A stretch of 64,000 bases of DNA from an uncultured Desulfospira sp. (GTDB lineage Bacteria > Desulfobacterota > Desulfobacteria > Desulfobacterales > Desulfobacteraceae): contig OY760175.1 of assembly GCA_963663165.1 (NCBI GenBank), positions 2,464,001 through 2,528,000 on the forward strand, read 5' to 3'. The position numbers and the translations under genes are program-made. Positions within the stretch are counted from its first letter, which is position 1. Every line of letters begins with the position of its first letter. Below, piece after piece: positions 1 through 64,000 of this stretch. The notes below the pieces were generated by a model, which worked only from the letters and a program-made list of their open reading frames with translations, had not been told where the DNA came from and did not search any database.

Positions 1-1
1 G

Positions 2-94
2 ACCCAGACCGAAATCCCCGTGGGGATCATCACCTCCCTGATCGGGGCGCCTTACCTGTTTTTCCTGGTCCGAACCCGGGGACATCGGCTGTAA
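2..94 (+). CDS. 3' end of FecCD/BtuC-family ABC permease (partial)
   Basis: Frame 2 reads TQTEIPVGIITSLIGAPYLFFLVRTRGHRL*, the typical FecCD C-terminus (E.PVG..T...GAP.F); precedes an ABC ATPase. Confidence 0.85.
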   Translation, partial: TQTEIPVGIITSLIGAPYLFFLVRTRGHRL

Positions 95-106
95 AAGGAC
101 GACACC

Positions 107-898
107 ATGCTTAACGTCAACAATCTGTATCATGCATTTGGCCGTCGGAAAGTCCTGGAAGATATTGAATTTTCCGTGGACAAAGGGGAGCTTTGCGGCC
201 TTTTCGGTCCCAATGGGTCGGGCAAGACCACCCTGTTCCAGTGCTGTTTAGGGTTTATCCGCCCGGACAAAGGCCACGTCCGTTTAAAGGACAAAGACAT
301 CCGGAAAATGACCATCCGGGAGATGGCACAGCATGTGGCCTATGTCCCCCAGCACCATACCCAGCCCTTTCCCTACCCGGTAAAGGAGATGGTTCTTATG
401 GGAAGGACCCCCCACATGAGAGGCTTTTACAAACCGTCCAAAAAAGACCTGGCTGCGGCCCAAGCCGCCATGGCGCAGGTGGGGATTATGGACCTGGCCA
501 ATGACCCTTTTGATATTCTGTCCGGAGGCCAGCAGCAGCTGGTCTTAATTGCCCGGGCCATCGCCCAGAACACGGACCTGATTTTTCTGGACGAACCCAC
601 ATCAGCCCTGGATTTTAAAAACCAGGCCCTGGTCTGGAAAGCCCTAAGGCAGATTGCCGACCAGGGAACGGGCATCCTGGCATGCAGCCATGATCCCAAC
701 CATGTGGCCTGGTTCTGCGATACCACGGTTGTTTTAAGCGCTGCCGGTCTTGTGGCCAGGGGGGCGCCGGACCAGGTGTTTTCCCAGGAACTGATGGATG
801 AAATTTACACCGACGCCTGCGAGGTCTCCCGGGCCATGGACTTGAAAATCATCCTGCCCAGCGGCCTGACCGGACATGGCACGCGGGCTGCGGGATGA
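107..898 (+). CDS. Metal-chelate (siderophore/cobalamin-type) ABC transporter ATP-binding protein
   Basis: Walker A GPNGSGKT, LSGGQ signature, LDEPT, SHD; FecE/FepC-like. Confidence 0.9.
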   Translation: MLNVNNLYHAFGRRKVLEDIEFSVDKGELCGLFGPNGSGKTTLFQCCLGFIRPDKGHVRLKDKDIRKMTIREMAQHVAYVPQHHTQPFPYPVKEMVLMGRTPHMRGFYKPSKKDLAAAQAAMAQVGIMDLANDPFDILSGGQQQLVLIARAIAQNTDLIFLDEPTSALDFKNQALVWKALRQIADQGTGILACSHDPNHVAWFCDTTVVLSAAGLVARGAPDQVFSQELMDEIYTDACEVSRAMDLKIILPSGLTGHGTRAAG

Positions 899-1773
899 TT
901 AACATTGAGGATAATCAAATGGAAGCAAAGATAGCACAAAATATTGACTGGAACCGGGTCTGGGAAGAGCAGACCCTTCTGTGGCAGGACTCTGCCGGAA
1001 AAAGCTGCAAAGAATTCTGGGAAGATGAAGGGGCGGCCCGGGTGTATTCAAAGAAGGCCAGCGGGCCCCGGTCTGAAAGAATAACCAGAACGGTGGCCGG
1101 TCTCGGACTGACCCCGGACACCCGGGTTCTGGATATCGGCGCAGGCCCCGGGAATCTGGCCCTGCCCATGGCGCAAACCGCCCGGTCCGTTACCGCGGTG
1201 GAGCCGTCACCGGGCATGAACCAGGTCATGGCCCGGGGTATTGAAGAACAAAACGCTCAAAATGTCATTCAAATCCGGAAAACCTGGGAAGAAGTTGATA
1301 TAGAAAAGGATCTTGAACCGCCCTATGACCTGGTCCTGGCCTCCATGTCCTTAGGGATGAAAAATATCAGAGCGGCCATTGAAAAAATGAACCGGGTCTG
1401 CCGGGGCCGGGTGGTGATCTTCTGGCATGCCGGGATACCGGGATGGGAGGTCATGCCCAAAACCCTGTGGCCCGAGTTGTTTAACACCGAGTATTACGGC
1501 GGACCCAAAAGTGATGTGCTGTTCCAGGTCCTTTACCAGATGGGGATTTATCCTGAAATCCAGGTCAACGCCAACCAGTTTTTTGAAGTCTTTGCGGACA
1601 TGGAAGAAGCAAAAGCGTTTTACTTTAAACGGTTTACCCGCCTTACCCCCCAGCACGGCACGGCTCTGGAAAATTTTTTATTAAAACACTGTGAAAAAAC
1701 AGACCAGGGCCTGGTCCACGGGTTTTCCCATGACTCCATGCGATTTGAGTGGAAAGTAAAGGAAAAAAAATAA
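895..1773 (+). CDS. Class I SAM-dependent methyltransferase
   Basis: VLDIGAGPG motif I, VEPS acidic motif; ATGA overlap with the upstream gene. Confidence 0.85.
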   Translation: MINIEDNQMEAKIAQNIDWNRVWEEQTLLWQDSAGKSCKEFWEDEGAARVYSKKASGPRSERITRTVAGLGLTPDTRVLDIGAGPGNLALPMAQTARSVTAVEPSPGMNQVMARGIEEQNAQNVIQIRKTWEEVDIEKDLEPPYDLVLASMSLGMKNIRAAIEKMNRVCRGRVVIFWHAGIPGWEVMPKTLWPELFNTEYYGGPKSDVLFQVLYQMGIYPEIQVNANQFFEVFADMEEAKAFYFKRFTRLTPQHGTALENFLLKHCEKTDQGLVHGFSHDSMRFEWKVKEKK

Positions 1774-2990
1774 TGAAAAACATTAACAAAACAGAGAAAG
1801 GGGCCGGATTCTTGAACCGGTTAATTTTGCCTGTACTGGCGATCTGGGCATGTCTTTTAACCACAAGCCCTGCCTTTGGGGAACAGCAGACCGCTGTTAA
1901 GGATTTCAGAGGAAAAACGGTTATGGTGCCGGCTGAAATCAACCGGGTCATCACCATCAGCGACGGATTGGTGGAAGGGGTGATGACCCGCCTGGGCGAA
2001 GCCCATAAAATAGTGGCCATTGGGTCTGAGTGCATCCCCAAGGCATGGTCTTGCGATATTCCCCATAAAAACGGAAGCAGCTTTGCCTTTAAAGACGGCA
2101 TGAACACCGTCACCTATCTTAATCCGAATTTCAAAGACCTGCCCCTGGTGGCCAAATACGGGGTTGGTTTCAGTTACGAAAGGGTGGCGGAACTCTCCCC
2201 TGACCTGATCATTATCCGGACAGGTTCCTGCACCCTGAGCCAGGGAAAGGATATTCTGGACAAAACCATTGGATTACTGGAGGCTTTAGGTATTCCCCTG
2301 GTGGTTCTTCAGGGGCCCAATGCCACATCAAACCCCTGTATTGAATCTATCTCCCGGGAAATCCAGATCATAGGCCAGGTCTTTCAAAAAGAGGATCAGG
2401 CCCTGGCCCTGGCCGGCTATCTTGAATCCTGCGTGGAAATGGTCCGGAAAAGGACCGCCGATCTAACGGCCGGCCAGGAAAAAAGGCTGCTGTTATTGGG
2501 ACTGTCCCCCAAGGCCAGGACCCAGGGCGGGGCCGGTCATGTCAAGGGCGTGGACACCCTTCAGACCTTTCTTTTAGAAGAGGTGATCCGGGCCCAAAAT
2601 GCCTATACCGGCGCCGGGGCCTGGAATATCCTGAATACCGAACAGCTGCTGGCCCTGGACCCGGATCTGATTGTCCTGGTGACGGCCTGGGGATATCATC
2701 CGCCCGAAGAGCTTTATTTTGCGCCTTACTATGAGGGGCTCCGGGAGATGCGGGCCGTTAAAAACAAGGCCGTGGTTTCCCTGCCCTGGACCCCTTGTAA
2801 CTGTGAAAAACGGCTGGAATACCCCATTGATGTCATGGTCATGGCCATGGCCGCTTATCCTGAACGATTCAAGGATATCAGCCTGGAAAAGTGGCTTTTG
2901 GATTTTTATCAAAAGGTCTACAAGGTTGATGAAAAAACCGCAGACCAGCTCATATCCCGCCAGTGGATGGACTGGGTCAGAGGGAAATAA
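1773..2990 (+). CDS. Periplasmic binding protein, Fe-siderophore/B12 (class III) type, Cys-rich
   Basis: Signal peptide ending PAFG, VKDFRGKTVMVP, ERVAELSPDLII, EQLLALDPDLI; WTPCNC motif; start ATG overlaps the upstream TAA. Confidence 0.85.
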   Translation: MKNINKTEKGAGFLNRLILPVLAIWACLLTTSPAFGEQQTAVKDFRGKTVMVPAEINRVITISDGLVEGVMTRLGEAHKIVAIGSECIPKAWSCDIPHKNGSSFAFKDGMNTVTYLNPNFKDLPLVAKYGVGFSYERVAELSPDLIIIRTGSCTLSQGKDILDKTIGLLEALGIPLVVLQGPNATSNPCIESISREIQIIGQVFQKEDQALALAGYLESCVEMVRKRTADLTAGQEKRLLLLGLSPKARTQGGAGHVKGVDTLQTFLLEEVIRAQNAYTGAGAWNILNTEQLLALDPDLIVLVTAWGYHPPEELYFAPYYEGLREMRAVKNKAVVSLPWTPCNCEKRLEYPIDVMVMAMAAYPERFKDISLEKWLLDFYQKVYKVDEKTADQLISRQWMDWVRGK

Positions 2991-2993
2991 ATC

Positions 2994-3641
2994 ATGGGAC
3001 ATCAAATGGATGAACAGGACCGGAAACGGCAGGCCTTCTTTAACCAGGGGGCCAAAGGATGGCTGGATAAATTTTATAAAAATCCGGACACAGACGGCCA
3101 TGACCTGCATCAAGGAAAAATCGGCCAGATTATCCAGGCTCTGGGGGTCAAGCCGGACCACCGGATCCTGGATCTGGGGTGCGGCCCCGGGGTTCTCGTG
3201 CCGTACCTGCTGGAAAAGATGTCCCAAAACAGCCGCCTGGTAGAAATGGATTATGCCCCTGAAATGATTGAGGCGAACAAAAACCTTAACAGGGATAAGC
3301 GGATTTCATTTGAGTGTGCCCATGTCATGGACATGCCTTTTGAGAAGGCTTTCTTTGACCGGGTGATCTGTTTTGCCTGTTTTCCCCATTTCCAGGACCA
3401 GCAAGGGGCCGTCAAAGCCATTGCCCGGGTCCTGAAACCCGAAGGGCGGCTGGTGATTGCCCATCTGTTGTCCTCGGATGAAATAGCCTCCCACCATAAA
3501 GGGCAGACACCGGTTTCAGAAGACCGGCTGCCGCCGCTGGACCATATGGCGGCCTGGCTTTCGGAAAATCATCTTGAAATTAAGCAGTTTACGGACATGC
3601 CCGGCTTTTACTGCCTGGCTGCCGTGAAGGGGTCGGGTTAA
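2994..3641 (+). CDS. Class I SAM-dependent methyltransferase (UbiE-like)
   Basis: ILDLGCGPG motif I, MPF..FD, RVLKPEGRL. Confidence 0.85.
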   Translation: MGHQMDEQDRKRQAFFNQGAKGWLDKFYKNPDTDGHDLHQGKIGQIIQALGVKPDHRILDLGCGPGVLVPYLLEKMSQNSRLVEMDYAPEMIEANKNLNRDKRISFECAHVMDMPFEKAFFDRVICFACFPHFQDQQGAVKAIARVLKPEGRLVIAHLLSSDEIASHHKGQTPVSEDRLPPLDHMAAWLSENHLEIKQFTDMPGFYCLAAVKGSG

Positions 3642-3656
3642 CCGGCCATAACGATT

Positions 3657-3799
3657 GGGAAAACAAAAGCCCCATCCTGGCAGAGACATGGCTTTTGTTT
3701 TCCCGTATCCTCCAGGGGAGGAAATTTCAACATATCAGCTGATTTCCTCTCCTGTCAATCAATCCGGATCAGGGAAAACCACATTTTTCCCTGATCCGG
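3657..3799. other. Three consecutive stem-loops upstream of the TonB receptor
   Basis: Inverted repeats at 3657-3704, 3713-3754 and 3764-3799. Confidence 0.7.
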
Positions 3800-3835
3800 G
3801 GGTTAACGCTAATTTTTAAAAAGGAGAGGAAAATC

Positions 3836-5945
3836 ATGCACAAACTGACGGCGGCAGCCAAAGCCGTATTCCCGATGCTCTTCTGGCTTGCCCTATGTCT
3901 TTTTCCCGGGATTGCGCTATCCCAGGAAGCTCAGAAAGACGATAAAGAGATCGTCGAGCTTGAAGAGGTCACGGTTATAGGAACCCAGCCGGGTGTGGAT
4001 ATCACGGCTGAAAAAACCGTGATTGACATGGATCAATTCAAAAAACCCGGGTCCACCGCCACCTTGACCGATGTGCTTTCGGAAATCGGCGGTGTAGATG
4101 TCCAGCGGGCCAATGCCCTTATGGCAAGCCCGGGGGACGAGGTCTCCATCAGGGGACTTAACGAAGGACGGATGGTCATAGAAATTGATGGCCGGCGGAT
4201 CAACCACACCGGCCATTACGGGCGGTATATCGTGGACTGGTCCACCCTGACCCTGGATGATGTGGAAAAAATTGAAATTATCCGAGGCGGTCACTCGGTC
4301 CTTCACCCCTTTGCCATTGGCGGGGTAATCAACATTATTACCAAAAAAGGGCCTAAAGACGGCCAGAAATTCAGCGGTCATGTCAATACCGGGTACGGCC
4401 GGTACAACACCTGGACTGCCACGGCATCGGTTGCCGGCAGCGCCAGCGAATATGTGGATTTCCACCTTTCAGGCGGTGAACAGGAAACCGATGGCTATTT
4501 AAGAAACAATTTCCAGGACACCAAATCCTTATAACGGGCACGTGGACATCCACCTGCCTTGTGAGGCAAACATTTATCTTGGCATTAAACATACCGAGAT
4601 AGAATACGGCATGCCCGTGGTCAATGACCCCAATGATTCAAATCCGGCCATTGCCGCCCTTTATGATTCAAGCTACCCCATATTCACCCGGGGGTCCGAC
4701 CAGCTGCGCCATTTGAACTGGCCCCAGTATCCGGGCGGACAAACCCCCATGTGGGAAAAAAAAACCGATTACCTGGACGCCATTTTCACCATACCGGCAG
4801 GCCCGGGCACCATAAAGATTCATGGATTTATGACCGACGGGCACCGAAGGACCAGCCTTTACGCCAAGTCCGGTGCATTTGATGAAAATGTGCTGTCAAG
4901 GGACCGGACTCAAGGCGTGATTGCAGAGTATTCGGATGTGGAATTGTTTGACAACCACAGCCTTACCATGGGCCTGGAATACCAGGAACTGGGCGATCCC
5001 GAAGGCATCAAGGCCATTTACCGTGTCAAATCAGCCTATATTCAAGATGTCATCTCCATAGGCAGCAAATGGACGGTTACCCCGGGGGTCCGGTATTACC
5101 ACCTGGATGAATCCACCTATTATTCCTGGATGGAAATGGGATTCGCTTCCCAGCCCCCCGGATGGCCCTTTGCCTTTGACAACAGCGAAAAAAAAGAAAC
5201 CGACTCGGATTTTTTTCCCAGTCTAAAGGTGGATTACAGGGTCACCCCGGATACCACCTTATACGCGGCAGCCTCAAAGTCCTACCGGCTGCCCTGCCCT
5301 TGAGATTACTACTGGTGGGCGCGGTGCGCCTCCGAGACCAATACGAATCTTGAACCTGAGACCGCTACAGAGTACGAAATCGGCATCATCAAAAGCTTTG
5401 ACAAAGTCCATTTCAGGGCAGCCACCTGGTATTACGATATTAAAAATTTTATTAACGACAACGGGATTACAGCCCCGGGCTCCGGAGCAGGCTCCAATTG
5501 TCTTTACAATATTGATTCCGTGGAGCTGTACGGGTTTGAACTGGAAGCCGCCCTTCATTTAAGTAAAAAAATCAAGCTGACCGCATCCTATGTGTACCAG
5601 GAACACGACGTCACCCAGACCGGGTATGAGCAGGACTGGAGCTATTACCTGCCGGCAAGCCTTCCCAAGCACAAGGTCAAGGTCCTGGCCGGATATGAAA
5701 TCATCCCGGACGGCTGGATTGAGCTAAGCTCCCGGTTTGTCGGCTCCAGGGGTTCCCAGCAGAACAACGAGCTGGACGACTATATTGTCTGTGACTTAGG
5801 ATTCAGCAAAAAGCTGATCTTTGGCGGCCTGGAATATGACTTAAAATTATATGTCAACAATATCACCGGCACGGATTATGAAGAAGTGGCCGGCTACCCC
5901 ATGCCTGAATATGTCTGGGGCATGTCATTAGGGGTTAGTTTTTAA
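3836..5945 (+). CDS. TonB-dependent receptor, probable selenoprotein (Sec at TGA 5301-5303), with one extra-base frameshift near 4530
   Basis: Signal peptide, TonB-box-like ELEEVTVIG, plug motifs SIRG and IEIIRGG..GGVINIITK, barrel motif LEPETA..YEIG, C-terminal Phe; ORFs 4542-5303 and 5520-5945 share one frame that is open across the TGA. Confidence 0.85.
5314..5333 (+). promoter_or_regulatory. Bacterial SECIS-like hairpin
   Basis: GG-U(bulge)-GGGCGC-GGU-GCGCCU-CC starting 10 nt after the in-frame UGA; bulged U and GGU loop resemble the E. coli fdhF SECIS. Confidence 0.75.
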
Positions 5946-5991
5946 CATCGCTGTCAGCGGTTAGCTTTTGACTGATGGTTCACAGTGTTTA

Positions 5992-6033
5992 AACTTTAAC
6001 CACGGGGCAGCTGCCTGCCCCGTGGTTAAAGTT
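5992..6033. terminator. 19-bp perfect hairpin between convergent genes
   Basis: AACTTTAACCACGGGGCAG-ctgc-CTGCCCCGTGGTTAAAGTT. Confidence 0.7.
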
Positions 6034-6084
6034 CTTAAAACCTGAAAAGAACGATACCCCCCCCCCCCGGAATCGGGCAGGCCG

Positions 6085-6915
6085 TCAATTATCCGTATGG
6101 GCCGGCATATACGCAACCTGTTTGTTAACCGGGATCTGGGCATTTGGCAATGTCTTGGGATCGGTTACAAAATCGGTTAGGGTTTGCCACTTCACCCGGC
6201 CGCTTTTGAAAAATTCCTTATACACATCCCACCAGTCATCTTTCAAACCGCTCAGATGGGTTTGGGCTACCAGAATCACGCGATCAACGTCTATGTTATT
6301 TAGTAACGCCTTGAAATCTTGAGGTGTTGCCTTCCTGGAGGCTAAGGATTCATCACATAATGAGCCGGTGCCCATCTCTTTGGACGGGACATTACTGACG
6401 GAGATAATGGTTGATTTATACTCCAGGGGCCGGTAAAAAACCGCCCTCTCTTTTCCGGTTCCCCTGGCCAGAATATACGGGATTCCCATCTCATCGGCAA
6501 TTTTCAAGGTATTGTCATCATATGAAAAATATTTACCGCTAAAAACCGGTATGGGTTTTCCAATCAACGGGGAAAGCTTTTCATTGATGTGCTGCATGAT
6601 GATTTTTTGTATTTCATAATGGGTCTTATCGCCTGGTTTATCAACTTTAATCCATTCAGGCAGGCTTGCCAGCATATCCCCATGGGTCTCAGGCCATAAG
6701 GCCCCGTCATTGTAGGATGCGCCCACGTCAAAATTTTTGCTCACGGCCTCTTTAATTATTCCCGGTTGATTTTCAATGGTGGCGCCGTCAGCCATAACCA
6801 ATGCCGGTATGTTATTCTCATTTAAACGATCAAGCCAGCGGATCAACCCTTTTTCAGATTTTCTATCGACCAGTAAAAACAATCCCTGCATTGATTTGTC
6901 CTTAATGCTGCTCAT
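6085..6915 (-). CDS. Polysaccharide-deacetylase/NodB-fold-like protein, paralogue of 10085-10936
   Basis: Long near-identical blocks shared with 10085-10936 (e.g. VFSGKYFSYDDNTLKIADEMGIPYILARGT); layout resembles the CE4 fold. Confidence 0.55.
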   Translation of the reverse strand: MSSIKDKSMQGLFLLVDRKSEKGLIRWLDRLNENNIPALVMADGATIENQPGIIKEAVSKNFDVGASYNDGALWPETHGDMLASLPEWIKVDKPGDKTHYEIQKIIMQHINEKLSPLIGKPIPVFSGKYFSYDDNTLKIADEMGIPYILARGTGKERAVFYRPLEYKSTIISVSNVPSKEMGTGSLCDESLASRKATPQDFKALLNNIDVDRVILVAQTHLSGLKDDWWDVYKEFFKSGRVKWQTLTDFVTDPKTLPNAQIPVNKQVAYMPAHTDN

Positions 6916-6992
6916 TTTTTCTTCCCCTTCTTGTAACTTAAGGCAAATTCACATTTTCTAAAGTCCAAACATTTTATTTTAGATGCGTCACT

Positions 6993-7116
6993 CAATGTCA
7001 TTAACTTAAGCGTTAATACAAGAAACTGGAAACAAGAGACAAGAGGGTGAAGCGCCGTTGGCGCCCATTTTATAACCCCTGCGCGCTATGCCAAATTTCT
7101 TAAGTTAATGGCATTG
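6993..7116. mobile_element. 124-bp MITE, IS4-family-like
   Basis: 18-bp TIRs CAATGTCATTAACTTAAG (6993-7010) and CTTAAGTTAATGGCATTG (7099-7116), 17/18 match; exact 10-bp duplication ATGCGTCACT at 6983-6992 and 7117-7126. Confidence 0.85.
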
Positions 7117-7129
7117 ATGCGTCACTTTA

Positions 7130-7687
7130 TCATTTTTTTGAGTATGTATTGCGATGCAGCCAGCTGAATTCCGGCCTGCTTTTTTTGGCCTTGGGTTCTT
7201 CGTCCGGCACCCCGATTTTCAAAACGCAAACCAATTCCAGATCATCGGGAATTGCAAGAAGCTTTTCCGCCTGGGCCTGCACATTGCCCCTTATCGCTAC
7301 AATTCCGGATCCCAACCCCTCCGCAGTGGCCGCTAACAGGATATGGTCCACGGCAAGCCAGCCATCGGCAACGGTCCCTTTGCTGCTGCAAACGGCAATG
7401 ACGGATGAATTGGCAAACGCCTTTTGCTGAAAGCGCGCCGCCTTATCCACATCTTCCAGGGTCTGGCCTTCTGCCGGCGGAAAGTCCTTGTTCATGTTAT
7501 ATTTTAATTGGGCCAGGTTATCAATTGTATCCTGGTCATCAATAAGAATAAATTCCCATGATTGACGATTACCGGAAGAGGGCGCCTGTACGGCGGCCTG
7601 AAGAAGCTTTTTGATCTGCTCTTCGGTGGCTTTTTCTCTAAATGCGCGAATGGTTCTTCTTTTGCTGATCGCTTCATATACATCCAT
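7130..7687 (-). CDS. Nitroreductase family protein
   Basis: RRTIRAF, APSSGNRQSWEF, LAATAEGLGS. Confidence 0.9.
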   Translation of the reverse strand: MDVYEAISKRRTIRAFREKATEEQIKKLLQAAVQAPSSGNRQSWEFILIDDQDTIDNLAQLKYNMNKDFPPAEGQTLEDVDKAARFQQKAFANSSVIAVCSSKGTVADGWLAVDHILLAATAEGLGSGIVAIRGNVQAQAEKLLAIPDDLELVCVLKIGVPDEEPKAKKSRPEFSWLHRNTYSKK

Positions 7688-7756
7688 TTTTTAATCCTTT
7701 CCGTGACTGTTTTGTTTGGCCATCCCCTTTACTGAACATGCTTTGGAATGCACTGT

Positions 7757-9832
7757 CTACAGCTTGTAGGCAATTTCTGCACCACTGCCCACCGCATCCG
7801 GTATTAACCCGGGCTCCTGACAGTCACCAACGGCATATACTTCCTTGAGCTTACCATCAAGATCCTGATATAACTGCATATTATTTTTCAACGGTAGGGC
7901 CGGAATGATCGTATCGGCGGTAACGATTTGAATTTCGTTTTTATGGGATGTGAATTGGACCCCGGCATCCGTTATTTGAGTTATCCCGGCCTTCATATGG
8001 AATACGGTGCCTTTTCTTTGCAGCCAGTTGACCAGACTGTTCCTTGTCTCCTCGGGCACCATCTCCAATCCCGGCACTTCAGCCGAGTCGATAATGGTAA
8101 CATGCCGCCTGCGTTTGACCAGGAATTCGGCCAGTTCGCAGGCCTGAATGCCGCTGCCCAGTATCACCACGTTTTTCCCGACAGGCATCCATATTTTTGA
8201 CAGATAGTTCAGCTGATAGGGATTGAAAATTTTCAAAAAGAACTTCAATTGTTTATGCAGGTTTGCCATTTGGAGGACTTTTCTGTTGTCAATCCCGGGA
8301 ATATCCGGCACCGTGGGAATGCCTCCCATGGCGACAATTACGGCATCCGGCTGCTGATCCAGAATCATCCGGGAACCCGCCTCGTTCCCCTTTTTAATGT
8401 GAACGCCCAGGTTGGCCAGCTGCCGCTGCAAGTAGTTGATCACCAGGGGAACATCCTCAATGGTAAAGCCTTTGACCAATGCGGCCAGCGGCAGCAGGCC
8501 GCCGACCCGGTTCTCTTTTTCTATAATGGTGACCTGATGGCCCCTTAACGCGGCAACCCGCGCCGCTTCCATTCCCGACGGCCCGGATCCGACAACTATG
8601 AGATTCTTTTTCTGTTCCGCCGGACGGACGATCAATTCGCGCTCTCTTCCCAGTCTGGAGTTGATGCGGCATTTAATGGTCAAATTCCGTCTTCTTCGGG
8701 ACCAGCAATACAGGCATCCGGTACAGGGGGCAATCTCTTCGGGAGTTCCCTTGGCTATTTTGAGGGGCAATTGGGGATCCGCCAGAAGCCTGCGGTTCAT
8801 GGCAATGATATCGGCCTTTCCCTCCAATAAAAGGGTTTCCCCTAATTCGGGATCCAGTCGGCCAACGGCAATCACCGGCACCGACACATGCTTTTTCAAC
8901 GCCTCACTCAGGGGCGCAAAAGCGCCGGCACCCTTCAAATGCCAGTCCAGCTCTTTGGGCAGAGGATTGATGGGTTCAGGATAGAGCAGCTGTTCCGGCC
9001 CGGGATGGATAAACTCATAATCCCTGTACCCGTAGCCCCTGATCTGTATGGCATCCGCCCCCGCCTTTTCCACCAGCCGGCCGAATCCGCAGGCATCGTC
9101 GAGATTGATGCCTTTGTCAATCCCATATTCAACACCGGTCAGCAGGACACTTACCGGATAATCGGAACCCAGACGTTCTTTAATCGCCGTGATGATTTCC
9201 AATAAAAACCGGCATCTGTTTTCTATATTCTGGGGGCCGTATTCATCCTCGCGCCGGTTCCATCCGGGCGACAGAAAACTGTTGATCAGGTGAGTGGATG
9301 ACGCGTTGACCTCAACGCCGTCAAATCCGGCTTTCTTTGCCCTTTGGGCGGCATCGGCAAATTTGCATACCAGCGCCTTAATCTCTTCTTTGGTGATTTC
9401 CCTGGGTTCATCCAGATGGGGATTGGGCAGCTCTTTTTTGGGTAAAGCTGAGGCTGAAACGGGCTGGATCCCGGACCACTTCATGGGGTGCCAGGGACCG
9501 GAATGAAACAGCTGGAGGAAAACAGGGCAGTCCTGATCGTGAACCGCCTGTACCAGCTTGGTATACCCCGGCAGGTAAGAGTCGTTTTCAAAATGAAGCT
9601 GAACCGACGGATGATGAATTCCGGCAGGGAAATCAACCCCCGTTGATTCGACGGTAACCAGACCAACCCCGCCCTTGGCAAGGGCTTCATAAAAACCGAT
9701 TATCCGGTCACCGACCTGCCCGTTCTCCCCGATAAAGGAGGTCCCGGCACCTGTTTTCATTATCCGGTTGCGCAGTTGAACTTTCCCGATCCTGACGGGA
9801 TCCATCAATTTTACTATTTTTTTAGCCACCAC
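7757..9832 (-). CDS. NADH:flavin oxidoreductase (OYE barrel + Fe-S + FAD domain; FadH/BaiCD-like)
   Basis: LRNRI, AKKAGFDGVEV, NRREDEYG, CTGCLYC-x11-C, VVGSGPSGMEAA. Confidence 0.9.
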   Translation of the reverse strand: MVAKKIVKLMDPVRIGKVQLRNRIMKTGAGTSFIGENGQVGDRIIGFYEALAKGGVGLVTVESTGVDFPAGIHHPSVQLHFENDSYLPGYTKLVQAVHDQDCPVFLQLFHSGPWHPMKWSGIQPVSASALPKKELPNPHLDEPREITKEEIKALVCKFADAAQRAKKAGFDGVEVNASSTHLINSFLSPGWNRREDEYGPQNIENRCRFLLEIITAIKERLGSDYPVSVLLTGVEYGIDKGINLDDACGFGRLVEKAGADAIQIRGYGYRDYEFIHPGPEQLLYPEPINPLPKELDWHLKGAGAFAPLSEALKKHVSVPVIAVGRLDPELGETLLLEGKADIIAMNRRLLADPQLPLKIAKGTPEEIAPCTGCLYCWSRRRRNLTIKCRINSRLGRERELIVRPAEQKKNLIVVGSGPSGMEAARVAALRGHQVTIIEKENRVGGLLPLAALVKGFTIEDVPLVINYLQRQLANLGVHIKKGNEAGSRMILDQQPDAVIVAMGGIPTVPDIPGIDNRKVLQMANLHKQLKFFLKIFNPYQLNYLSKIWMPVGKNVVILGSGIQACELAEFLVKRRRHVTIIDSAEVPGLEMVPEETRNSLVNWLQRKGTVFHMKAGITQITDAGVQFTSHKNEIQIVTADTIIPALPLKNNMQLYQDLDGKLKEVYAVGDCQEPGLIPDAVGSGAEIAYKL

Positions 9833-10084
9833 ATCTTCCTCCCTGGCAATACAGCAACGGCTTGTGTCTATTCAGCCGCTTCATGGTAAAGCACCGGTCC
9901 GTTGAACATAGCAAAAATCGGTTTGGGGCCTGTCGACCGCCAAACCACCCTTGCCCGGTCTATTCCCCGGTGACTGTCCGGGTGAGCCGGAGGCCATACC
10001 ATACCGCTTTGGCCATCGGGCTGTGCCCCTGTCGAACATTCAGGCAGGGAAGGGACCGGTGTTGTGCTGATTTTGAAATAATGT

Positions 10085-10936
10085 TTAAACCATCCGACCG
10101 GCAATTCTCGCCTGACTCAAATGGATCGCCCGGTAATCGACCTCTTTGTTCACCGGAATCTGGGCATTGGGCAAATCCTGAGGCTCGGTTACGAAATCGG
10201 TTAAGGTTTGCCAGTTCACCCGGCCGCTTTTAAAAAAGTCCTCGTACACATCCCACCATTCATCTATCAGGCCGCTGACATGGGTTTGGGCGACCAGAAT
10301 AACACGGTCAACATCCAAGCTGTCCAATACCTTTTTAAAATCCTGAGGGGTTTCATTCCGGGTCTCTAAGGATTCATCACATAAAGAGCCGGTGCCCAGT
10401 TCTTTGGAAGGGACATTGCTTACGGAGACGATGGTTGGTTTATATTCCCGGGGCTGATAAAAGACAGCCCTTTCCTTTTGGGTTCCCCGGGCCAGGATAT
10501 ACGGGATCCCCATCTCGTCGGCAATTTTCAAGGTATTGTCATCATATGAAAAATATTTACCGCTAAAAACCGACATTGTCTTTCCGGTCAATGGGAAAAG
10601 CTTGTCATTGATGTGCTGCATGATAATTTTCTGTATTTCATAATTGGATTTTGAATATGGGTCTTTCACCTCAATCCATTCGGGCAGCCATGCCAGCATA
10701 TCGTCATGGGTTTCAGGCCAGAAGGCCCCTTCATTGTATGAGACGCCCATGTCAAAATTGCGTTTCACAATCTCCTTGATCAATTCCGGTTGATTTTCAA
10801 CGGTTGCGCCGTCAGCCAGCACCAGTGCCGGCATCTCATTTTGACTTAGATAATCCAGCCAACGGATCAACCCTTTTTCCGTTCTTCTATCAACCAGCAG
10901 AAACAAGCCCTGTATAGGCTTATTATTGTTGTTCAT
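10085..10936 (-). CDS. Polysaccharide-deacetylase/NodB-fold-like protein, paralogue of 6085-6915
   Basis: Strong similarity to 6085-6915 over the full length. Confidence 0.55.
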   Translation of the reverse strand: MNNNNKPIQGLFLLVDRRTEKGLIRWLDYLSQNEMPALVLADGATVENQPELIKEIVKRNFDMGVSYNEGAFWPETHDDMLAWLPEWIEVKDPYSKSNYEIQKIIMQHINDKLFPLTGKTMSVFSGKYFSYDDNTLKIADEMGIPYILARGTQKERAVFYQPREYKPTIVSVSNVPSKELGTGSLCDESLETRNETPQDFKKVLDSLDVDRVILVAQTHVSGLIDEWWDVYEDFFKSGRVNWQTLTDFVTEPQDLPNAQIPVNKEVDYRAIHLSQARIAGRMV

Positions 10937-11067
10937 TCTTTTTCCTTTTAATAAAAGTTCTTAATCTCAATATACTGAAGATATCTCAACCACTTGTTTT
11001 AACGGATCTTCAGCTTTTCAACCGTCACCGACGCCTTTAGGTTTGAATGGGATTGATTGAATCTGTA

Positions 11068-12372
11068 TCAATTCATCAGGCTTGGCAACAATAATGAAAT
11101 CTTGGGAAATGCCACCAGCAGCGCAAGGTGACACAAATCAGCCGCAATAAACGGCGCGATGCCGCGATAAACGGTCATCATGCTGGTATCTTTGTCCACC
11201 AGCCCTTTGATGATAAAAACGTTCAGCCCCACCGGAGGAGAAATCAACCCGATTTCAGTTACCCGTACAATAATCACACCAAACCAGATGGGATCAAACC
11301 CCAGGGACGTAATCAGGGGGTAGAAAATGGGCACGGTCAACAAGATCATGGCCAGGGAGTCCATCATCGCACCCAGAAAAATGTAAAGCAAAAGAATAAT
11401 AAGCAAAATAACATAACGGTTTACCGGCAGGCCGCCGATAAAACTGGCCAGTTCAAAGGGGATCCGGGTAACGGCTAAAAAATAGCCTAAAATCATGGCC
11501 CCCAGAAAAATGGTAAAAATCATGGCCGTGTTTTTAAGGGTATCCGTCAGGCTCTGGTTAAATTTGGACCAGGTTAATCTTCTTCTCAGGACACCGCACA
11601 AAACCGCACTGCAGGCACCGATACCCGCGGCTTCCGTCGGGCTGAAAATACCCAGATAGATGCCGCCGATCACGACGGTAAAAAGCATCATGACAACCCA
11701 GGAGGACTTTAAAGACTGAACTTTTTCTTTAAAACTGTACTTGGGTCCTTTGGGTCCGATGCTGGGGTTGCGTTTGCAGATAATGGAGATGGTTGCAACG
11801 TAGAAAACCGCCTGCAAAATTCCGGGAATGATCCCGGCCATGAACAGTTTGCCGATGGACTGATTTGCCAGAACACCATAGAGGATAAAGGGAACACTGG
11901 GCGGGATTAATATGCCGATGCTGCCGCCGGCGGCAACACAGCCTGTGGCCAGGCTCTCTTTATATTTATGGCGTTTCATCTCCGGCAGGGCAACCGTTCC
12001 CATGGTCGCCGCCGTCGCCAGAGAAGAGCCGCTGATGGCGGCAAAGGCAGCGCAGGCACCCACCGTTGCGATGGCAAGACCGCCTCTAAGCTGGCCGATC
12101 CATTTGTGAACCGTATTATACAGATCGGTGCTTACCCCGGCATGAAAACAAATGGAGCCCATGAGAATAAACAGCGGGACAACACTCATTCCATAATCGG
12201 CAAAAGTGGTAAACGGAACGGTCTTCAATACCATCAATCCGCCCATCCAGCCATTGAGGTAGGAGATACCAAAAAATCCCACAACGGCCATTACGACACC
12301 GATATGGATGCCCAGGAAGAGCAGTACAATAAGAATAAAAAGCCCTATACAACCGATTTCAAAAGGAGTCAT
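11068..12372 (-). CDS. dctM: TRAP transporter large permease
   Basis: PLFILMG, GSSLATAATMG, LIPPS, ISPPVGLN motifs; multi-TM. Confidence 0.92.
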   Translation of the reverse strand: MTPFEIGCIGLFILIVLLFLGIHIGVVMAVVGFFGISYLNGWMGGLMVLKTVPFTTFADYGMSVVPLFILMGSICFHAGVSTDLYNTVHKWIGQLRGGLAIATVGACAAFAAISGSSLATAATMGTVALPEMKRHKYKESLATGCVAAGGSIGILIPPSVPFILYGVLANQSIGKLFMAGIIPGILQAVFYVATISIICKRNPSIGPKGPKYSFKEKVQSLKSSWVVMMLFTVVIGGIYLGIFSPTEAAGIGACSAVLCGVLRRRLTWSKFNQSLTDTLKNTAMIFTIFLGAMILGYFLAVTRIPFELASFIGGLPVNRYVILLIILLLYIFLGAMMDSLAMILLTVPIFYPLITSLGFDPIWFGVIIVRVTEIGLISPPVGLNVFIIKGLVDKDTSMMTVYRGIAPFIAADLCHLALLVAFPKISLLLPSLMN

Positions 12373-12875
12373 GACTGCACTACCAAATTAAGGTTTTCAA
12401 TAAATTTCTTTAACGCCACAAGACCAAGCGCGCCACAGCCAAAGGCAACCACATATGCAAACGGAAAAATCGGAAGGTACAGAACTTCTGTCTGCTGGTC
12501 CACGGCCTGCATGCCGTATCCGCGGATGGTTGTCTGCCACGCGATTAATCCGAAAACAAAACACATGACAAAATAGGCCGCGGCCTTCATCATCGTCTGA
12601 ATTTTTTCAGAAAAGAGTGATGTCAGCAGTTCAACCTGGACATGCCCTTCCATGAGGCCGCAGGTGGCCAGGCTGAACGAGACCACGATGGTCATCATAT
12701 ATTGAATCATTTCATATGAGCCTTCGATGGGGCAGCCCAGGAAATAGCGCATGGCCACATCTATTCCGGTCAGCAGCATCATGATGGTCAAAAATACTTT
12801 GGCAATTGAATTGAGCAAAAACGATAGCGGATCTACAAACCGCTGCATGATATTCACTAATTTTTCCAATATCAT
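12369..12875 (-). CDS. dctQ: TRAP transporter small permease
   Basis: About 4 TM helices, GHVQVELL; ATG at 12875 follows a GGAGGG RBS. Confidence 0.88.
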   Translation of the reverse strand: MILEKLVNIMQRFVDPLSFLLNSIAKVFLTIMMLLTGIDVAMRYFLGCPIEGSYEMIQYMMTIVVSFSLATCGLMEGHVQVELLTSLFSEKIQTMMKAAAYFVMCFVFGLIAWQTTIRGYGMQAVDQQTEVLYLPIFPFAYVVAFGCGALGLVALKKFIENLNLVVQS

Positions 12876-12945
12876 GAAGCCCTCCCTCCACACTTTAAAA
12901 CGGATTGAATCAATCCATGTTGAATTTTTGTCTGTCAATTAAACA

Positions 12946-13038
12946 AGGCCGCCCAAAAACATTTCCCTTTCCATTCACAACTGGTGTTTTTCGCCGAAAA
13001 ATAACTGTTATTCTATAACTTATGTTTTTGGGCGGCCT
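12946..13038. repeat. 17-bp perfect inverted repeat with a 59-nt spacer between dctP and dctQ
   Basis: AGGCCGCCCAAAAACAT ... ATGTTTTTGGGCGGCCT. Confidence 0.7.
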
Positions 13039-13075
13039 GAATACGGGCTATTGGATACGCACAGATCAGTCCTAT

Positions 13076-14158
13076 TTATTGATACAGTTCCTTCCACGTA
13101 TCCGTTTTGCCTTTTTTGTACTCCTCAATCAATTCAAGGGCGGTTTCCTGGATTTTCTTAGCGGATTTATACCCTCGTTTTTCCATATCCTTGACCCACT
13201 TATCCCATAAGGGCTTGCCAACGGTCTCTTTCCACCGGGTGATTTCCTCTTCCGGCGGCGTATAGACATCCATTTTAAAATTATTTTCTTTAACCACTGC
13301 GGGCAGCTGGTCAGTGGCCCGGTCAAACACACTGCCGCCATAGCGGATACCGGCGGCCTCGCCGCTGACACTCATGATTTGTTCCTGGATATCTTTGGGA
13401 AGGCCTTCCCAGACCCTTTTGTTCATGATCAGCTCCTGGGTCACACAGATGGTCGGGACAAAGGTATACTGATCAGCCACTTCGTAGAACCGGAACCCTA
13501 AAATCGCTTCGATATTGGAGGCAAGGCCGTCAATAACCCCTTTTTGCAGGTTTTCGTACACCTGGGGCATGGGAATGGACACCGGCACCCCGCCCATCAG
13601 TTTCATCATCTCCGTTCCAACCCCGCCGGTCATCCTCATTTTCATTCCTTTGAAGTCTTCCAGCGTCTTGATCTGTTTTTTGGTGGTCAAAAACAAATAG
13701 GGGGCGGTTGTCCAGGCAGCAAGCAGTTTCACATCTTTCCACTGTTCCTGGATCTCAGGAAACATGGTGTACAGTTTCCATAACACCCGGCTTCCCACTT
13801 CTGCATTGGGGATCATAAAGGGACCGGAAAGAACGTCAATCAGGTCAAACTGCGGAGAATGGGCCCAGGCGAACATAAATGCAATATCCGTTAATCCGGC
13901 CTTAACCGCCTCCACGGAATCTGTTTTGGATTTAAACAATGTGTCACCGGGAAAAATCTGGACCTTCACTCTTCCATTGGTGGCTTCTTCAATGGCTTTT
14001 GCCCATGGCTCATGCCCGTAAACGGCTGAGGGGGAAGTGGTCGCCTGCTCGTAATGAAACCGCAGCGTATAGTTTTTTTGTGCCGCCATTACAGGGATTG
14101 TGAGCCCCCAAACCAGTACCATTGCGCAAACACATAAATGTCGAGATCTAAGCTTCAT
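13076..14158 (-). CDS. dctP: TRAP transporter substrate-binding protein (carboxylate-type, conserved Arg)
   Basis: Signal peptide, TNGRVKVQIFP, FKGMKMR, VYENLQKGVIDG; ATG at 14158 after AAGGAG. Confidence 0.9.
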   Translation of the reverse strand: MKLRSRHLCVCAMVLVWGLTIPVMAAQKNYTLRFHYEQATTSPSAVYGHEPWAKAIEEATNGRVKVQIFPGDTLFKSKTDSVEAVKAGLTDIAFMFAWAHSPQFDLIDVLSGPFMIPNAEVGSRVLWKLYTMFPEIQEQWKDVKLLAAWTTAPYLFLTTKKQIKTLEDFKGMKMRMTGGVGTEMMKLMGGVPVSIPMPQVYENLQKGVIDGLASNIEAILGFRFYEVADQYTFVPTICVTQELIMNKRVWEGLPKDIQEQIMSVSGEAAGIRYGGSVFDRATDQLPAVVKENNFKMDVYTPPEEEITRWKETVGKPLWDKWVKDMEKRGYKSAKKIQETALELIEEYKKGKTDTWKELYQ

Positions 14159-14199
14159 TTTTACCTCTCCTTTAAATTTTGTTAAAACAAAAAACACCT

Positions 14200-15009
14200 T
14201 TATGTTGACGGTTCCGACGGAACGGCCATGTTAAGCAACCGGGCCATATCCGTATATTTCGGTCTCATGGGCACCTCTTCTTTTAAGAACTGGTGCATTG
14301 GGATTCCCCAGCCGTTTTGCTCAAGTACGTCGATTCCCGACATAAAATCAGGCAGCATGGATGGGACAAGGCTAAAGAAAATCTCATCATCCTGGGCCAT
14401 GCCGACCTGCCGGTCCCCCCGGCAGGGGATGGCGACATGACAGCTTTGATTTTGAATGGGGGGGACAATGGCGTATACACATCCCGCATGGCCGGACAGC
14501 TGGCAGTGGATATCTCCGCCATCTATCCAGTTCTTTAAGATCAGCATCTGGCTGGCCATCATGCCGTTAATGTGCATGACAATCACATCGGGGATAAAAG
14601 CACACTGATGGACAGGGGCCATAAGCAGTCCGGCCTGCCCTTCCATTTCAAGATAAGGCATATTCCGGCACCAGTTGGCTGCGGCAGCCATATCTTTGAC
14701 GCTGTCCGGATAGCGGTGATACCCCGACAAAAATTTAGGGATCCGTTCGGCAAAGCCCAGCCCGATGACCGGCTCAAAACACCAGTGATCCTCTAAAAAC
14801 ATCGCCATGGTGACACCGTCCCTTTGGACCATGGAAAACGCCTGGCATAAATTGAGGCTTTTGCCTAAATCCCTGGAAGGGATGATTGAATCTTCAGGAA
14901 TCGAGTCCTCTTTTTTCAACAACTTAACGGCAATGGGGTGAACCCTCATGCGCAGCCAGGATTCCAGCCGGGCACCCATTTGATTAATGTCTGAAACCGA
15001 AACATTCAT
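14200..15009 (-). CDS. DUF169 family protein
   Basis: PIAVKL, CQA, HWC, GHAGC, PCRGDR pattern. Confidence 0.7.
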   Translation of the reverse strand: MNVSVSDINQMGARLESWLRMRVHPIAVKLLKKEDSIPEDSIIPSRDLGKSLNLCQAFSMVQRDGVTMAMFLEDHWCFEPVIGLGFAERIPKFLSGYHRYPDSVKDMAAAANWCRNMPYLEMEGQAGLLMAPVHQCAFIPDVIVMHINGMMASQMLILKNWIDGGDIHCQLSGHAGCVYAIVPPIQNQSCHVAIPCRGDRQVGMAQDDEIFFSLVPSMLPDFMSGIDVLEQNGWGIPMHQFLKEEVPMRPKYTDMARLLNMAVPSEPST

Positions 15010-15142
15010 GATAAATTATTCCTTTTTTTAAACTGAGCCTGATTCATATTCTTCAAGGTCCCCATATGTTATCTGCTCTTTAAGCGGTTGATCCTTCTCG
15101 ATCCTTTTTTCAGATACTACCGTTCCGACCTTCTCAAAACAC

Positions 15143-15799
15143 TTACCCAATTAATTCAAAAATGGACAGGTTGCGCCGTTTTGATTCATTGAGATGATCA
15201 ATAAAATTCTCCTTTAATGCATCGGCATCCTTATTTTTTATGGCTTCCAAAATCTGCTGGTGGCCGTCCATGGACTTGAGCATACCATCTGTCAGTTTTG
15301 AAGCCATGGCGCGCAGCAGCGTGGCAATATCATCAAGGCTTGAAATGGACTTGTACAGTATGGGCGCATGGGCGCATTGGGCCAGCAGGTTATGAAACCG
15401 GCTGCTTTGAAGTACCAATTCACGGTAATCTTCCTTTTGAAACAGCGTCTCCACCGCGGCCACATTTTGCTCAAGAGCCTGGATTTCATCATCGGTAATG
15501 TTCTCTATGATCAAGGGTGCCGCATATTGTTCGAGAAGCTGGCGAACATTATAATAGTCAACAATTTCTTCTTTATTCAGCACCCGGACAATCAGCCCGA
15601 GCCCTGGGCGGTTTTCCAAAAGCCCCTCTTTTTCCAATACCAGCAGCGCCTCTCTTACGGGCGTTCTTCCGATCTCCAGAATCTCAGACATGTTTTTTTC
15701 AAAGACCTTTTCGCCTTGTTTAAGGTCTCTGAACAGAATCATCTTTTTAATTTCACCGTAAACGAAAGTCTTAAGATTTTTGTTTTTCGAAATTTTCAA
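15143..15799 (-). CDS. GntR family regulator (FCD domain)
   Basis: GRTPVREAL HTH, VRQLLE, RFH, HQQILEAI. Confidence 0.9.
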   Translation of the reverse strand: MKISKNKNLKTFVYGEIKKMILFRDLKQGEKVFEKNMSEILEIGRTPVREALLVLEKEGLLENRPGLGLIVRVLNKEEIVDYYNVRQLLEQYAAPLIIENITDDEIQALEQNVAAVETLFQKEDYRELVLQSSRFHNLLAQCAHAPILYKSISSLDDIATLLRAMASKLTDGMLKSMDGHQQILEAIKNKDADALKENFIDHLNESKRRNLSIFELIG

Positions 15800-15810
15800 T
15801 TGGCTACCCC

Positions 15811-15853
15811 TATATATTCAAAAATATATTTTAAAATATATTTCAAAATATAC
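15811..15853. promoter_or_regulatory. Tandem 12-bp palindromes, putative GntR operator
   Basis: AAAATATATTTT (15821), AAAATATATTTC (15833), AAAATATAC (15845) immediately upstream of the gntR start. Confidence 0.5.
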
Positions 15854-15927
15854 GGGATTTTTAACCCTGTCAACACCATTTAAAAAAACAATCCGCCCTG
15901 GAATGGGAAATACGGATAATAGAATGT

Positions 15928-16100
15928 AATGGAGACCGGAAACCGGAAGAAGGGAGACCGGATGCGCCCTCCAAGGGAACCCGGCATCCGGCATCTATCG
16001 TTCCATTTTGGGTCAATGCAAGGCCCACTCCTACCCTACCGCTCAAACCAGGAAACTTGACGGTTTCGGTCTCCCGTCTCCCTTCCTTCCGGTCTCCATT
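15928..16100. repeat. Inverted pair of GGA(G/A)ACC-type heptamer arrays
   Basis: AATGGAGACCGGAAACCGGAAG... versus ...CTTCCGGTCTCCATT; related pair at 49890-49982. Confidence 0.65.
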
Positions 16101-16410
16101 CTTTACAGTATTATCCTTATCATCAAAATTGGCATCACCTGCAGGCAAGTTACATGCGATCACTCTGGTTTCCGGTGTCTTGTATATTGACTATTCCAAA
16201 ATTTTTAGGCATTAATAAGCCCATGTTTTACCTACGGTTCAACATATTTATAACCATCATGCCCCAAGGGGCATAAACCGGACGGCATGGATTTTCGAAT
16301 CAACTCCGTCCGCATGAAACCATGAAAGTCTTGCAGGTTATGACACTGACAGCCCTAACAGCCTTCAGTCTAAACACCTTCAGCCTTTCATAAAATAACA
16401 AGGAGTTCAC

Positions 16411-17637
16411 ATGGCAAAGGGAAAAGTGGTGCTGGCCTATTCAGGCGGGCTGGATACGTCGGTTATCCTCAAATGGCTGCTGGAGCAGGATTATGAAGTA
16501 TACGCATACATGGCCAACATCGGCCAGCAGGAGGATTTTCAGGCGGCCAGAGAAAAAGCCCTGGGCATCGGTGCCACAGACGTCTTTATCGAAGACATGA
16601 AAAAAGAATTTGTCACCGATTATATTTTCCCGGTTTACAAAGCCAATACCGTCTATGAGGGGCGATACCTGTTGGGAACGGCCATTGCCCGGCCCCTGAT
16701 CGCCAAAAAACAGATTGAAATTGCTCAAAAAGTCGGTGCCCAATACGTATCCCACGGGGCCACGGGGAAAGGCAATGACCAGGTCCGGTTTGAGCTGTCC
16801 TACTACGCCTTAAATCCCAAAATCAAGGTCATCTCGCCCTGGAAAGACAAAACTTTTCTGGAGGCTTTCAAAGGCCGGTCCGATCTATTGGCCTACGCCG
16901 AAAAGCACGGCATCCCCACCAAGCAGACCGCATCCAAACCTTACAGCGAGGATGACAACCTGCTTCACATTTCCCACGAAGCCGGTGTGCTCGAAGATCC
17001 GGGATATGAGTGCGAAGAGGACATTTATTCCCACACGGTTTCTCCGGAACAGGCCCCGGACAAGCCGACCCGGATCACCCTTGAATTTAAGGACGGCATC
17101 CCGGTCAAGGTGACCAACTTAGAGGACAACACCACAAAGGATGATCCCCTTGAGCTGTTTGAATACCTCAACCAGGTGGGACGAGAAAACGGCATCGGCC
17201 GGCTGGATATGGTGGAAAACCGGTTTGTGGGCATTAAATCCAGAGGGGTTTATGAAACCCCGGGCGGCACCATTCTCCATCAGGCCCACAAGGATATTGA
17301 AGGCATCGCCATGGACCGTGAGGTGATGCGCCTTCGGGACATGCTGTCGGCCAAACTTGGCGAACTGGTTTACAACGGTTTCTGGTTCAGCCCGGAAATG
17401 GACTTTCTCATGGCCGCCATTGATAAAAGCCAGGAATACATTGACGGGGAGGTCACCCTCAAGCTTTACAAGGGAACCGCCTACCCCGTGGCCCGGAAAA
17501 GCCCGTCATCCCTGTATAACCAGGATCTCTCCTCCATGGACATTGAAGGCGGGTACAACCAGGAGGATGCGGAAGGCTTTATCAAGGTTAACGCCATAAG
17601 GCTCATGGCACACAAAAGAATCGTCAACGGGAAATAA
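16411..17637 (+). CDS. argG: Argininosuccinate synthase
   Basis: [42 protein letters not shown]. Confidence 0.97.
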
Positions 17638-17656
17638 TATTTGAACGAAAAGCAAG

Positions 17657-17695
17657 CGGCCGGCACCTCTGAATCCAGAGGTGCCGGCCGGTTTT
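17657..17695 (+). terminator. Intrinsic terminator after argG
   Basis: CGGCCGGCACCTCTG-aatc-CAGAGGTGCCGGCCG then GTTTT. Confidence 0.75.
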
Positions 17696-17746
17696 ACCTG
17701 CCAAACGAAGCGGAAAGGCGTTTAGGAACTATTTAGTGTCCAGACA

Positions 17747-18193
17747 CTACATTGATTCAGCCATCAGGGTGGCCAGTTCTGCCGTCAGGCTTGTCAGCTG
17801 GCCCTGTTTGGAACTGATCTGGGCCTGAATCTCTTCGGTTTGTTCTTTTTGTTTAAGCTCACTGATTTCCGCCTCCAGGGCCTCAATCTGCTCTTCTATG
17901 TTTTCAATGGCCTCTTCGGTGCTGCTGGTGGATGTGCCGGCGGCAGCGGCAGCCCCCGTTCCCTGCTCTTCCTCAGTGGCGGTTGTTTCCTCTTCTGCGG
18001 TTTCTTCGGTTTCCTCTTCTTCGGATAGAAGCGCATAAGCTTCATCAGAAATTCCCACGGTGTCGGTGCTTACGGCCTGTGAGGTTTGATTTCCAGTGGT
18101 CTGTGAAGTGTCGCCGGCCTCTGTGGCGCTTGTGGTGTTAAGGGTAACGCCCTGATAGGATGTTTCCTGGTAGGATGAAACGCTGATGGACAT
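17747..18193 (-). CDS. Acidic low-complexity coiled-coil protein, FlxA-like
   Basis: S/T/E-rich N-terminus, DTVGISDEA, C-terminal coiled coil; sigma-28-type promoter upstream. Confidence 0.55.
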   Translation of the reverse strand: MSISVSSYQETSYQGVTLNTTSATEAGDTSQTTGNQTSQAVSTDTVGISDEAYALLSEEEETEETAEEETTATEEEQGTGAAAAAGTSTSSTEEAIENIEEQIEALEAEISELKQKEQTEEIQAQISSKQGQLTSLTAELATLMAESM

Positions 18194-18241
18194 ATATGCC
18201 TCCTGGCTTTATTTCTTTAATTTTTAAGTTCTTAACCCAAC

Positions 18242-18268
18242 CCATCGGCCCCTGGCAGAAAAAACTTA
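18242..18268 (-). promoter_or_regulatory. Sigma-28 (FliA)-type promoter
   Basis: Minus strand TAAG-N15-GCCGATGG versus consensus TAAA-N15-GCCGATAA. Confidence 0.6.
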
Positions 18269-18487
18269 GACAAAACCAAAAGATTCACAAAGTCTCCATA
18301 CTTTATCCGTATTGGCTGAATAGTTACAAAAAATCCCACATGGGGTTGTTTTTATGGTATAAAATTTCTTTAATTTTGATAAGAAAAGCCGTTGTATAAT
18401 TTTTTTGCTGTCAGCAGACGGGCACAACCCAAAAGCTAACGGCTAATCGCTAAAGGCTAATGGCTTTACCATTTTGGGAGGTTGCCC

Positions 18488-19849
18488 ATGAAGATTGTCC
18501 AAAAAGTGGAAGATGTCATCAACCCGAATATTCTCAAGCCCGGGAGTGTGATTTACTGTTCAGGCAATGCTGCCACCCCCAAGGTTTTTTTAAACCAGAT
18601 GGCCCGGGATACCGCCATTCGTGATATTGAAATGCTCAGTGTCCTGCTGTTAGGGGATGTTGAACAGGTTTTTTCCGATGAGGCCTGCAACCGGATCACC
18701 CACCGCATTATCTTTAACGGCCCCCATTCCCGGCGAGCCGTCAGTGAGGGCCATGCCCGATACCAGGTCATGCACCTGTCCGATGTCCCAAAACAGTTAA
18801 AAGAGTGCATCAAACCCAATGTGGCCATGCTGTCCGTTGCCGGGCCGGACAACGGCGGGAACTACAGCCTTGGCTGCACCATCGAGGGCGTGGTCCAGGC
18901 GGTCCGCAGTGCAAAGGAGAACGGCGGCGTGGTCATTGCCGAACGTAACTGCAACACCCCGTTTATCCTGGGCGCCACCATCTCCCAGGATGACATTGAT
19001 TTTCTCCTGGACGTGGATTATGACCTGCCGGCAAGCCCGGTCAAGCAGCCCGATGAAACCGCCCTTCGCATCGGCCGCATGATCACGGCCCGATTTATTG
19101 AAGACGGCTCCACCCTCCAGTACGGAATCGGAGAGGTGCCCGAAGCCGTGACCCAGGCCATCATGGAAAAAGGGGTCAAGGATCTGGGCATCAGGACCGA
19201 GCTTTTCACCGACGCCATGCGGATTCTGGTGCAAAAGGGGATCGTGACCAACCGGTATCTGGCCAACCCGTTTTCCGTGTCCACCTTATTTTTATCGGGC
19301 ACGAAAGAAGGGTATGGCTGGCTTCACTTCAACAGCTCCATCCAGGGGCGCCCCTCAAACAAGACCAACAGTGTGATCAGCATTGCCCGGCATCCCAAAA
19401 TGGTGGCCATTAACAGCGCCATCGGGGTGGACCTGCACGGCAACATCTGGGCCGACTCGTTGATGGCCAGGAAGATTTACAGCGGCGTGGGGGGCCAGGC
19501 CGATTTTCTGCGAGGGGCCTATCTGTCCCCCGGCGGTACCCCCATTATTGCCATGAAGTCCCAGACCTCAAAGGGCCTTTCCAAAATCCTGGACAAATGC
19601 CCGGAAGGCATTACCACCACGGCCATTGCCGCAGATCCGGTGATGATTGTAACGGAACAGGGGGTGTTTGACCCCAGGGGACTGAGCATGACCGAGCATG
19701 CCGTGGCCATTGCCCACCTGGCCGCGCCCAGAGACCGGGACGACCTGTTATCCCACATTTTTAACAGCGGGGAATTTCACAACCCTAAAAAAGCACTTTG
19801 CAACGGTTCACCCAAGGGGTTTACCCCCTATGACCAGCTTTTGGGATAA
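18488..19849 (+). CDS. Acetyl-CoA hydrolase/CoA-transferase family protein
   Basis: STLQYGIG, LGIRTE (catalytic Glu position), SGVGGQADFLRGA, VTEQG. Confidence 0.9.
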   Translation: MKIVQKVEDVINPNILKPGSVIYCSGNAATPKVFLNQMARDTAIRDIEMLSVLLLGDVEQVFSDEACNRITHRIIFNGPHSRRAVSEGHARYQVMHLSDVPKQLKECIKPNVAMLSVAGPDNGGNYSLGCTIEGVVQAVRSAKENGGVVIAERNCNTPFILGATISQDDIDFLLDVDYDLPASPVKQPDETALRIGRMITARFIEDGSTLQYGIGEVPEAVTQAIMEKGVKDLGIRTELFTDAMRILVQKGIVTNRYLANPFSVSTLFLSGTKEGYGWLHFNSSIQGRPSNKTNSVISIARHPKMVAINSAIGVDLHGNIWADSLMARKIYSGVGGQADFLRGAYLSPGGTPIIAMKSQTSKGLSKILDKCPEGITTTAIAADPVMIVTEQGVFDPRGLSMTEHAVAIAHLAAPRDRDDLLSHIFNSGEFHNPKKALCNGSPKGFTPYDQLLG

Positions 19850-20115
19850 CCCGGCCAGCAAGTTAACCCGGAAAAAATTTTCTGCGGCGCATGCAGCTGG
19901 AAGGGGCCATTGAAAAATCTCAGGGAAGGCCTCTAAGCACAAATTCCTCATATCTTTTTTTACGATTTAGCCAACTAACTTGAATAATTTGAGTTTACTC
20001 ATCCTCAAGATGATGATATTCCCCTTTTTTAGAAATACTCACCCATAGTTCTGTTTTACTGTTTCTGAAAGCTTAAGATCGTTGTTAACACAGGATGCCT
20101 AAAAGGAGGATCGAA

Positions 20116-22290
20116 ATGAAACTCAACATCGGTACAAAGGTAAACATCTTGATTGTTCTGGGTCTGCTGCTGGTAGGAGGCGCCGGACTTGTCTTGTCTG
20201 TCTCGGCCCTGAAAAAGGAAGAAAAAATCACCCTTGAAGAATTTCGAAAAGAGACCATTCATGAAAGAAGGACGTTTCTAAAAGATATGGTTGATTCCGC
20301 CTATGCCATGGCCAAGGAACGGCTGGATGCGTCCCGGGACAAAGAGTCCATTCGAAAGCATTTTGGATATCAGGTCAAGTCTGCCGTAAATCAGGCGTTT
20401 TCTTTTTTCGAGGTGGACTTCGGGAACACTTTTTACACCGGGGAAGAAGTCCGAAAACAAGCCGCCCTTTCCGTAATTGATAAAATGCGGTGGGGAAGTG
20501 ACAGCCAAGAGTATCTCTGGGTTCACGATATCACGGGTAAAATGGTTCATCATCCCATTAAACCATCTTTAGACGGGAAAGATGTACTGGACATGACAGA
20601 TCCTGACGGAAAACGGCTTTTTTATGAGATGAATCAAGTGGTTAAACAGCACGGGGCAGGGTTTGTCGGCTACAAATGGCCCAAACCCGGATTTGATATC
20701 CCCCAGGATAAAATTTCATATGTCAGATTATATGAACCATGGGGATGGGTCGTTGGAACAGGGGTTTATCTCGAATCCGCGGAAGAGAATTTTAAAAAGG
20801 CTGCCCTTACCGGTATCGGTGCTGTCCGATACGGAGAAGACAGCAGCGGGTATTTTTTTATTTATGACTCCAAAGGGACCTGTATCCTGCTTCCACCCAA
20901 GCCTGACTTTCATGGGACAAACCGAATCAATGAAAAAGACCAAAAGGGAAATCTTATTGTCCAGGAGTTGATCAAGGCCGGCAATTCAAATCCGGACGGT
21001 GGCTATTTTGAGTATTATTCCCTCAAACCCGGTACGAAGGAGCCCCTTGCCAAATTGTCCATTGTCAGAAAACTTCCGGCCTGGGACTGGTATATTGCAA
21101 CGGGCATTTATACGGATGATGTGGAGGCGATGATTGAAAAACAGCGAAAATCCATCAACAAGCAGATATCCAAAACCATTCTGAATTTAAGTGTCATCCT
21201 ATTGGGTATCATACTGGTATCTTTAATCGTATCCTATGTTATGATTGCCAGGGGGGTCGTCAGCCCCATACGATCCATTATTGACATGCTAAAAGACATT
21301 GCCCAGGGAGAGGGGGATTTAACCAAAAGGATTGAAAATAACTCCAAAGATGAAACCCGGGAACTGGCCGAATGGTTTAACACCTTTATCGGGAATATCC
21401 AGCAGATGATTGCTGCGACCAAATCCGATATCGTTACTTTAAATGAATCTTCTCTGGGCCTGACCACTATTTCGGATCAGATGGGTTCGACGGTCGAAGA
21501 CACTTCCCGGCGCTCGGAATCCGTAGCGTCGGCATCCGAGGATGTGAGCCGTAAAATGGATTCCATGGCTTCGGCCATGGAAGAAGCATCCACAAATATC
21601 AGCATGGTCTCGTCGGCCGCAGAAGAAATGAGGGCCACCATTGACGAGATTGCAAAAAATGCGGCAAAGGCCCGGGACATCACCTCAGAGGCGGTCTGCA
21701 AGGCCGGAAATGCTTCCGGTCAGGTGAATGAACTGGGCAAGTCTGCCAAAGAAATCGTTCAGGTAGTTGAAACCATAACGGATATTTCATCCCAGGTTAA
21801 CCTGCTGGCCCTGAATGCCACCATCGAGGCAGCCAGGGCAGGAGAGGCCGGCAAAGGGTTCGCCGTCGTGGCAAATGAGATCAAGGAACTGGCCGGCCAG
21901 ACCGCTAAGGCATCCAATGAAATCAAAACAAGGGTTGAAGAAATTCAAAATTCGACCAATGGAACGGTCCAGGAAATCGGGAGCATCACCCAGGTGGTCA
22001 ATGAGGTGAACGATATCGTTTCCACCATCTCCGCGGCCGTTACCCAGCAGGCCGCCACCACGGGAGACATTGCTGAAAATGTAGCCCATGTGTCTGCAGG
22101 GATTGAAGATGTAAATGAAAATGTAGCCCGGAGTTCAGCGGCTGTAAAAAATGTTACCCATGAAATCGCCCAGGTCTCCCATTCATCTTCCCAGATGGCC
22201 GCATCCGGTTCAGAAATTCAGAAAAAGGCCAATGAATTGTCGGGAATGGCGGAAAAGCTGTCCTTGGTAATGGATAAATTCAAGGTATGA
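20116..22290 (+). CDS. Methyl-accepting chemotaxis protein with Cache domains and HAMP
   Basis: Two TM helices, HPIKP..G/DPDGK Cache motifs, [24 protein letters not shown]. Confidence 0.95.
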
Positions 22291-22434
22291 TTCCACCGGC
22301 TGCTGGAATCTGAAAATCGGACAAGCCGCAAATGTTTGTGTTAAAAAAAGATGACGGTTAATTAAAAAATTGGTATATGGAACCCCCTGATCCTGAAGCA
22401 GATATCAGGATGACCGTTAAACAAAGGTGCCCGT

Positions 22435-23346
22435 GTGAATAAAAACATTTATCCCATGCCTGCCTATATCAGTCTGGTGGCGGCGGCCGTATTATGGGCC
22501 AGCACCTTTCCTGTCCTGAAGCTGGCCTTCAGGGCCTATGATCCGGTGGTGGTTATTTTCGGCAGAATGCTCATGGCAAGCCTGTGCGCCTTTTTGTTTC
22601 CCGCAACATTCAGCGCCGTGCCGTTCAGGCGAAAAGATTTAAAATATATCCTGGCCATGGTGGTGTGCGAGCCCTGTCTTTACTTTGTATTTGAAGCCAG
22701 GGCACTGGTCTATACCTCGGCGTCCCAGGCCGGGATGATCACCACCATGATGCCGCTGCTGGTGGCCTTGGGGGCCTGGCTGTTTTTAAAGGAAAAGGTG
22801 ACAGCCAGAACGGCCTCAGGTTTTTTGATCGCATTTTCAGGGGCGTTGTGGCTGAGCCTTTCATCAAAGCCCTCCCCCCACGGCCCCAACCCGCTTCTGG
22901 GCAATTCCCTGGAATTTGCGGCCATGGTCTGTGCGTCGGGCTATGCCCTTTGCTTAAAAAAGCTGACCAGCCGGTACTCGTCTTTGCTGCTCACCTTTTT
23001 CCAGGCCTTTGCCGGTGCGCTGTTTTTCTTTGTTCTGATGTTTTTTCCGGGAACTGACCGGTCCTTTGGGGTTGATCCGGGCGGCATCTTGTCCATTCTC
23101 TATCTGGGGTCTGCCGCCACCCTTGGGGCATATGGATGTTATAATTACGGGGTCAGCCGGATACCGGCGGGCCAGGCCACGGCCTTTATCAACCTGATCC
23201 CGGTGTTTACCCTGATTTTAAGCGCACTGATCTTAGGCGAACGGTTCACGAAGGTCCAGTATGCCGCCTCAGTGCTGGTGTTTGCCGGGGTAATTATCAG
23301 CCAGGACATTGTCAAAACCAACCGGCCGGCTGCGGCACAGCCCTAA
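22435..23346 (+). CDS. DMT/EamA family transporter
   Basis: About 10 TM helices, LFLKEK, FINLIPV, LILGERF. Confidence 0.88.
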   Translation: MNKNIYPMPAYISLVAAAVLWASTFPVLKLAFRAYDPVVVIFGRMLMASLCAFLFPATFSAVPFRRKDLKYILAMVVCEPCLYFVFEARALVYTSASQAGMITTMMPLLVALGAWLFLKEKVTARTASGFLIAFSGALWLSLSSKPSPHGPNPLLGNSLEFAAMVCASGYALCLKKLTSRYSSLLLTFFQAFAGALFFFVLMFFPGTDRSFGVDPGGILSILYLGSAATLGAYGCYNYGVSRIPAGQATAFINLIPVFTLILSALILGERFTKVQYAASVLVFAGVIISQDIVKTNRPAAAQP

Positions 23347-25226
23347 GCCGCGCCGGAGTCCTTTCCGGTCCGGGTCAGGTCGATCTCCAGGGAATAGGCC
23401 CCGCCCTCCAGTTTGGCCGAGACCGGGTAATCCCCTTTTTCAAACACCTTGAGCATGGCCCGGTTGCTGGCCAGCACATCCGCGGTGATGGCCACGGCCC
23501 CCCGTTCCTTGGCCTGCCTTGCCAGCATCTGATAAAGATAAGAGGCAATGCCGTAACCCTGGTAGGCTTCATCCACAACAAAGGCGATGTCCATGTAAGG
23601 TTTGTCCGGATATTTGGCAATCCTTGCCTCGGCAATGATGGTCCGGTGTTCAGGTTCTCCCACCAGCCCCACCACCGACAGGACAGTCCGGTAATCCACA
23701 TTAACATAGGCCTGCATCTTGGAATGGGGCATGATCTTGATGGGGGTAAAATACCGGTAATAAATGGCTTTATCTGAAAACCGGTAAAACAGCCGCCGCA
23801 TCTGGTCTTCGTCCGACGGGCGGATGGCCCTGAAATGGACCTCCAAATCGTTTTTAAAGACATGCCGGACCGCCAGATCCCCCGGATAAAAGTTGGCACT
23901 GTCGGCCAGGAAAATCTGGTCGGCAAAGAGCAGGTTGGCCTTTTTACCCCCTTCCACCAGGGCCGGGCGGTCTTCGGGATGGGCAATTTCAATGAGGGAC
24001 TGGGCCCGCTCTCTCATGGTCCGTCCCCGCAAATGGGCAATGCCCTGTTCGGTTACCACCATGTCAATGCATTCGGGCAGGCTGAGCAGGTCCTGGGAAT
24101 CGGAAATGGACAGCCTTATATTGGGCTGCCCCTCCCGGTTCCGGCTGGGCAGCACCACCATGGTATACCCGCCCCGGGAGATTTCCGATCCATTGATAAA
24201 ATCGGCAATCTGGCCTGGCCCGGCGGCAAAGCTGACCGTCTGCCGGTGAAGGGCGATCCGCCCGGACAACTCCAGGCGCCGGACCGGCAAAATGGTGACA
24301 AATTTATGGTTCCGGCCGATTTCCATGGGGTTGAAGACCTTTTCAACGGTCTGGAACTCCACCATGGGATTTTTATCCAGCCATCGCATCAACTCTTTGG
24401 AACCAAGGGCATAGGAGGTCAATGACCGCCCCCGGTATATGGCCTTTTTCCGGTTGGACACGGCCCCGCTTAAGACCAGCTCCATCAGGGCGTCGGTAAA
24501 AAAAGGCGAATGGATTCCTAAGTTGCGTTTATGGGCCAGGTATTTGGGAAGGGCCTCAAACACCGGGCCGTAGGAAAAGGCCAGACATGATCCGTCATCA
24601 ATAATAGACGCAATGTTCTGGGCCAGCCGGTCAAATACCGGAGAAAGGGGATACCGGGGGTAGTAAAACGGAGGCAAGGTGGCTTCCACCAGCATGTCAA
24701 AGGCATCCACGTGAATAAAGGTATCCCCCAGGGTAAAGGGGATTTCCGGGTTGATCTCCCCCACGGCCAGCTTGGACAGGGCGATGGCCCTTCTGGCCAC
24801 ATCCACCCCGACCCCTAAGCTGCAATAACCGGCCTCATTGGGCGGGGTGATCTGAACAAAGGCCACATCAACGGGGATATGTCCCTCTTTCATCAAGGCG
24901 GGAATAAATGAAAACCTTGAGGGGATCATATCAGCCCGGCCCTGGGTGACGGCTTTGGCTGACACCCAGCCCGAAAAAAAGGTTTTCAGCCGGTACCGGT
25001 GGGATTCCAGGGCCTCAGGAGAAATGGCATCCCCAAAACTTAACAGCTGGATCAAGGTCAAATCATCCAGCCTATGCCCCTCACCGGACATCAGGGCATT
25101 GACCAGGGTCCTGGGCTCTGAGGTGCCGGTGCCGATAAATATATTCATGCCCGGTTCTATCTTGGCCAAGACCGCATCCATTGACACAGTTTTTTCTTTC
25201 CAGGCAGGTTTTTGTTTTTTAAACAT
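23343..25226 (-). CDS. Acetyl-CoA hydrolase/transferase-like domain fused to a GNAT acetyltransferase
   Basis: GYCSLG, VVTEQGIAHLRG, IAHPEDR; C-terminal RAIRPSDE, YYRYF, AFVVDEAYQGYGIA. Confidence 0.88.
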   Translation of the reverse strand: MFKKQKPAWKEKTVSMDAVLAKIEPGMNIFIGTGTSEPRTLVNALMSGEGHRLDDLTLIQLLSFGDAISPEALESHRYRLKTFFSGWVSAKAVTQGRADMIPSRFSFIPALMKEGHIPVDVAFVQITPPNEAGYCSLGVGVDVARRAIALSKLAVGEINPEIPFTLGDTFIHVDAFDMLVEATLPPFYYPRYPLSPVFDRLAQNIASIIDDGSCLAFSYGPVFEALPKYLAHKRNLGIHSPFFTDALMELVLSGAVSNRKKAIYRGRSLTSYALGSKELMRWLDKNPMVEFQTVEKVFNPMEIGRNHKFVTILPVRRLELSGRIALHRQTVSFAAGPGQIADFINGSEISRGGYTMVVLPSRNREGQPNIRLSISDSQDLLSLPECIDMVVTEQGIAHLRGRTMRERAQSLIEIAHPEDRPALVEGGKKANLLFADQIFLADSANFYPGDLAVRHVFKNDLEVHFRAIRPSDEDQMRRLFYRFSDKAIYYRYFTPIKIMPHSKMQAYVNVDYRTVLSVVGLVGEPEHRTIIAEARIAKYPDKPYMDIAFVVDEAYQGYGIASYLYQMLARQAKERGAVAITADVLASNRAMLKVFEKGDYPVSAKLEGGAYSLEIDLTRTGKDSGAA

Positions 25227-25517
25227 TGTTTTACCCTTATTAAAAGCGGGTTTCTACGCTTTGTTTCCCCAATCGTATTAATTTTTTTTAAGGGCCTGAA
25301 CACGGTTATTTCAAACCCTTTTCACCCTATTGGGTTGGTTATTTTGGGATAAATCGCCATACCCTGTAAAGTATATATTTGGGAAAATAGCAATAACAAT
25401 CCATGATTCCAAGATAAAAAGGGGATGATGGGCGGCAAAAAAATGATTATTCTTTTGAATTTCAATAAAATTGTTGTATGTTCCAAATTTGGAATTGGGT
25501 TTGGGGAGGGCTGTAAA

Positions 25518-26267
25518 TTGAAGATAATGAAATACCTGTTTCGTGTCATCTTGGCTGCCCGGTTTATGTTTCATAAGGCCACCGGTACGGGATCTTTTGG
25601 AAACGACAGGGCGGTCCGGGTTTCAACATCCTGTGCCCCGGAAGATAACCCTCTAAAAAGGGGATTGTTTCGCCACCATGTCAAACAGTTCCATGAATCA
25701 TCCTGTTCTGTTGCCAGCGTGGTCTGCGTGGTCAACACCCTGCTTGAACGAATTCATCAACTGCCCTGCCCTCCGGTAACCCAGTTTCAAATCCTTGAAA
25801 ACGTCAGGGCCGGCCACTGGAAAGAACGAATGGCACCTGGCGGCTGGAATGGGAAACGGGGGCTTCCCCTTGAGGTTTTGGCCCGGGTAACGGAATCGGC
25901 CTTAACCACCTATGGCATCCCCTTTGCCTCAATTGAAGCGGTCCGGGCCCATGCCAAAAACTCAACCGCCATTAAACAACAGATAGCTTACCGGCTTGAA
26001 CGGTTTGAATCCAAAGGGGACTGCCTGATCATCGCCCATTTTGACCAGGGAACCTTTGTTCAGGACCTGAACATCCCCCATATCTCCCCGGTGGGGGGAT
26101 ATGACCCTGAATCCGGGCGGGTCACCCTGCTGGACGTGGACCCATTCCAAAGCCGTCCCTACCAGGTTTCCTTTGACCGGTTTTACAAGGGCATTTCCAC
26201 CCACTATTACCACCTGTTCCGGCCTTATGGATACGGCCGGGGGGGATATGTGTTTATTCAACTTTAA
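25518..26267 (+). CDS. Phytochelatin synthase family protein (catalytic domain only)
   Basis: Q..SSCSVAS (Cys), HISPVGGYD (His), LLDVD (Asp); TTG start after a GGGAGG RBS (ATG at 25527 is the alternative). Confidence 0.75.
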   Translation: MKIMKYLFRVILAARFMFHKATGTGSFGNDRAVRVSTSCAPEDNPLKRGLFRHHVKQFHESSCSVASVVCVVNTLLERIHQLPCPPVTQFQILENVRAGHWKERMAPGGWNGKRGLPLEVLARVTESALTTYGIPFASIEAVRAHAKNSTAIKQQIAYRLERFESKGDCLIIAHFDQGTFVQDLNIPHISPVGGYDPESGRVTLLDVDPFQSRPYQVSFDRFYKGISTHYYHLFRPYGYGRGGYVFIQL

Positions 26268-26293
26268 CCCCGGATATTGGCAACGGTGATCCA

Positions 26294-26740
26294 TTGACCC
26301 CATCCCAGGACAGCCTGTCAACAGAATACCCGGCCCGCCCTGCCCTTGCCGTGGGAGCGGTGGTGTTCAAGGACAACCAGGTCCTTTTGGTCAAGCGGGG
26401 AAATCCCCCGGCTAAAGGGGACTGGGCGATCCCGGGGGGCAGCGTAAAAATTGGCGAAACCCTTCAGGAAGCGGCCCAAAGGGAAATCTTAGAGGAAACC
26501 GGCATTGTCATTAAAGCCGGCGAGCCGGTATGGTCATTTGAATCCATCCACCGGGATGACCAGGGCCGGGTAAGGTTCCATTATTATATTGTAGACCTTA
26601 AGGCAAGCTATGTGAGCGGAGAGCCGGTGCCGGCCGACGATGCCATGGAAGCCAAATGGGTCTGCAAAGGAGAAATCCGGCACCTGAATGTTAACCCTGC
26701 CACCCGCCGGCTGCTCAAAGAGACCTATAGTTTCTATTAA
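26294..26740 (+). CDS. NUDIX hydrolase
   Basis: PGGSVKIGETLQEAAQREILEETG Nudix box. Confidence 0.92.
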   Translation: MTPSQDSLSTEYPARPALAVGAVVFKDNQVLLVKRGNPPAKGDWAIPGGSVKIGETLQEAAQREILEETGIVIKAGEPVWSFESIHRDDQGRVRFHYYIVDLKASYVSGEPVPADDAMEAKWVCKGEIRHLNVNPATRRLLKETYSFY

Positions 26741-26743
26741 AAT

Positions 26744-27640
26744 TTAATCCACGCCGAATTCAGAGGGCTTAAGCCTGGTCAAATAATCAATCAGGGCCTT
26801 TTGTTTCCGAAATGTAAGCTTTTCCTTTTTGATAAAAATATTGAAATGGTCGGCCGCCGGCTGGATCTTCGGGAAGGGATCGATCAGAATTTTTTGATCC
26901 AGTTCCCGGATCACGGTGTATTTGGGAACAAACCCGATGCCAAGGCCTGCTACCGCCCCATTGATAATGCCCCGGACATGGTTGATCTGGATGACCCGCT
27001 TAAGACAGGCCTGCTTTTCTTTAGGGATGGCCGTTAAAAAATTGCCCCACCAGGCCAGTTCCTTATCGTTGGAGAGGACGTTCACCCGTTCAAGATCATC
27101 TAAGGTGTGAACCTGGTGCTGCTCAATAAACGCCGGAGAGGCAATGACCACATACTTTTCCTGGAACAGGGAAATTTTTTCAATATTGGGAAGGAGATGG
27201 TCCACACAGTCAATGATCAGGTCCACCTCATCTTTGAGCAGGGGCGGTTCTAGCTCATGGGAAAAGAAAAAGTCCAGGTGGATGTCTGAATGGGTTTCAA
27301 GAAAGGCCCGGATGTTTTTGAGCAGGATGGTGGTTCCGAACTCGATGGTGGCGCCCACCCGGATTCTCACCTTTGCCTCTTTTTTATACCGGGCAATATC
27401 CTGGTCTGCTTTTTCAATCTCATAAAAAATTTTCTCGCATGACCGGAACAGGGTATGGCCGGCAGAGGTTAAGGAAAGGCTTTTGCCTTCCCGGCGGATC
27501 AACCGTGTGTCCAGGGAATTTTCCAGCTTCTTGATGGCGTGGCTGACCGCCGACTGGGTAACAAACAAGGCTTCTGCCGCCCGGGTAAAATTTTTGAGTC
27601 TGGCAAGGGTAAAAAAGGTCTTTAACTGGTAAAGGTCCAT
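26744..27640 (-). CDS. LysR family regulator
   Basis: NFTRAAEALFVTQSAVSHAIKKLE. Confidence 0.93.
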   Translation of the reverse strand: MDLYQLKTFFTLARLKNFTRAAEALFVTQSAVSHAIKKLENSLDTRLIRREGKSLSLTSAGHTLFRSCEKIFYEIEKADQDIARYKKEAKVRIRVGATIEFGTTILLKNIRAFLETHSDIHLDFFFSHELEPPLLKDEVDLIIDCVDHLLPNIEKISLFQEKYVVIASPAFIEQHQVHTLDDLERVNVLSNDKELAWWGNFLTAIPKEKQACLKRVIQINHVRGIINGAVAGLGIGFVPKYTVIRELDQKILIDPFPKIQPAADHFNIFIKKEKLTFRKQKALIDYLTRLKPSEFGVD

Positions 27641-27834
27641 TAACGCCCCATGGCATTTTTATAAGGGTTAACCATCATTCTATCTTTTGCCTTCCAAACT
27701 TTTCTTTGAGATTGAACGTCTTGTCAAGGAAATTTTGACCCAGAGCAGCATTTATATTATAATATTCTTTACGTTCAGCCTTTAGCCGACCTTTGCGTTG
27801 ACCTCCCCCTGGACAGTCTGTTATCCGGCCTAAA

Positions 27835-27855
27835 GTCATGAATATAATTCATGAC
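27835..27855. promoter_or_regulatory. LysR-box-like palindrome
   Basis: GTCATGAAT-ATA-ATTCATGAC containing T-N11-A, between the divergent lysR and ALDH genes. Confidence 0.6.
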
Positions 27856-27976
27856 GATTATAAAAATAATGAATTTTACTTTAATCAGGCTGGCGCCTAT
27901 AGTATTGATATATATTAATTATTACCTGAAATATGGGCACTTTCCCTTCAGGACAAACACCCATAAGGAGCGTTCC

Positions 27977-29524
27977 ATGAAAAAAGAACAGGTTAAGGCC
28001 ATTTTAGACGAATTAGGAATCAAAGAAATCAACAATGGTGCCTGCACCGGTGGCTCCGGCGGCTGGATCGCCACAACGGGAGAGGAACTGGTCAGTATCT
28101 CCCCCATTGACGGCCAGCCCATTGCCCGGGTTAAAACCGCCACGCGGCAGGATTATGAAACCGTCATGGAAAAGGCCGCCCAGGCCTTTAACACATACCG
28201 CATGATGCCCGCCCCCAAACGGGGTGAAATTGTCCGGGAAATCGCCAATGCATTACGGGAGAAAAAACAGGCTTTAGGGATGCTGGTGGCCCTGGAAGTC
28301 GGTAAAATCAAGGCCGAAGGGGAAGGTGAGGTCCAGGAAATGATCGACATTGCCGATTTTGCCGTGGGGCTTTCCCGCCAGCTGTACGGCCTGACCATGC
28401 ACAGTGAACGGCCCAACCACCGCATGTACGAGCAATGGCACCCCTTAGGGGTTGTCGGCCTGATCACGGCCTTTAACTTCCCGGTGGCGGTCTGGTCCTG
28501 GAACGCTTTGATTGCCGCTGTCTGCGGGGATGCTGTCCTTTTCAAACCCAGTTCCAAAGCCCCCCTTACCGGCATTGCCATCCAGAACATCCTGGCCCCG
28601 GTGGTGGACAAATACGGGATTCAGGGCATCTTTAATATGGTCATCGGCAACCGGAACGAGGTGGGCGAGCCCATGCTGGCCGATCCCCGGCTGCCCCTGA
28701 TTTCAGCCACCGGCTCCACGGCCATGGGCCGGCATGTGGGCGAAGTGGTGGGCCAAAGGCTTGGCCGGAGCCTGCTGGAACTTGGCGGAAACAACGCCAT
28801 TATCGTGACCGAGGATGCGGACATGGATATGGCCATCCGGGCCACCCTGTTCGGCGCCGTGGGCACGGCCGGCCAGCGCTGCACCTCTACCCGGCGGATC
28901 ATTATCCAGTCCAGTGTAAAAGACCAGTTTATCAAAAGCCTGAGCGCTGCCTACGGCCAGGTTAAAATTGGCAACCCCCTGGACGACGGCACCCTGATGG
29001 GCCCCCTCATTGACGGCCGGGCGGTTACGGACATGGAAAATGCCCTGAACGCCGCCAAGGAACAGGGCGGCAAGATCCATTTCGGCGGAACCAACTGTAC
29101 GGTAGACGGCCTGGAAGAGGGATTTTACGTGAACCCCGCCATTGTGGAAATTAAAAACGACGCCCCCATTGTTCAGCAGGAAACCTTTGCCCCCATTCTC
29201 TACATCATTGAATATGAAGATTTTGACCAGGCCATAGAATTTCACAACAATGTTCCCCAGGGGTTGTCCAGCGCTGTTTTCACCACCTCCCTGAGATACC
29301 AGGAAACCTTTTTGTCCCACATAGGCTCCGACTGCGGTATTGCCAATGTGAATATCGGCACCTCCGGGGCGGAGATCGGCGGGGCATTCGGCGGGGAAAA
29401 AGAGACCGGCGGCGGCCGGGAATCAGGCTCTGACGCCTGGCGAGCTTATATGCGCCGCCAGACCAACACCATCAACTGGGGCACGGAACTGCCCCTGGCC
29501 CAGGGAATCGAGTTTAATATATAA
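27977..29524 (+). CDS. Aldehyde dehydrogenase, ALDH7/aminoadipate-semialdehyde (P6C) type
   Basis: EGEVQEMIDI, ITAFNFP, LELGGNNA, GTAGQRCT, GAEIGGAFGGEKETGGGRESGSD; ATG after AAGGAG. Confidence 0.9.
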   Translation: MKKEQVKAILDELGIKEINNGACTGGSGGWIATTGEELVSISPIDGQPIARVKTATRQDYETVMEKAAQAFNTYRMMPAPKRGEIVREIANALREKKQALGMLVALEVGKIKAEGEGEVQEMIDIADFAVGLSRQLYGLTMHSERPNHRMYEQWHPLGVVGLITAFNFPVAVWSWNALIAAVCGDAVLFKPSSKAPLTGIAIQNILAPVVDKYGIQGIFNMVIGNRNEVGEPMLADPRLPLISATGSTAMGRHVGEVVGQRLGRSLLELGGNNAIIVTEDADMDMAIRATLFGAVGTAGQRCTSTRRIIIQSSVKDQFIKSLSAAYGQVKIGNPLDDGTLMGPLIDGRAVTDMENALNAAKEQGGKIHFGGTNCTVDGLEEGFYVNPAIVEIKNDAPIVQQETFAPILYIIEYEDFDQAIEFHNNVPQGLSSAVFTTSLRYQETFLSHIGSDCGIANVNIGTSGAEIGGAFGGEKETGGGRESGSDAWRAYMRRQTNTINWGTELPLAQGIEFNI

Positions 29525-29540
29525 AGGGGAGGATAAAAAA

Positions 29541-31169
29541 ATGAATAACAGTGTATTAACCATGCCCAGACCGTTTAACGAGCCGGTCAAGATGTTTGCC
29601 CCCCAAAGCCCTGAACGGCAGGCTTTAAAAAAAGAACTCGACCGCCAGATGGGGCTTACAGTGGACATTCCCCTGATTATCGGCGGCAAAGAAGTCGTTA
29701 CCCAGGACAAGGGAAAGGTCAGTTGTCCCCATAACCACAGCCATGTGCTGGGCCGCTTTTGCAACGCCGGCGATAACGAGATCAACCAGGCCATTGAGGC
29801 GGCCCTTACGGCAAAGCCGGCCTGGGAAGCCATGCCCTGGCAGGAGCGGGCCGCTATTTTTCTCAAAGCCGCCGACCTGATTTCCGATAAGTATACCCAT
29901 CTGCTCAATGCCGCCACCATGCTGGGCCAGTCCAAAAACGCCTTTCAGGCAGAAATTGACTCTACCTGCGAGCTGGTGGATTTCCTCAGGTTCAACGTCA
30001 AATTTATGGAAGAGATCTACAGCGCCCAGCCCGAATCCAGCAAAGGCGTCTGGAACCGGGTCGAATACCGGGCACTGGAAGGATTTGTGTTTGCCCTGAC
30101 CCCGTTTAACTTTCTGGCCATTGCCGGCAACCTGCCCACATCAGCGGCCATGATGGGCAACACCGTGGTTTGGAAACCCTCTTCCACGGCCGTTCTGTCC
30201 AACTACTATTTCATGCAGATCCTCAAGGAAGCCGGCCTTCCCGACGGGGTCATCAACTTTATCCCGGGCAAAGGTTCCCAGATCGGCAAGATTGTTTTGT
30301 CCCATAAAGATCTGGCCGGCATCCATTTTACCGGTTCCACCGCCGTGTTCCAGACCCTGTGGAAAAAGACCGGGGAAAATATTGAAACCTATAAATCCTA
30401 TCCTCGGATCGTAGGGGAAACCGGGGGCAAGGACTATATTTTCATGCACCCGTCCGCCGACCTGATGCAGACGGTCACAGGAGCCATTCGGGGGGCCTTT
30501 GAATTCCAGGGCCAGAAATGCTCGGCCTGCTCCAGGCTCTATGTGCCCCAATCCCGGTGGGATGAGGTTAAAGCCGCCATGGAAGAACAGATCCAGAGCA
30601 TCAAGGTCGGTGATGTCCTTGATTTCGGCAACCTGGTCAATGCGGTGATTGATGAAGCCTCTTTTGATACCATTGACGGATATATCAGCCGGGCGGAAAG
30701 TTCAGATCAGGCCGAGGTCATTATCGGCGGAACCCGGGACAAGTCCAAAGGGTATTTTGTTTATCCCACGGTGATCCAGGCCAAAGACCCGGCCTATGAA
30801 TCCATGGTCGAAGAAATTTTCGGCCCGGTCCTGACGGTATACGTTTATGCGGACGAGGACCTGGACAACACCCTGGACATCCTGGACAAGACCAGCATTT
30901 ACGCCCTGACCGGCGCCATCTTTGCCACGGACCGCGGGGCTGTGAACCATATGATGGACAAACTCACCCACACGGCCGGCAACTTCTACATCAATGACAA
31001 GCCCACCGGTGCCGTGGTGGGCCAGCAGCCCTTTGGCGGTGCCCGGAAAAGCGGTACCAACGACAAGGCCGGCAGCGCCCTTAACCTGATCCGGTGGGCC
31101 TCTCCCAGAACCATTAAGGAGACCTTTGTTCCGCCCACGGACTACCGGTATCCGTTTATGGCCGAATAG
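29541..31169 (+). CDS. pruA: Delta-1-pyrroline-5-carboxylate dehydrogenase
   Basis: QAEID, PFNF, GETGGK, FEFQGQKCSA, NDKPTGAVVGQQPFGG. Confidence 0.92.
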   Translation: MNNSVLTMPRPFNEPVKMFAPQSPERQALKKELDRQMGLTVDIPLIIGGKEVVTQDKGKVSCPHNHSHVLGRFCNAGDNEINQAIEAALTAKPAWEAMPWQERAAIFLKAADLISDKYTHLLNAATMLGQSKNAFQAEIDSTCELVDFLRFNVKFMEEIYSAQPESSKGVWNRVEYRALEGFVFALTPFNFLAIAGNLPTSAAMMGNTVVWKPSSTAVLSNYYFMQILKEAGLPDGVINFIPGKGSQIGKIVLSHKDLAGIHFTGSTAVFQTLWKKTGENIETYKSYPRIVGETGGKDYIFMHPSADLMQTVTGAIRGAFEFQGQKCSACSRLYVPQSRWDEVKAAMEEQIQSIKVGDVLDFGNLVNAVIDEASFDTIDGYISRAESSDQAEVIIGGTRDKSKGYFVYPTVIQAKDPAYESMVEEIFGPVLTVYVYADEDLDNTLDILDKTSIYALTGAIFATDRGAVNHMMDKLTHTAGNFYINDKPTGAVVGQQPFGGARKSGTNDKAGSALNLIRWASPRTIKETFVPPTDYRYPFMAE

Positions 31170-31192
31170 GCCGGGATGGTTGTATTGAACGG

Positions 31193-31226
31193 CAAAGGGG
31201 CGGATATTTTCGCCCCTTTGTTTTTT
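31193..31226 (+). terminator. Intrinsic terminator after pruA
   Basis: CAAAGGGGCG...CGCCCCTTTG plus T-tract. Confidence 0.75.
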
Positions 31227-31460
31227 GTGGGGGGCTACTGCCCGGCCCGCCACCAGTGGGTTGAATTTTGGTCCTGTTCAGGAAAGAATTTGGCATCTCC
31301 GCAGTACCATATGCAAACCAGGACCGTACCCTGATTTTATTCAAGCCGAATTACAAATTTGAATTTTGTTTCCCATGATTTTTCATTGCTTTTCTCTACC
31401 ATTATTTTTCAATATTTTTTCCCTTTAAATATCAATGTATTAAAAAATAACAACCCGCAA

Positions 31461-31476
31461 TGGAACACTCTGTGCT
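31461..31476 (+). promoter_or_regulatory. Possible sigma-54 promoter for the TRAP/glnA-like operon
   Basis: TGGAACACTCTGTGCT has GG-N10-GC spacing, in an AT-rich intergenic region. Confidence 0.45.
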
Positions 31477-31741
31477 TTCTTCTTATATAAGCGCGTTTAA
31501 AAAAAGAACGCAGCAACAAAAAAGATTTTTTATTGGTCTATGAAGAAAACCAGCAATCAGAATAACAATTTGATAGAAGGAGGCTAAAAATTTTGAGGAA
31601 AACCTCAATACTGATGTTTTTATAGCAACATCGGCCCGGTTTTTTCCCTTGACAGCCAGGGGGAGAGGTGATCTTTTTGATGGCTAATAATGGATTTGGG
31701 ATAAAAGTTACAAAAATGAAAACAGATTCCTAAAAGGAGAG

Positions 31742-32806
31742 ATGTGGATGAAAAGACGTGAATTTATCAAGAAAGTTGGAACCGGTACCGCAGCGGCCGT
31801 GGCCGCATCAGCCGTGGCGGCGCCCTATGTCAAAGCCAGCAAGAAGACCCCCATCAAGTGGCGGATGCAGACCTATGCCGGTGCTGCCCTGGCCGCCCAT
31901 GTGTGCAAGCCGTCCATTGATGCCTTTAACAAGGCGGCCAACGGTGAAATGGTCATTGAACTTTACAATGCAGACCAGCTGGTTCCCACCGGCGAACTTT
32001 TCCGGGCCATGCAGCGGGGCACCATTGACGCGGTACAAAGCGATGAAGACTCCATCGGCGCCCCCGTGGATGTGTCTGTGTTCGGCGCGTATTTCCCCTT
32101 TGCCTCCCGGTACTCCCTGGATGTTCCCACCCTGTTTCACCATTACGGACTCAATGAAATCTGGCAGGAAGCTTATTCAGAAATCAAAAATGTCACCTGG
32201 CTGGGAACCGGTTCCTGGGACCCTTGCAACTTCAGCACCAAAGAACCCATCAGAAGCATTGAAGACCTTAAAGGCAAACGGGTATTTACCTTCCCCACCG
32301 GCGGGCGGTTTCTGAAAAAATTCGGCGTGGTGCCGGTCACCCTGCCCTGGGAGGACGTTGAAGTGGCCATGCAGACCGGAGAGCTGGACGGTCTTGCCTG
32401 GTCCGGTATCACCGAGGTCTATTCCGTGGGGTGGGCCAATGTAACCAAATACTACCTGACCAACAATATTTCCGGTGCCTGGGCCGGGTCTTACTTTGCC
32501 AACTCAGAAAAATGGGACGCCCTTCCCGAACATCTAAAGGCCCTGTTCAAACTGGCCATGGATTCCTCTCACTACCACAGACAGTACTGGTACTGGTGGG
32601 GAGAAGCCCATTACCGGACCAAGGGCGGGAAACTTGAGCTGACCACCATCCCGGAAAACGAATGGAAACAGGTGGAAGACGAGGCCTTGAAATACTGGGA
32701 TGAAATAGCGGCCAAGAGTGAAAGAAGCGCCAAAGTGGTGAAGATCCTCAAAGAGTATGCCAAAACCATGAGAGACGCCGGAGCGCCTTACCGGTACAAC
32801 TCATAA
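31742..32806 (+). CDS. TRAP substrate-binding protein, Tat-exported, amine (ethanolamine)-type
   Basis: KRREFIK twin-Arg signal; the usual carboxylate-binding Arg is absent (RVFTFP); WDP and WSGITE motifs. Confidence 0.85.
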   Translation: MWMKRREFIKKVGTGTAAAVAASAVAAPYVKASKKTPIKWRMQTYAGAALAAHVCKPSIDAFNKAANGEMVIELYNADQLVPTGELFRAMQRGTIDAVQSDEDSIGAPVDVSVFGAYFPFASRYSLDVPTLFHHYGLNEIWQEAYSEIKNVTWLGTGSWDPCNFSTKEPIRSIEDLKGKRVFTFPTGGRFLKKFGVVPVTLPWEDVEVAMQTGELDGLAWSGITEVYSVGWANVTKYYLTNNISGAWAGSYFANSEKWDALPEHLKALFKLAMDSSHYHRQYWYWWGEAHYRTKGGKLELTTIPENEWKQVEDEALKYWDEIAAKSERSAKVVKILKEYAKTMRDAGAPYRYNS

Positions 32807-32888
32807 CCTGTAAGCACTCCTTACTATTGATGTTTAGCCACCGCTGCCTTCCCGGTCTTAAATTAAAACCGGGAGGGCAGTATTTTAT

Positions 32889-32940
32889 TTTAGCTTTTAG
32901 CTGTTAGCCATTAGCTGTTAGCCATTAGCTGTTAGCCTTT
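32889..32940. repeat. Heptamer tandem array (TTAGCnn)
   Basis: TTAGCTT TTAGCTG TTAGCCA TTAGCTG TTAGCCA TTAGCTG TTAGCCT; same family at about 18434-18465, 34970-35000, 37691-37731 and 56813-56890. Confidence 0.8.
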
Positions 32941-32967
32941 TGCGCCCGGGTTCCTGAACGAGAACCC

Positions 32968-33093
32968 GTGTTTGGGCGAAAAGTTGCCCATATGCAAGGC
33001 GCAGAAAAATTTGTAACCGGAGCAACCTTTAGGGTTGTGAGGATTGCAAATTTTTCTGCAACGCAGCAGATGGGTGACTTTTCGTTCAAACAC
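32968..33093. repeat. About 126-bp palindromic interspersed repeat, copy 1
   Basis: GTGTTTGGGCGAAAAGTTGCCCA...TGGGTGACTTTTCGTTCAAACAC; copies in the opposite orientation at about 54869 and 59842. Confidence 0.85.
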
Positions 33094-33110
33094 TTATCAA
33101 GGAAGTTAAA

Positions 33111-33623
33111 ATGCCTAAGGCAGTTATAACCTATGTAAAATATGTCGATGCGGTCAACCGAAAGGTGGGCCGGATCGTTTTGTATCTGGTGTTTGGAATG
33201 ATGGGGCTTTTGCTGTTTGCCTCCATATCCAGAACCTTTTTCAACGTCCCCTTTGTCTGGGTCATGGAAATGGCCCAGTTCACCATGGCCGCCTACTACC
33301 TGCTGGGGGGAGGCTATTCCATGCAGCTTAAGGCCCATGTCCGGATGGATGTCCTTTATGAAAGATGGTCGCCTAAGAAACGGGCCAAAGTAGATGCCTG
33401 GACATCGGGCTTTTTAATTTTTTACCTGGTGGTCCTTTTATACGGGGCCATTTCCAGCACGGTCTATGCCATTCAATACGGCCAGAGGAATTATTCCACC
33501 TGGGGGCCGCCCATGGCGCCCATTAAAGTCATCATGACCATCGGAATTGCGCTGATGCTGCTGCAGGCCATTGCCGCCTTTTTCAGGGACGTGGCAAAGG
33601 CGAGAGGAAAAGAAATCTTATGA
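33111..33623 (+). CDS. dctQ: TRAP small permease
   Basis: About 4 TM helices, HVRMDVLY. Confidence 0.9.
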   Translation: MPKAVITYVKYVDAVNRKVGRIVLYLVFGMMGLLLFASISRTFFNVPFVWVMEMAQFTMAAYYLLGGGYSMQLKAHVRMDVLYERWSPKKRAKVDAWTSGFLIFYLVVLLYGAISSTVYAIQYGQRNYSTWGPPMAPIKVIMTIGIALMLLQAIAAFFRDVAKARGKEIL

Positions 33624-34945
33624 GTCACGAATATATAGCCCTGTTGATGTTCTCATCCCTGATGGTGATGCTGGTATCGGGCCAGCGGGTGTTTGGCGCG
33701 GTCGGGTTTGTGGCGGCCCTGTCCGCCCTGATGCTCTGGGGAACTTCCGGGGCGGGAGAAATGCCCTTTAACGCCAGCATCGGGCTGCTCAACTGGTATC
33801 CGCTGCTGACACTGCCCCTGTTTATCTATATGGGATACATGCTGTCTGAATCGGGAATTGCCAGCGACCTTTACAAGATGCTCCACGTCTGGATGGGCCC
33901 CCTTGGCGGCGGGCTTGCCATCGGCACCATTGTTCTCATGGTGGCCATTTCCGCCATGAACGGCCTGAGTGTGGCCGGCATGGCCATCGGCACCAGCATT
34001 GCCCTGCCGGAAATGCTTAAAAGGGGATACGACAAAACCATGGTTACCGGCGTCATCCAGGCCGGATCTTCTTTGGGGATCATGGTGCCGCCCAGTATTG
34101 TACTGGTGCTTTACGGCATGATTGCCCGGCAGCCCGTGGGCCAGCTCTGGCTTGCCGGGGTCTTCCCGGGCCTGCTTCTGGCCGCCTTGTTCGTCATCTA
34201 TATTGCGGTCCGGTGTAAAATTAATCCGAGCCTGGGGCCGACCCTGTCCAAAGAAGAGCGGGACATGCCCTGGAGTGAGCGGCTGCGCCTTCTCAGGGCC
34301 GGTATTCTTCCCCTGGTCATTATTTTCAGCGTTACCGGTCTTTTCATGATGGGCGTCACCAGCCTGGTGGAAAGTTCGGCTGTGGGCGCAGTGGCCGCAA
34401 CCATTGCCGCCATTGCCAAAAAGCGGCTGACCAGAAAAGTCATGGACACCACCCTTCACATGACCCTGAGCGTCTCCTGTATGTTCATGTGGATCATCCT
34501 GGCGGCCATGTGTTTTGGTGCCGTATTTGACGGCCTTGGGGCGGTCAAGGCCATTGAGGTGCTGTTCCTGGAAAAATGGGGGCTTGGCCCCTGGCAGGTA
34601 TTGATCATGATGCAGATATCCTATATCATCATGGGCATGTTTCTGGATGACACGGCCATGCTGGTTATCGTGGCACCTTTGTATATCCCCCTGATCATCA
34701 GCCTTGGGTTCAATGCGGTCTGGTACGGGGTTCTTTATACGGTAACCTGCCAGATCGCCTACATGACCCCGCCCTTCGGATACAACCTGTTTTTAATGAA
34801 GGCCATGGCGCCAAAGGAGATCTCCTTAATGGACATTTACAACTCCATTATTCCCTTTGTCCTGCTCATGTGCTTAGGGCTTGCCCTGATCATGATGTTT
34901 CCCCAGATTGCCATGTGGCTGCCTGAATTTTATTATGGAAAATAG
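33620..34945 (+). CDS. dctM: TRAP large permease
   Basis: LPLFIYMG, ALPEMLKRGY, MVPPS, MTPPFG. Confidence 0.92.
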   Translation: MSHEYIALLMFSSLMVMLVSGQRVFGAVGFVAALSALMLWGTSGAGEMPFNASIGLLNWYPLLTLPLFIYMGYMLSESGIASDLYKMLHVWMGPLGGGLAIGTIVLMVAISAMNGLSVAGMAIGTSIALPEMLKRGYDKTMVTGVIQAGSSLGIMVPPSIVLVLYGMIARQPVGQLWLAGVFPGLLLAALFVIYIAVRCKINPSLGPTLSKEERDMPWSERLRLLRAGILPLVIIFSVTGLFMMGVTSLVESSAVGAVAATIAAIAKKRLTRKVMDTTLHMTLSVSCMFMWIILAAMCFGAVFDGLGAVKAIEVLFLEKWGLGPWQVLIMMQISYIIMGMFLDDTAMLVIVAPLYIPLIISLGFNAVWYGVLYTVTCQIAYMTPPFGYNLFLMKAMAPKEISLMDIYNSIIPFVLLMCLGLALIMMFPQIAMWLPEFYYGK

Positions 34946-35017
34946 TGATTGGCCGTTGGCAAGCCAATTGCCAACGGCTAACGGCTAATAGCTAAAAGCT
35001 TACCAACGAGGAAGATT

Positions 35018-36388
35018 ATGAAGACCTTGGACATAAAAACCATAGAAGACGCCCAAAACCTGATCAGGGAACGGAACATCGACTATGTAAAGGTGGGGGT
35101 GTTTGACATTGACGGCATTTTCCGGGGCAAATACATGAAGGCTTCCAAATTCATGACGGTTCTGGAAAAGGGGTTTGATTTTTGTGACGTGGTGATGGGC
35201 TGGGACTCCAATGACCAGCTGTACGACGACAGTGTCACCATCACGGGCTGGCATTCGGGATACAATGACGCCCCGGTGAATATTGTCACTGAATCCTGCC
35301 GGGAACTTCCCTTAGAAAAAAACACGGTGCTCTTCATCGGCGAATTTAGCGGCAAGCATGAACAGGTCTGCCCCAGGGGAACCCTGAAACGGGTGGTCCA
35401 GAAGGCTGAGTCCATGGGATTTAATGCGGACATGGCCTATGAATTTGAATTTTTCATGTTCAATGAAAATGCCGACACCATCCGGGAAAAAGGGTACAAA
35501 AACATGAAGAACCTGACCCCGGGATTTTTTGGCTACTCCATGCTCCGGGCGTCTGAATACCATGAATTTTATGAGGATGTCCTGGACCTTTGCCGTGCCA
35601 TGGATTTTCCTTTAGAAGGCCTTCATACCGAGACCGGCCCCGGGGTTATCGAGGCGGCCATTTACTATGCCGATGCCATGGAAGCCGCGGACAGGGCGGC
35701 CCTGTTCAAGACCTATATCAAAATCCTGGCCAAAAAATGGAACTGGATGGCCTGTTTCATGGCCAAATGGTCCCTGAACTATCCGGGCCAGAGCGGCCAT
35801 ATCCACATGTCTTTAAAAGATCCGGACGGCAAGTCCGCCTTTTTTGATCCCGGAAAGCCCGGCAGCATGTCTGACACCATGCGGTATTTTATCGGCGGAC
35901 AGCAGGCATTGATGCCCGAGCTTCTGTGCATGGCCGCCCCCACCATCAACAGCTTCAGCCGCCTGGTCCCGGGCTTCTGGGCCCCCACGGACTCAAGCTG
36001 GGGGGTAGACAACCGGACCTGCGCCATCCGCGCCATTCCGGGATCAGCATCCTCCCAGCGGGTGGAATACCGGGTCACGGCCGCCGACATCAATCCCTAT
36101 ATTGCCGGGGCCGCAGCCCTGGGGTCCGGTCTGTGGGGCATTGAAAACAAGATTGACCCCGGCGACCCGGTCCAGGGAAATGCCTATGACAAAACCTTTG
36201 GCCCGGAACGAAAATTCCCGGCCACCCTGGCCGATGCGGCCCGGCGGCTCAAAGCATCCAAGGCTGCCAGAGAACTTTTCGGAGATGTATTTGTGGACCA
36301 CTATGCCGCCACAAGGATGTGGGAGAGCAAGGAATTTCAAAAATATATTACGGACTGGGAATTAGAGCGCTACTTTGAGATTATTTAA
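35018..36388 (+). CDS. Glutamine-synthetase-like gamma-glutamyl ligase (PuuA-like)
   Basis: DIDGIFRGK, EFEFF, HTETGPG, GHIHMSL, WGVDNRT, RVEYR. Confidence 0.88.
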   Translation: MKTLDIKTIEDAQNLIRERNIDYVKVGVFDIDGIFRGKYMKASKFMTVLEKGFDFCDVVMGWDSNDQLYDDSVTITGWHSGYNDAPVNIVTESCRELPLEKNTVLFIGEFSGKHEQVCPRGTLKRVVQKAESMGFNADMAYEFEFFMFNENADTIREKGYKNMKNLTPGFFGYSMLRASEYHEFYEDVLDLCRAMDFPLEGLHTETGPGVIEAAIYYADAMEAADRAALFKTYIKILAKKWNWMACFMAKWSLNYPGQSGHIHMSLKDPDGKSAFFDPGKPGSMSDTMRYFIGGQQALMPELLCMAAPTINSFSRLVPGFWAPTDSSWGVDNRTCAIRAIPGSASSQRVEYRVTAADINPYIAGAAALGSGLWGIENKIDPGDPVQGNAYDKTFGPERKFPATLADAARRLKASKAARELFGDVFVDHYAATRMWESKEFQKYITDWELERYFEII

Positions 36389-36394
36389 AGGAAT

Positions 36395-36500
36395 TTAGGC
36401 TGAAGGTAATTGGGCTGAAGGTGGACGAAACACTTCAGCCTTAGGCCTGGCCACCGAATCCCCTTCAGCCTTCAGCCTAAACGCCTAATCACTTAAACCC
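36395..36500. repeat. Inverted GCTGAAG/CTTCAGC heptamer arrays
   Basis: TTAGGCTGAAGG...CCTTCAGCCTTCAGCCTAA; related arrays at about 16353-16390, 48084-48124 and 48907-48984. Confidence 0.7.
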
Positions 36501-36521
36501 CTTTTTATTTAGGAAACCATA

Positions 36522-37688
36522 ATGACAGGAAAGATTTCACAATTTTCATTTCCCAACACCATTTATTTTGGTGCCGGGGCCATTGACAATCTGCCCGAAT
36601 ATTTGGGCAATTTAGGGGTCAAATCCCCCCTGGTGGTGACGGACCCGGGCATGTTGAAAACAGACGTCTGCCCCAAGGTTGAGGCCATCCTCAAGGCAGC
36701 CGGCATCAGTTACACGGTGTTCTCTCAAGTCAACCCCAATCCCCTGGATTCGGACATTGACAAGGGGGTTGAAGCCTTCAAGGCTGGAAACTGTGACAGC
36801 ATCATCGGCCTTGGCGGCGGCAGCGCCCTGGATGCGGCCAAGGTGGTACAGGTGCTGGCGGCCCACGGCGGCAGGGTCAACGACTATGACAATGCCACGG
36901 GCGGGAACCAGAACATCAAAGGCCCCCTGCCCCCCATGATTGCCGTTCCCACCACGGCCGGAACCGGCAGTGAAGTGGGGTCCTGTTCCGTGATCACTTC
37001 GGTGGCCGAAAAAAGAAAATTCATGGTGTGCAGTCCGTTGCTGCGGCCTGCCGTGGCCCTGCTGGACCCGGAACTGACCGTGGGCCTGCCCGCCCACCTG
37101 ACCGCCGGCACCGGCATGGATGCCTTTACCCACTGCGTGGAGGCCCTGGTGGTCAAGGACTTTCATCCCATGTGTGACGCCATTGCCCTTAAGGGAATCG
37201 AGTACGTGGCCCAATACCTGGAAACCGCCTGCAATGAACCCGCCAACATCGAAGCCCGGGGATACATGCAGCTGGCCGCCATGATGGGGGCCGTGGCCTT
37301 TATGAAAGACCTGGGGGCGGCCCATTCCCTGTCCCATGCCCTGTCGGCCGTTTCCCATGTGCCCCACGGCCTGGCCAACGCCATCTGCCTGGTGCCGGTC
37401 ATGAAATTCAACAAAGCCGTCTGCATCGAGGAATATGCCCGGGTGGCCGCAGCCTTTGGCATCAACACCTTTGAAATCACCCAGGAACAGGCCGCCGACA
37501 TGGCCATCCAGGCCGTGGCCGACCTGAACCGCCGCATCGGCATCCCTGAAAAGCTGTCCGATGCCGGGGTTAAAGAAGAAGATTTGGAAGAGCTGACGGA
37601 CAAGGCCTTCAGGGATGGCTGCCATGCCACCAATCCCAGGCCGTGTTCAAAGGATGATTTGATGGGATTGTTTAGGGAGGCGTTGTGA
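36522..37688 (+). CDS. Iron-containing alcohol dehydrogenase
   Basis: GLGGGSALDAAK, PTTAGTGSE, DAFTHCVE, HSLSH, PHGLAN. Confidence 0.93.
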   Translation: MTGKISQFSFPNTIYFGAGAIDNLPEYLGNLGVKSPLVVTDPGMLKTDVCPKVEAILKAAGISYTVFSQVNPNPLDSDIDKGVEAFKAGNCDSIIGLGGGSALDAAKVVQVLAAHGGRVNDYDNATGGNQNIKGPLPPMIAVPTTAGTGSEVGSCSVITSVAEKRKFMVCSPLLRPAVALLDPELTVGLPAHLTAGTGMDAFTHCVEALVVKDFHPMCDAIALKGIEYVAQYLETACNEPANIEARGYMQLAAMMGAVAFMKDLGAAHSLSHALSAVSHVPHGLANAICLVPVMKFNKAVCIEEYARVAAAFGINTFEITQEQAADMAIQAVADLNRRIGIPEKLSDAGVKEEDLEELTDKAFRDGCHATNPRPCSKDDLMGLFREAL

Positions 37689-37827
37689 GGAGCTGTTAGC
37701 CTTTAGCTGTTAGCCTTTAGCCATTAGCCACTGTACCGCGTAATTTTTAGACGCTCCGAGAGTTCTCCTATTTGCAAAATCTTTCAGTGGCGCTGGTCTT
37801 CTATGATCAAAACGGAGAGGAGGAGAA

Positions 37828-38462
37828 ATGTCCGATTTGATCCCCAGACATGGCGGATACCGGAAACTGAAGGGTTTTCAGGTGGCCCAGTTGTGTTATG
37901 ACGTGACGGTGCGGTTTTGTGACCGGTATGTGGACCGATTCAGCCGGACAAGGGATCAGATGGTGCAGGCGGCCCGATCGGGGGTGCAGAATATTGCCGA
38001 GGGATCCCAGGCGTCAGCAACCTCGAAAAAGACCGAGCTAAAACTGACCCAAGTGGCCCGGGCGAGCCTTGAAGAGTTAAGGCTGGATTACGAAGATTTC
38101 CTGCGGCAGCGGGGGTTGGTGATGCTTGACCCGAATCAGCCCCGCTGAGGCGTTTTAAACATCGGAGGCCGCAAACGGTAGAAGAGTTTGCAAGGTGGGT
38201 AGCGGATGAGCGCAGGCAAAGTCTGGACCAACACAGACAGACACGGACTGACAAGGACAGTGATGTGTTCGTCAGCGAACGTCCGTGTTCGTCCCTGAGT
38301 TCTGCCTGCCTTGCAGCGAATGATGTACTTTCCTTGTTAAACCTTGCCTGTTATCTCCTTGACCGGCAGGTCGAACGTCTCGCCCGGGATTTTGAAAACC
38401 AGGGGGGCTTTTCAGAACGACTTTACCGTGTCCGGAGTGCAAAGCGCAAGAAAAGGTCATGA
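37828..38462 (+). pseudogene. Four-helix-bundle protein with suffix domain, frameshifted at about 38140-38143
   Basis: HGGYRKL, DQMVQAARSGVQNIAEG, ARASLEEL..DYEDFLRQR; continues in another frame PLRRFKHRR...AAN..LSLLNL..YLLDRQ...FENQGGFSERLY. Confidence 0.75.
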
Positions 38463-38468
38463 AGGGGT

Positions 38469-39083
38469 TCAGGGTTCAAGCATGCCCTGGTGAATCAGAA
38501 AATCAATAATTTCATCAACGCCCTGACCAGTTTTCATGTTGGCAAAGACAAAGGGCTTGTCCCCTCTCATGCGGCGGGTATCCTGTTCCATGACCTCAAG
38601 GGAGGCGCCCACCAAGGGGGCCAAGTCCACCTTGTTGATCACCAAAAGATCGGACCGGGTGATGCCGGGACCGCCTTTGCGGGGAATTTTGTCCCCTGCT
38701 GAGACATCAATGACGTAGATGGCAAGATCGGCCAGTTCCGGGCTGAAGGTGGCGCTCAAATTATCGCCGCCGCTCTCCACCAGGACCAGGTCAAGATCGG
38801 CAAACTTTTGGCAAAGATCCTCTACGGCGGCCAGGTTCATGGAGGCATCTTCGCGGATGGCCGTGTGGGGGCAGCCGCCGGTCTCGACCCCCATGATCCG
38901 GTCTGCAGACAGGGCCTGCCTGCGAATCAGAAACTCCTGATCCTCCCGGGTGTAAATATCATTGGTGACCACGGCAAGGCTGTACCGGTCCCTCATGGAA
39001 AGGCAGATGGCTTCAAGAAGGGCTGTCTTTCCTGATCCCACCGGTCCCCCGACGCCCACGCGAAGCGGCGCTCTCTTGCTCAT
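38469..39083 (-). CDS. ureG: Urease accessory GTPase
   Basis: [27 protein letters not shown]. Confidence 0.97.
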
Positions 39084-39093
39084 AAAATTCTCC

Positions 39094-39849
39094 TTATGAT
39101 CTGAAAAGTCTGGTGTATTGGGTTTCGTGGCCGCAGCCGGCCAGGCTCAGGGCCGGCAGAGAACTTCCCATGTGTTGAAAGTCTTTGATCTTCAATCCTG
39201 ATGCAGCCGCCGTATCAATGGCCGGGGAGAGCCTTGAAAGGACCCTTTGTCCGGCGCTCTGGCCCAGGGGGATAATTTTCACGGCGGCCAGGACCTGGTT
39301 TTCAAGCCAGGACCAGAGATATCCTTTGGCCGAGGCCTGAACGGGAATCGTCCAAATGGCCGCGGCAAAAGCAAACCCGGCCAGCTGGGAAGAGGCAATC
39401 ACCTTTTGCCACGGTTCAGGGTCTGTTTTCTCAGAATCGCCAGCCATGTGGTCATGGCAAAGGCCCAGCTCCCTGATGATGGCGGCCAGGGCCCGGCCCC
39501 GGTGCGCTTCCTCATCTCGAAGCTCTCTGGTTTCCCGGCAGGCCCTGACCCACTGGGCTGCACTGGTAAAGGCAGAAAGATCCTGATGTTCAACCGCCCC
39601 GTAAAGGCGCTGAAGCAGCGGCACATCCACGCGGGCCATACCGGTTTCCAGAATATTGGCAAGCCAGTATTCAAGGGTGGTTTCATCCTTGACCCATCCC
39701 TGTTCAACAGCCCACTCCAACCCCTGGGAATAGGCAAACCCCCCGGTGGGAAGGGACGGGCTGACCAGGTGCATCAGCCGGATCAGCCATGGCGATTCCA
39801 TGCCCCCCCCTGAGGACTTGTGCCCGTCAGTGGTGGTGATGGTGTCCAT
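39094..39849 (-). CDS. ureF: Urease accessory protein (start approximate; ATG at 39801 is the alternative)
   Basis: [31 protein letters not shown]. Confidence 0.92.
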
Positions 39850-40273
39850 TGCCGTTGCCGTATGCCCCGGTTTCAGGCTCAAACGGGGCCTGCTCCACGG
39901 TGATGGTAAGTCCCAACCCTTTGACCATATCGTCCAGGACATGGTCATGGGGGTAACGGACAAAACCATCCCGGATTTCAAGATCCACATGCCGGTTGCC
40001 CAGATGGTAACAGGCCAGGTTGAGCTGCCGGGGGGTCCGGGCCCGGGCCGTGGAGACCTGTTCATGGGCGGCAATAATCCTGACATGGAACCCGTCGTCA
40101 CTGCTGACCATATCCCCGTTTCTTAAAATCTGGCCCCGCTCCAGGAACAGTCCGGCCTCATCCTGGTTATCCAGCACCACCCGCTGCCGGCTTTTGATCC
40201 GCTTTTCCCAGGGCAGGGTCAGGGTGGCATGGACCGCTTCACCGGTCTGGGTTTTATGGGTCAATTCAATCAT
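39827..40273 (-). CDS. ureE: Urease nickel chaperone
   Basis: YHLGNRH, DHVL, FEPETGAY, His-rich tail. Confidence 0.95.
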   Translation of the reverse strand: MIELTHKTQTGEAVHATLTLPWEKRIKSRQRVVLDNQDEAGLFLERGQILRNGDMVSSDDGFHVRIIAAHEQVSTARARTPRQLNLACYHLGNRHVDLEIRDGFVRYPHDHVLDDMVKGLGLTITVEQAPFEPETGAYGNGNGHHHHH

Positions 40274-40275
40274 GG

Positions 40276-41979
40276 CTAAAACAGAAAATACCGCTGGGCC
40301 ATGGGAAGCACCGAGGCCGGTTCACAGGTCAACAGTTCCCCGTCAGCCCGGACCTCGTAAGTCTGGGGATCAACTTCCATATGGGGCTGGTAGGTATTGT
40401 GGATCATATCCTTTTTGCCGATGTTTCGGCACGCCTTTACCGGGATAAGCCGCGATTGCAGTCCGGCGCTGTCCAGTATGCCCTTTTCCAATGCAGTGCC
40501 CGAAACAAAGGAAATTGAGGTTTCATGCCGGGCCCTGCCAAAGGCCCCGAACATGGGCCGGTAATGGACGGGCTGGGGCGACGGGATGGAGGCGTTGGGG
40601 TCCCCCATGGGGGCCAGGGCGATCATGCCGCCCTTGATGACCAATGAGGGCTTGACCCCGAAAAGGGCCGGTTTCCACAAAACCAGGTCGGCAAATTTTC
40701 CGGCTTCCACAGATCCCACCTCATGGGAGATCCCGTGGCAGACGGCCGGGTTGATGGTGTATTTTGAGATATACCGTTTGACCCGGTGGTTGTCATGGGC
40801 AGCGGGGTCCTGTTTGAGGCTGCCTCTCTGCACCTTCATCTTGTGGGCGGTCTGCCAGGTTCGGATGATCACCTCCCCTACCCGGCCCATGGCCTGGGAG
40901 TCCGATGCGATCATGGAAAATGCCCCCAGATCGTGGAGGATATCCTCTGCAGCAATGGTCTCCCGCCGGATGCGGGACTCGGCAAAGGCAATGTCCTCAG
41001 CAATTTTGGGGTCCAGGTGGTGGCAGACCATGAGCATATCCAGATGCTCGTCAATGGTGTTGACCGTGTAGGGCCTGGTGGGGTTGGTTGACGATGGCAG
41101 CACATTGGGCAGCCCGCAGGCCCGGATGATGTCCGGGGCATGGCCACCCCCGGCCCCTTCGGTGTGAAAGGTATGAATGGTGCGCCCCTTAAAGGCTTCC
41201 ATGGTCTGCTCCACAAACCCGGATTCATTGAGGGTATCCGTGTGGATGGCCACCTGAACGTCCATTTTGTCGGCAACGGCAAGGCAGTTGTCAATCACCG
41301 CCGGCGTGGTCCCCCAGTCCTCGTGAAGTTTTAGGCCCATGGCCCCTGCGGCCACCTGCTCTTCAAGGGCAATGGGCAGGCTGGCATTGCCCTTTCCCAT
41401 AAACCCCAGGTTCATGGGAAAGGCATCGGCGGCCTGGAGCATTTTAACGATATTCCAGGGGCCCGGTGTGCAGGTGGTGGCATTGGTTCCCGTGGCAGGA
41501 CCCGTGCCGCCGCCAAGCATGGTGGTAACCCCTGAGGCCAGGGCCTCTTCAATCTGCTGGGGGGCAATAAAATGAATGTGGGCGTCAATGCCGCCGGCCG
41601 TAAGGATATGGCCCTCTCCGGCCACGGCTTCGGTGCCGGGCCCCACGATAATGTTAATGCCTGGCTGGACATCGGGGTTGCCGGCCTTGCCGATACCGTG
41701 AATCCGGCCGTCTTTAATGCCCACATCCGCCTTGACAATGCCCCAGTGATCAATGATCAGGGCATTGGTAATCACCATATCAACGGCATCTTTGCACGAG
41801 GCCTGGCTTTGGCCCATGCCGTCCCGGATGGTTTTCCCGCCCCCGAATTTGATCTCCTCGCCATAAATGGTTTTGTCCTCTTCCACTTCAATAAACAGTT
41901 CCGTGTCCGCCAGTCTCACCCGGTCTCCGGTGGTGGGGCCGAACATCTCGGCGTAAGCTTTTCTGGTAATGGTTGTCAT
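40276..41979 (-). CDS. ureC: Urease alpha subunit
   Basis: [46 protein letters not shown]. Confidence 0.98.
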
Positions 41980-41991
41980 GTCGTCCCCTCC

Positions 41992-42312
41992 TTACTTTGA
42001 GCCGGTATCAAGGCTTCCCATAATGGCCTGGTTAAACCCGAACACCCGGCGGTTCCCCGCATAAGCCACCAGCTCAACGGTCCGCTCAAGGCCCGGCTCA
42101 AACCGGATGGCGGTGCCTGACGGGATGTTGAGCCGGAACCCCTTGGCCTTTTCCCGCTCAAAGGAGAGGGCCTTGTTGGTTTCATAAAAATGGTAATGGG
42201 ACCCCACCTGAATGGGCCGGTCACCCCTGTTGACCACCGTAAGGCTTGTGGTTTGACGCCCCTCATTGATGGAGATTTCTCCTTGTTTTGTGATTATTTC
42301 TCCTGGAATCAT
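41992..42312 (-). CDS. ureB: Urease beta subunit
   Basis: [27 protein letters not shown]. Confidence 0.97.
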
Positions 42313-42326
42313 GAAAATCTCCCGCC

Positions 42327-42629
42327 TTATTGTATGGGGTTATGGACGGTGACCAGTTTGGTGCCGTCGGGAAATGTGGCTTCAACCTGCACATCATGGA
42401 TCATTTCGGCCACGCCTTCCATGACCTCTTCCCTGGACAGAAGGGTCCGGCCGTAATCCATAAGTTCGGCCACGGTTTTGCCTTCCCGGGCGCCTTCCAT
42501 GACCGCCGCACTGATAAAGGCGACAGTCTCGGGATAGTTGAGCCGCAGCCCTTTGGCCTTGCGCCGTTCTGCAAGCAGGCCTGCCGTAAAGATCAGCAGT
42601 TTGTCTTTTTCTCTGGGGGTAAGGTCCAT
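42327..42629 (-). CDS. ureA: Urease gamma subunit
   Basis: [28 protein letters not shown]. Confidence 0.97.
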
Positions 42630-42667
42630 TGTTCTTCCTCGTCATTTAATGTCTGATCAAACACCAT

Positions 42668-43513
42668 TTAAGTGTTCCAGATCCGTGGTGCGGTCGCCTG
42701 CCTGCCCGTCAGTTCGGGGGCAAGGGTTTGCCGCAGGATTTCAAAGTGTTCTTTGGCCTGTCCGGGATGATCGCCCAGGTATCGTGCCACAAGCAGATGG
42801 TCCATCAGTGTCATGCCAAAATTTTCTTCAACGCCGGGGGGCCGCTTCCGGGCCGCCTGAAAAAGCGGTTCCTGGACCGGATAAGCCCAGAAGGTTGCCG
42901 TAACCGGCTGGCTCCTTAGCCCGGCCGGTCCGGCCAGGTCTTTTTGATTTTCAACCTTAAGTGTTTCAAACAGGAGCGGAACGTCACCGTTGAGCACGGT
43001 GACCGCCGACGCAAGCTGCCCATTGGCAAAAGGCTTTTTGAGTGCAGGAAGGCCCAGGCATAAAATTTCCCACCCCATGAACACCGCCTCCGGATCAAGG
43101 TGGACGATTGTTTCAAGACGGCCCACAGCCCCTTCAAAAAGAATGGTCTCCTGGGGGCACCACTCCAAAACCGATCCTTTGGCCAGGGTCAGGGTCTGGG
43201 CCTGAAACGCCTGTTGCCCAAGAGAACGGTAAAATTTGGTCGCCCCAGGCGTGGTCAAAAGGGTGCGGCTGTTTTCCCCGGCATGGACGGCAAGATCCAG
43301 ACAATCGCCGCCCACAAGCCCCCCGGGGGGATGCAGCAGATAGATATGACAAGTACCGTCTTCCGCATATAAGGGCTGCTGAATGGTTAAGGGGCCTTTC
43401 CGGCTGGTTTTTGAAAGGACGGTTTTGCCTTCCTTTTCTTCAAGATAAAGGCGTAAGGACCCATGCCAGCCTTTTGTGCTGTCATGGGCCGGTATGGAGG
43501 GCAGGAAACTCAT
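42668..43513 (-). CDS. ureD: Urease accessory protein
   Basis: LHPPGGLVGGD, TTPGATKFY, PQETI, PRIWNT. Confidence 0.93.
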   Translation of the reverse strand: MSFLPSIPAHDSTKGWHGSLRLYLEEKEGKTVLSKTSRKGPLTIQQPLYAEDGTCHIYLLHPPGGLVGGDCLDLAVHAGENSRTLLTTPGATKFYRSLGQQAFQAQTLTLAKGSVLEWCPQETILFEGAVGRLETIVHLDPEAVFMGWEILCLGLPALKKPFANGQLASAVTVLNGDVPLLFETLKVENQKDLAGPAGLRSQPVTATFWAYPVQEPLFQAARKRPPGVEENFGMTLMDHLLVARYLGDHPGQAKEHFEILRQTLAPELTGRQATAPRIWNT

Positions 43514-43560
43514 CTTAATACTGCATGGATAATACTTATGACTCTGAACACCGGCAAGGG

Positions 43561-44784
43561 TTAATTTTCAATAATGGCCATCTCCCGGTCATGGATCCCG
43601 ATCAGGTAGAGCAACCCGTCCAGGCCCATGGAAGAGATGGCATTGGTGGCTTTTTCCCGGACCAGGGGCTTGGCGTTAAAGGCCACCCCAAGGCCTGCAA
43701 TGGAGATCATGGGCAGGTCGTTGGCCCCGTCCCCTACGGCAATGGTCTGCTCTATGGCCAGGTCTTCACGCCGGGCAAGTTCCCTTAAGAGTTCGGCCTT
43801 TTTCTCCCCATCCACAATCTGCCCCTTAACCTCTCCGGTAACCACACCGTCCTGGATATCCAGTTCATTGGCAAACACATAATCAAACCCGAGCTTGTCC
43901 TTGAGATACTCTCCCACAAAGGTAAATCCGCCGGACAGTATCCCGAGCTTATACCCTAACTGTTTTAAAGTCCGGGTCACCAGCTCGGCGCCTTCGGTCA
44001 GGGGCAGGGTCTCGGTGATGCTGGCCAGATCCGTCTCGCGCAGCCCCTTTAGAAGGGCCACCCGCCGCCGGAAGCTTTCTTTAAAATCCATTTCCCCCCT
44101 CATGGCCGACTCGGTGATCCGGGCCACTTCATCGCCCACACCGGCCAGTTTGGCAAGCTCTACAATGACTTCGGCCTGGATCAGGGTGGAGTCCATGTCA
44201 AATACCACCAGTTTCCGGTTTTTCCGGTAGATATTGTCCACATGAAATGAAATATCAATTTCGTTTTTCCGGGAAATTTCCATGAAACTGCCCCGCATTT
44301 TCGTGATATCTTTCGGGGTTCCGGATACGGAAAACTGGACACTGGCCCGGGGCCTGGGATGGGGGCATTCAAACGATCTTCTGCCGGTGAGCCGGGTGAT
44401 GGCATCAATATTAAGCCCCTGTGCGGCACACACCGATGCCACCAGAGAAATCTGGCGGGCCGTCAGGGTCTGGCCAAGGATGGTGATCATCCGCCGTTCC
44501 TTGCCCTGGGCCTTGACCCATTTTTCATAATCCTCCCGGGTGACGGTGTTGATGTCCACCCGGAGCCCAAGTTTGTGCCCTTCAAACAGGGCATCCTTGA
44601 AAATGGCGGAAAACTCCTCAGGCCCTGGAATTTTGGCCAGGATGCCAAGGGAGATGTGTTTGTGGATAACGGCCTGGCCGATATCCAGGATCCCCACCCC
44701 GTAACAACCCAGAATCTTAGTAAATCTTGCCACCAGGCCTTCCTGGTCCCTGCCGGTAATGTTGATCAGTACGATATCTTCCAT
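43561..44784 (-). CDS. serB: Phosphoserine phosphatase with ACT domains
   Basis: ITGRDQEG ACT, FDMDSTLI, LSGGF, GDGAND. Confidence 0.95.
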   Translation of the reverse strand: MEDIVLINITGRDQEGLVARFTKILGCYGVGILDIGQAVIHKHISLGILAKIPGPEEFSAIFKDALFEGHKLGLRVDINTVTREDYEKWVKAQGKERRMITILGQTLTARQISLVASVCAAQGLNIDAITRLTGRRSFECPHPRPRASVQFSVSGTPKDITKMRGSFMEISRKNEIDISFHVDNIYRKNRKLVVFDMDSTLIQAEVIVELAKLAGVGDEVARITESAMRGEMDFKESFRRRVALLKGLRETDLASITETLPLTEGAELVTRTLKQLGYKLGILSGGFTFVGEYLKDKLGFDYVFANELDIQDGVVTGEVKGQIVDGEKKAELLRELARREDLAIEQTIAVGDGANDLPMISIAGLGVAFNAKPLVREKATNAISSMGLDGLLYLIGIHDREMAIIEN

Positions 44785-44786
44785 GG

Positions 44787-45656
44787 CTAAATCAGGTCCT
44801 TTGCCGTCCGGATGACCACATCCCCGGGCCGGCAGTCCCCGTGCCGGGCCACAATGAGGCATTTGGCCTTAAATAAATAGAAAATCCGCTCATCTTTATG
44901 ATCCAGGGTTTCAAAATTGCCCTGGCCTTTGGAAATGATCAGGTCTGCCTTTTCATAAGCCGTTACCAGCTCCTTAGAGCAATACTCAAGGATGGTGCCC
45001 GGGATGGCGGCCCCGGAGTCAATCACCTTCACCAGATCCGTCATCCCCGTATCCACAGCATCTGCCATGGTGGCGTCATTCAGGGCGTTGCCGCCCCGGA
45101 CCACATAGGTGATTTTATCCTGGTCCATTTCTTCAATTAAAAGCTTGTCAAATACGATCTCACCGGTATTGTCGGAAAGCCAGAGAATGTGGTCCGCATT
45201 TTGGACCGCAAGCTCCAGGGCTTTGACATCTCCGGTGATTTGGGTTTCAAGGGCATGGGCAATGGTGTCCATGACCTTTTCGGGGCCAACGGTGGAGGCG
45301 GCCCCGAAATCAATGATATTCCCGGCAATGGAAAGCCTGACCCCGATTTCAAACCGGCCTGATGGATCTTTTGCCTCATCTTTTAAAGCCGAAAGTTTGG
45401 GATAAAGATCCAGGGCCAGGTCATTATATTCTTTCTTAAGCGCCTTATAGGGATCATCTTCGCCGGAAAACTTGCGGACACAGTCCTGGATCACTTTGGC
45501 CATCAGGGGCGGGGCAGATTCCATTGGCGCCTTTACCAGTTCGGCCATCACCGCCTTTACAATTTTCTGGTGAACCAGATCATCCTTAGTGGAAAGCCGG
45601 GCCGCATCCAGGGCTCCCCTGGCAATACAGGGCAGGCAGTCATTGTACATTTTCAT
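44787..45656 (-). CDS. DUF89/ARMT1-like metal-dependent phosphatase
   Basis: CLPC, AGNIIDFG, DNTGEIVFD, NDAT, KGQGNFE, KAKC. Confidence 0.85.
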   Translation of the reverse strand: MKMYNDCLPCIARGALDAARLSTKDDLVHQKIVKAVMAELVKAPMESAPPLMAKVIQDCVRKFSGEDDPYKALKKEYNDLALDLYPKLSALKDEAKDPSGRFEIGVRLSIAGNIIDFGAASTVGPEKVMDTIAHALETQITGDVKALELAVQNADHILWLSDNTGEIVFDKLLIEEMDQDKITYVVRGGNALNDATMADAVDTGMTDLVKVIDSGAAIPGTILEYCSKELVTAYEKADLIISKGQGNFETLDHKDERIFYLFKAKCLIVARHGDCRPGDVVIRTAKDLI

Positions 45657-46987
45657 TTCAAGGATTCCTCTTTCAGCTTTGCAAGCATCTCCATCAAACT
45701 TTTTCGATTGTTCAGGTCAGGGTTTTCCAATACCTTTTCAAACAGGACGCCCTTTACCCGGCCCACTTCAGGGCCGGTGCCCATGTCTAAAATGTCGATA
45801 ATATCCTGGCCGTTAACAGCAAGGTCATTGATATTAAAGGCGGTCCGGGTTGTGATTTCATCTTTGATCTTTTTTACGCGCAGCCTTATATCTGAAATGG
45901 TGTACGGGGACTTGGCAAGGTTTCCCCGTTTATCGGCAATTCTCATGCGCATGAAATCCGGCCAGGTCAGGTTCAGTTCATCCAGCATGACCAGAAGGCG
46001 CCGGACCGACTTAGGGCTGGTCTTTTCCGCCAGAGGCCTCATATGGGCTTTGACCAGGGCAAGGATATAGGATTTTTCCTTTCCTGAAAACCTTAACCGG
46101 TCAAGATCCGCTTCCAAAGCATCCGTCTCTTTTTCATGGCCGTGAAAGGTGACCCGGCCGTCCTTAACGCCGGCCGCATCAACCTTTCCCACATCGTGAA
46201 GAAATCCGGCAAGGCGGAGCAGGGGCTGCCGGGCCGGCAGGGCATCCCCCACCAGCAGACAGTGTTCAAACACGGTTTCCCCATGATAAGGGCCGCCGTC
46301 CACCCCCACACACCGGGCCAGGCAGGGCAGAATTCCGGGCAGCAGCCCGGTTTCATGAAGACGCTCGAAAAATCCGGAGGGTCTGGCCATATCCATGGCC
46401 TTGATCAGTTCGACCCGGGTTCTTTCCCAGGCCACACCGGATTCGATCAGCCCGGCATGGGCCGTAATGGCCTCTTGTGAGGACCGGGCAATTTGGCCGT
46501 TAAGCCGGGCCGCAAACCGGCAGGCCCGGACCATGCGGACCGGATCTTCCATGATCCGCTCATCAGGGCTGCGGGTAAACCGGACCATCCCCTTTTCCAG
46601 GTCTGTCTTTCCGTTAAACGGATCCATGAGGGTGTTGGTTTCCGGATTAAAGGCCATGGCATTGATGGTCAGATCCCGCATGCCAAGGTCGGTTTCCGGA
46701 AACGCCGGGTCAGGCCGGCTGCCGGACCGGGCCGTGGCCACCTCAACACCGTTGACCATGCACACCGGAAAGCTTTTGCCCACCAGTTTGACCTTTTCAC
46801 TGGCAAACAAGGAAAGAATCTGTTCGGGCAGGGCATTGGTCAGAATGTCAATATCCTTTGGACAAAGTCCGAGCAGCATGTCCCGGACTGCCCCCCCGGC
46901 CATATAGGCTTTAAACCCGTTGGCTCTGAGCCGCTCCATAATGGGACGGGCGTCACCCAGTTCCGGTATGGGGGTTAACCTGTCCAT
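45653..46987 (-). CDS. CCA-adding/poly(A) polymerase family nucleotidyltransferase with HD domain
   Basis: GGAVRD, KDIDI, RDLTINAMA, EDPVR, LHDVGK. Confidence 0.88.
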   Translation of the reverse strand: MDRLTPIPELGDARPIMERLRANGFKAYMAGGAVRDMLLGLCPKDIDILTNALPEQILSLFASEKVKLVGKSFPVCMVNGVEVATARSGSRPDPAFPETDLGMRDLTINAMAFNPETNTLMDPFNGKTDLEKGMVRFTRSPDERIMEDPVRMVRACRFAARLNGQIARSSQEAITAHAGLIESGVAWERTRVELIKAMDMARPSGFFERLHETGLLPGILPCLARCVGVDGGPYHGETVFEHCLLVGDALPARQPLLRLAGFLHDVGKVDAAGVKDGRVTFHGHEKETDALEADLDRLRFSGKEKSYILALVKAHMRPLAEKTSPKSVRRLLVMLDELNLTWPDFMRMRIADKRGNLAKSPYTISDIRLRVKKIKDEITTRTAFNINDLAVNGQDIIDILDMGTGPEVGRVKGVLFEKVLENPDLNNRKSLMEMLAKLKEESLK

Positions 46988-47000
46988 GAAATCTGTACGT

Positions 47001-48026
47001 TCATATTCTGATATCCGAGGCTGCCCCGCATTTCGGGCATGATCCGTCCCGGGAAAGGTGATTTTTAATTGTGTAGCCCAGCCGTTCCACCAGGAGGCTG
47101 CCGCATTTTGGACACTTTGTGTGTTCCCAGTCCGACCCGGGCATATTCCCCATGTATACATATTTTAAGCCGGCCCGATCCCCGATCTCACAGGCCGTTT
47201 CCAGGGACTTTGCAGGGGTTGGTCCCCGGTCCGTCATCTGGTAACAGGGGTGAAACCGGGACACATGCCAGGGGGTGTCGTCCCCCAGGTCATTGGCAAT
47301 AAACCCGGCCATGGCCTCAAGCTCTGCTTCATCATCGTTAAGCCCCGGGATGAGCAGCGTGGTCACCTCCACCAGGATACCGGCCTTTTTCATCCGCACC
47401 AGGTTCTGCTTAACCGGTTCCAGTTCGGCGTTGCAGAACTGCCGGTAAAACTCAGGGGTAAAGGCCTTAAGGTCCACATTGGCGGCATCCAGCCAGAGGG
47501 CCATCTGGTCAATGGCTTCAAGGCTCATGAACCCGTTGGTCACAAATATGTTGGCCAACCCCTTTTCCCGGGCCAGCACCGCCGTATCCCGGGCCAACTC
47601 ATAAAACACCGTGGGCTCGGTATAGGTATAGGCCATGGTCTCACACCCGGCATCCAGGGCCAGGGCCACGATATTTTCAGGGGCCAGGGGCTCACCCGGG
47701 GGCTTTCCCTTTGCATCTGAAAATCTGGTCCTGGCCAGATCATGGGCAATCCGGGCATTCTGGCAGAACCGGCACTTTAAATTGCAGCCTGCCGTGGCAA
47801 TGGAAAAGGACAAAGACCCTGGCTTTAAGTGATAAATGGGCTTTTTTTCAATGGGGTCCACGGCATGGGCAATCACCCGGTCATAGACCAGGGAAACCAG
47901 CGTGCCGTTCCGGTTTTCCCGGACCCGGCAGATCCCCTTTTTCCCCTCATTGATCAGGCAAAAGTGGCTGCAAAGCCGGCATCTGACCTGGTTTGCGTCC
48001 AGTTTATCATAAAATGCCGCTTCCAT
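47001..48026 (-). CDS. AmmeMemoRadiSam-system radical SAM enzyme
   Basis: C..C..C N-terminus, DPIEKKP, CNLKCRFCQN, YTYTEP, HVSRFHP. Confidence 0.85.
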   Translation of the reverse strand: MEAAFYDKLDANQVRCRLCSHFCLINEGKKGICRVRENRNGTLVSLVYDRVIAHAVDPIEKKPIYHLKPGSLSFSIATAGCNLKCRFCQNARIAHDLARTRFSDAKGKPPGEPLAPENIVALALDAGCETMAYTYTEPTVFYELARDTAVLAREKGLANIFVTNGFMSLEAIDQMALWLDAANVDLKAFTPEFYRQFCNAELEPVKQNLVRMKKAGILVEVTTLLIPGLNDDEAELEAMAGFIANDLGDDTPWHVSRFHPCYQMTDRGPTPAKSLETACEIGDRAGLKYVYMGNMPGSDWEHTKCPKCGSLLVERLGYTIKNHLSRDGSCPKCGAASDIRI

Positions 48027-48109
48027 AAAAAGCCCCCCCTTCTCAACCGGCCCCAAAGGGTAACACAACCGTCATCACGCGCGCCCTTTCATCCCTCATC
48101 CTTCAGCCT

Positions 48110-48892
48110 TCAGTCTTCAGCCTTTATATCCATCATCCGGGTGGCCAGGCCCGGGGCCGGTTTATAAAGCTTTCGGGTCCTGATCTTCAATGCCAGAGGC
48201 CGGGTCCTGAATTTGGGCACCGGCTTGATCCGCATGCCGATCAGGGTACCGTAATAGGATTTTTGCACCAGTCTTATATTTTCAATATAGGAAGCCGCTC
48301 TGCTGTGAAGAAATGGGAACTGCGGTGTTGTCCGCCAGACCACGGGCACATGCCCCAGGATACCGGACAGGGTCCGCTTGATGTCCCCGATACTGAAAAA
48401 ATGGGCCTTTGAAAACATGCCCGGGATAAAAAACCCCTTTACCTGCCGGGCCATATTTAACGGGGCATACCGGTTCAGCACCCCGATAATCACGCTGTCC
48501 TTGGCCACCCGGCAGGCCTCTTCAATGGCCTTGGCCGGCCTTTCGGTATATTCCAGGCTGGTAAAAAAAAAGGCCGTATCAAAGGCGTTGTCTTCAAAAG
48601 GCAGGTCCTCGGCAGCTCCCCGGTGCAGGTCCACCTGGCTTCCCAGCCGCTCCAAGGCCTTATCCAGCATATAAGGGGACGGATCAATGCCGGTAAGGTT
48701 AAGCCCCCGGTCCAAAAGCGGTCCAAGGCTGGCCCCGGTGCCGCACCCGATATCCAGTATCCGGCTTCCCTTTTCAAGGGTCATGAGGTCCTGAATCAGC
48801 TTGAGTTCAAGGCCCACCTGGTACTGAATCCCCGGCCTTTCAAGCCAGGCATCGTACCGATCTGCGTCCATGAAATCAAATACATACCCCAT
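48110..48892 (-). CDS. Class I SAM-dependent methyltransferase
   Basis: ILDIGCGTG, AEDLPFEDNAFD. Confidence 0.85.
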   Translation of the reverse strand: MGYVFDFMDADRYDAWLERPGIQYQVGLELKLIQDLMTLEKGSRILDIGCGTGASLGPLLDRGLNLTGIDPSPYMLDKALERLGSQVDLHRGAAEDLPFEDNAFDTAFFFTSLEYTERPAKAIEEACRVAKDSVIIGVLNRYAPLNMARQVKGFFIPGMFSKAHFFSIGDIKRTLSGILGHVPVVWRTTPQFPFLHSRAASYIENIRLVQKSYYGTLIGMRIKPVPKFRTRPLALKIRTRKLYKPAPGLATRMMDIKAED

Positions 48893-48984
48893 TTTGCACC
48901 ATCTTCCGGCTGAAAACCCATGGCTGAAGCCTGAAGGATCAAAGGACGGGAAGCCTTCAGCCTTCAGCCTAAATCACTTCAGTC

Positions 48985-49749
48985 TTATCCAATCGTTTCC
49001 TTAATCTTTTCCATCATCCGGTCAATGGCCAGGACGGCTTTGGAATCATCAGGCAGCTCCATTAAAGAGCGCTGCTCCATATCAAATTCAAGGAGATTGT
49101 CATCATCGGGGATGGTACACAAAATGGGAACCCCGATCCGTTCCACCTCATCTAAAAACGCCTGGCTCAACTTTTCCGGGGCCCGGTTAACAATGATCCC
49201 CTTGTGCTTGATTTCCAGCTTAAGGTCATCGAGCATCTCATTAATCCGGCCCACAGCCCGCAGGCCCCGCAGGGCGTAATCAGTGACCATCAACAGGATA
49301 TCCACCTTACCGGAGGTCCTTCGGCTCAGGTGCTCCATACCGGCTTCATTGTCCACCAGAAGATACCGGTAATTTTTTTCAAGCTCATCGGTGAACCGGT
49401 TGAGAATATTGTTGACCATGCAGTAACAGCCCTGGCCTTCCTGGCGGCCCATGACCAGCAGGTCAAACTCTTTCTTTTCAATCAACACCTGGTTCATGAG
49501 CATTTCAAGGTAAAGGATCTTATCCATGCCCGAGGGAACGGCCTGGGGGTCTTTCATAAAATTTTCCCGGATATCCCCCACGGTATTCTCTATGGGCAAC
49601 CCTAAGGTTTCCCCCAGGTTGCTGTTGGGATCAGCATCAACGGCAAGAAGCGGCCCGTCCTGTTTCTTTGCAAAATGTCTGACAGCCAGGGCGGAAACCG
49701 TTGTCTTACCCACCCCGCCTTTACCGGCCATGGCAATTATTTTACTCAT
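48985..49749 (-). CDS. CooC/AcsF-type nickel-insertion ATPase
   Basis: GKGGVGKTT, DADPNSNL, GCYC, DNEAGMEHLSR. Confidence 0.9.
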   Translation of the reverse strand: MSKIIAMAGKGGVGKTTVSALAVRHFAKKQDGPLLAVDADPNSNLGETLGLPIENTVGDIRENFMKDPQAVPSGMDKILYLEMLMNQVLIEKKEFDLLVMGRQEGQGCYCMVNNILNRFTDELEKNYRYLLVDNEAGMEHLSRRTSGKVDILLMVTDYALRGLRAVGRINEMLDDLKLEIKHKGIIVNRAPEKLSQAFLDEVERIGVPILCTIPDDDNLLEFDMEQRSLMELPDDSKAVLAIDRMMEKIKETIG

Positions 49750-49889
49750 ATTCGCTCCAATTTTAGAAATTCAAATCACGTTAACTAACATAACGCAATC
49801 GATAAAAAAAGCAAGGTGGGTAAATTGATGGGACAGGGCCATGTGACTTGCCAGCTGTTTGATATGATAGTGTGGATAATAATGCAAAA

Positions 49890-49982
49890 AATGGAAACCG
49901 GAAACGGGAGTCCGGAGACCGGATCTTGCGATTCCCTCGGGTTGACGCATTCCGGTCTGCGGTCTCCGGTCTTCGGTTTCCT
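49890..49982. repeat. Inverted GGA(A/G)ACC-type heptamer arrays
   Basis: GGAAACCGGAAACGGGAGTCCGGAGACCGGA ... TCCGGTCTGCGGTCTCCGGTCTTCGGTTTCC. Confidence 0.65.
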
Positions 49983-49989
49983 TCAAACA

Positions 49990-50796
49990 CTAATTGAACA
50001 ATTTTTTAAGCAGGCTGGTGGTCTGCTCCACGGGATTCTCGCGGATGGCTTTTTCTTTTTGTGCCATATAATAAAAAATGCCGTCCATGCCCTTTTCCAC
50101 CACATAGTCTGAGAGGTTGGCCTTGACGTCGGGAACCAGGGGCAGGGTTTTGTACTTTGCCACCATGGTGTCATAGGCCTGGACCGCCTGCACCTCGGTT
50201 AAGGCCTCTTCCACCACAGGGGTCATGGCTTCGGACAGGTCATCGGACATTTTTTCTTTGAAATACTGGGTGGCCGCGTCATCGGCACCCTGATAAATCT
50301 CTTTGGCGTCGTCAAAGGTCATGGCGGAGATGGCATTCATGAACAGCTCTTTGGCCTTTGGCGTGGCCGCTTCCGCCGCCCGGTTCAATTTCAGTTCCAG
50401 GTCATCGGTAAGGGACGAGAACCCGGCTTTGTTCAGCAGGGACTGGGCCGTGGAGAGGCTGCTGGGCAGCGGGATATGGATATTGTCGTCACTGTTGAAC
50501 CCGTCCGTGGCCCCCAGCTGTTTCACCACGGCCTCAGATGCCACTTCCAGCGCCTCTTTCAGACCGCTGGAGATTTCATCGACCGAGAGATTGGATATGG
50601 CGGACGAGGAAGATGACGATGAACTTTTGGTACTGCTGCTGGTGCTGTCCTTGGAACTGCCTGAGTTCCCAAGGGAGTTTAATACGCTCTTTCCCTGGTC
50701 CAGCCAGGAATTTCCGGCATAAGCCGGAAAGTTTAAAACCAGGGCCAGACAAATTCCGGCCAGGCCGGTTTTCCAAAAATCTTTCATTGTGTTCAT
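49990..50796 (-). CDS. DUF4197 family exported protein
   Basis: Signal peptide, GLKEAL, LNRAAEAA, AATQYF, EKAIRENP. Confidence 0.8.
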   Translation of the reverse strand: MNTMKDFWKTGLAGICLALVLNFPAYAGNSWLDQGKSVLNSLGNSGSSKDSTSSSTKSSSSSSSSAISNLSVDEISSGLKEALEVASEAVVKQLGATDGFNSDDNIHIPLPSSLSTAQSLLNKAGFSSLTDDLELKLNRAAEAATPKAKELFMNAISAMTFDDAKEIYQGADDAATQYFKEKMSDDLSEAMTPVVEEALTEVQAVQAYDTMVAKYKTLPLVPDVKANLSDYVVEKGMDGIFYYMAQKEKAIRENPVEQTTSLLKKLFN

Positions 50797-50801
50797 TCTC
50801 C

Positions 50802-52934
50802 TTAATTTGTTAAGCCGGGGATAAGGCTGTTCAATACCCCCTTGGCCTGTTCTTTAACGCTTTTGCTGCTCGTGCCCGATCCCGAGCCTCCCTGAATCAG
50901 GCTTTTGAGACTATCGGCATCCGGGAGCTGGCTCTTGAGCAATTCTTCCAGGTCCACCCGGATTTTGGGCTGGGCAAAGGTTCCGGTTATCAGAACCGGC
51001 ACTGTAAGGCCAGACCTGTCTTTGGTATCGCCCTGCCCTTTAAGGGTAGCCACAAGCTTGGTGTCAACCTTGAAATCAAGGGTTTCTTTAATCAACTGGG
51101 CCTTTCCGTTTGTCGCTACCCTGAGCAGCGGCGAAACAAGGCTGGCGTCAGTTACCGTGGCAGTGCCCTTTCCTAAGGAAAAGGGAATACTCAATTCGCT
51201 GAAATCGGTTCTGGGCTTCTCTTCAACGGTTTCGGAAAGGCCGACCTTTGCGCCTGCATTCCGGACCATATTGGCCAGATCCACCCCCACAATAGCGCCG
51301 TCAGTAAACCGCAGCTGCCCTTTTCCGCTTACGGTTTTTTTGATCATGTCAGGGGTCTCCCCTGTCATGGCAAGTTTCATATCTGCGGCCAGGGTGCCCT
51401 CAATAACATCCACGGCAGCGGCGGCTTGGACCAGGGGGGCGGCCTGGATATTTTTGGCATCCAGCTCAAACTGTGTTTTAGGGGTGTTTTTTCTGATGTC
51501 CAGGACACTGCTTGCGGCCACGCTGCCCTGGTACAGGCTCAACGATACGGGCGCAAGCTTGAATACCCCGTCTTTGCCCTGAACCTGGGCCTTAAGAGAT
51601 TGGATGATGACATTGGCTGCTTTAAGCTTTCCTGCAGAAAGTTTTCCGTCCACCACCATCTGCCGAAGGGCTGTATAATCCGTGCCGGTTTCTGCCGGCT
51701 CTTTTTCTTTTGCAGAAACAGGAGCCGTTTTTGCTGAAGCTGCTTTTTGCTGAGCGGTCTTGGTTTTGGTCGTTTTTTGGGTGGCTGATGCGGTTTCAGT
51801 CCCGGCGGTTTCCTGGTCCTGGTCCGTCTGGGGCAGATACCGGTCCAGGTCAATTTGATCCAGGGCCAGGTCAAATTGGATATCCGGCTTGGCATACTCT
51901 TTTACCCGGGCGGAGAATTTCAAGGTGGAATCATCCAGGGTCAACACCCCGTCAGACACGGCCACCTGACCGGCATCGGCCTTAACTTTTGTCTTGAGGG
52001 AAACCGAATCCAGAACCTTGGGATCTGATGTTTCCATTGGCAGGGACATGCCTAACCCGGCCATCAGGTTCCGGGGTGAAAACGAATCCACTTCAACAGA
52101 AAGGTCGGCCCCCGGATTTCCGGCCGGATCTGTTATGGCCCCTTTGAGCTTACAGACCAGAAGATCCAGGGCTTTTAAGGTGATATTCAAGGGGATATCC
52201 CCTTTCCCCGGCTCTTTTCCAACGGGCCCTGCCTCACCGGACAGGGAAAGGGGTTTTCCATCCAGCTTAACAGACAGTTCCACGGGAATGGGTTTATCCA
52301 GGCTGATATTTTCAATAACCACGCGAAAATCCGTAAGCTTTTTGTCCACCCCGCCGGCAGGGTCCACATAGTGCACCAGGCCGTTGACAATGGAAAAATT
52401 TCTAATGGTCAACGCCTCAATGGGCAGACTGCCGGATTCGGTCTGTTCCTGTTTTTTTTCTGTAGGTTCGGCTTCTTTTTTTACTGTGGATTCTGTTTTA
52501 GGTGTCTGCTTCCTGGTCTGATCTTGTGCTGTCTGGCCCAGATTTTCCCAGTTGCCTTTTCCGTTTTTGTCTTTTTCCAGATAAATTTGGGGAGAATCAA
52601 TCAGAAAGGTTTTAACCTCTATCTGCTTTGACAGCAGCGGCATGACCTTGAGTCTGACCTCGAAGGTCTTTATGGTCACCATGTCCAAAGCACTGAACCC
52701 TTTGGGATTTCCCAATTTGAGATCCGAAAGCTTAACACCGACCCAGGGGAACACCGACAAGTCCATGTCATCACCAATGGAAAACGGCCGGCCGGCCTGC
52801 TCGGAAACCAGCTGCTCAATTTCGGGCTTATACTGCTTGATATCCACGAACCGGGGAATCAGCATCACTGCCCCGGCCACCAGCAATATCAGGCATCCCA
52901 ATGCGATCAATCCCCATTTTATGATCCCCTTCAT
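50802..52934 (-). CDS. AsmA family protein
   Basis: N-terminal TM, LSVFPW, PLLSK, GNWENL, DLDRYLP, TDFSEL. Confidence 0.85.
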   Translation of the reverse strand: MKGIIKWGLIALGCLILLVAGAVMLIPRFVDIKQYKPEIEQLVSEQAGRPFSIGDDMDLSVFPWVGVKLSDLKLGNPKGFSALDMVTIKTFEVRLKVMPLLSKQIEVKTFLIDSPQIYLEKDKNGKGNWENLGQTAQDQTRKQTPKTESTVKKEAEPTEKKQEQTESGSLPIEALTIRNFSIVNGLVHYVDPAGGVDKKLTDFRVVIENISLDKPIPVELSVKLDGKPLSLSGEAGPVGKEPGKGDIPLNITLKALDLLVCKLKGAITDPAGNPGADLSVEVDSFSPRNLMAGLGMSLPMETSDPKVLDSVSLKTKVKADAGQVAVSDGVLTLDDSTLKFSARVKEYAKPDIQFDLALDQIDLDRYLPQTDQDQETAGTETASATQKTTKTKTAQQKAASAKTAPVSAKEKEPAETGTDYTALRQMVVDGKLSAGKLKAANVIIQSLKAQVQGKDGVFKLAPVSLSLYQGSVAASSVLDIRKNTPKTQFELDAKNIQAAPLVQAAAAVDVIEGTLAADMKLAMTGETPDMIKKTVSGKGQLRFTDGAIVGVDLANMVRNAGAKVGLSETVEEKPRTDFSELSIPFSLGKGTATVTDASLVSPLLRVATNGKAQLIKETLDFKVDTKLVATLKGQGDTKDRSGLTVPVLITGTFAQPKIRVDLEELLKSQLPDADSLKSLIQGGSGSGTSSKSVKEQAKGVLNSLIPGLTN

Positions 52935-53150
52935 TTGGTTTCCTCCACTTTTTTGCGATAGGTTTTTTACTTGAAAGGCTATTTAATGACAGGATAACTC
53001 TACCATGATCCGCCATTTTTTCAATGGGGTTTTCTGTTAACCGATCTGTGCGGCTATTGAATTCCTAATCAAATTCTAACGTTAGATCTTCATTTTTGGT
53101 ATTATAGTATAGCCATGCCGCCTTTCATAAGCCTTCATAAGGAGAAACCA

Positions 53151-54869
53151 ATGAAACCATATTGCGAAAACCGGGTGGTCCTGTGGGCCTGTGTTCTGAT
53201 CACGGCCCTGTCGCTGGTCACCGGCTGCTCAGACAATGCCCCGGACCGGCAACAGCAGCAAAGTTCCGCCGCCTCCGGGAACGGTTCTTCCCCTGCCAAT
53301 GATTCGGGGCCGTTTGTTGTGTATGCCGGATCAGAAATGAGCGGGCTTGAACCCATGATCAAAAAATGGGCCGATAAGAAAGGCTTTCATATTCAGATTC
53401 ACTACAAAGGGTCCATTGACATGATGCGCATGATGCAGGATGGGACCGGCAGCCCGGCCGATGCCTACTGGCCGGCCCATACCATCTGGTTTATCCTGGG
53501 CGATACCAGCCATGCGGTGAAAAACAAACGAAGCATCATGGTATCCCCCATTGTGGCAGGCCTTAAGGAAAGTGTGGTCAAACGCCTGGGATGGGATCAA
53601 AAAAGCCCGGACATGGCGCAATTTCTGGCCGCCGCCAAAAACGGGGAATTCAAGTACGGCAAAACCAGTTCTACCCAGTCCAATTCCGGTGCACTGTTCC
53701 ATTTAGCGGCCTGGTGGGCCTTTGCCGGGAAGCCTGAAACCTGGACCATGGACCTGGTAAAAAATCCACAGATCCAGGCCCGGGTAAAGGAGATGGAATC
53801 CACGGTGGCGGCCACCTCCGGCAGCTCGGGCTGGCTTAAATCCAAAATGGTGGATGATGCCGCCCGCCTGGACGGCATGATCAATTACGAGGCCATGATT
53901 TCAGAGGCCAATATCGGGTGGACCACTATTGACAAAAAAACCGGAAAGGAAGTCCACCACCCCGGCCTTATCAAAAAAGGCCTGGAACCCCTGCACGTGG
54001 TCTACCTGTCCGATGCCACCATGATGGCCGACCATCCTTTGGGATATGTGGACAAGGGGGATGGGGGGAAAGAAAAAATCTTCAATGAACTGCAAGCCTA
54101 TCTGCTGACGTCTGATGCCCAGAAAGAAATGATCCGCAAAGGGCGAAGGAACAAACTTCTGGGCATGGATCCATCCCTGGCCGATAAAAAGGCCTTTAAT
54201 CCCCGGTACGGATTTGACGCGGCCCGGGTGATTGCCCCGATCCAGCCCCCCAGGGAAGATGTGCTGACCGCCATTCTTGACCTGTACCAGGAAGAGGTCA
54301 GAAAGCCGTCCGCCACCTTCTGGGTGATTGACGATTCCGGCTCCATGTACAACAACAACGGTAAAGAGGCGGTCCAGCAGGCCATGGCCATTCTGCTCAC
54401 CCCGGATAAGGCAAAGGCGTATAAGCTTCAGCCCACGGCCCGGGATATCCATGTGGTCATTCCCTTCAGCGATGTGCCGGGCAAGCCCATCACGGCCCAG
54501 GGCAAGGACCCGGCGGTGCTTGCCGCGTTGATGCAGAACATCAACACAATGAGTTTAGGCAATGGCACCGATATGTACGCCGGGGTTGTGGCGGCCCTGA
54601 TCTACATCAAGCAGCATGAAGATCAGATCAAAGACCATTTTCCGGCCATTGCCGTGCTGTCCGACGGCAAGTCCAAAGGGGATATCAATACCGTTGCCGC
54701 AGCGGTTCAGCGCCTGGGGCTTGATTATGTTCCCATATTCACCTTGAGCTTTGGCAGCGAGGCGGATGAAACCCAGCTCAAGGAGCTTTCGGCCTCATTC
54801 GGGGGACGGTATTTTTCTGGGCAGCATGATGTGGCCGATGCGTTCAGGAAAATGAAAGGCTACAATTAG
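53151..54869 (+). CDS. Lipoprotein: solute-binding-like domain plus C-terminal vWA
   Basis: Lipobox VTGC, SNSG, YEA, DHP; MIDAS DDSGSM, GTDMY, LSDG. Confidence 0.85.
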   Translation: MKPYCENRVVLWACVLITALSLVTGCSDNAPDRQQQQSSAASGNGSSPANDSGPFVVYAGSEMSGLEPMIKKWADKKGFHIQIHYKGSIDMMRMMQDGTGSPADAYWPAHTIWFILGDTSHAVKNKRSIMVSPIVAGLKESVVKRLGWDQKSPDMAQFLAAAKNGEFKYGKTSSTQSNSGALFHLAAWWAFAGKPETWTMDLVKNPQIQARVKEMESTVAATSGSSGWLKSKMVDDAARLDGMINYEAMISEANIGWTTIDKKTGKEVHHPGLIKKGLEPLHVVYLSDATMMADHPLGYVDKGDGGKEKIFNELQAYLLTSDAQKEMIRKGRRNKLLGMDPSLADKKAFNPRYGFDAARVIAPIQPPREDVLTAILDLYQEEVRKPSATFWVIDDSGSMYNNNGKEAVQQAMAILLTPDKAKAYKLQPTARDIHVVIPFSDVPGKPITAQGKDPAVLAALMQNINTMSLGNGTDMYAGVVAALIYIKQHEDQIKDHFPAIAVLSDGKSKGDINTVAAAVQRLGLDYVPIFTLSFGSEADETQLKELSASFGGRYFSGQHDVADAFRKMKGYN

Positions 54870-54990
54870 TGAACGACAATTCACCCATCTGCTGCGTTGC
54901 TGCAAAGATCTGCCATCCTCACAACCTGAAGGTTGCTCCGGTTGCAGATCTTTTTGCGCCTTGCATCTGGGCAAATTCTCGTCCTGACAT
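54869..54990. repeat. About 126-bp palindromic repeat, copy 2 (diverged)
   Basis: CACCCATCTGCTGCGTTGC...GGTTGCTCCGGTT...TGCGCCTTGCATCTGGGCAA. Confidence 0.8.
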
Positions 54991-55050
54991 AGCTGCATTA
55001 ATAAGGTTTTCCAACTGGAATAAACGCGGATTAGAGGAGATGGTGTTTTC

Positions 55051-55674
55051 ATGCAGGTAAACTGGAAAATGAATATGGTGATCAGCGCTCTGGTGACCGT
55101 GGGTGCCTATTTTGGGGCGGACGTTCTGCTTGAGTTTAAATGGTGGGTGGATGTGATCATCGCCTTATTTTTCGGGGGGATTGTTAATCAGCTGATCCTG
55201 CATGACAAAAAAGAGGACCATGAAATTGAGGTGGTGCCGGGCCTGACCCGAAAGGAACTCAAGGATGCCCTGGTTCTTGGCCGGGACTTTACCCGGAAAA
55301 TAAACCAGATTGGAAAGGGGCTGGAAAGTGCCCGCCCGGACACGGCGGCCAAAATCCATGACATTGCCGCCATGGTCTCTGAACTGTTCGTCAACTTTGA
55401 AAAAGACCCCAAGGATCTGGCCACCAACAATGCCCGGCGGCTGCTCAACGACCACCTGCCCCGGGCCCACAAGTTTCTTTCCACCTATGCCGGGCTTGCC
55501 GCAGCCGGCCGGCTTACAGAAAACGAGACCGCCAAACTGTCCACCATGGAAGGAAAAATCACCACCATCAAGGAGAGTTTTTCCCGTCATCTGGAGGCCT
55601 TTAGGAGCAACGATTTTACGAACCTCCAAGTGGAGGGGAAGACCATGGAAACCATTTACAATATAGACATATAG
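55051..55674 (+). CDS. XpaC-like (BCIP hydrolysis family) membrane protein
   Basis: Two N-terminal TM helices, DPKD..ARR...HLP...Y helical domain; operon with TelA. Confidence 0.7.
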   Translation: MQVNWKMNMVISALVTVGAYFGADVLLEFKWWVDVIIALFFGGIVNQLILHDKKEDHEIEVVPGLTRKELKDALVLGRDFTRKINQIGKGLESARPDTAAKIHDIAAMVSELFVNFEKDPKDLATNNARRLLNDHLPRAHKFLSTYAGLAAAGRLTENETAKLSTMEGKITTIKESFSRHLEAFRSNDFTNLQVEGKTMETIYNIDI

Positions 55675-55708
55675 CGGCTTTTATGAATCGGATACAGGAG
55701 AATAAAGG

Positions 55709-56809
55709 ATGAACAAAAAAAGCATGCTGGGCATTCTGCTGGCCCTGGTGGCCATTGCCGGAATAGCCGTATTCCAATTTCTGGGAGACAGCGACATGCT
55801 CAAGGAGGTCAAGCTGCCTGACGCCATCACAGTCAAGGGATATGTGGGCGGCGAAAAAATGGGGTTTCTGGCCAATGACGCAGTGAAAAAGCTTCTGGAT
55901 AAAAAATACCGGATCACCATCGACGCCTATAAAAAGGGGAGTGTGGAAATGGTAAAAGACCCGGTTTACCGGACCCCTGATACCGACTTTTTCTGGCCCT
56001 CCAATTTTGTGTGTGTGGAATGGTTTAAAAAAACCGGGGGCAAATCCAAAGGGGCCGATGTGATTTTCAACTCCCCTATTGTGCTTTACTGCCCGGCAAA
56101 GGTGGCCGATGCACTGATCAAGATCGGGGTGGTGACTGTCCAGGAAAACGTCCATTACATTGTTGATTTTCCAAAGCTTGCGGATCTTGCCATCACCGGC
56201 ACCAAGTGGAAGGACATTGACCTTCCCATGATTCCCGGCAGCATCAAAATCCTGTCAACAGACCCGTCCGAGAGCAACTCGGGCAACATTTTTTTCGGCC
56301 TTCTGGCCAATGTGCTATACGGGGATGTGGTGAGCCCGGCCGCCATTGCCGATATCCTGCCCAAGATCAAATCCTACTATGACCGCATGGGATTCCAGCA
56401 AAAATCCTCAGGGGATGTGTTTGACCTGTTTATCTCCAACCCCTATACCTACCCGTTGCTGGTGGGATATGAAAACCAGCTCATTGAATATGCCATCCAG
56501 AACAGTGACGACTACAGCATTGAATTTTTGAAAAAAAATATCCGGGCCCTGTATCCCCAGCCCACGGTCTGGTCTTCCCATCCCCTGATCGCGGTAAATG
56601 AAAAGGGGGAACGGCTCATGGCCGCCCTAAAAGACGCGGAGATCCAGAAAATCGCCTGGGAAAAACACGGGTTCCGGTCCACCGTTAAAGGGGTGAGAAA
56701 CGACCCGACCAAACACAAGGTATCCGGCCTGCCCGAGGTGATCACCTCCATTATCCAAATGCCGTCAGCAGAAACCATGGACATTATTTTAGAGACCATC
56801 AAACCATAA
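55709..56809 (+). CDS. Membrane-anchored solute-binding-like protein
   Basis: GGEK, SPIVLY, TDP..SNSG, YENQ, HPLIA, HGFR; related to the N-domain of 53151. Confidence 0.7.
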   Translation: MNKKSMLGILLALVAIAGIAVFQFLGDSDMLKEVKLPDAITVKGYVGGEKMGFLANDAVKKLLDKKYRITIDAYKKGSVEMVKDPVYRTPDTDFFWPSNFVCVEWFKKTGGKSKGADVIFNSPIVLYCPAKVADALIKIGVVTVQENVHYIVDFPKLADLAITGTKWKDIDLPMIPGSIKILSTDPSESNSGNIFFGLLANVLYGDVVSPAAIADILPKIKSYYDRMGFQQKSSGDVFDLFISNPYTYPLLVGYENQLIEYAIQNSDDYSIEFLKKNIRALYPQPTVWSSHPLIAVNEKGERLMAALKDAEIQKIAWEKHGFRSTVKGVRNDPTKHKVSGLPEVITSIIQMPSAETMDIILETIKP

Positions 56810-56909
56810 AGAAGCGGTTAGCATTTAGCGGTTAGCCGCCACCCCGGCGACCCAACCCGCTAACCGCTAAAGGTACCGGCTAACAGCACTAAAAGAAAGG
56901 AGTCCCGCC

Positions 56910-58195
56910 ATGTCAGACAATGAATTTAACCTGCTGGATGAAATCAATGCCAGGAAAAACGCTCAGGCCGCGGCCCCTCAATCCCCGGCGGCACCCGCTG
57001 TTTCGCCTGAAGTCCCGGCAGCCCCGGCAGCCGCTGTGAAGCCCCCGCCGTTACCGGCCGATCCGCCTCAGAACCTGCCGGCCCCGGTCAACCTCAGCAT
57101 GCTGGAGCCCCCCAGCCCAGCGTGCTCACCTGGGACCAGCTGGATCAGCCCCAGCAGGCCAAGGCCCAGGAGTATGGAAGTTCTGTGGTGTTCCATGACC
57201 GGAACAGTGTGAGATTTTACGGGTACAACGAAGAAAAGGCCATGTCCGATTTCCTGGACGAGCTGCTGGATGGCATCAAAGCCAAGGATTCAGATCTGGC
57301 CGGCGAACTGCTCATTGCCCTGAACCGGAACATTGACGACCTTAAGCTCCAGAAATTCCAGGACATTCTGGAAGGCAAAGAGGGCGGCGGTTTTTTTGGC
57401 ATGTTCACCAGCAAGGCCAAAGAGCTGGCCAAGATGATCCAGTTTCTGGTGGACCGGCAAAAAAATGTCCGGGAACAGTTTGACAAAATGCAGATGCAGG
57501 CGGAAAGCGAACGGAACTGCCTGATCGAAGACAACACCAAATATCAGTTGCTGCTGGACCGGACCATCGACCAGATCACAGCGGTCATGCCCATCATCGT
57601 GGGCGGCCAGCTGGCCCTAAAGCGCGGGTTTGACGAGTTCAACGCCCTGAAGCAGCAGGCCACAGAACAGCCGGCCAACACCCTTCTGGCCTCCCAGGTC
57701 CAGGACTTTGCCAACAGCCTTGAAGCCTTTAACCACCGCCTGGTCAACCTCCAGATCTCCTTTACCAAGCGGGCCGCCACCACCATTCCCAAAATCCGGG
57801 CCATCCAGGATGCCCTGAACATAGAAATGGACAACCTGGTGGACAAGGTCATTTTTGTGATCCCGGCTTTGAAAGAGGCGGTGATCGATATTGTTACAAC
57901 GGCCCGGATCCGAAAACTCCAGCTGACCAGAAAAGAAGAAGAAGCCATGATGAAGCGGGTGGAAGACCTGCGCAACCGGACCATGAAAGATGCCATCCTG
58001 GAAGCCAAACGGTCTGAAGGGGATTATGCCACCAAGATCGCGCTTCTGGTGTCCATGAAAGATACCCTGGTGCAGATCTGCACGGAAGGCCGGAAAATTG
58101 TTGAAGAGAACCGGCAAAAACGGGTGGAAGCGGTTGAAAGCCTGAAAACCGTCAAACAGGAGATGGAAACGGCCTTAAGGGAAACGGCAGTTTAA
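56910..58195 (+). CDS. Toxic anion resistance (TelA/KlaA-like) protein, frameshift probably at the C6 run 57108-57113
   Basis: RBS and ATG at 56910, Pro/Ala-rich N-terminus; TelA-like coiled-coil body in another frame; one extra C joins them. Confidence 0.7.
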
Positions 58196-58221
58196 GCTGT
58201 TCTTTTACAAACCCGAAATAC

Positions 58222-58255
58222 AAAAAGGCGGGTCCCGAAGAAACCCGCCTTTTTT
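58222..58255. terminator. Bidirectional intrinsic terminator
   Basis: AAAAAGGCGGGT...ACCCGCCTTTTTT between convergent genes. Confidence 0.8.
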
Positions 58256-58277
58256 CTTATGCTGATGTGCATTTGGG

Positions 58278-58934
58278 CTATGTTAGATTTTTTCTCCTGT
58301 ACAGGCGGGCAAGCCCGAGCATGCCAAAACCCAAAAGAAAAAATGTTCCCGGCTCGGGGTTTGCGATGGGATCATCCCCGGTGGCGGAGGATTCATCTTC
58401 GTCAAGCCTTATAGAACCGATAAATGAACTGTCTTTAACACGGCCGTAGGTAAGGCTTACCGTCATGTCCGAAAATATACCGGTCGTTAAACTACCGGTG
58501 AGACCTGAAATATCTTCTGTTGAAAAAGATAAACGAGAACCCGTGCGATAGTTCAATGTCAAAGTGTCAAACTTTGCAGAAAGGTAAACAGTATCATTTT
58601 CATCAATAATCTTAAAAAAACCGCTGTATCCTGTGTATTCTGTACCATTAAAAGAGCCCTCAGCCACAAACTCAAACTTTAGTGCAGCACCATACAAATC
58701 TTGAAAATACTGCGCATCATCCTGCCCAATGTTTATGCCCGTGGCATTCGCGCTTATAAAAAAGTCTTTTCCAAGAGACCAATCCCATTTACCATCTTCA
58801 TCCCAGATATCTGTGTCAATCAACGCTTTCAAAGAAATGGTCTCAGCTGAAACCGTATTCAGTCCAAACAAAAGGCTTAAAGCTATGAATGCTATGATCA
58901 GACCATACTTTGGTTTTAAATTCCTGTTTAACAT
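58278..58934 (-). CDS. PEP-CTERM sorting domain protein
   Basis: Signal peptide; NPEPGTFFLLGFGMLGLARLYRRK. Confidence 0.9.
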   Translation of the reverse strand: MLNRNLKPKYGLIIAFIALSLLFGLNTVSAETISLKALIDTDIWDEDGKWDWSLGKDFFISANATGINIGQDDAQYFQDLYGAALKFEFVAEGSFNGTEYTGYSGFFKIIDENDTVYLSAKFDTLTLNYRTGSRLSFSTEDISGLTGSLTTGIFSDMTVSLTYGRVKDSSFIGSIRLDEDESSATGDDPIANPEPGTFFLLGFGMLGLARLYRRKNLT

Positions 58935-58954
58935 ATTGCATATCCTTTTGTGGG

Positions 58955-59533
58955 TTAAATATCAATTTTCCGTCGATACCCTGCAAACAACATCAGTCCG
59001 AATCCTATCAGTAACAGGGATGATGGTGCCGGTACTGAAGTTAACACAATTTCTATTTCTGCTGTTCCACTATAGTCCTGATCAAAACTAAAAGGGGTTG
59101 AGCCACCAACAGTCTCAAGCGCTATGTTCAAATAAAAATCCGTTTGAAATAAGTTGTCCCATTCTCCTCCGGTAATAGTATATTCAGGATACAGCTCGAT
59201 GATGCCAAAATCAGCGTAATCGAAATCATCATAATCAAGGTCTCCGTCCTGCGCCGCTTCAATCACAGTAGAACTTTCAAAGGTCAAGCTCATTGTATTT
59301 CCTGATCCCAGGACAGCTGTCAATGTGACCCTATCTCCCACCGCCAACAAATCAGGAAAGCTTGATAAGTCTACAGCAACGTCTGTAAAAGTAAGTGTTT
59401 TGCTATCACCATCATATCCAAAATTCCCTGCTAACCCAATACTCGTAGCAGTAGCAGCCCATGCGGAACCGGATAAGAAAATGCCGATTATCAGTGAAGT
59501 CACGATAGAAAAGCGTCTTACAGTTTGCAACAT
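58955..59533 (-). CDS. PEP-CTERM (VPAP variant) protein
   Basis: Signal peptide ending AWA; VPAPSSLLLIGFGLMLFAGYRRK; ATG at 59533 after GGAG. Confidence 0.85.
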   Translation of the reverse strand: MLQTVRRFSIVTSLIIGIFLSGSAWAATATSIGLAGNFGYDGDSKTLTFTDVAVDLSSFPDLLAVGDRVTLTAVLGSGNTMSLTFESSTVIEAAQDGDLDYDDFDYADFGIIELYPEYTITGGEWDNLFQTDFYLNIALETVGGSTPFSFDQDYSGTAEIEIVLTSVPAPSSLLLIGFGLMLFAGYRRKIDI

Positions 59534-59591
59534 AATGGTCTCCAAATTTAAAAAGATTAATTCTTTACGTTTAATTTCTAACATAAATCAA

Positions 59592-59607
59592 TGCAAACCT
59601 GATGCCA
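59592..59607 (-). promoter_or_regulatory. Sigma-54 promoter
   Basis: Minus strand TGGCATCAGGTTTGCA matches TGGCA-N6-TTGC. Confidence 0.8.
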
Positions 59608-59702
59608 AAGCAATAAAAAAATTAAAATTTGGCTATAACCCCCGATTGGCGGGACTTTCTACAAAAGATAAGAGACAAAGGAATTTAATAAATCTGATAA
59701 AT

Positions 59703-59764
59703 CTAGGAAAAAAATGTTATACCTTGAGAAAAAAATGTTATAATTCTAGGAAAATTATGACATA
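59703..59764. promoter_or_regulatory. Three phased 19-bp repeats, putative enhancer-binding-protein sites
   Basis: CTAGGAAAAAAATGTTATA, TTGAGAAAAAAATGTTATA and CTAGGAAAATTATGACATA at a 21-22 bp period, about 100-160 bp upstream of the sigma-54 site. Confidence 0.55.
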
Positions 59765-59841
59765 ACACCGAACTGCTCCAGGCAGGCCGCAATGGGGCGA
59801 TGAACACGCTTTCCAAGCTTATCCGGCCACCATATAGCATC

Positions 59842-59968
59842 GTGTTTGAACGAAAAGTCACCCATCGGCTGCGTTGCAGAAAAATTTGCAATCCTCACCC
59901 CCCCCCATGGTTGCTCCGGTTACAAATTTTTCTGCGCCTTGCATCTGGGCAATTTTTCCCCCAAACAA
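59842..59968. repeat. About 126-bp palindromic repeat, copy 3
   Basis: GTGTTTGAACGAAAAGTCACCCA...TGGGCAATTTTTCCCCCAAACA; close reverse complement of 32968-33093. Confidence 0.85.
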
Positions 59969-60002
59969 GGGATTTCCGTTCAGCCAGCAACCGAATAAAT
60001 GT

Positions 60003-60617
60003 CTAACGGTTTTCTCTTTCGTTAAAGCAGGGGATGCACAAAAGCTGCCCCCCGAAATGGCGGGTCCGGGTCTCCATGACGGTTTCGCCGCAGGCTTCGC
60101 ATACCATGGGGGCCAGGAGACGGGCCATTTTAGGGGCAGGCCCTGCAGGTTCTTTTACATCAAAAAGATCGGAAAGATCAGCGGCCATCACATCATTGGA
60201 GATATCGGCCCGGGTCTTCTTCCAGACCTTCATCTCTTCATCGGTGAGGCCGGTTTCCGTCATTTTCCGGTGCAGGTCTCCCAAAATCTTCCCGTGGTCG
60301 CCGTAAATGGTGGGCCGGCCCACCAGGCGGGCGGCCTTGCCGTCCTTTCTGCGGTAGAAGGTAAAGGCGTTTTTCCCGTAGTCCTTGAATATCAGGTTGC
60401 CTTTGCCAAAGGTGCAGCCGGTCAGAAACTGGATGGCATCCACACCGCACATATCGGTTTCCACCACGGCCACAATCTCTTCATCTTCGGACAGGCCGCC
60501 CATCTGGGTCAAGGCCCATTCAGCGGCACGGATGCCGATGGCAAGTCCGGGACACCAGTGGCCGTGGAAACGGATGGTCTGCTCAACAACTTCTTTGGTA
60601 ATGACGTTTTCACTCAT
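60003..60617 (-). CDS. FmdE family protein with C-terminal zinc finger
   Basis: FHGHWCPGLAIG, CGVDAIQ...CTFGKGNL, CEACGE...CIPC. Confidence 0.88.
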   Translation of the reverse strand: MSENVITKEVVEQTIRFHGHWCPGLAIGIRAAEWALTQMGGLSEDEEIVAVVETDMCGVDAIQFLTGCTFGKGNLIFKDYGKNAFTFYRRKDGKAARLVGRPTIYGDHGKILGDLHRKMTETGLTDEEMKVWKKTRADISNDVMAADLSDLFDVKEPAGPAPKMARLLAPMVCEACGETVMETRTRHFGGQLLCIPCFNERENR

Positions 60618-60852
60618 GATTCTCTCCCTGTACTGTGTTAACGCAAAAGTTTTAAATTTTATAAGAATTATCCTGAAAAAAGGATACCGTTAATCTTCAA
60701 TGTAATTGAATTTTCCGGGTGCCGGTTCAAACAGGCGTACGGCTCGCTATCGCTATCGGGATCGAAAAATTCGGTGCGCAGGCTTTTGTGTCCAACGGTT
60801 GACATGAGACCGCTTTATTTATCGTTTAAAAACAGTATATTATATAACCAAT

Positions 60853-60884
60853 GGTGGGCAACGCTGCGCTTTTGCCCACCCTAC
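60853..60884 (-). repeat. REP-like element (GTAG class)
   Basis: Minus strand GTAG-GGTGGGCAA-AAGCGCAGCG-TTGCCCACC; next to a CCCA(T/A)(A/G)T heptamer array at 60892-60934. Confidence 0.65.
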
Positions 60885-60933
60885 CGAGCTACCCAAATCC
60901 CATATCCCATATCCCAAGTCCCATATCCCAAAT

Positions 60934-62703
60934 CTATACCCCCATCAGATGCCGGGTATAGGCATGCCCCGGGTTTGACAGGATCTGCACGGCAGGCCCC
61001 ATCTCAACCATGGAACCGCTTTGCATCACACCGATCCGGTCGGCAATCTTGCGGGCCACCCCCATGTCATGGGTGACAAAGAGCATGGTCAGCCCCTTTT
61101 CAATCTGCAAATTGAGCAGCAGTTTAAGGATCTTGGCCTGAACGCTGGGGTCCAGTGCGCTGGTGGGTTCATCGGCAACGATCAGTTCCGGCCCGAGAAT
61201 CAGGGCCCTGGCAATGCACAGCCGCTGGAGCGCCCCCATGTTAAGCTCTCCAGGATACCGTTTAAGGAAGGAGGGATCAACCGACAGATGGGCATCGGTC
61301 AACGCCTGGACAACCCGCTGACGGATCTCCTCATCTTTAGAGGAAAGGCCCTGGATGACAAGAGGCTCTGCCACAATATCAAACACCGTCAGGCGGTGGC
61401 TGACCGCTTCAGCCGGATTCTGGTAGATGACCCCGATGTGCCGGGCCAGGGAGCGGTAGTTTTCTTTTTGCCATCCATCCATATCCCGGCCCTCAAAAAT
61501 GCGCTGCCCGGTATCGGGTTTGATCACACCGGCCCCAATCATGGACAGGGTGGTTTTCCCGGACCCGGTCTCCCCCACCAGGCAGAAAATCTCACCGGAC
61601 TTCAGGGTTAAATTGGTTGTGCAAAGGGCGGGAACACCATTATAGGCCTTGCGCACCCCTTTAAGTTCCAGCCGTTCTGCAATCCCCCCCCTGAGGCAGC
61701 GGATCATGCGGTTCCCCTCACCCGTCAGCATCACATTCTCACGAAAACAGGCATCCACCGTCTGGGAACACCGGGGATGAAAAAGGCACCCGTCTGACGG
61801 CCCGTGGCTGTCGTCATGAAGTGATCCGGCATGGTGGTGATGGCTTACCGGGTCTTCCCCTTCAATCTCCCGGGCATGGCGGTGGGTGATCCGGTAAAAG
61901 GCGTCCCCCCGGATACCGCCCAGGTCCCGGGGATTTCCCATGCCGGGAAAGGAACGGCCCAACCCCAGGGTATAGGGATGGCGGGGGTCCAGGAAAAGGG
62001 TTTTGCCCGGCAGAATTTCCATGATCTGGCCCAGGTATAACACGGCGATGTCGTGGGCCAGGCGGTCTGCCAGATCCAGGTCATGGGTGATGAGCAAAAT
62101 GGCTTTGCCCCTGGCTGCCAGGTCCTGGATAACCGTTGTCAAAAAGGTTTTGGTCACCGTATCCAGGGCTGAGGTGGGCTCATCAAGGATCACCACCCCG
62201 GGATCCATGATCAGGGCCATGCCCATAAGGGCCCGCTGGATCTCCCCGCCGCTGAGCTCATGGGGAAAACAGCGCCCCTTTTCCTTTGGCAGGTGCATCT
62301 GTTCAAGGACCCGGGCGGCCTGCTCACGGGCAGGTTTTGCCTTGACCTGTCCCTGGACCATCAAAGGTTCTGCCACCTGGTCGATAACCGGGTATACCGG
62401 ATTAAAGTTGGCGGCCCCGTTCTGAAACACCATGGCCACCCGGGACCACCGGACCTTGTTGAGTTCGGCTTCGGCGAGGTCTGTAAGTTCCGTTCCATTT
62501 AACCGGATATGCCCGGAACGCGTTGCTGTTTCCGGCAGCAACCCCATCACAGCCTTTCCCAAGGTGGTCTTGCCGGACCCTGATTCCCCCACCAGGGCCG
62601 TGATCCGGCCGGGTCTCAAATCCAGGCTGACCTTTTCAAGGGCCAGAAGATCGTGGGTGCCGTTCCGGTAGGTGACGGATAAATCTTTAATTTGCAGTGT
62701 CAA
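60934..62703 (-). CDS. Ni/peptide ABC transporter ATP-binding protein (two ABC domains, His-rich linker)
   Basis: GESGSGKT and GETGSGKT, FPHELSGG, HPYT, SHHHHAGSLHDDSH. Confidence 0.9.
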   Translation of the reverse strand: MTLQIKDLSVTYRNGTHDLLALEKVSLDLRPGRITALVGESGSGKTTLGKAVMGLLPETATRSGHIRLNGTELTDLAEAELNKVRWSRVAMVFQNGAANFNPVYPVIDQVAEPLMVQGQVKAKPAREQAARVLEQMHLPKEKGRCFPHELSGGEIQRALMGMALIMDPGVVILDEPTSALDTVTKTFLTTVIQDLAARGKAILLITHDLDLADRLAHDIAVLYLGQIMEILPGKTLFLDPRHPYTLGLGRSFPGMGNPRDLGGIRGDAFYRITHRHAREIEGEDPVSHHHHAGSLHDDSHGPSDGCLFHPRCSQTVDACFRENVMLTGEGNRMIRCLRGGIAERLELKGVRKAYNGVPALCTTNLTLKSGEIFCLVGETGSGKTTLSMIGAGVIKPDTGQRIFEGRDMDGWQKENYRSLARHIGVIYQNPAEAVSHRLTVFDIVAEPLVIQGLSSKDEEIRQRVVQALTDAHLSVDPSFLKRYPGELNMGALQRLCIARALILGPELIVADEPTSALDPSVQAKILKLLLNLQIEKGLTMLFVTHDMGVARKIADRIGVMQSGSMVEMGPAVQILSNPGHAYTRHLMGV

Positions 62704-63539
62704 AATACCCCCTTGAGCCTTGGATCAAATACCTTTTCCAGACTGATGGAAAGAAAGGTCACCGTCATGATCAGCAGGGTCAGTAAGAGAACCGGCGGAA
62801 AAAGCCAGTTCCACCAGATGTCCAGGTAATAGTATTTTAAGGCGTGGCTGATCATGATCCCCAAAGATTTCCGGCTCGGGTCCATCAGCCCTAAAAATGC
62901 CAGGGAAGACTCCATGAACATGGCCATGCGCGTCTTGGTGGAAAAACCGATCAGATAAAGGGGAAACAGTTCGGGCATCAGGTGCCGGATAATGATATAC
63001 CGCCCGGTGGCCCCCATCTGCCTGGCCGCATGGATATGAAGGCGGCTTTTGACCACCAGGGCCTGGGCCCTCACCCCCTTGGCCGTAGTGGGCCAGATCA
63101 TGACCGACATGATCAGGGCCAGGATCAAGGGAGAGGGGCAAAACAATGAAGCGGTGATGATCAGGATCATGACGGCAGGGATGGCCAGAAGAATATCGGC
63201 CAGCCGCATGGTAAACTGATCCAGAATCCCGCCGAACCATGCGGCGGACAACCCCAGCACCACCCCGAGAATCAGGGAGACAAACCCGGCGGTCAGGCCG
63301 AATAGGGCCGTATTGCGCATCCCGAACAAAAGCTCGGAGAAAATATCCATGCCCCCGTCATTGACCCCGAGAAAGTTTTCCGCCGACGGCGGGCTCAAGG
63401 GGATAAAAGAGATGTCATCGGGGGCGTGGGGGGCAAAGGGCGGTCCGGCCAGGGCAAGGGTGAACAGCACCAGGGCCATGAGCGCGCCCGCCGCAAACCA
63501 GGGGTCCCGGATCAATTCACGGTAAATTTTAGTCCCCAT
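62700..63539 (-). CDS. Ni/peptide ABC permease (DppC/NikC-like)
   Basis: PPS..N.LG....GMDIFS, HAARQMGA...IIIRHLMP. Confidence 0.88.
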   Translation of the reverse strand: MGTKIYRELIRDPWFAAGALMALVLFTLALAGPPFAPHAPDDISFIPLSPPSAENFLGVNDGGMDIFSELLFGMRNTALFGLTAGFVSLILGVVLGLSAAWFGGILDQFTMRLADILLAIPAVMILIITASLFCPSPLILALIMSVMIWPTTAKGVRAQALVVKSRLHIHAARQMGATGRYIIIRHLMPELFPLYLIGFSTKTRMAMFMESSLAFLGLMDPSRKSLGIMISHALKYYYLDIWWNWLFPPVLLLTLLIMTVTFLSISLEKVFDPRLKGVF

Positions 63540-63999
63540 GGTTCACCCGCGGATCAATAAAGGCATAGGTATATTCCAGCACCAGGTTGATGAACAGCAC
63601 CATCAGGGAAGACAAAAGAACAATTCCCTGGACCAGCTGAAGGTCCCGGACGGCAATGGCGTTAAAGAGCAGGGTCCCAAGCCCGGGATAGGAATAGATG
63701 GTTTCCACCACCAGAGCCCCCGTGACCATAAAGGCAATGCGAAGGCCAAACCGGGTCACCATGGGCAGCAGGGCGTTGCGCGCGGCATGGGCATACCGGA
63801 TCCGTGCCGGGGGAAGCCCCTTTGCCCTGGCCGTCTGCATAAAGGGCTCCTTGAGAATCATGACAATACTGGCCCGGGTGAGCAGAAAATTACCGGGGAA
63901 ATAGGCCAGCACCAGGGTGGAAAAGGGCAATGCCAGGTGCCGGATCAGGTCCCCTGCCCACTGCAGGGGGGACTGGATGGCGTAAGCTGTCTGTGCCCC
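63529..63999 (-). CDS. Ni/peptide ABC permease (DppB/NikB-like), 5' truncated by the window
   Basis: TARAKGL, HAARNALLP, VETIYSYPGLG, DPRV. Confidence 0.88.
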   Translation of the reverse strand, partial: GAQTAYAIQSPLQWAGDLIRHLALPFSTLVLAYFPGNFLLTRASIVMILKEPFMQTARAKGLPPARIRYAHAARNALLPMVTRFGLRIAFMVTGALVVETIYSYPGLGTLLFNAIAVRDLQLVQGIVLLSSLMVLFINLVLEYTYAFIDPRVNHGD

Positions 64000-64000
64000 G

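Follow-up and report, generated by a model that had tools for sequence, protein, structure and literature searches.

The receptor gene at 3836-5945 of the window (the whole 64,000-nt stretch of DNA analysed) very likely belongs to the PCPU family of selenocysteine (Sec)-containing TonB-dependent receptors found in sulfate reducers, and is probably inactivated in this strain through a recent +1 insertion. The features of the operon, its leader and the receptor gene are as follows.

G000:C1:2463054-2464094 (source-genome coordinates), just upstream of the window: FecCD permease
107..898, plus strand: ABC ATPase of the operon
895..1773, plus strand: class I SAM methyltransferase, a conserved neighbour
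1749..2990, plus strand: periplasmic binding protein (Peripla_BP_2) with a conserved PWTPCNC and further Cys
2994..3641, plus strand: second class I SAM methyltransferase, a conserved neighbour
3657..3704, no strand assigned: hairpin P1, with a consensus fold that is stabler on the minus strand; terminator-like in some copies
3713..3754, plus strand: inverted repeat P2, the right arm of which is the spacer of the antisense promoter
3729..3758, minus strand: antisense sigma-70-type promoter, TTGACA-N18-TATGTT with a TG extension; predicted RNA of ~70 nt running through P1
3836..4534, plus strand: 5' part of the receptor gene (signal peptide, plug and first barrel strands), 232 aa, ending at a premature TAA (4532-4534); from the ORF list and NF049947 positions 19-227 (378 bits)
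4531..4531, plus strand: strain-specific, frame-shifting insertion of one base (A); from comparison with relatives, contigs of sequencing runs and blastn against L005
4532..5945, plus strand: 3' remainder of the receptor gene (barrel), which lies in a second frame and reaches TAA 5943-5945 without a stop when TGA is taken as Sec; from NF049947 positions 227-685 (794 bits)
5292..5303, plus strand: P-C-P-U motif, with TGA 5301-5303 as the Sec codon; from TGA in 18/18 loci, the model of a relative and a PhuR alignment
5314..5333, plus strand: bacterial SECIS hairpin, apical loop 19-20 nt past the UGA, G first in the loop

NCBIfam release 20.0 (June 2026) contains the model NF049947.1 (TonB_dep_PCPU, "TonB-dependent receptor, PCPU motif-type") together with three sister models. 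An intact relative with 95% identity scores 1196.6 bits against the NF049947 cut-off of 800, and the two pieces in the window score 378 and 794 bits on non-overlapping parts of the model; because the gene is split, neither piece passes the cut-off alone. One of the traits that define membership, P-C-P-U after an (F/Y)RxP barrel motif, is present here. The preliminary description had presented the receptor as hidden and perhaps unreported, a view that does not stand, since NCBI curates exactly this family and the Sec receptor family is thus already known. As far as the accessible parts of both sources go, the deep-Sep study (2025, PMC12013277) reported a TonB-dependent receptor as a new selenoprotein, and a 2026 review (PMC13188914) gives that receptor as the FCYXU type. 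No paper naming PCPU or NF049947 in the present sense was found in the literature searched, which lay mostly outside subscription journals and bioRxiv supplements.

Sec decoding had been proposed from the run YRLPCP followed by TGA 5301-5303, and the layout described for it was confirmed: the frame beyond the TGA is open to TAA 5943-5945, and the 72 codons from the TGA to the next listed start (5520) contain LEPETATEYEIG. TGA occupies the Sec column in all 18 distinct family loci, the window included (duplicates L009, L030 and L031 left out), and the homologue alignment shows TGA throughout with a conserved hairpin, not Trp, Arg or variable residues; none of the outcomes that the preliminary description had listed against Sec, among them a genome lacking selABC, was observed. 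In other genomes, matches above the NF049947 cut-off came from 4 of 301 in the order and 7 of 401 in the phylum, and all 11 have exactly one internal TGA. In the source genome, selA, selB and selD were identified above their cut-offs and tRNA-Sec (selC) is also present, and the selD gene bears a similar hairpin. Among the carrier genomes, selA is present in 15/15 and selB in 14/15, the genome without a selB match being 83% complete. In the sister families, the Sec column is occupied by U or C. Cys was found there only in the sister CU clade (L018, P0123 and P0127), and no Cys version of PCPU occurs among the 18 loci and 120 listed proteins.

The hairpin that had been drawn, GG-U-GGGCGC-GGU-GCGCCU-CC, begins 10 nt past the TGA and is the minimum free energy (MFE) fold. 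It can form here, but the register conserved in the family is one base off, with a G-U-G loop and 7 bp. As a family-wide structure the original register was rejected, as it showed no covariation (its score was reached by 466 of 500 shuffles), whereas in the shifted register the 7-bp stem with a G-first triloop covaries over 24 PCPU and PUIUD sequences (0 of 500 shuffles); the receptor gene here is able to form either. Stability above that of shuffled sequences was not seen in four windows (z -0.08 to -1.57), and the significance of the hairpin therefore lies in its conservation and not in its stability. Four of the five SECIS codons are at least 90% fixed, compared with 2 of 156 conserved codons elsewhere, a strong synonymous constraint although third-position G+C spans 0.37-0.93, to be read with the caveat that the protein itself fixes much of the hairpin sequence. 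The bacterial SECIS criteria, as given in the accessible part of PMC13188914, are a loop of 3-9 nt, a stem of 4-16 bp, G in the first two loop positions, a distance of 16-37 nt from the UGA and an MFE of at most -7.5 kcal/mol; a check by hand gave a loop of 3 nt, a stem of 6-7 bp, G in first position, 19-20 nt and -12.6 kcal/mol, so that the hairpin fits the published model. Judged from these sequence features, SelB bound to the SECIS would almost certainly read the UGA as Sec in intact members.

The spacer between the second methyltransferase gene and the receptor gene (3642-3835) holds a conserved element at 3655-3760, consisting of P1, P2 and a terminal GTCAA. Its antisense promoter is the best promoter-like site within 3500-6100, and TTGACA-N17/18-TAnnnn was found in the same register in 32 of 36 copies (12/14 training and 20/22 new), a count that is partly circular because the search model, built from 14 copies, includes those columns. 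Covariation was seen in P1 and in a small second hairpin (72 double changes vs. 30 expected, 0/500 shuffles), and the element consensus folds more stably as the minus strand (-13.0 kcal/mol) than as the plus strand (-6.6 kcal/mol). The antisense RNA is predicted at a median of 75 nt, with a U-rich tail in 17 of 36 copies; in this strain the tail is weak and did not yield a terminator call. P2 reaches significance in just 18/36 copies. In this strain, its right arm is also complementary to the ribosome-binding site of the receptor gene, and the anti-Shine-Dalgarno pairing reaches -20.5 kcal/mol; such pairing beats controls at the 5% level in 6 of 34 copies, which rules out an anti-Shine-Dalgarno leader switch as a general mechanism.

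Where the receptor gene is first in its operon, a leader order often seen (L060-L062, L064, L065, L068 and L074) consists of a promoter, a GCGGCAGAAGCC-like motif, a GCCACGAAGG...CTTCGTGGC-U-tract terminator, GGAGGTG and the element; the GCGGCAGAAGCC-like motif presumably recalls the ops site of RfaH. No conserved ORF for a leader peptide was found after the GGAGGTG motif. The element had no match in Rfam 15 at the gathering threshold (best weak match 21.7 bits vs. 62), nor did a second copy at E up to 1, and a known riboswitch in the leader was ruled out on this ground. No description of the element was found in the literature searched. These data suggest that the element may be a cis-antisense regulator with a predicted RNA of ~75 nt; it looks real and is less familiar than the Sec receptor family.

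Four copies of the element (one of them a training copy) were identified in the source genome, each directly upstream of a TonB receptor gene. The other three are located at G000:C1:355236-355371, 3104863-3104987 and 4258045-4258175 (L059-L061, L093-L095), and their operons carry NikA/NikB-like, DUF4198 and CooC-like P-loop genes, the Nik scores being below cut-off; "CooC-like" is used here as a presumptive label for PF01656 matches. The receptor at the 4258045-4258175 copy is a Cys version near the FCYXU family (685 bits vs. the cut-off of 825). Within the order, 18 of 151 genomes gave matches, and for the phylum 6 of 151 did. Searches of the order and of the source genome yielded 22 non-training places (five identical copies in one genome were counted once), of which 15 are before TonB receptors, two before DUF4198 and two unclear, with one each before a nucleoside-hydrolase-like gene (FmdE-fusion type), a tetrapyrrole methylase and an [FeFe] hydrogenase. 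Four new places came from the phylum: two before receptors, one representing the same element matched in reverse and one without a called ORF.

Both here and in L001-L005, the receptor is the last member of an operon for a FecCD permease, an ATPase, a methyltransferase, a Cys-rich binding protein and a methyltransferase. The sequence PWTPCNCEKRL is present in the binding protein (1749-2990) in all nine loci of this operon type (one a duplicate), together with 5-9 Cys. The model of the intact relative (P0002, 701 aa; pLDDT 82.7) is a plug-and-barrel receptor with 22 strands, in which C-P-U opens a short helix in an extracellular loop just past strand 472-482; alignment with FRTPT...NPNL of PhuR likewise places P-C-P-U in an extracellular loop after the (F/Y)RxP motif. 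The top fold matches, FecA, OprC and PirA, are tied (Z 34-36) and thus carry no information on cargo; fold searches were set aside as a guide to it, since they returned generic receptor matches and did not rank cargoes. Residues C486, U488, C496, C554, H126, H291 and H611 (numbering of the relative) are invariant in 17/17 PCPU rows, H126 being in the plug and H291 in a loop. The three Cys and the Sec, together with H126 and H291, most likely make up a thiolate/selenolate metal site at the mouth of the barrel, and capture of a soft metal by the receptor would be plausible. Such a site would capture a soft transition metal or extract it from a chelate, TonB would open the plug, and the Cys-rich binding protein, by its sequence a likely thiolate partner for the cargo, would carry it onward with the FecCD permease.

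We regard it as an even question whether the cargo is Ni or Co, free or chelated. The neighbours of distant carriers include secreted tetrapyrrole-methylase-like proteins, DUF4198, FmdE fusions, an amino-acid permease and TonB/ExbBD, and NikR lies next to the receptor once among the carriers. Counted in favour of Ni or Co were the FecCD-type ABC transporter, the DUF4198, FmdE and tetrapyrrole-methylase-like neighbours, the single NikR, and the presence of the upstream element also before receptors adjoining NikA/NikB-like and CooC-like genes; counted against were the scores of the Nik-like neighbours below cut-offs and Zn binding by DUF4198 in the one member studied. According to the accessible part of PMC12663993, DUF4198 is a periplasmic metal-buffering protein that is linked to Zn in Neisseria and binds Co, Ni and Cu in vitro. 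NikR_C had no match in the source genome (96.7% complete assembly), a result likewise counted against Ni or Co, and control by NikR was therefore ruled out here.

Somewhat short of an even chance is given to a different cargo, namely a corrinoid or other tetrapyrrole, Zn or Cu, Mo or W or a selenium compound, or to C-x-U serving as a redox gate or metal reducer. This alternative competes with the cargo step only and leaves Sec real. The tetrapyrrole-methylase-like and FmdE neighbours fit it, as do the position of the motif in the FRAP/NPNL loop of heme receptors, the Zn link of DUF4198 in Neisseria (PMC12663993, accessible part) and the rank of OprC among the top fold matches, tied with FecA; against it, no cobalamin riboswitch lies upstream of the receptor in the seven loci scanned, the OprC site combines plug Cys/Met with barrel His/Met whereas PCPU has Cys/Sec in barrel loops, and, in this genome, the remaining operons that bear the element look Nik- and CooC-like. 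No cargo or mechanism for any Sec-containing outer-membrane transporter was found in the literature searched. In one relative, a cobalamin riboswitch is located directly 3' of the receptor gene (L002:9508-9700).

Taking the leader and the receptor together, we tentatively propose, at less than even confidence, that an undescribed cis-antisense sRNA gene (TTGAC[AG]-N17/18-TA[TA]AA[TA], ~75 nt, terminal hairpin with a conserved GC-rich loop) defines, by leader pairing, a TonB-receptor metal-uptake regulon in Desulfobacterota, with the Sec loop as a surface selenolate capture site for Ni or Co. Such a regulon, if true, would include Sec receptors, in genomes without NikR such as this one; the signal that switches the element with its antisense promoter would give a clue to what is transported, and it would be unusual chemistry for a selenolate site on the cell surface to scavenge Ni or Co in sulfidic sediments.

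The receptor region comprises 2110 nt, in which the frame starting at ATG 3836 closes at TAA 4532-4534 and the TGA-bearing part lies in a different frame. A receptor of 702 aa with C-P-U at 487-489 had been described as a single frame, overlooking the +1 insertion at 4531; those figures hold only when the extra base A4531 is ignored. A functional member has a single frame apart from the Sec codon, which this copy does not, owing to the insertion and the TAA that follows it. By blastn of L005 (95% identical) against the source genome, A4531 is the sole frame-breaking indel within the receptor gene. The loci L001-L005 (68-95% identical) contain a single unbroken frame without A4531, and the contigs of sequencing runs X5 and X6 (a strain with ~94% identity) also lack the base. 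In runs X1 and X2, A4531 is present with no variant, in one 3706-nt contig each with 0 differences at depths of 122 and 212, and no alternative contig without it is listed in either run. Both runs come from a single sample that may itself have given rise to this assembly, and rare variants are lost from contigs; the contigs are therefore not independent proof of the insertion, and a minority allele may exist in the population. Downstream of the stop, the second frame offers GTG 4542, which has neither a ribosome-binding site nor a signal peptide, and for lack of the latter no receptor would be made in this strain. It is highly probable that the insertion is real and that translation in this strain halts at codon 233.

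This gene copy is thus probably a recent pseudogene, inactivated by the +1 insertion. The preliminary description had warned that standard annotation would wrongly call the gene a pseudogene; that call is probably right here, owing to the insertion, a lesion separate from the Sec codon. Codon changes on this lineage numbered 10 non-synonymous and 36 synonymous, compared with 13 and 32 in L005, and this absence of excess amino-acid change indicates that the loss, if real, was recent; relaxed selection, as proof of a pseudogene, was not seen, a result that is compatible with a recent event and does not prove one. The other genes of the operon are intact and neighbouring genes are of normal length. 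The closest intact paralogue in the genome (G000:C1:4482064-4484133, L026) carries T-G-M instead of C-P-U, in which Met occupies the Sec column, and might compensate for the broken gene.

That the living strain still has an intact gene, A4531 being a sequencing or assembly error or an allele of part of the population, is unlikely; a full-length selenoprotein would then be made. The lack of excess amino-acid change, the intact state of the rest of the operon and the possible origin of the assembly from X1 and X2 would all agree with an intact gene; nevertheless, the insertion is not a homopolymer extension, two runs gave a zero-difference contig each at depths of 122 and 212, the receptor gene has no further frame-breaking indel, and a recent loss would likewise show no decay. 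A programmed +1 frameshift or phase-variation switch gating receptor synthesis is very improbable. Some +1 shift sites have a stop codon right after the shift point, as is the case here, but A4531 is missing from L001-L005 and from X5 and X6, no repeat tract surrounds it, and every other family member has one unbroken frame; a programmed shift at 4531 was rejected for this want of conservation.

Least credible of all is a family of split or truncated genes in which the TGA terminates translation or is decoded as Trp or Cys: among the 120 protein matches listed (192 in total), gene callers end 117 at R.PCP, one at RLPCG and two elsewhere, but conservation extends over the 214 downstream codons, which complete the barrel, the SECIS is under constraint, carriers possess the Sec machinery, and the conservation of TGA together with tRNA-Sec as the only TCA-anticodon tRNA in the genome rules out termination and Trp/Cys read-through. 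Nearly the whole family is cut at the UGA by gene callers and is therefore mis-annotated in metagenomes. Good as its Sec signal is, the copy described here should be treated as a probable pseudogene.

Several other features were found in and around the window. A long inverted repeat 3' of the receptor gene (5992-6038) lies between convergent genes and is probably a two-way terminator. Two paralogous proteins of ~280 aa, both containing GSLCDES, are encoded on the minus strand at 6085-6915 and 10085-10936; neither Pfam nor NCBIfam gave a match for the former. Just upstream of the window, a ~100-bp repeat (L027:12790-12960; G000:C1:2462790-2462960) ends in a terminator-like hairpin. It has well over a hundred blastn matches genome-wide, some in tandem and one adjoining the 3' end of tRNA-Sec, and has no credible Rfam match.

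In comparison with the known families, motif and position are identical to those of NF049947, the name of which states no cargo, and this copy differs in being frameshifted at 4531. Members of NF049944 (PUIUD) and NF049946 (CU) share ~28-35% identity and have Sec in the same loop column with the SECIS at equal distance, whereas the sister motifs U-I-U, C-U and CxxU differ from PCPU; Cys versions were seen in the CU clade and not in PCPU. The fourth model, NF049945 (FCYXU), is that of the deep-Sep receptor, as far as the accessible parts of PMC12013277 and PMC13188914 indicate, and PUIUD- and FCYXU-type genes are often accompanied by the same upstream element as PCPU.

Identity to the copper transporter OprC of Pseudomonas aeruginosa is 17%. 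According to the accessible part of PMC8610252, its site consists of plug Cys143/Met147 and barrel His323/Met325 with a methionine track, whereas the invariant Cys/Sec of PCPU lie in barrel loops, with no CxxxM and with none of the Cys at 486, 496 and 554 in the plug; scores against the copper-receptor model TIGR01778 were 16 and 21 bits vs. 472. The YRLP...LEPE segment of PCPU aligns with FRTP...NPNLKPE of PhuR, in the FRAP/NPNL loop that holds the heme-binding His in most heme receptors (PMC3792355, accessible part). Compared with the heme receptors (PhuR, ShuA and ChuA), PCPU has C-P-U and a further Cys instead of the His, and PCPU scores 150 vs. the TIGR01785 cut-off of 317. For the upstream element, the nearest parallels are cis-antisense leader regulators, namely the plasmid CopA/RNAI type and RNA-beta of the Vibrio anguillarum iron-transport operon. 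Like the predicted element, these give a short counter-transcript from a promoter inside the leader, with a GC-rich hairpin at the end; the element described here shares no sequence or Rfam match with them and is tied to TonB receptor genes of Desulfobacterota.
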